A stretch of 35,754 nucleotides of DNA from Candidatus Egerieousia equi (GTDB lineage: Bacteria; Bacteroidota; Bacteroidia; Bacteroidales; UBA932), in contig JAGHUC010000068.1 of the NCBI GenBank assembly GCA_018065035.1, positions 1 through 35,754 of the forward strand, given 5' to 3'. This document shows positions 1-35,754 of this stretch, in pieces. Position 1 is the first letter of the stretch, and each line of letters opens with the position of its first letter. A program made the position numbers and the translations under genes. The notes beneath the pieces were generated by a model. The model had not been told where the DNA came from, did not search any database, and worked only from the letters and a program-made list of their open reading frames with translations.

Positions 1-546
1 CAGGCGGGAGATTTCATTCTCATTCCACCGGGAACAGTGCATGCAATAGGCGGAGACATTGATTATGTTGAAATAAGTGACGCTCATAAGTGCAGTTACC
101 ATCTGTATGAACTTGATGCGGATAAGAAGAAAGCTGCCATTGCAGAAGAATCGTATGTATACGACATGGAACTTTTCGATGCAATTGACATAATCGATTA
201 CAAGCCGTCTTCTCTGGTGGAGAACTATGCCTCCGTTTCAAGGGAGAAGATGAAGATGTTCAGCTGGCCATTGCATCTTGTTGCCAAATATGCGGTCCTG
301 GACCAGGAGATAAAGGTGCTTCCTGCTATTGCCGGCAGTTTCATTGCATATTTCGGTATAAGCGGAAGCGCAAATCTGAATTGCAACGGAGTTGATTATG
401 CCATTTCAGAGAATCAGTTGCTGCTTGTGCCTGAAGTCATAGACGATTACACTCTTGCCACGGCAAAACAGTCGGGTGAAGAGAATGCTTCGGTTCTGGA
501 AATATACATTCCACCAATTGATCTGGAGTGTGATGATAACGAATAG
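1..546 (+). CDS. mannose-6-phosphate isomerase, class I (C-terminal part; 5' end lies upstream of window)
   Basis: Frame 1 is open from nt 1. The translation QAGDFILIPPGTVHAIGGDI matches the conserved cupin motif (F-x-PAGTVHA-x-G) of type I phosphomannose isomerases. Stop TAG at 544-546. Confidence 0.55.
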   Translation, partial: QAGDFILIPPGTVHAIGGDIDYVEISDAHKCSYHLYELDADKKKAAIAEESYVYDMELFDAIDIIDYKPSSLVENYASVSREKMKMFSWPLHLVAKYAVLDQEIKVLPAIAGSFIAYFGISGSANLNCNGVDYAISENQLLLVPEVIDDYTLATAKQSGEENASVLEIYIPPIDLECDDNE

Positions 547-548
547 CC

Positions 549-980
549 ATGGAACAGGTACGCATAGATAAATTCTTATGGTCTGTGAGAGTATTCAAGA
601 CCAGAGGCGATGCCGGTGAGGCCTGCAAGAGCGGAAAGGTGTATGTGAACGGCACTCAGGTAAAGTCCTCCAAGGATATTAAAATCGGAGATACCATTGA
701 GGTGCGCAAGGGCGCTGTCCGTTTCAAATATCAGGTGACCGGGCTTACGGACCGCAGGGTGGGTGCTCCTCTTGTTGCGAACTTCGTGCTTGATGTAACT
801 CCTCAGAGTGAGCTGGACAAGCTTGTTGCTCCACGTGAAACCATATTCATGAGCCGTGAACGCGGTGCCGGCCGTCCCACAAAACGCGAACGCCGCGAGA
901 TAGATTCCCTCATGGACGGCCTGTCAATGCCCGGCCTTTACCCGGACTTTGACGATGATGATTATGACGAGGAAGACTAA
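549..980 (+). CDS. S4-domain RNA-binding protein, Hsp15 (HslR)-like ribosome-associated heat-shock protein
   Basis: 143 aa. The N-terminus IDKFLWSVRVFKTRGDAGEACKSGKVYVNG is a typical S4 fold with the Hsp15 signature (DK-LW-R-FKTR). It has a basic, acidic C-terminal tail. The ATG lies 2 nt after the upstream stop. Confidence 0.7.
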   Translation: MEQVRIDKFLWSVRVFKTRGDAGEACKSGKVYVNGTQVKSSKDIKIGDTIEVRKGAVRFKYQVTGLTDRRVGAPLVANFVLDVTPQSELDKLVAPRETIFMSRERGAGRPTKRERREIDSLMDGLSMPGLYPDFDDDDYDEED

Positions 981-1009
981 TAATTATCGGAGTTGAATTG
1001 CTGATAATA

Positions 1010-1040
1010 AAAAAAGCGGCCTTGCAGCCGCTTTTCTGTT
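1010..1040. terminator. bidirectional rho-independent terminator between convergent genes
   Basis: aaaaaGCGGCcttgcaGCCGCttttct: a GC stem flanked by an A-run on one side and a T-run on the other. It sits between the stop at 980 (+) and the stop at 1057 (-). Confidence 0.6.
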
Positions 1041-1056
1041 ATCTGTGATTGTATGA

Positions 1057-1863
1057 TTACTCGAGAAGTTTCTGTCTTGCAACCTCAATCTCACCCTTGA
1101 GCTCAACGAGCTGGTTCATGAGCTGCTCAACATTGATAGCGTTGAGAACGTAAAGTGGCTCGAGAACCTCGTTCAAGCTCTCCATTTCCGGATGGTAAGG
1201 AATCAAAGCCTTGATACCTTCCTGTACGAGGATGAAACGGTATGTAACGTCACTTGCTGTCTTGTCATCAAATGCAGGGAGGAAAAGATCCATCTTCTGT
1301 GTCATGATGTAAACCTGCTCAACTGCGCTGGCTGCAATGATCTCCCAGAAGAAGTTTGTTCTGCCTGCCTCTACCTCTGCATCGTAGAATGCCATAATGT
1401 CAATGCTGTTGAAAGTATCTTCTCCAAGAGCCTTGAATGCAGGATCGTTGATGTCTGTATCAAGCTTTGTGAGGGCTGCCTTGTACTCGTCAACTGGCAT
1501 GTCATAGAGCTGAGCTGTTGTGTAGTCAACTGAAAGCATACCAACTGCGCGGTATTTCTGTGTAAGGTTAACAAGGTTGTCAGCTACGTTAGGAGCAAGA
1601 AGGAAATCAGGCTTGAGCATTTTCTGCTTTGGAGTGAGCTCGAACTTTGTTACGCTGTCCTCGCGGAAAATATTGATTCCAGGGAAATGTTTGAGGTTCT
1701 GAAGAGACTCTGCAAGTCCCTGTACCTGAATCTTGAGGTCCTCTGTAAGATACTGCTCCTGAAGTGAAACTTCCTGTGAGTTCTCTTCGGAGTTCTGAGC
1801 ATTTTTGCAGGATGTCATAACTACCATGGCAGCTGCAAGAAGCAATAAAGCAAATTTCTTCAT
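1057..1863 (-). CDS. hypothetical lipoprotein (last gene of fbp-nhaC-ABC cluster)
   Basis: 268 aa with signal peptide MKKFALLLLAAAMVVMTSC and lipobox Cys, followed by the polar/acidic CKNAQNSEEN. No recognisable catalytic motif. A 79-bp AT-rich gap lies upstream with a minus-strand TAccTTTG box (plus-strand CAAAggTA at 1902-1909). Confidence 0.6.
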   Translation of the reverse strand: MKKFALLLLAAAMVVMTSCKNAQNSEENSQEVSLQEQYLTEDLKIQVQGLAESLQNLKHFPGINIFREDSVTKFELTPKQKMLKPDFLLAPNVADNLVNLTQKYRAVGMLSVDYTTAQLYDMPVDEYKAALTKLDTDINDPAFKALGEDTFNSIDIMAFYDAEVEAGRTNFFWEIIAASAVEQVYIMTQKMDLFLPAFDDKTASDVTYRFILVQEGIKALIPYHPEMESLNEVLEPLYVLNAINVEQLMNQLVELKGEIEVARQKLLE

Positions 1864-1942
1864 ATTGATATTTTATTTTAATAATTATTCAATTAATCGG
1901 TCAAAGGTAACTCTTTTATATTAAAACTGCAATATCTTGTTT

Positions 1943-4888
1943 TCAATTTCTCTCTTTTCTCAGATATCTGCCAGGAAAATCGTGCAGAAGAGCGGTTGCG
2001 CATATCACACACATAATGAGTATCACGCACATGTTGAACCATAGGGTAGGGATTCTTGTGTTGCCCAGGATCTTCACTCCGCTGTAGAACGGAGCCCTTC
2101 CGTTATGGCTCCTCGGCTCGAGGAAAATGTAACCGGCCTTTGGAATTATGTATCCGTCAACAACTTTGTGTGTCTTGTCGGTGTCCCTGTTCAGCACCAT
2201 GTCCTCCAGTGTTATGTTGTATTCGTCAACCTTTCTCTGCTTGTATACATCGGCACCCACTTCCTTCATGAACTGGGTTACCTGCTTGTCAAGCCTGAGG
2301 GTTGTCTTGTTGCCCCAGTTCTGGAGATATTTCTCGGCTTCATCCAGCCAGGCTTCCAGTTCCGGGTAGGTCTTTTCCGTGTATTTGCCCCGGGCAAGCT
2401 GGTCCATGCCGCTGTACAGAGGCATTTTGCATATCTTAGCCAGGTGAGGCAGTTCGTTGTTCAGGGTAAGGAAGTCAATGTCATTGTATTCCTTGTTGTT
2501 CAGCCTGCTGTCCTCGAGTTTCTCAAGCCTTGAGCGCAATTCGTAGAGGAAGGCCTTGTTGTAGTATGTGGCGGTGTAGCGCTCGCAGTCCTGGTCGAAT
2601 ATGTTCCTCTCATAATCGTTGAGTGAGAACGATGCGGTTGCGAGTGCCTCGTAAGACCATCTTGAAGGAATTACTTCACCTATCAACGGTACATTGCCTG
2701 TGTTGCTGTTAGGGTTGAGGTCCTCGAACTTGACAACCAGACCGCAGAGGAGAATCTGAGGTATGAGCAGCATAGGAATGGTGATGTATATGGCTACTAT
2801 GGAGTTAAGGCACTGCGATAGCAGAAGTCCCGTGAGGCCTGCCAGGAACGCCGATGCAAAGAGAATCATCCACCATACGAAGAAGAGTGAGTGGATTCCC
2901 ATGATAAGGTTTCCTACAACGATGAAAAGTCCTGTCTGGATGAAACAAACCATCGCCATGTAGAGTATCTTGGACCAGATGTAGCTGCTGTAGCTCAGTC
3001 GGAGGAACTTCTCTCTCTTCAAGAGGGCTCTGTCCTTGAAGATTTCCTCGGCGCTGCCGCTCATTCCTATGAAGATGGCCACTATCACCGCCATGAACAT
3101 ATAGGAAACCAGGTTCTTGTTCTCCATTACGGAGTAGGTTCCGCTGTCGGGGGTGAAGTGCGTGAGCAGGGCAACTATGAGTGCGAGGAGAGGGGCCTCC
3201 AGCAGGGTTATTGCCATATACTGTGCGTTGGTGATCTTTGAGACTATGTTCCTGCGGAAGAAGATTCCAAGCTGCTTGAATACGTTCGGCTTCTTCTGGT
3301 CGGTCACCGGTACGCTGTCAACGGCAGGTTCGCTGAATTTCTCGCGTGAGTTGAGGTACATTTCGTGCCATTCTTCAGGAGCAACCTTCCTCTTCTCAAT
3401 GGTGGCTCCGGAACCGTCGAGGGCTTTCTCATCAATGATGTTGAGCACAACTTCAGGGTTAACATTGCCGCAGGTAGGGCAGGTGGCAACATCGGCATCT
3501 GCATAATGGGCCGCTTCCTTGAAATATGAGATGGCGTCTATAGGGTTGCCGTCGAAAACAGGGTATCCTCCCTTGTCGAGCAGCCACAGACGGTCAAAGA
3601 ATTTGTAAACGTCCGAAGATGGCTGGTGAATGTTCATGACAACCAGCTTGCCCTTGCAGGTCTGCTCCTTGAGCAGGTTCACAACGTTTTCAGTATCTGT
3701 TGATGACAGGCCGGATGTAGGCTCGTCAAGGAAAAGGATTGCAGGTTCACGTATGAGTTCCAGCGCAATGTTCAGGCGCTTCCTCTGTCCGCCGGAAATG
3801 TATTTGTTGATTGCCGAACCAACCTTGAGGTCCTTGGCGGCTGCAAGTCCGAGCTGTGTGAGGATTGAGAGAACCTTCTGGTTTATCTGCTCCTCAGGCA
3901 TCTTGTCAAAGCAGAGTTTTGCTGTATAGTAGAGATTCTGGTAAACGGTAAGTTCCTCAATGAGAAGGTCATCCTGAGGAACGAATCCTATAAGGGCCTT
4001 TGCTTCAGGCTCGCTTATGGAATGTCCGTTGATTGTTATGCTTCCCTCCTGAGGTGTGTTGCTGCCGTTGAGCAGTGAAAGAAGGGTTGATTTTCCTGTG
4101 CCGCTGCCTCCCATTATGGCAACAAGCTGTCCTGATTTCAGGTTGAAAGAGAAATTGTGCAGACCGTTGCTGCCGCCAGGAGTGAAACGGAAGTTTATGT
4201 CACGTCCGCACATCTGAACGTCCTTTTCAGCCTGCCACTGCTGATAGGCTGCGGAAATTGTGGTGTAATATACAGGACGGCCCTTAGGCAGTTTAACCAC
4301 GCCGCTCTGCTGCCATATCTGGAAAATGCCGCTGAGAACCGGAACATCGTTGTATAGAACAATCTCATTTCCTGAATAAGTGAAGATCATTTTGTTGAAT
4401 TCACTTATGTACAGGGTCTTGATGTATCCGTCAACGTTCTCGTAACTGAATTTCTTGACCTTGCCGCCTTCCTTTTCGTTCACGAAATCCTCAAAGTCCG
4501 CGAAAAGGGAGCTGTTGACGTCAAAGGCCTTGGCAACCTTTGAGAAGATAGGGTCCTTTGAATTGAATGCCGCTGAATCGGAAGCCTGTGCGTACTGGCT
4601 GAACTCCATGAAACGCAGAAGCATCAGTGCCTGCTCCTGCTGGCTTATGCTGCCCTTGAGGTTGGAACAGGTGTTTTCAACAATGGCCTCCTTGTCAAGT
4701 GTTTCCGACTCATCATAAAAGTTCCTCAAGTCTTCATACAACTGGAGATAGGATTCCTTGTCTCGTACTCCGAAATGCCTGGAAAGGTAGTTCTCCAGCA
4801 GTTTGCCGGAAACTTCCTGATTCGTTTTGTTCCTAGAACTGAACAGGGCAAAGAGGTTGATCAGGCCCGAAAGGATTATATCATTCAT
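1943..4888 (-). CDS. fused ABC transporter: N-terminal unknown domain + ATP-binding cassette + ABC-2-type permease + C-terminal extension
   Basis: 981 aa. Walker A GGSGTGKST, ABC signature LSGGQRKRLNIALEL, Walker B ILFLDEPTSGL and H-loop NIHQPS. These are followed by multiple hydrophobic helices (ABC-2 type membrane domain), a roughly 230-aa soluble region and a final TM helix. The start ATG overlaps the nhaC stop (ATGA). Confidence 0.85.
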   Translation of the reverse strand: MNDIILSGLINLFALFSSRNKTNQEVSGKLLENYLSRHFGVRDKESYLQLYEDLRNFYDESETLDKEAIVENTCSNLKGSISQQEQALMLLRFMEFSQYAQASDSAAFNSKDPIFSKVAKAFDVNSSLFADFEDFVNEKEGGKVKKFSYENVDGYIKTLYISEFNKMIFTYSGNEIVLYNDVPVLSGIFQIWQQSGVVKLPKGRPVYYTTISAAYQQWQAEKDVQMCGRDINFRFTPGGSNGLHNFSFNLKSGQLVAIMGGSGTGKSTLLSLLNGSNTPQEGSITINGHSISEPEAKALIGFVPQDDLLIEELTVYQNLYYTAKLCFDKMPEEQINQKVLSILTQLGLAAAKDLKVGSAINKYISGGQRKRLNIALELIREPAILFLDEPTSGLSSTDTENVVNLLKEQTCKGKLVVMNIHQPSSDVYKFFDRLWLLDKGGYPVFDGNPIDAISYFKEAAHYADADVATCPTCGNVNPEVVLNIIDEKALDGSGATIEKRKVAPEEWHEMYLNSREKFSEPAVDSVPVTDQKKPNVFKQLGIFFRRNIVSKITNAQYMAITLLEAPLLALIVALLTHFTPDSGTYSVMENKNLVSYMFMAVIVAIFIGMSGSAEEIFKDRALLKREKFLRLSYSSYIWSKILYMAMVCFIQTGLFIVVGNLIMGIHSLFFVWWMILFASAFLAGLTGLLLSQCLNSIVAIYITIPMLLIPQILLCGLVVKFEDLNPNSNTGNVPLIGEVIPSRWSYEALATASFSLNDYERNIFDQDCERYTATYYNKAFLYELRSRLEKLEDSRLNNKEYNDIDFLTLNNELPHLAKICKMPLYSGMDQLARGKYTEKTYPELEAWLDEAEKYLQNWGNKTTLRLDKQVTQFMKEVGADVYKQRKVDEYNITLEDMVLNRDTDKTHKVVDGYIIPKAGYIFLEPRSHNGRAPFYSGVKILGNTRIPTLWFNMCVILIMCVICATALLHDFPGRYLRKERN

Positions 4889-6405
4889 ATATTGCTATTG
4901 TTTTTTTCAGTATTGGTTCTCAGCTTGAAAATCCTGTAACCTGTGGCTGCCACTATCACAGATACCACAGGCGACAGTAAATTGAATATGCAGTAAGGCA
5001 GGTAATCCAGTGTGGGTACCTTGAGCACCGTTGACTGGGTCATGCCGCAGGAGTTCCATGGAATGAGGACTGAGGTGATGGTAGCCGAATCTTCAACGGA
5101 ACGGCTAAGAAGTCTGGCTTCAAAGCCCTTGTCCTTGTAGAGTTTCTTGAACAGGCTGCTGCTCAGGATGATGGAGAGGAACTGGTCTCCGGTAATCATG
5201 TTGGAGAAGATACCTGTTGATACTGTGGCTCCAACAGTTGCCGTGCGTCCCGATATCTTTCTTGTGAGTGCGTTGGTTATGCTGGCAATCATGCCGCTTC
5301 CTGCCATCACTCCTCCGAAGCTTGCGGCGCAGACTATGAGGAAGATTGTGCTGAGCATACCGTTCATGCCGTGGGTCTGCACAAGAGAGTCAAGGACTTC
5401 ACTGCCGGTATTGACTGAAGTATCGCCGTAGAAAGTAATGAGAATTCCTTTGAAATAATCTGCAGAGCAGGCAGGGCCTTCCGCTCCGCCTATGCCTGCA
5501 ACTGTCTCCGGCTGGGCAATAAGTGCGGCAATGCCGGCTGCCAGCGCTGAAATGAATAGTATCAGCAATGCCGGAGCCCTCCTGATTATAAGAACAAGTG
5601 TCAGTGCGGGAACGAGCAGCAGCCAGAGTGAAATGTTGAACGAACTCTGCAGGGCCGTTGAGAATTCCTCGCTGGTGGCTATGCTGTTATTGTCATGCGT
5701 CAGGCTTGCTATAAGAAAGACGATGCATGCAATGCTCATTGAAGGCACGGTTGTGATGAGCATGTATCTTATATGTTCGAACAGAGGCACTTCGTTTGTG
5801 GAAGAAGCCAGGACAGTGGTGTCGGAAAGCGGTGATATCTTGTCACCGAAGTATGCTCCGGAAATGATGGCTCCCGCTGTCCATCCGGTTGAATACCCCA
5901 ATGCCATTCCAATACCTATCAGAGCAACGCCAATGGTTGCGATAGTGCTCCAGGAACTGCCTGTCATAATTGCCACCAATGCGCATATAAGACATACTGC
6001 AAACAGGAATATCGCCGGTGAAATGACCTGCAGACCATAGTAGATCATGGTGGGGACAATGCCGCTTATCATCCAGCTTCCTGCAATGGCGCCAATGAGC
6101 AGAAGTATGATTATTGCGGAACCTATTGTCTTTATGTTCGCGCTTATGGCGTTCTCAAGTTTGGAGAAAGGCGTCCTGTAGAACACCATGGCAATGGTAG
6201 CGGCCAGACTCGCCGAGAAAAGGAGCGCTACCTGTGAAGCTCCCGCCAGCGAATCCGCCCCGAAACATCTTACTATGAAGGTAAGTGTAACTGCGAGCAC
6301 AACAAAAGGTATGAGAGAGACAAGCGGATGCGGAATCCTTTCAGTTGCATCCTTACTGCCTTCAAGCTCCTTGCCGTTATGTTTCCAAGCTTTGAAAATT
6401 GTCAT
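4885..6405 (-). CDS. nhaC: Na+/H+ antiporter, NhaC family
   Basis: 506 aa polytopic membrane protein of about 12 TM helices. The N-terminus KDATERIPHPLVSLIPFVVLAVTL and the overall pattern are typical of NhaC. It starts 3 nt after the fbp stop and its stop overlaps the ABC start. Confidence 0.75.
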   Translation of the reverse strand: MTIFKAWKHNGKELEGSKDATERIPHPLVSLIPFVVLAVTLTFIVRCFGADSLAGASQVALLFSASLAATIAMVFYRTPFSKLENAISANIKTIGSAIIILLLIGAIAGSWMISGIVPTMIYYGLQVISPAIFLFAVCLICALVAIMTGSSWSTIATIGVALIGIGMALGYSTGWTAGAIISGAYFGDKISPLSDTTVLASSTNEVPLFEHIRYMLITTVPSMSIACIVFLIASLTHDNNSIATSEEFSTALQSSFNISLWLLLVPALTLVLIIRRAPALLILFISALAAGIAALIAQPETVAGIGGAEGPACSADYFKGILITFYGDTSVNTGSEVLDSLVQTHGMNGMLSTIFLIVCAASFGGVMAGSGMIASITNALTRKISGRTATVGATVSTGIFSNMITGDQFLSIILSSSLFKKLYKDKGFEARLLSRSVEDSATITSVLIPWNSCGMTQSTVLKVPTLDYLPYCIFNLLSPVVSVIVAATGYRIFKLRTNTEKNNSNI

Positions 6406-6408
6406 ATT

Positions 6409-8367
6409 CTAGAACCTGATGGAACCGTTCCTGTAGGCCTGAACAAGCTGGTGCAGATCATCTATTCTCATTGCCAGTTCCTTGCCCTTGTCGGTGTCCC
6501 TTACATAAATTCTCTGTTCGGCGTTTTCCACAACCTTGGTCATGGACCTGATGTCAACGCCTTTTTCTATTGCGGTCTGTTTTGAAACGAAAGGTTCGTG
6601 CTGAACCAGTTTCAGACCGTAGCTGTTGAAAGTGAGGGTGTATCCCCCTATGCCTGTCTCTTTCTGGTATGCCTTTGAGAAGCCGCCGTCAATTACCAGC
6701 AGCTTTCCTTCGGCCTTGATAGGATTTTCTCCCTGACCGGCTTTCACAGGTATATGACCGTTGATTATATGGCCGTGCTCATAATTCTCAACACCGAATT
6801 CCTTGAGTATCTTCTCGCAGATATCCTTTCTGTTCTTGAGCGTGTAGTACCAGCCTTTAGGCTCTTTCTGCGGCTCCTTGTCTGAAAGCAGGTAGCGCTC
6901 GAAGGTTGCCATCTTGCCTTTGTCAAAAGGTGGTGAAACCGGACCGCACCACAGATACCAGAGGAAGTCCTGACCGTATTTCTGCAAACTCGGCTTGTCG
7001 TGAGAGTAGAAGGCTGTACGTACAATCTGGTCTATCTTGTCACAGAGAGCCTTGCCGCTGTACATCCTGCCCATTATTTCCATTTCCTTGAAGGAACCGT
7101 CTTCGTTCAGAGGTATAGAACCATGGAAAAGGAGATTGTCATTCATAACCAGGTACAGTGAACCACGTGAAAGCAGGCAGTTCACGTGCTTCTCCAGACG
7201 AGGCGATACCGTGAAACTGTGAGTGAGCTTGGTAATCACATCCTTTTCTCCGGCCGTGAGTTCGTACGGTGCCTTGGGGTTGATGGTAGGGAAGTTGCTG
7301 TCCTTGAGCTTGTAATCAACACCGTCTATCTTTACCGTTCCCTTCTCGAAATCAATCAGATGCAGAAGCTTTCTTCCTTCCATCCCGAACTCCTTGCGTC
7401 TGTCAACAACCCTTGCCTCCAGCTTCCACTGAATCACCGAAATAGCCTTGTGCATCTGCGATATGAGTCTTGCCTGTGATTCGTCAATGACCTCGTATTC
7501 ATTGATCTTAGGTCTGAAAACCGTGCAAGGGTCATTGCCGTAAACATTCATTGCGAATGTTGCAAGAGGAAGTATGTTTATTCCGTAACCATCCTCAAGT
7601 GTGGTGAGATTGGCATAGCGGAAGCACATTCTCAGAACGTTGGCCACGCAGGCCTTGCTTCCGGCAGCAGCTCCCATCCATACAACGTCGTGGTTGCCCC
7701 ACTGTATGTCTGCATTGTGATACTCGCACAGGCGGTCCATGATAAGGTGCGCCCCGGGTCCGCGGTCATAAATGTCACCTATCACGTGCAGACAGTCAAT
7801 CACGAGCCTCTGAATCACATTGCATATTGCAGTGATGAAATGGTCCGCTCTTCCTGTGGAGATGATAGTCTCCACAATGGCCATTATATAGTTGTGCTTG
7901 TTGGCATCAACGCTCTTGGACTCGTGCAGAAGTTCCTCTATGATGTAGGAATATTCAGCAGGCAGAGCCTTCCTCACCTTTGATCTGGTGTATTTTGAAG
8001 AAGATTCGGCCAGCACCCTTACAAGCCTCATCAGAACCACCTTGTACCAGCCCTTGAGGTCCTTCTCCCTCTGTTTCATTATCTTGAGCATGGCCTCGGG
8101 GTAATATATGAGCGTGCAAAGCTCCTTCCTGGCAGATTCCATCAGGTTGTCCCCGAAAAGATCCTCCACCTTCTGCTTGATAACTCCCGATGCATTCCTG
8201 AGCACATGCTCCACCGCCTCGTTCTCTCCGTGGAGGTCAGTGATGAAATGCTCGGTTCCCTTAGGAAGATTCATTATAGCCTCCAGATTGATTATCTCCG
8301 TGCAGGCTGCCTGAACGGTTGGGAAGCTCTTTGAAAGCAATCTCAGGTACTTGATGTCTCTTTTCAT
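6409..8367 (-). CDS. fbp: fructose-1,6-bisphosphatase, class 3
   Basis: 652 aa. The N-terminus MKRDIKYLRLLSKSFPT and a length near 640 aa are characteristic of the class 3 (Firmicutes/Bacteroidetes-type) FBPase. A metallophosphatase-like core is present (GDIYDRGP, GNHD). Confidence 0.85.
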   Translation of the reverse strand: MKRDIKYLRLLSKSFPTVQAACTEIINLEAIMNLPKGTEHFITDLHGENEAVEHVLRNASGVIKQKVEDLFGDNLMESARKELCTLIYYPEAMLKIMKQREKDLKGWYKVVLMRLVRVLAESSSKYTRSKVRKALPAEYSYIIEELLHESKSVDANKHNYIMAIVETIISTGRADHFITAICNVIQRLVIDCLHVIGDIYDRGPGAHLIMDRLCEYHNADIQWGNHDVVWMGAAAGSKACVANVLRMCFRYANLTTLEDGYGINILPLATFAMNVYGNDPCTVFRPKINEYEVIDESQARLISQMHKAISVIQWKLEARVVDRRKEFGMEGRKLLHLIDFEKGTVKIDGVDYKLKDSNFPTINPKAPYELTAGEKDVITKLTHSFTVSPRLEKHVNCLLSRGSLYLVMNDNLLFHGSIPLNEDGSFKEMEIMGRMYSGKALCDKIDQIVRTAFYSHDKPSLQKYGQDFLWYLWCGPVSPPFDKGKMATFERYLLSDKEPQKEPKGWYYTLKNRKDICEKILKEFGVENYEHGHIINGHIPVKAGQGENPIKAEGKLLVIDGGFSKAYQKETGIGGYTLTFNSYGLKLVQHEPFVSKQTAIEKGVDIRSMTKVVENAEQRIYVRDTDKGKELAMRIDDLHQLVQAYRNGSIRF

Positions 8368-8443
8368 ACTCTTCTTCTTTTTGGTGGCTGCAGCTCCTTA
8401 TGAAGGAGGGAGCTATTTGCGCAGCACAATACACTAAACTTAC

Positions 8444-8451
8444 AAATATAA
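8444..8451 (-). promoter_or_regulatory. candidate Bacteroidetes -7 box (TAtaTTTG on minus strand) for fbp operon
   Basis: Plus-strand CAAAtaTA, which is TAtaTTTG on the minus strand. It lies about 75 nt upstream of the fbp ATG at 8367. Confidence 0.3.
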
Positions 8452-8554
8452 CATTTTTTCTCCAAACTTTCTCTTTTCAGCCCACTGCTTTTTTCCACCG
8501 GCGATAGTTCAGCATAATAAGGTTCTTGAAGTTCTTATCCATCGCTGTGGAAGA

Positions 8555-8592
8555 GTAAAAAAATATGGAGCTGACTTTTCAGAGCCAGCTCC
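8555..8592 (-). terminator. rho-independent terminator for the 618-aa lipoprotein gene
   Basis: On the minus strand: GGAGCTGgctctgaaaagtCAGCTCC followed by atattttttta. The 7-bp GC stem plus T-run sits 33 nt after the stop at 8625. Confidence 0.6.
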
Positions 8593-8624
8593 TGCTGTTT
8601 TATCACTGCTGTTTTGCAGGGATT

Positions 8625-16370: not shown

Positions 16371-17126
16371 ATGAGTATGAATTTAAAAAGACAGAAGATT
16401 ATGAGAAAGAGTTTTATGATTGTAGCGGCAGTTGCTGCTATGTCTTTCCTGATGGCCGGCAACAGGGCTGTGGCTCAGGATAATATGAAATATGTTGAGG
16501 TTACCGCCAAAGTTGACAAGCAGGTGGTTCCTGATGAACTGATGCTGAATGTCACCGTTTATGAGAAGGATTTGAAGAAACCTCAGACTCTGGAGAGCGT
16601 TGAAAAAGGAATGATCAAGGTGGTGACCGATCTGGGCTTGAATCCCAAGGAGGTCATGACAATAGACGATATGGGCGCCGCCCTGCGCAGGAAGTTCCTC
16701 AAGAAGGATGAGGTGCAGGAGAGAAGGTCATACACCTTGAAGCTTTCCAATGCCAATCAGCTGGCCATCTGTATGGACAGTTTCGGCCGGATGGGCATTT
16801 ACGACATGAATCTCGGTCAGATGAAGGTTTCCACCGAACTTGAGAAGCAGACAAAGGATGAGCTGCTTGCAGCTGCTGCACGTCAGGCAAAGGAGAATGC
16901 GGATGTCCTCACCGGAGCTCTTGACGCAAAGACAGGAAAACCTATTTATATTCAGTCATATTACAACATTGCCCAGGGCGGTTATCAGCCAAGATACATG
17001 CTCAAGTCAATGGCTATGATGGATTCCGCAGAGGGTGCGAATGCGGTACAGGGAACCGAGCTTGATGTAGACAAGGTTTCAGTGAGCATCAGCGTTACTT
17101 GCAGATTTGAAATCGATACCAAATAG
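16371..17126 (+). CDS. SIMPL-domain (DUF541/YggE-like) periplasmic protein
   Basis: 251 aa with an N-terminal signal or anchor (MRKSFMIVAAVAAMSFLMAG). The pattern YVEVTAKVDKQVVPDELMLNVTV...LESVEKGMIKVVTDLGLNPKEVMT and the Ala-rich helical C-terminal half fit the SIMPL family. Confidence 0.55.
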   Translation: MSMNLKRQKIMRKSFMIVAAVAAMSFLMAGNRAVAQDNMKYVEVTAKVDKQVVPDELMLNVTVYEKDLKKPQTLESVEKGMIKVVTDLGLNPKEVMTIDDMGAALRRKFLKKDEVQERRSYTLKLSNANQLAICMDSFGRMGIYDMNLGQMKVSTELEKQTKDELLAAAARQAKENADVLTGALDAKTGKPIYIQSYYNIAQGGYQPRYMLKSMAMMDSAEGANAVQGTELDVDKVSVSISVTCRFEIDTK

Positions 17127-17136
17127 CTGCCTGATT

Positions 17137-17214
17137 GCGGCAGTCACTTCATCTGAAAAATTCCGCCTTTCCGTGGCGGAATTTTTCATATTCCAGTGAC
17201 CTGCCGTTTTTTTT
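17137..17214 (+). repeat. nested palindromic element, family A (copy 2) ending in T8 run
   Basis: The same outer arms as copy 1. The apical stem is ttCCGCC/GGCGGaa instead of aaGCGCC/GGCGCtt. It begins 11 nt after the SIMPL stop and is followed by TTTTTTTT. Confidence 0.85.
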
Positions 17215-17265
17215 CGTACTAAGAAGTAATTTTTTAAATATTTATTGTAAAACAATAAAATTTTG

Positions 17266-17273
17266 TATATTTG
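17266..17273 (+). promoter_or_regulatory. candidate -7 box TAtaTTTG for nfeD-floT operon
   Basis: TAnnTTTG lies 29 nt upstream of the ATG at 17302 in an AT-rich region. Confidence 0.3.
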
Positions 17274-17301
17274 CAGTAATTATTTATCAAAACATTTGGA
17301 T

Positions 17302-17907
17302 ATGGAATGGTGGAATTCATTGAGCCTCCCTATGCAGATACTCTGGGGAGTGACTTTGGTAGCTTCTTTAATCTTTGTAATTCAGAGCATTATGACCTTT
17401 ATCGGAGCCGATGCCGATTCTTCGGATTTTTCCACAGGCGATAGTGATCTCAGCGGGGCCGATGGTGTGGATTCCGATTCTGACAGCGGTTCCAACCTGC
17501 TAACATTCAGGAACCTTGTGAATTTCTGCATGGGTTTCGGCTGGTCCGCAATCCTGCTACAGCAGTCAATAGAGTCAGTGGCTGTCCTTATGATTGTGGC
17601 GGTTGCCATTGGCGTTGGTCTGGTTGCGGCAGTGATTTACCTTTTCAAGTGGATGAACTCCATGCAGCAGTCAGGTAACATCGATCTCTATCAGTGTGCA
17701 AGCGGCTGCGAGGGCAGCGTGTATCTCAGAATTCCCGCAGAGCGCAAAGGCGAGGGAAAGGTTCAGATTACCATCAACGGTTGTGTGAGGGAGTATGACG
17801 CTGTCACCGACGGGCCTGCAATACCTACCGGAGCCTGCATAAAGGTGGTTGAGGTTGTGAACAACAGCACGGTCCTTGTTGAGGAGGCCGGCGCCATGAT
17901 AATTTGA
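17302..17907 (+). CDS. NfeD-like (YuaF-type) membrane protein, partner of flotillin
   Basis: About 201 aa from ATG 17302 (the ORF track starts at an upstream TTG). Two TM helices, an Asp/Ser-rich linker and a C-terminal OB-fold-like beta domain (GKVQITINGCVREYDAV...IKVVEVVNNSTVLVEE). It sits immediately upstream of an SPFH gene. Confidence 0.7.
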   Translation: MEWWNSLSLPMQILWGVTLVASLIFVIQSIMTFIGADADSSDFSTGDSDLSGADGVDSDSDSGSNLLTFRNLVNFCMGFGWSAILLQQSIESVAVLMIVAVAIGVGLVAAVIYLFKWMNSMQQSGNIDLYQCASGCEGSVYLRIPAERKGEGKVQITINGCVREYDAVTDGPAIPTGACIKVVEVVNNSTVLVEEAGAMII

Positions 17908-17953
17908 TGAACCATCGCTGTAGAAGAATATTAACCTTATAAATTATAGTATC

Positions 17954-19378
17954 ATGTACATCTATCTTATTGTTATCATTGTAGTGGTTCTTTTCGTGAG
18001 CCTTTCAGCCATCATGGCAAGGTACAAGAGATGCCCTTCAGACAAGATTCTTGTAATCTACGGAAAAACAGGAAGAAACAAACAGGGTGGCATTTCATCT
18101 GCAAAGTGCGTGCATGGAGGCGCTTCATTCATCTGGCCTGTGTTCCAGAGCTATGCGTTCATGGACCTCACACCTATCTCTATAGAGTGCAACCTTACGA
18201 ATGCGCTTTCAAAACAGAATATCCGAGTTGACGTTCCTTGCCGCTTCACCGTTGCAATTTCAACCGAGCCGGACAACATGACCAATGCCGCAGAGCGCCT
18301 TCTGGGGCTCTCAACCGAGGATATACGCAATATTGCAACGGATATTCTCTTCGGTCAGCTCCGTCTTGTGATTGCAACAATGGACATTGAGGAAATCAAC
18401 TCAGACCGTGACAAGTTCCTTGCAAACGTAAGCACTAACGTTGAGGCCGAGCTCAGAAAAATCGGTCTGAAGCTTATCAACGTGAACGTTACCGATATAC
18501 GTGATGAGTCCGGTTACCTCGAGGCTCTTGGAAAGGAGGCTGCGGCAAAGGCTATCAATGACGCCAAGAAGAGCGTTGCCGAGCAGAACCGCTACGGTGA
18601 GATTGGTAAGGCCGAGGCCGACAGGGACAAGGATATCAGAATTGCCGAAACATCAAGGGATACACGTATCAAGACCGCCGATGCCAATGCAAAGGCCGTT
18701 GAAGGTGAGAACAATTCAAAGATAGCAATCGCCCAGTCAGACGCACTGCGCCGTGAAAGACAGGCGGAGGCCGAGCGTCAGGCGGTAGCCGCTGAGAAGG
18801 TTCAGGCCGCAAAGGCGCTTGAGGAGGCTTACAAATCAGAGCGTGACGCCGAACTTGCACGTGCCGAGAGGGAGAAAGCCACACAGATGGCAAACATTGT
18901 GGTTGCAGCACAGATTGAGAAGGAGAAGGCAATCATTGAGGCCGAGGCTCTTGCAGAGCAGTTCAGAAGGAAGGCTCAGGGTGAAGCTGACGCCATTTAC
19001 GCAAAGATGGAGGCTCAGGCCCGCGGTACTCTCGAGATTCTCTCAAAACAGGCCGACGGTTTCAACAGAATGGTTCAGGCCGCTGCAAACGATCCTCAGC
19101 AGGCAGTGCTCATGATGATAGCGGACCGCTTGCCGGAGCTTGTGAAGACTCAGGTGGAGGCAGTTAAGGGCATCAACATAGACAAGGTCACAGTCTGGGA
19201 CAATGGCTCAGGCAAGGATGGAAAGACCGCAACCGCAAACTTCGTTTCAGGTCTCATGCAGTCAGTTCCACCATTGGAGGACCTTTTCAAGATGGCCGGA
19301 ATGAACCTCCCTTCATATCTCAAGGGCAAGGACACTGAAAACGCTGAAGTCGTAGAAAACACTGAATCAGCAGAATGA
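17954..19378 (+). CDS. flotillin-like SPFH/band-7 protein
   Basis: 474 aa with an N-terminal TM helix, an SPFH domain and a long Ala/Glu-rich coiled coil (EAERQAVAAEKVQAAKALEEAYK...). This is the classic NfeD-flotillin gene pair. Confidence 0.85.
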   Translation: MYIYLIVIIVVVLFVSLSAIMARYKRCPSDKILVIYGKTGRNKQGGISSAKCVHGGASFIWPVFQSYAFMDLTPISIECNLTNALSKQNIRVDVPCRFTVAISTEPDNMTNAAERLLGLSTEDIRNIATDILFGQLRLVIATMDIEEINSDRDKFLANVSTNVEAELRKIGLKLINVNVTDIRDESGYLEALGKEAAAKAINDAKKSVAEQNRYGEIGKAEADRDKDIRIAETSRDTRIKTADANAKAVEGENNSKIAIAQSDALRRERQAEAERQAVAAEKVQAAKALEEAYKSERDAELARAEREKATQMANIVVAAQIEKEKAIIEAEALAEQFRRKAQGEADAIYAKMEAQARGTLEILSKQADGFNRMVQAAANDPQQAVLMMIADRLPELVKTQVEAVKGINIDKVTVWDNGSGKDGKTATANFVSGLMQSVPPLEDLFKMAGMNLPSYLKGKDTENAEVVENTESAE

Positions 19379-19407
19379 TTTTCCACCGGCGACAGTAATT
19401 CAAAATT

Positions 19408-19538
19408 TATAGAACTCAAGTTTCGCAAAGCGAAACACCCTTTTGAGGCATTTATGCCGATGAAAAAGTCCCTCTCTTTTGGAGAGGGATATAGGGAGAG
19501 GGTAAAACACCAGGAAAGTGCGAAACTTGAGTTATAGA
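19408..19538. repeat. about 130-bp cassette bounded by 13-20 bp inverted repeats (core CTCAAGTTTCGCA / TGCGAAACTTGAG)
   Basis: A perfect 13-bp inverted repeat sits at 19415-19427 and 19519-19531, extendable to about 20 bp. The interior contains small hairpins (GTTTCGCaaaGCGAAAC; CCCTCTCttttggAGAGGG) and a 27-codon ORF. Confidence 0.6.
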
Positions 19539-19551
19539 ATATCACCAGAGT

Positions 19552-19761
19552 ATGGTAATAGTAAACATTGATGTAATGCTCGCCCGCAGGAAGATGTCCT
19601 GCGGGGAGCTTGCACAAAAGATAGGCATAACTCCCGCAAACCTTTCCATCCTGAAGACCGGAAAGGCAAAGGCAATACGCTTTTCAACAATGGATGCTAT
19701 ATGCAAGGCCCTGGATTGCCAGCCATCGGACATCTTCGAATGGCGGCCTGAGGAAACTTGA
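19552..19761 (+). CDS. XRE-family helix-turn-helix transcriptional regulator (Cro/CI-type)
   Basis: 69 aa. NIDVMLARRKMSCGELAQKIGITPANLSILKTGKAKAIRFSTMDAICKALDCQPSDIFEW fits the small HTH_XRE pattern. Confidence 0.8.
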   Translation: MVIVNIDVMLARRKMSCGELAQKIGITPANLSILKTGKAKAIRFSTMDAICKALDCQPSDIFEWRPEET

Positions 19762-19871
19762 TTGAAAAAATATAGTTCTATGTATTGCAAGGTAGTATAA
19801 ATTATATATCTTTGTGCGAGAAAAACAGATTTATCAATTTACAACCAATAAATAATTTCAGACTTTTGATT

Positions 19872-22736
19872 ATGAAAAAGTTATTTTGTGTTCTTGCTTT
19901 TGTGCTCGGCATGGTAGCCAGCGCATCTGCACAGTTCCTCAATCCACAGCAGCCGGTTCCTAACGACACCACAGTCGTAAGCGGCAAGTTGGACAACGGA
20001 CTTACCTATTACATCAAACACAATGAGAAACCGGCTCAGAGAGCTGATTTCTATATCGTATCAAATGTTGGTTCAATCCAGCAGGACAGCACACAGGGCG
20101 GTCTTGCCCACTTCCTTGAGCACATGTGCTTCAACGGCCTCAAGGATTTCCCTGACAAGGAACTGTTCACATACCTCGAGGGCATAGGTGCAAAGTTCGG
20201 TGCCAACATAAATGCAGGAACAGGCATAGAGACAACATCTTACATGCTCAACAACATTCCTGTTACAAGAACAGGCATAGTTGATTCCTGCCTGCTCATT
20301 CTTCAGAACTATGGTGCATTCGTAACCTGTGACCCTAAGGCCATTGACGATGAGCGCGGAGTTATCATTGAGGAGAAGAGGACAAGGAATACAGCAAGCT
20401 GGAGATACCAGACCTTCATGCTGAACCATCTTGCCAAGGGAAGCAAATATGCTCTTGCTCTCGATGAACTCATTGGCAGCGAGGAGCAGCTGAAAACTTT
20501 CAAGCCACAGACACTCGTCGATTACTATCATACCTGGTATCGTCCGGACCTTCAGGCCATAATAGTTGTAGGAGACGTTGACGTGAACTATGTTGAGAAC
20601 CAGATAAAGAAGACTTTCAACGTACTCCCTAAAAGGGAGAACCCTAAACCAAAGGAGTTTGTTAAAATCCCTGGAAACGAGCAACCGATTACTGGCGTGT
20701 TCACAGACAAGGAGTTCCCTCAGACCCAGGTGACAATGTTTTTCAAACAGGACCCTATACCTGTTGAGTACAGGAATCTTGGAATGGTTGTTCTTGTGGA
20801 TCTTTACAAGGATGTGGCCAGCACAATCCTCAACGAAAGATTCAACGACATTGCCTCTAAACCTGATGCGCCTTTCCTCAATGCCGGAGCAGGCTTCAAT
20901 TCAATGTTCGTAACACTTGATATGCTTTCGCTCAGCGTGCAGACCAAGGAAGATGCCATGGTTTCAGGCTTCCAGGCAGCTTTGAACGAACTCGAGAGAG
21001 CAAAGCGTTTCGGCTTCACAAACGCTGAGTTCGAGAGAGCCAAGAGCAATGTTCTCAAACGTTATGAGCGCGCCGCAGAGAATGAGGCAGGCCGTGAGAA
21101 CGGTACAATTGTTTACGACTATATCAACGCCTTTACAAAAGGTTATGCATACCCATCTCCAAGCAAGGAGTATGAGATTGTGAAGGGCTATTTCGAGGTT
21201 GGCGCAGTAACACTTCCTGCAATTAACCAGCTTATGGCTCAGGCAATCGACTACAAGGATGTGGTTATTCTTGCAGCAGCTCCTGAGAAAGAGGGCATCA
21301 AACTTCCGGGCGAGGATGAACTCGTTGCTACTGTTGCCACAGCACAGGCTGCAGAACTTACAGCACCTGTTGAGGAGAACGCAAACGAGCCTCTCGTTGA
21401 TGCAGCTGCTCTCAAGGGCTCCAAGGTAAAGAAAGTGTCCGAGGACAAGTTCGGCACACAGAAGGTCGTACTTGCCAACGGTGTTGAAATATACCTCAAG
21501 AAGACAGATTTCAAGAAGGACGAGGTGATGTTCAAGATTTATGTCGAGGGTGGAAAATCCGTTCTTTCAGACGATATGCTTCCAGTTTGGTCCGATGACC
21601 TTGGCAACGGCAGCATCTTCATTGCATACGCCGGACTTTCAAAGTTCCCGCAGCCTGCTCTTGAAAAGGCTCTTGCCGGTAAGGCCGCTCACGTATCACC
21701 ATTCGTAAGCAATCTCTCAAACGGCATTTCAGGCTCCGGTTCACCAAAGGACTTCGAGACTATGATGCAGCTTGCATACCTGTATTTCGTTGATCCAAGA
21801 TTCAATGCCGATGAAATCAACGTTGGCGTGAACATGGTCAAGCAGATGCTTCCTAACATTCTCAAGGACCCTAACACAATCTTTGGAATAGAATTCCAGA
21901 AGACATTGTTCGGCAACAGCCCAAGAAGACCTCAGCTGGACGAGAACTTCATGGACAAGGCAACTGTTGAGAAATTCGAGCAGTCTTACAGACAGCTGTT
22001 CAGCAATGCAAAGAATGCAAAGATGTTCATTGTAGGTAATGTTGAGCTTTCAGAAATCCAGCCAATGCTCGAGAAATACATAGGTTCCCTCCCAATGGGC
22101 AAGAAGGCTGTCAAGAAGACAGACAACGTTGCAATGCCTGTAAAGGGCAAGGTTGAGAATGTGTTCAAAGCACAGATGACAGCTCCTAAGACAACAGTAG
22201 GTCTGGTTTACAATGGAAACATTGAGTGGACTCTCAAGAATGCCGTTGCCATTTCAGCCTTGAAGAATATCCTTGACCTCACTTACACAAAGACCATCCG
22301 TGAGGAAGAGGGCGGTACATACGGTGTAGGCGTAGGCTCACAGCTTTCAGTATATCCTGAGTCACGCGCTATTGTCATCATGCAGTTCGATACGGATCCT
22401 GCAAAGGCCGACAAACTCTGCGCAAAGACAATCGAGGGCATTGAGGACATTGCTGCAAACGGTGTTTGCCAGGATTACATTGACAAGACACGTGAGACAA
22501 TGCTCAAGAGCGTTCCTGAGCAGCAGATTACCAACGGCTACTGGCTCGGCGTGATAGACAGCTACGTTACCGAGGGTCACGATGTTGATACAGAGAAACT
22601 TGATACCATCAAGGAAGTTGTTACTTCAGACAATATCAAGGCTCTTGCAAACGCTATCCTTTCACAGGGTAACTTCGCAAAGATTATCATGAGTCCTGAG
22701 GCAGCTCCTGAGGCTGCTCCTGCAGAGGCAAAATAA
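19872..22736 (+). CDS. M16-family zinc metallopeptidase (pitrilysin/insulinase-like), secreted
   Basis: Signal peptide MKKLFCVLAFVLGMVASASA from ATG 19872 (the ORF track extends to 19785). Inverted zinc motif HFLEHMCFNG and downstream NAGTGIETTSY. About 954 aa with tandem M16 halves. TAtcTTTG box at 19807-19814. Confidence 0.85.
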   Translation: MKKLFCVLAFVLGMVASASAQFLNPQQPVPNDTTVVSGKLDNGLTYYIKHNEKPAQRADFYIVSNVGSIQQDSTQGGLAHFLEHMCFNGLKDFPDKELFTYLEGIGAKFGANINAGTGIETTSYMLNNIPVTRTGIVDSCLLILQNYGAFVTCDPKAIDDERGVIIEEKRTRNTASWRYQTFMLNHLAKGSKYALALDELIGSEEQLKTFKPQTLVDYYHTWYRPDLQAIIVVGDVDVNYVENQIKKTFNVLPKRENPKPKEFVKIPGNEQPITGVFTDKEFPQTQVTMFFKQDPIPVEYRNLGMVVLVDLYKDVASTILNERFNDIASKPDAPFLNAGAGFNSMFVTLDMLSLSVQTKEDAMVSGFQAALNELERAKRFGFTNAEFERAKSNVLKRYERAAENEAGRENGTIVYDYINAFTKGYAYPSPSKEYEIVKGYFEVGAVTLPAINQLMAQAIDYKDVVILAAAPEKEGIKLPGEDELVATVATAQAAELTAPVEENANEPLVDAAALKGSKVKKVSEDKFGTQKVVLANGVEIYLKKTDFKKDEVMFKIYVEGGKSVLSDDMLPVWSDDLGNGSIFIAYAGLSKFPQPALEKALAGKAAHVSPFVSNLSNGISGSGSPKDFETMMQLAYLYFVDPRFNADEINVGVNMVKQMLPNILKDPNTIFGIEFQKTLFGNSPRRPQLDENFMDKATVEKFEQSYRQLFSNAKNAKMFIVGNVELSEIQPMLEKYIGSLPMGKKAVKKTDNVAMPVKGKVENVFKAQMTAPKTTVGLVYNGNIEWTLKNAVAISALKNILDLTYTKTIREEEGGTYGVGVGSQLSVYPESRAIVIMQFDTDPAKADKLCAKTIEGIEDIAANGVCQDYIDKTRETMLKSVPEQQITNGYWLGVIDSYVTEGHDVDTEKLDTIKEVVTSDNIKALANAILSQGNFAKIIMSPEAAPEAAPAEAK

Positions 22737-22799
22737 TCTTCTACTGCGATAGTACATTCTTCCGCTTGTTGCGGCAGACATACCTTCTTCCGCTTGATT

Positions 22800-22870
22800 G
22801 CGGCAGTCACTTCATCTGAAAAATTCCGCCTTTCCGGGGCGGAATTTTTTAGATTCCAGTGACCTGCCGC
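22800..22870 (+). repeat. nested palindromic element, family A (copy 3) plus upstream partial duplicate at 22757-22785
   Basis: The same arms and apical stem as copy 2. It begins about 60 nt after the M16 stop. Its 5' flank cttccgcttgTTGCGGCAG is duplicated. Confidence 0.85.
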
Positions 22871-23056
22871 TGAATTTGGTCACGTTTTTTTTGTGAAAAT
22901 GTGCCCGTTTCCCATTCCCAAAGTCAGTTTGCTAAAACAGCTTCCCGGATATATTCGTAAATGTAACTCTTCGGGCGAAAGAGTGTGAATAATTGGGAGA
23001 TATTGCGTAACTTTGTATTATAACCATCGCAGTAAAATATTTAATAAAAGATAGAT

Positions 23057-24280
23057 ATGAAATATAATTTTGACCAGATTATCGAGCGCAGAGGAACTGA
23101 TTGCTTGAAGTATGACAGAACGCCAAAAGATGTGATTCCGTTGTGGATAGCGGATATGGACTTTGCTACACCGGATTTCGTAATGGAGGCTATTCAAAAA
23201 CGTTTGAGCTGCCCTGTGCTGGGATATCCTCAGATGCCAAAGGACTATTTCAAGACTATCGCCGGGTGGGTGAGGAAACTGCACGGGTGGAACGTGAAGC
23301 CTGAGTGGATGTGCTTTGTGCCGGGTATCGTTAAGGGTATAGGTCTGGTTGAATGGAGCTTGATTCCAAGAGGAGCTAAGGTTATCATCCAGCCGCCTGT
23401 GTATCATCCTTTCCGTCTGGTTTCACAGAAGAACGAGATGGAACTGCTGTACAATCCTCTGATTCCTGTATATGAGGAGGAGTGCGCCGCCGGTTGTGGA
23501 AAAGGCGCCGGAAAACGTCTGGTTGGCTATGAGATGGATTTCGAGTCATTGGAAAAGTGCATGGAGAACGGAGGAAAACTGCTCATCCTTTCAAATCCTC
23601 ACAATCCTGCAGGTATCTGCTGGAGCAGGGAGACTCTTGAGAGAGTTGCATCACTCAGCGCAAAGCACGGCGTGCTCGTAATTTCCGATGAGATTCATGC
23701 GGAAATGGCTCATAAGGGCTTCAAACATATTCCTTTTGCAAGCGTGAGCGAGGAAGCCGCACAGAACAGCATCACATTCATGTCACCTTCAAAGACTTTC
23801 AACATAGCAGGTGTTGTTTCTTCATACGCAATCGTTCCTAATCCGGAATTGAGAAAACGCTTCTTCACATTTATGGAGGCGAACGAGCTGGACAATCCTT
23901 CCATCTTCTCTGCTGTGGTTACCATGGCGGCTTACAAGCATGGCGCTGACTGGAGAAGGCAGATGCTCAGGTACGTTGAATCCAATATTGCATACGTTGA
24001 CAAATACCTCAGACGCAACATTCCGTGTGTGAAGGCTATGCTGCCGCAGGCATCGTTCCTGATCTGGCTCGATTGCAGCGGACTCGGACTCTGTCAGGAG
24101 AAACTGGTTAATTTCCTTGTAAAGAAAGCACATCTTTTCATGAACGATGGTACAATGTTCGGTCCTGAAGGAGCAGGTTTTGTCCGTCTGAACATTGCCT
24201 GTCCTCGCAGCGTTCTTACCCAGGCCCTTGATCAGCTCAGGGATGCTGTTGCCGCCATGAAGTGTTCGTGCAGAAAATAA
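23057..24280 (+). CDS. PLP-dependent C-S lyase / aminotransferase class I-II (PatB/MalY family, cystathionine beta-lyase-like)
   Basis: 407 aa. SPSKTFNIAG carries the PLP-binding Lys. The N-terminus FDQIIERRGTDCLKYD is typical of MalY/PatB. TAacTTTG box at 23008-23015. Confidence 0.8.
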   Translation: MKYNFDQIIERRGTDCLKYDRTPKDVIPLWIADMDFATPDFVMEAIQKRLSCPVLGYPQMPKDYFKTIAGWVRKLHGWNVKPEWMCFVPGIVKGIGLVEWSLIPRGAKVIIQPPVYHPFRLVSQKNEMELLYNPLIPVYEEECAAGCGKGAGKRLVGYEMDFESLEKCMENGGKLLILSNPHNPAGICWSRETLERVASLSAKHGVLVISDEIHAEMAHKGFKHIPFASVSEEAAQNSITFMSPSKTFNIAGVVSSYAIVPNPELRKRFFTFMEANELDNPSIFSAVVTMAAYKHGADWRRQMLRYVESNIAYVDKYLRRNIPCVKAMLPQASFLIWLDCSGLGLCQEKLVNFLVKKAHLFMNDGTMFGPEGAGFVRLNIACPRSVLTQALDQLRDAVAAMKCSCRK

Positions 24281-24334
24281 TATTTCAGCAGTGCTATGGC
24301 ATTGTTGAATCTGGCAGGAACTTGATTCCTGGTT

Positions 24335-25123
24335 TTGAAGAATAACATGAAGGAAGAAGGAGGATTTGCCGGCTGGCAGGAGCGCAGTGAAATACTGCTC
24401 GGCAGTTCCGGGCTTGAAAGGTTGCGCGGTGCGTTCGTGGCTGTGATAGGCCTTGGCGGTGTTGGTGCATACGCCGCCGAAATGCTCGTGCGTGCGGGTG
24501 TGGGACGTCTGCTTCTGCTCGATTCGGACAGAGTGAGTGTTTCGAACAAGAACAGGCAGTTGCTGGCGCTGGATTCAACTGTTGGTCTCAGGAAATGTGA
24601 TGTCATGGCCGCCCGTGCGCATGATATAAATCCTCAAGTTGAACTGATTCTTGTTGATGACTACATCCTGGGTGAAATCTATGATTCTTCACAGTCTGGC
24701 CAGGATGGTAAAACAGTTGCACAGATTCTGGATCCTTATAAAGCTTCCCTTGATTACGTGGTTGATGCCATAGATACGCTTTCTCCTAAGATTGCTCTCA
24801 TCAAGTACTGCATGGACAACGCACTTCCGCTTGTCAGTTCAATGGGCAGCGGAGCAAAGATGGATGCAACGGCGGTGCGTGTGACCGACATCTCCAAATC
24901 GTATAATTGTCCACTGGCATATATACTCAGGAAGAAATTGCGCAAGCTTGGTGTGTCCAAGGGGTTCAAGGCGGTGTTTTCGGAGGAATTGCCTGACCGT
25001 AACGCAATAGTACAGGCAGAGGAACGCAACAAGAAGTCACAGGTGGGCACGATATCGTATCTTCCGGCGGTGTTCGGCTGCGTTTGCGCCCAGACTTGCA
25101 TCAAGGGCATCCTTGATTATTGA
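24335..25123 (+). CDS. tcdA: tRNA threonylcarbamoyladenosine dehydratase (ThiF/E1-like)
   Basis: 262 aa. Rossmann motif VIGLGGVGAYAAEMLVRAGVGRLLLLDSD and an overall ThiF/MoeB-like organisation typical of TcdA/CsdL. Confidence 0.75.
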   Translation: MKNNMKEEGGFAGWQERSEILLGSSGLERLRGAFVAVIGLGGVGAYAAEMLVRAGVGRLLLLDSDRVSVSNKNRQLLALDSTVGLRKCDVMAARAHDINPQVELILVDDYILGEIYDSSQSGQDGKTVAQILDPYKASLDYVVDAIDTLSPKIALIKYCMDNALPLVSSMGSGAKMDATAVRVTDISKSYNCPLAYILRKKLRKLGVSKGFKAVFSEELPDRNAIVQAEERNKKSQVGTISYLPAVFGCVCAQTCIKGILDY

Positions 25124-25145
25124 TATTTCACACGGTTTCATATTT

Positions 25146-25335
25146 TCGAGCAGGTTTGGCCACCCAACCTGCTCGTTTTGCCGGAAAACTTGGGATTCGA
25201 GCAGGTTTGACCCCTCAACCTGCTCGTTTTGCCTGAAAACTTGGGATTCGAGCAGGTTTGGCCCCTCAACCTGCTCGTTTTGCCTGAAAACTTGGGATTC
25301 GAGCAGGTTTGGCCCCCCAACCTGCTCGTTTTGCC
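25146..25335 (+). repeat. 51-bp tandem repeat, about 3.7 units, each unit a GAGCAGGTTTG...CAACCTGCTCG hairpin followed by TTTTG
   Basis: Unit: cgagcaggtttggcccctcaacctgctcgttttgcctgaaaacttgggatt. The stems are conserved and the loops vary (ccaccc/cccctc/cccccc). There are no unique spacers. It lies between the tcdA stop and the metG promoter. Confidence 0.9.
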
Positions 25336-25387
25336 AAAGCTACCGGAGTAACCCTCAGTTTATTAGGATTTGTGCGAGGTAAGCCTT

Positions 25388-25395
25388 AATTTTGC
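25388..25395 (+). promoter_or_regulatory. candidate -7 box TAatTTTG for metG
   Basis: TAnnTTTG lies 40 nt upstream of the metG ATG and downstream of the hairpin array. Confidence 0.3.
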
Positions 25396-25434
25396 GGATT
25401 AATAAGAAACTTATAACCATCGAGGTAAAAGAAT

Positions 25435-27498
25435 ATGGAAAAGAATTACAAAAGACATTTGATTACAGCTGCGCTGCCATACGCAAACGGTGGCGTTCAT
25501 ATAGGACATCTTGCAGGTGTTTACGTACCTGCTGACATTTATGCGCGCTACCTCAGGCTCAAGGGCGAGGATGTGAAGTTCATCTGTGGAAGCGACGAGC
25601 ACGGTGTTCCTATCACCATAAAGGCAAAGAAGCTCGGATGCACTCCACAGGACGTTGTGGACAAGTATCACAAGATTATCAAAGAGTCTTTTGAAGGTCT
25701 CGGAATAAGTTTTGACATATATTCAAGGACATCAAGCGATATTCACAGCAAGACCGCCAGTGATTTCTTCCGCAAGCTTTACGATGATGGCAAGTTCATT
25801 GAGAAAGAGTCCGAACAATTCTTTGACGTTGAGGCCAATACCTTCCTGGCAGACCGTTATATCACAGGTACCTGCCCAAAGTGCGGTGCTGAAGGCGCAT
25901 ACGGTGACCAGTGTGAGAAATGCGGATCGACTCTCAGCCCTGATGAACTTATCAATCCTAAATCCGCAATCAGCGGCAGCGAACCAATCAAGAAGAAAAC
26001 CAAACACTGGTATCTGCCGCTTGACAAGTACGAGCAGTGGTTGCGCGAGTGGATTCTCGATGGTCACAAGGAGTGGAAGACCAACGTTTACGGTCAGTGC
26101 AAGAGCTGGCTGGACGGCGGCCTCCAGCCAAGAGCCGTGAGCCGTGACCTTGAATGGGGCGTTCCTGTTCCTGTTGAGGGAGCTGAAGGCAAGGTTCTTT
26201 ACGTATGGTTCGATGCACCTATAGGTTACATTTCCAACACCATAGAACTTCTCGGCAACGATTGGGAGAAATGGTGGAAGAGCGAGGACACAAAGCTCGT
26301 TCATTTCATTGGCAAGGACAATATTGTGTTCCACTGCATAGTTTTCCCAAGCATGCTCAAGGCTCACGGCGGATACATCCTTCCTGAAAACGTTCCGGCA
26401 AACGAGTTCCTTAACCTCGAGGGCAGAAAGATTTCCACATCCCGCAACTGGGCAATCTGGCTGGACGAATACCTCAAGGATTTCCCTGGTCAGCAGGACG
26501 TTCTGAGATATGTTCTCTGTGCCAACGCACCGGAGACCAAGGACAACGATTTCACCTGGAAGGATTTCCAGACCAGGAACAACAGCGAGCTCGTGGCCAT
26601 ATACGGAAACTTTGTGAACAGGGCCATTGTCCTCACACACAAATATTTCGCCGGCAAGGTTCCGGCAATCACTACTCTGCAGGACATAGATAAGGAAGTG
26701 CTTGCACAGCTTCCTCAGTTCAGAACAGAACTAGAAAAGAGCATCAGCACATACAGATTCCGCGAAGCCCTCAAGACCGCAATGGACATTGCCCGCCTTG
26801 GCAACAAGTACCTCACCGACACAGAACCTTGGAAACTGGCCAAGACAGATATGGAGCGCGTAGCCACCATCCTGAACGTATCGCTTCAGATATGTGCCAA
26901 CCTGGCGATAGCATTCGAGCCTTTCCTGCCATTCTCTTCTGCAAAACTAAGAGCCATGCTCAATATGGAGAAGCTTGAATGGAACAGTTTCGGTTCATCT
27001 GAAATCCTTGCGGCAGGTTCGCAGCTCAACAAGGCGGAACTCATGTTCGCAAAGATTGAGGACGAGGTTATTGATGCGCAGCTGAAGAAACTGGCCGATA
27101 CCGACGCAGCCAACCAGGCCGCAGCGGAGGCGGAGGCAGCTGCCGCACCTGTGAAACCTGCTCCTCAGAAAGAGGAATGCACTTTTGACGAGTTCGGCAA
27201 AATGGATATCCGTACAGCCACAGTTCTTGAAGCTGTCCGTGTTCCTAAGACAGACAAACTTCTCAAACTCACAATAGACACAGGCATTGATACACGTACG
27301 ATAGTTTCAGGTATTGCTGAATATTATTCCCCTGAGGACATGCTCGGCAAGCAGATATGTATTCTTGCCAACCTGCAGCCAAGGAAAATACGTGGTATTG
27401 AGAGCAAGGGCATGATACTCATGGCCAAGAATGAGAAGGGCGAAATGAAATTCGTCACTCCGGAGAAACTCATTGAGAACGGTGCCTGCGTGGGCTAA
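25435..27498 (+). CDS. metG: methionine--tRNA ligase with C-terminal tRNA-binding (EMAP/Myf) domain
   Basis: 687 aa. HIGH motif [12 protein letters not shown], zinc knuckles CPKCGA...CEKCGS, KMSKS-equivalent KISTSRN and a C-terminal OB-fold tRNA-binding domain. Confidence 0.95.
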
Positions 27499-27505
27499 CC
27501 GCTGA

Positions 27506-29578
27506 TCAGATAGAATATCTACCAGAGGCTTCAAGCAGTTGCTTCTTGACGTTGTTGAATCTTGCAAGAGTCTTCATCAGTTTGAGAAGAAGCTTGGAGT
27601 CTCCGTTGTTCTGTACCTTCTCGATTTCTTTCTGAACTTCCTGGCATTTTTGTGAAACAAGTTTTGCCTTGTAAATGCAGATGCATTTTGGAATGACCTT
27701 GCCAAGCATCACGTTTTCAGGAACGATTGACTTGTTGAACTCCTTGATTGTTATTTCGTACGGCTGAACGAGCAGATTCGCTGTGAATGCGGCAATTTCC
27801 GCCTGAGGGTGGTTCAGAAAATGGTTGATTATCCTGTTCTGGCTCTGGCCGTTCATTGAGAAATACTCCTCGTATACAGTCCTGAGCATAGGACACTGCA
27901 TCTGAATGTTGTCACATTCAAGATAACTCTTTATATACTGTTCAACTATCTCAGCTTCCGGAACTTCCTGCCCATATACGGCTTCACCCGGATAGAACTC
28001 GCTTTTTCCGAACTTGAGCAGGTAATAGATGATTTCCTCCTCACTTTCCTTGCAGAATGCCCAAGGTTCCTTTACGAATCTCCCGGCATCAGCGTTTTTG
28101 CCATATCCATATGCCGGGACAGCAGCAGCGGCGTTACCGGTGTCATAGCCGCCCTCTGCCGGGAAATCATCACCGTCATTGCTTTGACGGGCATCCATGG
28201 CGGCCAGCCTTTCGCGGCGCAGGGCCTCTGAATGCTCGCGCGCATCCTCCTTTATCTTGTTTTCAACCACGCGCTGGTGCGCCTTGCCTATTTCTGAAGA
28301 GAGCAGGCCTGCGTCAAGAGACAGTTTCTTTGCTGTACTGTCGGTGTACAAAGTCCTGAGAATAGGGTCAGGAATCAAAGCTATTGAGTTCACAAGCTCC
28401 GCTATGACGCGAGAACGGCGTATAGGGTCTCTTTCCAGGTTCTCATCAGCGGCCAGGATTCTGTATTTGAAGTCTATGAAGTCCTCCGCGGCCGATTCAA
28501 GGAATTGCTCCAGCTCTGTCTGGCTGTGCTTCCTTGCATATGAATCAGGGTCCTCACCATCCGGGAAAAGGGCTGCCTTTACATTCATGCCTTCCTTGAG
28601 GAACATGTCTATTCCTCTGATGGAAGCCTTGATGCCCGCCCAGTCACCATCGTAAAGTACTGTAATATTGTTGGTGAAGCGCTTGATGAGTGCAATCTGG
28701 CCCGATGTAAGGGAAGTGCCGCCGCTGGCAACAACATTCTCCACTCCGCTCTGGTGGAACTGGATTACATCGGTGTAGCCTTCAACCAGATAGCAGTTGT
28801 CCTTCTTTGCAATCGCACTCTTGGCCTCAAAGATTCCGTACAACGATTTGTTCTTTACAAAGATCTCGCTCTCAGGTGAGTTCACATATTTGGCCTTGGT
28901 CTTGTCTGAAGTAAGGATTCGTCCTCCAAAAGCAATCACCTTTCCGCTTATTGAGTGCCATGGGAACATCACACGCCCGCGGAAACGGTCGAACAAATCG
29001 CCGCGCTCCTCGCTCTGGCAAACAAGTCCTGTCTTTATCAGATGCTCTGTCTTGTATCCCTTGAGCTGCGCCTGGGTTGTGAATGCGCGTGCGGCGTCAG
29101 GCGAATATCCCAGGCCGAACTTGCGCATTGTCTGTTCGGTGAAACCGCGTTCCTGGAAATAGCTCATTCCAATGTAGCCGTCCTTTGGATCGTGCAGCTT
29201 TGAAGCAAAGAAATCCTTGGCAAAATTGTTGACAATCAGCAGTGATTCGGTAAGCAGCCTGCGCTGGACATCTTCCGGATTCTCATTGCTCTCGCGGATT
29301 TCAATGCCGTATTTGCGCCCGAGATATCTGAGGGCCTCAACGTAGCTGATATGTTCGTGCTCCATCAGGAACGACACGGCGCTGCCGGCCTTGCCGCAAC
29401 CGAAGCATTTGAATATGCCCTTGGTAGGCGACACACTGAAGCTCGGAGTCTTCTCGTTGTGGAAAGGGCAGCAGGCAATCAGGTTTGCGCCCCTTCTCTT
29501 GAGGCTCACAAAATCGCCCACAACCTCCTCAATCCGGGTTGCTTCAAGAATCCGCTCTATGGTCTGCTGGTCAATCAT
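27506..29578 (-). CDS. dnaG: DNA primase
   Basis: CHC2 zinc finger CPFHNEKTPSFSVSPTKGIFKCFGCGKAG and TOPRIM (LVEGYTDV, DGDWAG). The start is taken as ATG 29578 (MIDQQTIERIL); the ORF track's longer start at 29626 is less likely. It converges on metG with an 8-bp gap. Confidence 0.9.
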   Translation of the reverse strand: MIDQQTIERILEATRIEEVVGDFVSLKRRGANLIACCPFHNEKTPSFSVSPTKGIFKCFGCGKAGSAVSFLMEHEHISYVEALRYLGRKYGIEIRESNENPEDVQRRLLTESLLIVNNFAKDFFASKLHDPKDGYIGMSYFQERGFTEQTMRKFGLGYSPDAARAFTTQAQLKGYKTEHLIKTGLVCQSEERGDLFDRFRGRVMFPWHSISGKVIAFGGRILTSDKTKAKYVNSPESEIFVKNKSLYGIFEAKSAIAKKDNCYLVEGYTDVIQFHQSGVENVVASGGTSLTSGQIALIKRFTNNITVLYDGDWAGIKASIRGIDMFLKEGMNVKAALFPDGEDPDSYARKHSQTELEQFLESAAEDFIDFKYRILAADENLERDPIRRSRVIAELVNSIALIPDPILRTLYTDSTAKKLSLDAGLLSSEIGKAHQRVVENKIKEDAREHSEALRRERLAAMDARQSNDGDDFPAEGGYDTGNAAAAVPAYGYGKNADAGRFVKEPWAFCKESEEEIIYYLLKFGKSEFYPGEAVYGQEVPEAEIVEQYIKSYLECDNIQMQCPMLRTVYEEYFSMNGQSQNRIINHFLNHPQAEIAAFTANLLVQPYEITIKEFNKSIVPENVMLGKVIPKCICIYKAKLVSQKCQEVQKEIEKVQNNGDSKLLLKLMKTLARFNNVKKQLLEASGRYSI

Positions 29579-29694
29579 TCTTTTGCAAAGATAATCAATC
29601 TTTAATACTGAAATGATTCCCGGCACTTTTTTGGTTGCAAAATATGGCTTTGCTTCCTAACTTTGCAAATTAGGGTATTATTGAATAATGTAAA

Positions 29695-30732
29695 ATGCAG
29701 GAGAAGACACCGTTGATAGGCATGAATCTGGACAGACTCCAGGAAATTGTTCTCGAGGAAGGCTTGCCGAAATTCACCGCCAGGCAGATAGCCCAGTGGA
29801 TTTATGTGAAGCACTGCCGCTCCATTGACCAGATGAGCAACCTTTCCAAGGCTGCCCGCGAGCGCCTGAGCCAGAAATATGAAGTGGGTGTCCCTGCTCC
29901 TCTCATGGTGCATACCAGTGCCGATGGTACAAAGAAATATCTCTTTGGAACCCACACGGATATGGCCGTAGAGGCGGTTATGATACCTGATGGCGAGCGC
30001 GCCACTCTCTGCGTATCCTCGCAGGCGGGATGCAGGATGGGATGCCGTTTCTGCATGACAGGCAGGCAGGGCTTTCACGGCAATCTGAGCACTGCGCAGA
30101 TAATAGGCCAGTTCCTTGGAGTAGAGGAGCATGACCGGCTGACCAATACCGTATTCATGGGAATGGGCGAGCCAATGGACAACCTTGAGGCTGTGCTGGG
30201 TGCTCTGGAAATACTTACTGCTCCCTGGGGCTTCGCCTGGTCTCCGAAAAGGATAACGGTGAGCAGCATAGGCGTAATTCCAAATCTGAAGGTTCTTCTG
30301 GACCAGACAAAGGTTCATATAGCAATATCACTCCACAATCCATTCCCATCGCAGCGTATGGAACTCATGCCAATGGAGAAGGCCTGGCCGATTGAAAAAG
30401 TGCTGGCACTGCTCAGGCAGTACGATTTCACAGGACAGCGCAGGGTGAGTTTCGAATATACCATCTTCAGTGGATTGAATGATTCAAAGGTCCACGCCGA
30501 TGCCCTGATAAGGCTGCTCAGGGGACTGGAGTGCAGGGTGAATCTGATACGATTCCACGCAATTCCGGACTCTCCCCTGAAAACGGCTCCGCTCAGTGCA
30601 ATGGAAATGTTCCGTGACAGAGTGTCCGCAGGGGGAATAACGGCAACCATACGTGCTTCACGCGGAGAGGACATATTCGCCGCATGCGGCCTTCTGAGCG
30701 GAGAACATAGAAATGGCAGTAATGACTTGTAA
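29695..30732 (+). CDS. rlmN: 23S rRNA (adenine2503-C2)/tRNA methyltransferase, radical SAM
   Basis: 345 aa. Radical SAM CxxxCxxC (CVSSQAGCRMGCRFCMTG) and the typical RlmN N-terminus (FTARQIAQWIY...MSNLSK). Divergent from dnaG. Confidence 0.9.
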   Translation: MQEKTPLIGMNLDRLQEIVLEEGLPKFTARQIAQWIYVKHCRSIDQMSNLSKAARERLSQKYEVGVPAPLMVHTSADGTKKYLFGTHTDMAVEAVMIPDGERATLCVSSQAGCRMGCRFCMTGRQGFHGNLSTAQIIGQFLGVEEHDRLTNTVFMGMGEPMDNLEAVLGALEILTAPWGFAWSPKRITVSSIGVIPNLKVLLDQTKVHIAISLHNPFPSQRMELMPMEKAWPIEKVLALLRQYDFTGQRRVSFEYTIFSGLNDSKVHADALIRLLRGLECRVNLIRFHAIPDSPLKTAPLSAMEMFRDRVSAGGITATIRASRGEDIFAACGLLSGEHRNGSNDL

Positions 30733-30745
30733 AAATAAATCATAT

Positions 30746-33235
30746 ATGGTGAAATACAGATATATCAGGATATTTCTTGCAGTGCTTGTATCCATAAGCA
30801 TATCGTCCGGTGTCAGGGCACAGGTGGTGCTGGCACCCAATGCTTCAACCCAGGTTGCGGTTCAGGCGGGATTGGAACCCAATACCCTGGCCGATCTGGC
30901 GGACGGGCAGGTGGAAGCCTATCAAATGAAACATCATAATGATTCCACGTCCAATACCTGGGCCGACAGGGCAAAACTGAATATCAAAATGACCAAGGAT
31001 ACGGTCTTTGTAATGCCTGAGCATCTTCGTGCACAGAAAACCAGACCGAAAGTGGCTGTGGTGCTTTGCGGTGGAGGAGCAAAGGGCGCCGCTCATGTTG
31101 GCGTGCTCAAAATCATTGAAGAAATAGGAATCCCTGTTGACATGGTTGTTGGAACAAGTATCGGAGGACTTGTTGGCGGAATGTATGCAATAGGTTACAA
31201 GGCCGATGATATTCAGGAAATGTTCAAGACAATGGACTGGAAATTCCTGCTGAGCAATGTGGCTGTGCGAAGGGATGCTTCTTTCAGGGCAAAGGAGGAT
31301 GACCAGATATATGTGTTGAAGGTTCCTTTCTACGGGTTCCTTCAGGAAAGGGAATCAATGCTGAACAGTGGAATGGTCAACGGTCAGAATGTGTTCAATG
31401 TGCTGAACGGATATGCAGGAGGATACAGGGACTCCCTCAGGTTCGATCAGCTGCCAAAGGAATTCGCCTGTGTTGCAACTGACCTTTCTTCCGGAGCCAG
31501 GGTAGTGCTCAGGGAGGGCTCGCTTCCAAAGGCAATGCGCGCCACAATGGCAATACCTGGATTCTTTGAGGCGGTGGAACTGGACGGCAGGGTATTGGTT
31601 GATGGAGGAGTGGTTGACAATTACCCGGTTGACGTTGCCAAGAGCTTAGGGGCGGATATAGTTATAGGAGTTGATATCTCGGATGAACTGTACACCAATG
31701 ATGAACTTAAGTCTCTTACGAATGTGGTCCAGCAATTGATCAGCCTGCTGGGCAACGATACCTACAAGCAGAACATAGAACAGACGAATATTTACATAAA
31801 GCCTGATATGGCTGGTTACAGCACCTTCTCCTTCAACAGGCAGGCAATTGATTCGCTCATAGGAAGGGGAGAGGCTGCCGCCCAGTACAAATATAAGGAA
31901 CTGGCATCGCTGGCAAGACAATTGAAGGAATACAAGGAGGAGCCTCCTATGAGAAACAATGTCAGAACGTATAATGCGGTCCCGATTTCAAAGGATATGT
32001 TCTATATATCCGATATAGAAGTCAATGGAGTGAAACCTGAACATGTACGCTGGATTCTGAAAAGAGGAGCTCTGCTCAAGGGGGCGAACAAGCACAAGAC
32101 CAACAGCGTGCCGTACAAGCAAGTTCTCACAGGCGAGGATATAGACAAGGCCATATCAAGATTCTATGGTACCGGTGCATTCAATTCGGTGACATATTCA
32201 ATGAAAGGTAATGATCCGCAATACCCTGATACCCTTGTGATCAATCTCACACCGGGACCTGCAAATGAACTGGGGCTGGGAGTCCGCTATGACACTGAAG
32301 AGGCTGCCGCAGTCCTTCTGCATATGGGAATACATACAAAAGCTTTGTTCGGTCCGTCGCTCGGACTGACTTGCAGATTGAGTTACAATCCTTATATAAA
32401 GGTCAATGGAGCATACACTTTCCAGCATTTCTCAAAAGTCAACCTGGAATATCTGTTCAAATATGAGGATGTAAGCATTTATGACAGCGGAAAGATAACC
32501 TCGCATCTGCGTTTCAATGCACAGAGAGTTTCGTTCTATCTGTCCAACCTGTACCTGAGGGATTTCAACATGGGGGTGGGCGTGAGATACCAGAACTATC
32601 ATACAGATGACTTCCTTCATCATGAATATGAATTTGCCGGCACCGACCTGAACTTCGTAAGCGCTTTCGGCAAGTTCCAGTTTGATGACCGTGATTCCAA
32701 GTATTTCCCTACAGGCGGAGGTTATGTGGATGGTATGTATGAACTTGTTTTCGGCGATGTTGGTTCGAACGATCACTGGTTCTCCACATTCCGCATCAGG
32801 GCGAATACTACTATCAGTTTTACCGACAGATTAACCTTAACACCAGAGATTTCCTACAGAATGGTGGGTGAGAATGGATCAATGTGGATTCCTTACAACA
32901 ACTATGTGGGAGGTGCCGAGCACGGAAGATACATTGATCATCAGATAGGTTTTGTTGGAATCAACAATATTGAGCTGGTTGAGGACTATGTCCTGGTAGG
33001 TTCTGCTTCTCTGAGATGCAGGCTGTGGAGGAAGCACTACGTATCCGCACTTGCAGCATGGCTGCGTACTTCAGATATTTTCGAGTCAATGTTCAATACG
33101 GACGGGCGGGGCTATGGAGGATACGGATTGCAGTACCAGTACAGCACGCCGCTGGGTCCTATAGGTTTGACTGCACAATATTCCACTTTCAGCAGAAATA
33201 CCAGTTTGTATCTCTCTCTGGGATATTATTTCTAG
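30746..33235 (+). CDS. patatin-like phospholipase fused to Omp85/BamA-type outer-membrane beta-barrel
   Basis: Signal peptide from ATG 30746. Patatin motifs are the oxyanion GGGAKG, the lipase GTSIGG and the catalytic Asp DGG. The C-terminal half is rich in alternating aromatic beta-strands and ends LSLGYYF (a beta-barrel C-terminal signature). Confidence 0.8.
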   Translation: MVKYRYIRIFLAVLVSISISSGVRAQVVLAPNASTQVAVQAGLEPNTLADLADGQVEAYQMKHHNDSTSNTWADRAKLNIKMTKDTVFVMPEHLRAQKTRPKVAVVLCGGGAKGAAHVGVLKIIEEIGIPVDMVVGTSIGGLVGGMYAIGYKADDIQEMFKTMDWKFLLSNVAVRRDASFRAKEDDQIYVLKVPFYGFLQERESMLNSGMVNGQNVFNVLNGYAGGYRDSLRFDQLPKEFACVATDLSSGARVVLREGSLPKAMRATMAIPGFFEAVELDGRVLVDGGVVDNYPVDVAKSLGADIVIGVDISDELYTNDELKSLTNVVQQLISLLGNDTYKQNIEQTNIYIKPDMAGYSTFSFNRQAIDSLIGRGEAAAQYKYKELASLARQLKEYKEEPPMRNNVRTYNAVPISKDMFYISDIEVNGVKPEHVRWILKRGALLKGANKHKTNSVPYKQVLTGEDIDKAISRFYGTGAFNSVTYSMKGNDPQYPDTLVINLTPGPANELGLGVRYDTEEAAAVLLHMGIHTKALFGPSLGLTCRLSYNPYIKVNGAYTFQHFSKVNLEYLFKYEDVSIYDSGKITSHLRFNAQRVSFYLSNLYLRDFNMGVGVRYQNYHTDDFLHHEYEFAGTDLNFVSAFGKFQFDDRDSKYFPTGGGYVDGMYELVFGDVGSNDHWFSTFRIRANTTISFTDRLTLTPEISYRMVGENGSMWIPYNNYVGGAEHGRYIDHQIGFVGINNIELVEDYVLVGSASLRCRLWRKHYVSALAAWLRTSDIFESMFNTDGRGYGGYGLQYQYSTPLGPIGLTAQYSTFSRNTSLYLSLGYYF

Positions 33236-33319
33236 TGCGTCCTTGATTAGGGGCAAGGCGTTGATAATATTGCCGAGGAACCTTGCTATGTAACAGCATG
33301 CAAGTATCAGAAGCGGGAA

Positions 33320-33958
33320 ATGAGCGGATCATTTGAAGATAACTGCAAGGACAGGCATAGTCCGGATGACGGCGTTTTGGAAAAGTCGCTGGTGAGGGCT
33401 ATGAAGCTATGTTCGCGAAGCGAAAAGTGCAGTTCGCAGATACGTCAGTATCTTCAGAGACTTTCGTTTACGTCTCAGAAAGGCAGATGCAGGTGTGAAC
33501 ACACCGAGTGCGAAGACCCTGCGCAAGCAAGTTGCTCAAGCGGTACAGCAGGTATCCGACGCTTGGAACCGGAGGAAATTGAACTGGTGCTGAAACGTCT
33601 TGAAGAGGAAGGCTTTGTTGATGACCGCCGCTTTGCTCTGGCGTATGCAAAGGACAAGATGCATCTTTCAAGATGGGGTGGCATCAAGGTGCGCAACTGT
33701 CTCGTTCATTTTGGAATAGACAGCAAGTTGATTGATGAAGCACTCTCCACAGCCGATGAATCAGGTCAGAAGGATAATCTGCACCTGCTTATTGAAGGTA
33801 AATTGCGTTCATTGCTCAGGAATGAGAATCTGCATTCCCTGAAATATGAACATAAGCAGAAAATATATGCCAAGGTGGTCCGTTATGCCATAGGCCGCGG
33901 GTACGGATACAGTGAAATAATGGCTGAACTTGGCACAATTTTTGTGCAGCAGGACTGA
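33320..33958 (+). CDS. recX: RecX-family regulatory protein with Cys-rich insertion
   Basis: 212 aa. LEEEGFVDDRRFALAYAKDKMHLSRWGGIKVRNCLVHFGIDSKLIDEAL matches the RecX helical repeat signature. An insertion RCRCEHTECEDPAQASC is present. Confidence 0.65.
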   Translation: MSGSFEDNCKDRHSPDDGVLEKSLVRAMKLCSRSEKCSSQIRQYLQRLSFTSQKGRCRCEHTECEDPAQASCSSGTAGIRRLEPEEIELVLKRLEEEGFVDDRRFALAYAKDKMHLSRWGGIKVRNCLVHFGIDSKLIDEALSTADESGQKDNLHLLIEGKLRSLLRNENLHSLKYEHKQKIYAKVVRYAIGRGYGYSEIMAELGTIFVQQD

Positions 33959-33982
33959 GTCTTTTTTTATGTTATTTTAATT

Positions 33983-35281
33983 ATGAAATCATTATCAATG
34001 CATTTGAAAACTGTTCTTCTTGAGCTGGCTGTCCTTGCACTGATGCTATGCTCCTGCAGCAACAATGATAAATCCGAAAAAATAGGTCATAGAGCATACG
34101 AAGACGGCAACAGCCCTGCATATCTGATGAATATGGAAATAGATTCTACTAACGTTCTTAAGGAAACATATCTGTATTCCTGCATTAATTCCGGCTCAGG
34201 CAGCAACTTGAAGATTGACAGCCTGTTCCTTGACCGCTATTATATTCCTGCACTAACTGCTGAAGATTCCAGTGCCATGAACTTGCGGCCTTGTATGATA
34301 TTCGTGTTCGGCGGCGGTTTCAGCCATGGCGCCCGTGACAGGGAGAAGTATCTTGACTATTTCAATTATCTGGCTTCACAGGGATATAATGTTGTCTCTA
34401 TTGACTACCGGCTTGGACTGCAGGCTCCTTTCGAGAAGAAATCAAATAAGATTGCGTTCGCAAAATATGCCGTGAACAGATTCGTCTCAAGCGTTGACAT
34501 GGCGGTTGAGGATCTGTACAATGCCACCAAGTACGTGTTGAGCAAAAGCGCAGAGTGGGGGATAGACCCTTCACAGATTTTCATCTCCGGGTCCAGCGCA
34601 GGAGCCATCACTGTGCTTCAGGCGGAATATGAGCTTTGTGCAGGCCGCTGCAAGGTCCTTCCGGAAGACTTTGACTATCGCGGTGCAATAGCATTCTCAG
34701 GAGCGATAGTTCTCAGGAAAGGCAAGCTCGACTGGGGCAGGAGGCCTTGCCCTGTCTTCTTCTTCCACGGCGATGGCGATTCAAATGTGCCTTTCGGCAA
34801 GGTTTCCACTCCGTGGTGCTCCCTCAACGGCTCTTCAAGAATTGTGGCCAGCCTCGATGATTTCAACAAATCCGTTGACAAGCGTGCCCGCAAGGTCCTG
34901 AAGAAACTCAATATGAACTTATCTGAAAATTCAAAAGGTTCTTCTTCTGCGGGCTTGTCTGTAAAGTCCGGAACCGGAGCAACTGCAGCACACAATGCCG
35001 GCGGTGAAGAAATCGAATCTCTCATCCGCGAATATGAGAAAGCGGGACTGGAATACGCATCATATACATTCTACAGCTATGAGGGAGTGGATCACTCATT
35101 GGCGGAGAAGCCTATGTATGAGAACCTGCCGCAGATTATGCTGTTCCTCAACGAATGCCGCTGCGCACCGCTCAAGGAACTGCCTGTATGCCAGACAATG
35201 AGGATGCAGGACCGCAGACGCCCGCCTGAAAAATATAAGATAGGCGTATTCGACTACTTCAAGTCAAACTATGGCAACTGA
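33983..35281 (+). CDS. alpha/beta-hydrolase fold esterase/lipase lipoprotein
   Basis: 432 aa with signal peptide plus lipobox (LMLCSCS). Oxyanion-hole motif FGGGFSHG, nucleophile elbow GSSAGA and downstream Asp/His (FFHGDGD, DHS). Confidence 0.75.
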   Translation: MKSLSMHLKTVLLELAVLALMLCSCSNNDKSEKIGHRAYEDGNSPAYLMNMEIDSTNVLKETYLYSCINSGSGSNLKIDSLFLDRYYIPALTAEDSSAMNLRPCMIFVFGGGFSHGARDREKYLDYFNYLASQGYNVVSIDYRLGLQAPFEKKSNKIAFAKYAVNRFVSSVDMAVEDLYNATKYVLSKSAEWGIDPSQIFISGSSAGAITVLQAEYELCAGRCKVLPEDFDYRGAIAFSGAIVLRKGKLDWGRRPCPVFFFHGDGDSNVPFGKVSTPWCSLNGSSRIVASLDDFNKSVDKRARKVLKKLNMNLSENSKGSSSAGLSVKSGTGATAAHNAGGEEIESLIREYEKAGLEYASYTFYSYEGVDHSLAEKPMYENLPQIMLFLNECRCAPLKELPVCQTMRMQDRRRPPEKYKIGVFDYFKSNYGN

Positions 35282-35409
35282 TAGCGGTGGCCGGTTGCTA
35301 TTATTCCCTCTGGAACCGTTTGGCGAGTTTGTGTCTTTGGTGTCTTCTGGCGTCCTCTGTTGATTTCTGGTGAGCTGGTGCCTTCCGGCATCCTCTGTTG
35401 CCCTTTGGT

Positions 35410-35630
35410 GAGCGCAAACCCCTGATACTGGTAGGGTTTGCGCTCAGTGGATTTTGCAACTATCTGATAATCAATATTGTTTTTCTGGTAAGTGTGCTCA
35501 AACCCCACCACTTTAAGGGGTTTGCGCTCAGTGGATTTTGTAACCGTCTGATAATCAATAGTGCTTTTCTGGCAAGTGATCTCAAACCCCTCGCACAAAC
35601 GAGGTTTGCGCTCAGTTGGTATCTGAAATA
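35410..35630. repeat. 84-bp tandem repeat (about 2.6 units), each unit with a 10-12 bp hairpin GAGCGCAAACCC...GGGTTTGCGCTC
   Basis: Units begin at 35410, 35494 and 35578 and are about 85% identical. The upstream 35330-35400 region carries additional short direct repeats (tcctctgttg...tggtgagc). ORFs are open on both strands. Confidence 0.8.

Positions 35631-35754: not shown

What the first reader, a model, noticed from the sequence alone, without database searches (positions are those of the whole stretch)
19379..19551. Inverted-repeat-bounded 130-bp cassette between flotillin and the XRE regulator
A perfect 13-bp inverted repeat (CTCAAGTTTCGCA at 19415-19427; TGCGAAACTTGAG at 19519-19531), extendable to about 20 bp, encloses about 90 nt. 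The interior has hairpins GTTTCGCaaaGCGAAAC and CCCTCTCttttggAGAGGG and a 27-codon ORF (MPMKKSLSFGEGYRERVKHQESAKLEL, 19454-19537). It ends 14 nt before the XRE regulator start. It could be a MITE, a long-range RNA stem forming a cis-regulatory leader or attenuator for the XRE plus M16 peptidase genes, or an operator pair for the XRE protein. The decamer AAGTTTCGCA recurs at 13651 in another intergenic region.
Basis: seen in the sequence. Interest (0 to 1): 0.5.

Follow-up and report, generated by a model that had tools for sequence, protein, structure and literature searches.

The report
Small mobile DNA insert (MITE)
The inverted-repeat "cassette" in front of the XRE regulator gene is a 117-bp non-coding jumping-DNA element (a MITE). 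It is present in some strains of this horse-gut Bacteroidales species and absent in others, so it is not a built-in regulatory signal of the gene.

Summary
There is a perfect 13-bp inverted repeat (19415-19427 / 19519-19531) enclosing 91 nt, and it folds strongly.

It is a miniature inverted-repeat transposable element (MITE) of 117 bp (19415-19531), flanked by an 8-bp target-site duplication, TTATAGAA.

- **Presence/absence.** Ten other contigs encode the identical XRE protein. Seven have a clean empty site. Three carry a different 66-bp element with the same ends at the same nucleotide.
- **Copies elsewhere.** Elements with the same 13-bp tips occur at 61 distinct sites. They lie in Bacteroidales, Cytophagia, Cloacimonadota and Desulfobacterota genomes.
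- **Footprint.** 28 of those sites have exact 6-8 bp duplications, against 0.8 expected by chance. The duplications are 90% A+T. 56 of 57 copies in the genome-scan loci are not spanned by an ORF of 150 codons or more.

The tips, duplication length and AT-rich targets match the published signature of the ISPepr1 subgroup of IS4 insertion sequences. Sampled relatives of that transposase family share the TTCG(C) core and 6-7 bp duplications. No autonomous parent with exactly these tips was found.

The operator, leader-RNA and small-ORF readings are not supported. The kind is ordinary, but this family appears undescribed. Three independent insertions at one nucleotide are notable.

The parts
19415..19531 (.). 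117-bp MITE (non-autonomous transposon), intact at both ends
   Evidence: blastn alignments to the empty-site contigs break exactly at 19414|19415 and 19531|19532. Presence/absence is shown in alignment A1. Elements with the same tips occur at 61 sites.
19407..19414 (.). Left copy of the 8-bp target-site duplication TTATAGAA
   Evidence: Direct repeat D10. Empty alleles carry a single copy. The locus coordinates of the two blastn pieces overlap by 8 nt, 2980-2987.
19532..19539 (.). Right copy of the 8-bp target-site duplication TTATAGAA
19415..19427 (+). Left terminal inverted repeat CTCAAGTTTCGCA (presumed transposase-binding tip)
   Evidence: The same 13-mer forms the tip in 59 loci from several phyla. 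It matches all 8 specified positions of the published ISPepr1-subgroup end consensus YT-AA-YTT---A (PMC2266710).
19519..19531 (+). Right terminal inverted repeat TGCGAAACTTGAG
19420..19436 (.). Left-end palindrome GTTTCGC-AAA-GCGAAAC: the inner part of the left tip followed by an inverted partial copy of the tip
   Evidence: The equivalent palindrome GTTTCGCATAAATGCGAAAC is present in the longer relative in L036.
19469..19489 (-). Internal 8-bp-stem hairpin, terminator-like on the minus strand (followed by CTTTTTC)
   Evidence: There is no evidence of function here, since both neighbouring genes are on the + strand.
19454..19537 (+). 27-codon ORF MPMKKSLSFGEGYRERVKHQESAKLEL, judged not to be a gene
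   Evidence: It runs from the element's interior across its right end into the duplicated target. It is absent from all ten other alleles. Only its first 5 codons are shared with the L036 relative.
19552..19761 (+). Downstream gene: 69-aa Cro/C1-type HTH (XRE) regulator, 20 nt after the element
   Evidence: Pfam HTH_26, E = 4e-23. The protein is identical in contigs with and without the element.
17954..19378 (+). Upstream gene: flotillin (Band_7/SPFH). Its stop codon lies 36 nt before the element.
   Evidence: Pfam Band_7, E = 1.9e-28.
13656..13685 (+). Probable degenerate relic of the same element family (left tip abutting a decayed right tip)
   Evidence: TTTAAGTTTCGCAAGTTCGTGAAATTTGAC. The 12-mer AAGTTTCGCAAG equals positions 4-15 of the 66-bp subfamily. 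About 0.004 such matches are expected per window (own arithmetic: 2 x 35754 / 4^12).
17898..17907 (.). Second polymorphic insertion site of the family, empty in this window. In five other contigs a 66-bp copy sits inside the stop codon of the 201-aa gene.
   Evidence: Alignment A2.

Best explanation
The cassette is a 117-bp MITE. It is a non-coding, non-autonomous cut-and-paste transposon defined only by its 13-bp terminal inverted repeats (CTCAAGTTTCGCA).

Inferred mechanism: a DDE transposase supplied in trans binds the two tips and inserts the element at an AT-rich target with cuts staggered by 7-8 bp. Repair of the gaps then produces the flanking TTATAGAA duplication. The transposase is most likely from an IS4-family, ISPepr1-subgroup-like insertion sequence.

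The window comes from 'Candidatus Egerieousia equi', a Bacteroidales bacterium from horse gut. Here the element landed in the 49-nt spacer between the flotillin and XRE genes, 20 nt before the XRE start codon. It is an insertion polymorphism, not part of the XRE gene's native control region.

Shown: the element boundaries, the duplication, presence/absence among strains, multiple copies, and an AT-rich, largely ORF-free target preference.

Inferred: the transposase family, from the end signature and duplication length, with no parent element found. Any effect on XRE expression is also inferred. If the element is transcribed, the tips would form a 14-20 bp RNA stem just upstream of the start codon.

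The confidence given (0.9) is for the MITE verdict. The transposase-family assignment alone is held at about 0.6.
For: - **Empty versus filled sites.** Ten contigs encode the identical 69-aa XRE protein. Seven have a 43-49 nt spacer with one copy of the target. Three have a 66-bp element with the same tips at the same position. The window has the 117-bp element (alignment A1).
- **Boundaries.** blastn breakpoints fall exactly at the element ends, with an 8-nt overlap that equals the duplication.
- **Copies elsewhere.** A genome-collection scan for tip-gap-tip gave 59 loci in Bacteroidales, Cytophagia/Cyclobacteriaceae, Cloacimonadota and Desulfobacterota. One Desulfobacterales MAG supplied about 24 of these loci. 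Interiors are unrelated between lineages and occur in both orientations.
- **Duplications.** Of 61 distinct sites, 28 have exact 6-8 bp duplications (19 of 7 bp, 5 of 6 bp, 4 of 8 bp). Re-pairing the flanks at random gives 0.8.
- **Targets.** Duplications are 90% A+T against a 55% background. Position 1 is T in 15 of 19 and position 7 is A in 17 of 19. 56 of 57 copies in the genome-scan loci are not spanned by an ORF of 150 codons or more.
- **Second site.** A second polymorphic copy lies 1.5 kb upstream in the same locus.
- **Longer relative.** A longer element in Ca. Egerieisoma shares 28 + 27 nt at 100% identity with the window element's interior.
- **Family signature.** PMC2266710, Table 1, gives the ISPepr1 subgroup ends as YT-AA-YTT---A, direct repeats of 7-8 bp and a preference for AT-rich targets. 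The tip matches 8 of 8 specified positions.
- **Sampled relatives.** I sampled ISs encoding ISAsp3-like transposases (ISAsp3 is classed in the ISPepr1 subgroup in PMC3542288). Their tips are CAATACCTTCGCCAAA, CAATATGTTCGCCAAA and CAATACTTCGGTAAA, sharing C1, A5 and the TTCG(C) core with this element. Their duplications are 6-7 bp: TTTCAAT, GGGCGG, CCATTA and AACTATG.
Against: - No autonomous element bounded by CTCAAGTTTCGCA was found. It was absent from the fetched loci, from viral contigs and from the sampled transposase relatives, all of which have CAATA tips.
- Two metagenome scans returned nothing.
- About half of the 61 sites lack a clean duplication. The second site in this locus has none: TAATTTAA versus CGGTTGGA.
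- Only one copy of the 117-bp form itself was seen.
- The transposase-family assignment therefore rests on an end consensus, the duplication length and partial tip similarity. It does not rest on a matched parent.
Confidence: 0.9

Rival explanations
1. The element is a MITE that has been co-opted. By inserting 20 nt upstream of the XRE start it changes XRE expression, and that is why the site was hit repeatedly. Possible routes are an RNA stem in the 5' leader, separation from the upstream promoter, or a weak outward promoter in the tip.
For: - The same nucleotide position carries three different elements. These are the 117-bp form, a 66-bp form with duplication TTATAGAA (L010), and a 66-bp form with duplication TTATAGTA (L006, L009).
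- The two 66-bp alleles are only 83% identical, whereas alleles of the second site are 97% identical.
- The A/T difference is present in both duplication copies and also in empty alleles. This argues for independent insertions.
- The tip-tip stem is stable as RNA, at -49.7 kcal/mol.
Against: - Recurrent hits are equally explained by a target hot spot. The transposase family has a strong AT-rich, T...A target preference.
- Most strains with the identical XRE protein lack any insert.
- The sigma-70-type promoter/terminator scan finds nothing on the + strand here. That scan does not cover Bacteroidota-type promoters, and I saw no convincing match to the Bacteroidota -7 box TAnnTTTG by eye.
- No expression data are available.
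Confidence: 0.15
2. The element is a MITE, but it is mobilised by a transposase of a different IS family (for example another family with about 7-bp duplications), not IS4/ISPepr1.
For: - No parent with these tips was found.
- Every sampled ISPepr1-type IS has CAATA tips rather than CTCAAG tips.
Against: - The tip matches 8 of 8 positions of the published ISPepr1 end consensus. My own arithmetic puts the chance of this at about 6e-5 per 13-mer.
- ISPepr1 is the only entry in that table with 7-8 bp repeats and an AT-rich preference.
- The TTCGC core lies at the same distance from the tip as in the sampled relatives.
Confidence: 0.25
3. The repeat is a cis-regulatory RNA leader or attenuator for the XRE (and M16 peptidase) genes, formed by long-range pairing of the two arms.
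For: The region folds strongly (z = -6.0). The inner half of the left arm (GTTTCGC, 19420-19426) can pair either with the adjacent GCGAAAC or with the distal one.
Against: - The repeat is absent from 7 of 10 contigs with the identical XRE protein.
- It is replaced by an element with an unrelated interior in 3 others.
- There is no Rfam match.
- The minus strand folds equally well.
- Family members next to unrelated genes fold just as strongly.
- A 107-nt gap separates XRE from the likely M16 start.
Confidence: 0.03
4. The two arms are an operator pair bound by the XRE protein.
For: The repeat is close to the XRE start, and the sequence is palindromic.
Against: - The same XRE protein occurs without the repeat in most strains.
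- The same 13-bp tips occur at 59 loci in several phyla with no XRE homologue nearby (tblastn).
- The arms are bounded by a target-site duplication.
Confidence: 0.02

Closest known systems
IS4-family insertion sequences of the ISPepr1 subgroup (ISPepr1, ISAsp3, ISTeha8; De Palmenaer et al. 2008, PMC2266710)
   Same: The end signature YT-AA-YTT---A is matched at 8 of 8 positions. Direct repeats are 7-8 bp, against 6-8 bp with a mode of 7 here. Targets are AT-rich. Sampled relatives share the TTCG(C) core of the tip and give 6-7 bp duplications.
   Different: This element is 117 bp with no transposase gene, against 1.45-1.75 kb. The sampled ISs start CAATA rather than CTCAAG. No autonomous copy with these tips was found.
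MIC231 / IS231-derived mobile insertion cassettes of Bacillus cereus (own knowledge, not checked here)
   Same: Non-autonomous elements bounded by the ends of an IS4-family IS and mobilised in trans by its transposase.
   Different: They belong to a different subgroup (IS231, with CAT ends and 10-12 bp repeats). They are usually larger and may carry passenger genes. Their hosts are Firmicutes.
Correia elements (CREE) of Neisseria, and other bacterial MITEs such as RUP and ERIC (own knowledge; general context in PMC11602168 and PMC10969869)
   Same: They are short, intergenic and bounded by terminal inverted repeats. They come in full-length and internally deleted size classes and are polymorphic between strains. 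When co-transcribed they form long RNA hairpins next to genes.
   Different: Correia elements have 26-bp repeats and a TA duplication, and are confined to one genus. Here the 13-bp tips are identical across several phyla while the interiors are unrelated. The survey in PMC11602168 found 97.4% of prokaryotic MITEs to be genus-specific.
REP/BIME palindromic elements mobilised by RAYT (own knowledge)
   Same: Small intergenic palindromes present in many copies.
   Different: REPs have no target-site duplication and no long terminal inverted repeats. This element has both.

Membership tests
MITE (miniature inverted-repeat transposable element) | Terminal inverted repeats at both ends | tested here: met
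   A perfect 13-bp repeat. The same tips occur in all family copies.
MITE (miniature inverted-repeat transposable element) | Target-site duplication directly flanking the element | tested here: met
   TTATAGAA on both sides, with a single copy in empty alleles. 28 of 61 sites have exact 6-8 bp duplications, against 0.8 expected.
MITE (miniature inverted-repeat transposable element) | Small size and no transposase gene | tested here: met
   The element is 117 bp. Its only ORF has 27 codons and is not conserved. The family ranges from 57 to 117 bp, plus one composite of about 337 bp.
MITE (miniature inverted-repeat transposable element) | Multiple copies at unrelated sites, with presence/absence polymorphism | tested here: met
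   61 distinct sites. Two sites are polymorphic in this species. Only one copy of the 117-bp form itself was seen, plus a longer relative in L036.
IS4 family, ISPepr1 subgroup (as the mobilising element) | End consensus YT-AA-YTT---A | tested here: met
   CTCAAGTTTCGCA matches all 8 specified positions of Table 1 in PMC2266710.
IS4 family, ISPepr1 subgroup (as the mobilising element) | Direct repeats of 7-8 bp and an AT-rich target preference | tested here: met
   The modal length is 7 bp, with a range of 6-8. Duplications are 90% A+T against 55% background.
IS4 family, ISPepr1 subgroup (as the mobilising element) | An autonomous partner with the same tips encoding a DDE/YREK transposase | tested here: inconclusive
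   Not found. The sampled relatives have related but different tips, CAATAyyTTCGCC or CAATAsTTCGkTAAA.
IS4 family, ISPepr1 subgroup (as the mobilising element) | Mobilisation of the element by that transposase | not testable with these tools
   This needs a transposition assay.
cis-regulatory RNA leader (riboswitch or attenuator) | Conserved with the regulated gene across strains and species | tested here: not met
   Absent in 7 of 10 contigs with the identical XRE protein, and the interior is replaced in 3 others.
cis-regulatory RNA leader (riboswitch or attenuator) | Match to a described RNA family | tested here: not met
   No Rfam hit at the gathering threshold. Only chance-level hits appear at E <= 10.
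Operator of the adjacent XRE repressor | Present wherever the regulator is present, and associated with that regulator in other genomes | tested here: not met
   absent in most strains; no XRE homologue in the 59 other loci.
REP/BIME | No target-site duplication; a short imperfect palindrome | tested here: not met
   A target-site duplication is present.

The most novel reading that the evidence does not exclude
One lineage of ISPepr1-like transposases recognises the invariant 13-bp tip CTCAAGTTTCGCA. On this reading it has spread, or its tip has been conserved, across at least three phyla: Bacteroidota, Desulfobacterota and Cloacimonadota. It mobilises cassettes with completely unrelated interiors. 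In this horse-gut species the nucleotide 20 nt upstream of the XRE start has been hit three separate times. The repeated hits would then reflect selection, with the insert rewiring XRE expression, and not merely a target hot spot.
Probability: 0.12. Interest if true: 0.5.

Novelty: new member of a known kind. Interest (0 to 1): 0.3.

Why it matters
**Annotation.** The repeat should be labelled as a mobile element insertion, not as an operator, a riboswitch or a small gene. The XRE promoter region should be read from the empty allele.

**Mobile-DNA biology.** The family has a 13-bp tip that is identical across phyla, joined to unrelated interiors. A large survey found bacterial MITEs to be overwhelmingly genus-specific (PMC11602168). 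A tip-defined, cross-phylum family would therefore be a useful marker for tracing one transposase lineage and for typing strains in gut metagenomes. Three independent insertions at one nucleotide also point to an unusually precise target hot spot.

Tried and rejected
**Regulatory and coding readings**
1. Rfam gave nothing, at the gathering threshold on the whole window or at E <= 10 on the region. It also gave nothing on the longer L036 relative.
2. The sigma-70 promoter/terminator scan found only a terminator-like hairpin on the minus strand, inside the element.

**Search for the parent IS**
3. Tip pairs 0.13-4 kb apart in the fetched loci enclose housekeeping genes, not transposases.
4. The only ORF shared at high identity between loci is a metallophosphatase.
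5. tblastn of the ISAsp3 transposase against all fetched loci gave nothing.
6. blastn of the element against the plasmid collection gave only chance matches.
7. A viral-contig scan for CTCAAGTTTCGCAAG gave 104 single, chance-level hits with no partner tip and no transposase.
8. Two metagenome scans, for the window element's left end and for the 66-bp subfamily's end, both returned 0.
9. Pelobacter propionicus plasmid pPRO1 carries ISPepr2, ISPepr5 and ISPepr6 but not ISPepr1.
10. Anabaena sp. 90 plasmids pANA01 and pANA03 have no such IS. pANA02 has ISAsp3.
11. Protein searches from ISAsp3 and from a Parabacteroides relative reached many ISs. Every IS I could inspect has CAATA-type tips.

**Literature**
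12. A full-text search for the tip sequence returned only unrelated eukaryotic primer matches.

Full report
**Observation.** The window has CTCAAGTTTCGCA at 19415-19427 and its exact reverse complement at 19519-19531, 91 nt apart. An arm-gap-arm pattern of this kind is expected 0.00 times in shuffles of the window. As RNA the region folds at -49.7 kcal/mol (z = -6.0) on the + strand and -48.4 kcal/mol (z = -5.9) on the - strand. The apparent extension of the repeat to about 20 nt is really a direct repeat, TTATAGAA, at 19407-14 and 19532-39. That repeat is nearly palindromic (D10 and I1).

**Setting.** The element lies between a flotillin gene (17954-19378, Band_7) and a 69-aa Cro/C1-type HTH gene (19552-19761, HTH_26). 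An M16 peptidase follows, with a likely start near 19869. The XRE protein and the M16 peptidase are recorded from a 35,754-bp contig of a MAG named 'Candidatus Egerieousia equi', in Bacteroidales.

**Decisive evidence: empty and filled sites.** An exact-sequence look-up of the XRE protein returned ten other contigs of the same locus.
- In seven of them (L001-L005, L007, L008) the flotillin-XRE spacer is 43-49 nt and holds one copy of the target.
- In three (L006, L009, L010) a 66-bp element sits at the same nucleotide. It has the same tips (CTCAAGTTTyGCAAG...CTTGCGAAACTTGwG) and an unrelated interior, and it is flanked by TTATAGTA or TTATAGAA.
- The window carries the 117-bp form (alignment A1).

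blastn of the window against these contigs (93-98% identity) breaks exactly at 19414|19415 and 19531|19532. The two pieces overlap by 8 nt in the empty contigs, which is the signature of an 8-bp target-site duplication.

A second polymorphic 66-bp copy lies between the 201-aa gene and flotillin in five contigs, inserted in the stop codon. That site is empty in the window.

**A family of copies.** A scan of one genome per prokaryotic species for tip-(31-91 nt)-tip returned 59 loci.
- Bacteroidales hosts include Cryptobacteroides, Alistipes equi, Muribaculaceae, Egerieisoma, Aphodosoma and Paludibacteraceae.
- Other hosts are Cytophagia/Cyclobacteriaceae, Cloacimonadota and several Desulfobacterota.
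- About 24 of the loci come from one Desulfobacterales MAG.

Elements are 57-117 bp and occur in both orientations. Within a genome they form nested-deletion series. Interiors are unrelated between lineages, while the 13-bp tips are identical.

Of 61 distinct sites, 28 have exact flanking duplications of 6-8 bp (19 of 7 bp, 5 of 6 bp, 4 of 8 bp). Re-pairing flanks at random gives 0.8, and several more sites are one mismatch off. Duplications are 90% A+T against a 55% background, with T at position 1 and A at position 7. 56 of 57 copies in the genome-scan loci are not spanned by an ORF of 150 codons or more.

The window's own 117-bp form is not an orphan. A composite element of about 337 bp in Ca. 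Egerieisoma (L036 3993-4325) shares 28 and 27 nt at 100% identity with its interior. It has the same left-end palindrome and is flanked by TAATATG/TGATATG. The window element is therefore a deletion derivative of a longer subfamily shared between genera.

A probable 30-bp relic of the family is at 13656-13685.

**Which transposase.** Table 1 of De Palmenaer et al. 2008 (PMC2266710) gives the following for the ISPepr1 subgroup of the IS4 family: ends YT-AA-YTT---A, direct repeats of 7-8 bp, size 1500-1600 bp, and a preference for AT-rich targets. CTCAAGTTTCGCA matches all eight specified positions. The duplication length and target composition match too.

To test this independently I took ISAsp3, which is classed as IS4 ssgr ISPepr1 in PMC3542288. 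I found it on Anabaena sp. 90 plasmid pANA02 and sampled relatives of its transposase. The tips of these ISs are:
- CAATACCTTCGCCAAA
- CAATATGTTCGCCAAA
- CAATACTTCGGTAAA / CAATAGTTCGTTAA (Bacteroidales)
- TCAATACTGTAGCC (ISAsp3)

Where flanks are intact, their duplications are TTTCAAT (7), GGGCGG (6), CCATTA (6) and AACTATG (7). They share C1, A5 and the TTCG(C) core at the same distance from the tip, and the same duplication length, with the element studied here. None has the CTCAAG tip.

No autonomous partner was found anywhere I could look. I therefore hold the family assignment at about 0.6 and the MITE verdict at about 0.9.

**What it is not.** An operator or leader RNA for XRE should accompany the gene. 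It does not, because most contigs with the identical XRE protein lack it. None of the 59 other loci has an XRE homologue.

There is no Rfam match. Both strands fold equally well, and all family members fold strongly (z from -5.8 to -12), because the tips pair. The fold statistic therefore says nothing about RNA function.

The 27-codon ORF crosses the element boundary and ends in the duplicated target. It is absent from the other alleles.

**Local consequences (inferred).** In the empty allele the XRE start is 49 nt from the flotillin stop, with no terminator called. The element puts 125 extra nt there, ending 20 nt before the ATG. If it is transcribed, a 14-20 bp stem would form. I found no convincing promoter in or at the edge of the element. 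Effects on XRE expression are possible but untested.

**An unusual detail.** The same nucleotide has been used at least three times.
- The two 66-bp alleles at this site are only 83% identical to each other. That is no closer than copies at other loci or in other genera (83-90%). Alleles of the second site are 97% identical.
- Their duplications differ (TTATAGAA versus TTATAGTA) in both copies, matching an A/T polymorphism that is also present in empty alleles.
- L010 is 99.6% identical to the window immediately to the right of the element, yet carries the 66-bp form.

A precise target hot spot is the simplest reading. Selection for an effect on XRE cannot be excluded.

**Unexplained.**
- The second site shows no clean duplication: TAATTTAA versus CGGTTGGA.
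- Its flanks, ATGATAATTTAA and GTTGGATC, recur around the relic at 13656.

**Verdict.** This is a real feature of an ordinary kind: a MITE insertion polymorphism. As far as I could check, it belongs to an undescribed family, defined by its tips and found across phyla, that is probably mobilised by ISPepr1-like IS4 transposases.

Noticed in passing
window 13656-13685: TTTAAGTTTCGCAAGTTCGTGAAATTTGAC looks like a decayed copy of the same element family, with the left tip abutting a degenerate right tip. Its flanks, ATGATAATTTAA and GTTGGATC, are the same as the flanks of the filled second site in L002. I cannot explain this.
   Followed up: partly
window 17898-17907; L002/L003/L007 1407-1472, L005 1413-1478, L006 1333-1398: A second polymorphic 66-bp copy of the family sits inside the stop codon of the 201-aa gene upstream of flotillin, changing TGA to TAA. 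The site is empty in the window. No clean target-site duplication is visible (TAATTTAA versus CGGTTGGA).
   Followed up: partly
L036 3993-4325: A composite element of about 337 bp in Ca. Egerieisoma sp. Its left part and an internal segment are 100% identical to 28 + 27 nt of the window element's interior. Its right end is a 66-bp-type element. It holds several GC-rich hairpins and a 34-codon basic ORF that starts MPMKK like the window's ORF. There is no Rfam match.
   Followed up: partly
window 12257-12337 and 25145-25335: Tandem 51-nt units, each containing the hairpin GAGCAGGTTTG..CAACCTGCTC. There are 2 and 4 units in two different intergenic regions. This is another repeat family.
   Followed up: no
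window 16151-16191, 17151-17191, 22814-22854: Three near-identical hairpins with 17-bp stems (ATCTGAAAAATTCCGCC N7 GGCGGAATTTTTCAGAT), each just after a gene end. Those after the SIMPL and M16 genes lie in a repeat of about 87 bp at 93% identity.
   Followed up: no
window 35409-35601: Two 84-nt direct repeats (81% identical) overlap a 38-nt inverted repeat at the end of the window.
   Followed up: no
window 12421-12540: Another inverted-repeat-bounded stretch: 26-nt arms, 81% complementary, enclosing 68 nt. It may be a different small mobile element.
   Followed up: no
L010 versus window 18023-19982: A mosaic haplotype. It is 99.6% identical to the window to the right of the element but only 87.6% identical across flotillin to the left, which suggests recombination near the insertion site.
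   Followed up: no
L198 (NZ_OY725802.1, Parabacteroides distasonis 'plasmid 57', 1477 bp circular): This 'plasmid' record is just one IS4-type insertion sequence closed on itself (tips CAATACTTCGGTAAA / CAATAGTTCGTTAAA). It is probably an assembly artefact or an excised IS circle. Related transposases form very large clusters in gut metagenomes, with up to 14,902 members.
   Followed up: partly

What the first reader, a model, noticed from the sequence alone, without database searches (positions are those of the whole stretch)
25146..25335. Tandem array of four terminator-like hairpins (51-bp period) between tcdA and metG; same hairpin duplicated at 12255-12337
Each unit carries a 9-11 bp stem (GAGCAGGTT / AACCTGCTC) followed by GTTTTG, the shape of an intrinsic terminator. 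The unit is repeated about 3.7 times head-to-tail, with loop variants only and conserved stems. The array sits after tcdA and upstream of the metG -7 box at 25388, so it is not a metG leader. Two further copies lie 3' of the small membrane-protein gene. Tandem terminator arrays are unusual. Alternatives are a protein-binding-site array or a family B REP-like repeat that expands by slippage.
Basis: seen in the sequence. Interest (0 to 1): 0.5.

Follow-up and report, generated by a model that had tools for sequence, protein, structure and literature searches.

The report
REP-like hairpin module array
The four "terminator-like" hairpins between tcdA and metG are a head-to-tail cluster of a small dispersed palindromic repeat, of the REP/BIME kind. 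The cluster gains and loses whole 51-bp modules between strains and sits at a strain-specific rearrangement junction, so any terminator activity is probably a side effect.

Summary
TRF finds 3.7 copies of a 51-bp unit at 25145-25335. Six perfect GAGCAGGTT-N9-AACCTGCTC hairpins lie at two loci, against 0.02 expected by chance.

The unit is a module: a 27-29-nt hairpin plus a conserved ~24-nt tail. It recurs at non-orthologous intergenic sites in this Bacteroidales MAG contig and in a related MAG (Ca. Egerieisoma sp.). Module number differs between strains:
- two in the window against one in an orthologous contig upstream of the HAD gene
- four here against one decayed relic upstream of metG in ~96%-identical strains

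In those strains the aminotransferase-tcdA block is inverted. A 318-aa gene lies next to metG, and its fold and motifs match REP-associated tyrosine transposases (RAYT). A paralogue ends the window. Other hairpin families crowd the intergenic DNA of this lineage. A 93%-MetG relative has a 5-copy, 52-bp array of a different hairpin at the same place, between divergent genes.

The best reading is a REP/BIME-like modular repeat. Terminator action on tcdA transcripts is possible (about -18 kcal/mol, then UUUU) but untested and not a property of the whole family. A link between this hairpin family and a particular RAYT is inferred, not shown. Interest is moderate to low.

The parts
25145..25335 (+). 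Head-to-tail array of 3.7 x 51-bp modules (four hairpins, three full linkers)
   Evidence: TRF. Sequence. The first two units are confirmed in the independent assembly L079.
25147..25175 (+). Hairpin 1 (CGAGCAGGTT TGGCCACCC AACCTGCTCG)
25198..25226 (+). Hairpin 2 (loop TGACCCCTC)
25249..25277 (+). Hairpin 3 (loop TGGCCCCTC)
25300..25328 (+). Hairpin 4 (loop TGGCCCCCC). Collinearity with close relatives (L059) resumes inside it, at 25311.
25176..25197 (+). Linker/tail of module 1 (TTTTGCCGGAAAACTTGGGATT). Equivalent linkers lie at 25227-25248 and 25278-25299. The linker is conserved across family loci.
   Evidence: Linker identity is 18/24 to the 12284-12307 linker and 18/24 to the L019 flank, with 1 of 2000 shuffles reaching this value.
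12256..12337 (+). Second locus: two hairpins (12257-12283 and 12308-12334) plus one 24-nt linker, at 51-bp spacing. The orthologous site in L067 has only one hairpin.
   Evidence: (88% identity over 83 bp to the metG array, E 2.5e-21)
24347..25123 (+). tcdA-like ThiF-family gene. Its last two codons and its stop differ from relatives, so the breakpoint lies at its 3' end.
22984..25115 (.). Aminotransferase-tcdA block, inverted relative to three assemblies of ~96%-identical strains. The array sits on its right junction.
   Evidence: The window-type arrangement is confirmed by L079.
25387..25394 (+). TAATTTTG, a Bacteroidetes-type -7 box candidate for metG, inside the stretch conserved with relatives
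   Evidence: Sequence. The promoter consensus is from general knowledge. Not tested.
25435..27498 (+). metG
35630..35754 (-). C-terminal end of a RAYT-like Y1 transposase paralogue (cut by the contig end)
   Evidence: tblastn. The full gene is L059 20117-21037.
35338..35616 (.). Cluster of another hairpin family (GAGCGCAAACCC / GGGTTTGCGCTC) 3' of the RAYT-like gene. It holds one more 84-bp unit than L059.

Best explanation
The array is a head-to-tail cluster of a lineage-restricted, dispersed palindromic module. Each module is a 27-29-nt hairpin plus a ~24-nt conserved tail, 51 bp in all. It is the counterpart, in a Bacteroidales (Ca. Egerieisoma-like) genome, of REP/BIME clusters in proteobacteria. 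What is shown: the module occurs at several non-orthologous intergenic sites and in both orientations; clusters differ between strains by whole modules; and the metG cluster lies exactly on a strain-specific rearrangement junction. What is inferred: modules are added or lost either by slipped-strand or unequal recombination between the identical hairpins, or by strand transfer catalysed by a RAYT-type Y1 (HUH) transposase acting on the hairpin in single-stranded DNA. This lineage encodes at least two such enzymes next to hairpin clusters. As a by-product, in the tcdA-to-metG orientation each module gives an RNA hairpin of about -18 kcal/mol followed by UUUU. Four of these in series could damp read-through from tcdA into metG or stabilise the tcdA 3' end. 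That step is plausible but untested.
For: Dispersal: perfect copies occur at two window loci and at two loci of MAG JAZRWT01 (L019 in reverse orientation, and L026). All lie in non-coding DNA. The 24-nt tail travels with the hairpin: 18/24 identity between loci, reached by 1 of 2000 shuffles, and the dimer alignment is 88% with E 2.5e-21.

Module-number polymorphism: the orthologous site upstream of the HAD gene has one hairpin in L067 and two in the window, an exact 51-bp indel whose linker is not built from the local flanks. Upstream of metG, L059, L060 and L061 (~96% DNA identity) carry only a decayed relic that folds no better than shuffles (z = +0.65).

Junction: window 22984-25115 is inverted relative to L059, and homology resumes at 25311 inside hairpin 4. 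The window-type arrangement is confirmed independently by L079.

Transposase context: in the relatives a 318-aa gene lies between the block and metG. It hits NCBIfam REP-associated tyrosine transposase (E 1.4e-6, below the curated cut-off) and Pfam Y1_Tnp (E 0.022). The best PDB profile hit is 4er8 TnpA-REP (E 0.026). The AF2 model has pLDDT 87.9. Its top Foldseek hit is 4er8, RAYT bound to a REP hairpin (E 1.7e-3, probability 1.0), followed by IS608, ISDra2 and IS200 TnpA structures. His64, His66, Tyr124 and Asn128 are invariant in 30 homologues. This gene block is bracketed by GTGCTCAATACC hairpins in two lineages. A 53%-identical paralogue with its own hairpin cluster ends the window.

Generality: L062 has a 5.1 x 52-bp array of a different hairpin at the same place.

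Literature: tandem BIME copies are well conserved within a locus and variable in number between strains, and TnpA-REP strand transfer can assemble tandem copies (PMC3333891). REP head-tail dimers and clusters reiterated in tandem together with flanking DNA are described (PMC3733652). The Bacteroidetes TnpA-REP subclass 2.6 is flanked by atypical secondary structures (PMC6006769).
Against: No RAYT gene flanked by this particular hairpin family was found; the RAYT-like genes seen carry other hairpin families. The hairpin lacks the GTAG or CGTC tag typical of REPs. Units are in direct orientation, not the alternating REP/iREP arrangement of classical BIMEs. High copy number is not shown: the whole-collection scan found only two perfect copies in the related MAG and none elsewhere, although MAG assemblies break at these repeats (L066, L079). 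The RAYT assignment rests on sub-threshold sequence scores plus a fold match with modest TM (0.58 on the target).
Confidence: 0.65

Rival explanations
1. A dedicated tandem intrinsic-terminator array, selected to stop tcdA transcription before the metG promoter.
For: Each unit has a 10-bp GC-rich stem followed directly by UUUU, at -17 to -19 kcal/mol. The array begins 24 nt after the tcdA stop and is co-oriented with tcdA. It ends upstream of the conserved metG promoter-like region. The L019 copy is co-oriented between acrB-like and argR genes.
Against: The terminator scan does not call the units, because the tail has only 4 T in 8. The tails are GTTTAG or GTTCTA in four of the nine copies. 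~96%-identical strains have tcdA on the other strand, followed by different hairpins that lack U-tails. The equivalent L062 array lies between divergent genes. The same module with its linker is found at unrelated loci.
Confidence: 0.15
2. A purely local hairpin-containing minisatellite (VNTR) that grows and shrinks by replication slippage, with no mobile-element biology.
For: The period is exact with no indels, and units are near-identical. Copy number changes by whole units. Identical 27-nt hairpins are good slippage substrates (inference).
Against: The module, linker included, is present at four or more non-orthologous loci in two genomes and in both orientations. The linker of the two-copy locus is not derivable from its local flanks. 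Several other hairpin families behave in the same way, next to RAYT-like genes.
Confidence: 0.12
3. An array of binding sites for a dimeric DNA-binding protein, either an operator array or a centromere-like site (compare F-plasmid sopC, which has 43-bp tandem units each holding an inverted repeat). The 51-52-bp period, about five helical turns, would place the sites on one face of the helix.
For: The units are palindromes with 9-10-bp arms in a strictly phased array. The same ~51-52-bp period is seen with a different palindrome in L062. Both arrays lie just upstream of a promoter-like region.
Against: No partner gene is evident next to either locus. Single copies and pairs occur at unrelated loci. 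The array is absent in ~96%-identical strains. The loops, which would be the centre of the binding site, are the variable part.
Confidence: 0.04
4. An RNA-gene or coding array: a CRISPR-like array, a type III antitoxin-like repeat RNA, or the 89-aa ORF 25113-25382, which reads through the array as SSRFGPSTCSFCLKTWD repeats.
For: The period is a multiple of 3 and an ORF spans the array. Tandem-repeat RNAs are known in type III toxin-antitoxin systems (PMC12283969, seen in the listing).
Against: The 'spacers' are identical, so this is not a CRISPR array. The downstream gene is metG, not a toxin. There is no Rfam match even at E up to 1. The ORF has no real Pfam hit. The same frame holds TAA at the second locus. 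The loop differences are non-synonymous, and the family occurs in both orientations.
Confidence: 0.03

Closest known systems
REP / BIME-2 clusters of E. coli and other proteobacteria, with their RAYT (TnpA-REP) transposase
   Same: Both are 20-40-nt extragenic palindromes joined by short linkers into tandem clusters. Tandem copies are well conserved within a locus, while copy number at a locus varies between strains (PMC3333891). Both are associated with rearrangements, and a Y1 HUH transposase gene sits next to hairpin clusters in the same genomes.
   Different: Here the units are head-to-tail single hairpins rather than alternating REP/iREP pairs. There is no GTAG tag. The copy number seen so far is small. 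The RAYT-like protein is ~300 aa with an H-S-H motif and a helical C-terminal domain, and it scores below the family cut-offs. No RAYT has been shown to flank this hairpin family.
REP head-tail (HT) dimers and tandemly reiterated REP clusters (Di Nocera et al. 2013, PMC3733652); SMAG-type elements of Stenotrophomonas
   Same: These are direct tandem arrangements of a stem-loop together with a piece of flanking DNA. Several families coexist in one genome.
   Different: Those families carry GTAG or CGTC tags and number hundreds of copies. Neither is shown here.
TnpA-REP subclass 2.6 (Bertels group 5) of Bacteroidetes, flanked by 'atypical secondary structures' (PMC6006769)
   Same: Same phylum. 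The transposase gene is flanked by unusual hairpins that recur elsewhere in the genome.
   Different: The published motifs are NH[LIV]H and YIH[QN]NP with a mean length of 179 aa. The protein here has THSH and Y(I/x)LLNP and is about 300 aa long. Membership of that subclass was not tested phylogenetically.
Intrinsic (Rho-independent) terminators, including tandem terminators
   Same: A GC-rich stem-loop followed by a U run, placed after a gene.
   Different: The U-tract is short (4 U) and not conserved across the family. The element is dispersed together with its linker, and it is dispensable in sister strains.
BrickBuilt minisatellite-MITE of Porphyromonas gingivalis (PMC4596501); pneumococcal BOX elements (from general knowledge)
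   Same: These are intergenic modular elements, BrickBuilt being from a Bacteroidales species, that contain a variable number of tandem sub-units.
   Different: BrickBuilt units are 23 nt without spacers and lie inside a MITE with a leader, a tail and inverted ends. No such ends are seen here.

Membership tests
REP / BIME | Imperfect palindrome of 20-40 nt able to form a stem-loop | tested here: met
   The palindrome is 27-29 nt with a 9-10-bp perfect stem. Units fold at -15 to -22 kcal/mol on either strand.
REP / BIME | Extragenic location | tested here: met
   All nine perfect copies lie between ORFs. No copy with up to 2 substitutions per arm was found in coding DNA across 126 kb of lineage sequence.
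REP / BIME | High copy number, dispersed around the genome (typically more than 100 copies) | tested here: inconclusive
   The module is dispersed: four non-orthologous loci in two genomes. Only two perfect copies were found in the whole related MAG, and only one contig of the source genome is available. Assemblies break at these repeats.
REP / BIME | Conserved unpaired GTAG (or CGTC) tag at one end | tested here: not met
   The flanks are ..TTC|GAGCAGG and CTGCTC|GTTTTG, with no GTAG or CGTC. PMC6006769 describes atypical structures for Bacteroidetes.
REP / BIME | Clustering with linkers into tandem units whose number varies between strains | tested here: met
   Clusters have 51-bp modules. 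Counts are 1 against 2 modules and a relic against 4 modules. However, the orientation is direct, not alternating.
REP / BIME | Cognate RAYT gene flanked by the same REP (REPtron) | tested here: inconclusive
   RAYT-like genes are present in the lineage, and one lies about 200 bp from the relic copy in L059. Their flanking hairpins belong to other families. No further contigs could be fetched.
RAYT (for the 318-aa neighbour in relatives) | Y1 HUH fold with an HUH motif and a catalytic Tyr in a Y..NP helix | tested here: met
   The top Foldseek hit is 4er8, followed by IS608 and ISDra2 TnpA structures. H64, H66, Y124 and N128 are invariant. The sequence scores are sub-threshold: NCBIfam 28 bits against a cut-off of 80, and Pfam 15 bits against 23.
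Intrinsic terminator | GC-rich stem-loop immediately followed by a U-rich tract | tested here: inconclusive
   The stem qualifies. The tail is UUUUGCC, 4 U in 8, which is below the scan's criterion, and no unit is called. The tail is not conserved in four of the nine copies.
Intrinsic terminator | RNA 3' ends generated at the site | not testable with these tools
   No transcriptome data are available.
CRISPR array | Repeats separated by unique spacers, usually with cas genes | tested here: not met
   The 22-24-nt 'spacers' are identical within the array.
Type III toxin-antitoxin repeat RNA | Tandem repeats, then a terminator, then an endoribonuclease toxin gene | tested here: not met
   The downstream gene is metG.
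MITE | Terminal inverted repeats and target-site duplication bounding a 100-400-bp element | tested here: not met
   No inverted ends were found beyond the hairpins themselves, and the array flanks are unrelated to each other.

The most novel reading that the evidence does not exclude
This Bacteroidales clade may have a 'cassette' system of interchangeable hairpin modules. Unrelated palindromes adopt the same ~51-52-bp hairpin-plus-tail architecture, form head-to-tail arrays, and replace one another at the same chromosomal sites (upstream of metG; the borders of the aminotransferase-tcdA block). The driver would be an undescribed ~300-aa family of RAYT-like Y1 transposases, with an H-S-H motif and a helical C-terminal domain, that also rearranges the flanked genes. 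That would be a REP system with a different geometry and enzyme subclass from the proteobacterial paradigm.
Probability: 0.2. Interest if true: 0.6.

Novelty: new variant of a known kind. Interest (0 to 1): 0.35.

Why it matters
REP/BIME biology has been worked out almost entirely in proteobacteria. This is a gut Bacteroidales lineage known only from MAGs. It shows the same hallmarks: dispersed palindromes, strain-variable tandem clusters, rearrangement junctions and neighbouring Y1 transposase genes. It differs in having direct-repeat modules, no GTAG tag and a divergent, longer RAYT-like protein.

There are two practical consequences. These modules break short-read assemblies, as several contigs here end inside them. 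Terminator-like hairpins in such genomes should not be annotated as dedicated terminators without checking for repeat families.

If the modules do attenuate transcription, their strain-to-strain gain and loss would be a cheap way to retune insulation between neighbouring genes such as tcdA and metG.

Tried and rejected
- Rfam at gathering threshold on the whole window, and at E up to 1 on both loci, gave nothing meaningful. The only hits were mir-1296 and H19 at E about 0.4.
- The genome-contig scan for the hairpin returned 58 stretches. All are single occurrences in unrelated taxa, mostly ordinary terminators or coding matches, except two contigs of one Ca. Egerieisoma MAG.
- The metagenome-contig scan returned three unrelated hits. 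The viral-contig scan returned none. blastn against plasmids returned none.
- Exact-protein look-ups of the window's MetG and of the 72-aa ORF found nothing.
- The single-sequence PDB search with the 318-aa protein found nothing. The profile search gave only weak hits.
It was redone with P0121 as the first row.
- Strand choice from folding energies was not informative: both strands fold equally well.
- The ORF through the array was rejected, as was the assembly-chimera idea (L079).
- metG-specific regulation was rejected. Relatives with 82-83% MetG identity have dnaG followed by metG, with no hairpin array.

Full report
**1.

Tandem Repeats Finder reports 25145-25335 as 3.7 copies of a 51-bp unit, with 95% matches and no indels. 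The palindrome GAGCAGGTT-N9-AACCTGCTC occurs six times in the window: four times in the array, and twice at 12257 and 12308, again 51 bp apart. Chance expectation is 0.02, and none of 100 shuffles reached six. Stems are invariant. The four array units differ only at three loop positions and one linker base.

Single units fold at -17 to -22 kcal/mol, with z-scores of -3.3 to -5.9. The opposite strand folds equally well. The whole array folds with z = -4.9 on the + strand and -4.4 on the - strand.

The flanking ORFs are a ThiF-family, TcdA-like protein and MetG. The window is a whole 35,754-bp contig of an NCBI MAG labelled Bacteroidales / Ca. Egerieisoma.

**2. It is a dispersed module, not a local oddity**

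A self-comparison aligns the hairpin-linker-hairpin dimer at 12256-12337 to the metG array at 88% over 83 bp (E 2.5e-21).

A scan of one genome per species (GTDB) returned 58 single hits. Almost all are unrelated terminators or coding matches. The exceptions are two contigs of one MAG, Ca. Egerieisoma sp. JAZRWT01:
- L019 carries one copy in reverse orientation, between an acrB-like gene and argR.
- L026 carries one copy inside more than 2 kb of non-coding DNA.

The ~24 nt that follow the hairpin are conserved between loci. Identity is 18/24 between the metG linker and the 12284 linker, and 18/24 to the L019 flank, reached by 1 of 2000 shuffles. The family unit is therefore hairpin plus tail, 51 bp in total. 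Arrays have the form (hairpin+tail)n + hairpin.

Metagenome, viral and plasmid searches found nothing related, and Rfam has no match. The family is restricted to this lineage.

**3. Module number varies between strains**

An ENA contig (L067) is orthologous to the region upstream of the HAD gene. It shares the end of the small ORF and has near-identical non-coding DNA. It carries one hairpin where the window has two. The difference is exactly one 51-bp module, and the linker of that module is not composed of the local flanks.

Upstream of metG, three assemblies of ~96%-identical strains (L059, L060, L061; MetG 98-99%) carry only a decayed relic, CGAGC-gcaa-CAGG...CCTGCTCG-TTTTGCC. It folds no better than shuffled sequence (z = +0.65).

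**4. The array sits on a rearrangement junction**

Relative to L059, window 22984-25115 (aminotransferase plus tcdA) is inverted. Collinearity resumes at 25311, inside hairpin 4. The breakpoint removes the last two codons of tcdA: LDY* in the window against LAR* in L059.

An independent Logan assembly (L079) reproduces the window-type arrangement on both sides. It ends inside unit 2 of the array, so the junction is not a chimera.

**5. What the relatives have instead: a RAYT-like gene and other hairpins**

In L059, L060 and L061 a 318-aa gene lies between the aminotransferase and metG. The evidence that it is RAYT-like is as follows:
- It hits NCBIfam 'REP-associated tyrosine transposase' (E 1.4e-6, 28 bits, below the cut-off of 80) and Pfam Y1_Tnp (E 0.022).
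- A profile of 30 homologues gives 4er8 (E. coli TnpA-REP) as the best PDB hit, weakly (E 0.026), followed by IS200/IS605 transposases.
- An AlphaFold model (pLDDT 87.9) has 4er8, RAYT bound to a REP hairpin, as its top Foldseek hit (E 1.7e-3, probability 1.0, TM 0.58 on the target). Essentially all IS608, ISDra2 and IS200 TnpA structures follow.
- His64, His66, Tyr124 and Asn128 are invariant, within the motifs STHSH and Y-LLNPV...Y-WSS.

The gene order RAYT-aminotransferase-ThiF is kept in a relative whose RAYT is 73% identical. In both lineages the block is bracketed by GTGCTCAATACC/GGTATTGAGCAC hairpins.

A 53%-identical paralogue lies 10 kb downstream, and its C-terminal end is the last 125 bases of the window. 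It is adjacent to a cluster of GAGCGCAAACCC/GGGTTTGCGCTC hairpins, of which the window has one more 84-bp unit than L059.

The lineage's intergenic DNA holds at least five further hairpin families. These include a 78-bp palindrome that follows the stop codons of three genes in the window and shows compensatory stem changes.

**6. The same architecture with a different hairpin**

In L062 (MetG 93%), the place upstream of metG is occupied by 5.1 head-to-tail copies of a 52-bp unit. Each unit is GGCCACAAAA-N8-TTTTGTGGCC plus a GTTTGG...GATTT tail. The array lies between divergent genes, so it cannot be the terminator of an upstream gene. More distant relatives (MetG 82-83%) have dnaG followed by metG with no array. 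The array is therefore not part of conserved metG regulation.

**7. Interpretation**

The properties found are:
- a 27-29-nt extragenic palindrome
- dispersal together with a short linker
- tandem clusters that are homogeneous within a locus but variable in number between strains
- location at rearrangement junctions
- Y1 transposase genes with hairpin clusters nearby

These are the properties described for REP/BIME-2 clusters and their TnpA-REP (PMC3333891), for REP head-tail dimers and tandemly reiterated clusters (PMC3733652), and for Bacteroidetes TnpA-REP genes flanked by atypical structures (PMC6006769).

The differences are the strictly direct orientation, the absence of a GTAG or CGTC tag, the small number of copies seen, and a divergent ~300-aa enzyme.

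Two steps are inferred rather than shown. The first is that this hairpin family is a substrate of a RAYT-like enzyme; the RAYT-like genes seen carry other hairpin families. The second is the mechanism of module gain and loss, which could be slippage or unequal recombination between identical hairpins, or transposase strand transfer.

**8. Terminator question**

In this orientation each module is a 10-bp stem followed by UUUU, beginning 24 nt after the tcdA stop. Partial termination or 3'-end stabilisation is plausible, and four modules would act cumulatively. Against this being the element's purpose:
- The consensus scan does not call them.
- The tails are not conserved across the family.
- Sister strains lack the array.
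- The L062 analogue is not downstream of any gene.

I therefore treat termination as a possible side effect (roughly 40% that it is measurable), not as what the element is.

**9. Rejected readings**

- CRISPR-like array: the spacers are identical.
- Type III antitoxin RNA: the downstream gene is metG.
- The 89-aa ORF through the array: no family hit, a stop codon in the same frame at the second locus, and both orientations occur.
- MITE: there are no terminal inverted repeats.
- Assembly artefact: ruled out by L079.

**10. Verdict**

This is a real, well-defined feature. It is best classified as a new variant of the REP/BIME kind in an uncultured Bacteroidales lineage. It is of moderate to low interest on its own. 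Interest would be somewhat higher if the modular 51-52-bp architecture and the divergent RAYT-like family prove to be a coherent system.

Noticed in passing
window 16127-16207, 17129-17206, 22789-22870: A 78-bp near-perfect palindrome family sits within about 55 nt after the stop codons of three + strand genes. Its inner stem shows compensatory changes (AAATTCCGCC/GGCGGAATTT against AAATAAGCGCC/GGCGCTTATTT), and T-runs lie on both sides, the shape of a bidirectional terminator.
   Followed up: partly
window 35630-35754 (-) and 35338-35616; L059 19900-21037: The window ends in the C-terminal part of a RAYT-like Y1 transposase paralogue. Its 3' flank is a cluster of GAGCGCAAACCC/GGGTTTGCGCTC hairpins (38-bp and 84-bp tandem units). 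The window has one more 84-bp unit than the ~96%-identical strain.
   Followed up: partly
L059 6320-6450 and 8713-9850; L068 3543-3580; L069 15-55: A 318-aa RAYT-like gene together with the aminotransferase and tcdA genes is bracketed on both sides by GTGCTCAATACC/GGTATTGAGCAC hairpins. This holds in two lineages whose RAYT is 73% identical. It resembles a REPtron with two passenger genes. The window has lost the RAYT and both hairpin pairs.
   Followed up: partly
L062 644-909: A 5.1-copy, 52-bp head-to-tail array of a different hairpin (GGCCACAAAA-N8-TTTTGTGGCC plus a GTTTGG..GATTT tail) lies upstream of metG, between divergent HAD and metG genes, in a relative with 93% MetG identity. Related GGCCACAAA/TTGTGGCC repeats occur in L019 2150-2290.
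   Followed up: partly
window 12160-12770; L026 5300-6440; L019 1780-2600: Non-coding stretches of 0.6 to more than 2 kb are built as mosaics of several hairpin families: GTACAGGA..TCCTGTAC, GGCCGAAAA..TTTTCGGCC, and a CCAGCAAGTTCGCGCCCTCCGCTAGGCCGCTGA motif. A ~330-bp composite (window 12207-12539) recurs at 83% identity in a non-orthologous context in L026.
   Followed up: partly
RAYT-like family P0121-P0194: The family has 74 clusters of ~300-aa homologues, almost all without a precomputed Pfam domain and mostly on 1-3-kb contigs, so assemblies break around them. One is named 'transposase' by NCBI. The C-terminal ~140 residues are an all-helical domain of unknown role.
   Followed up: partly
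window 25113-25382 (+): An 89-aa ORF reads through the array, because the period is a multiple of 3, giving four SSRFG-P-TCSFC-LKTWD repeats with CxxC motifs. It is judged non-coding.
   Followed up: yes
taxonomy: NCBI taxonomy places Ca. Egerieisoma under Clostridiaceae incertae sedis, whereas the proteins of this contig are labelled Bacteroidales and their closest relatives are Bacteroidales MAGs.
   Followed up: no
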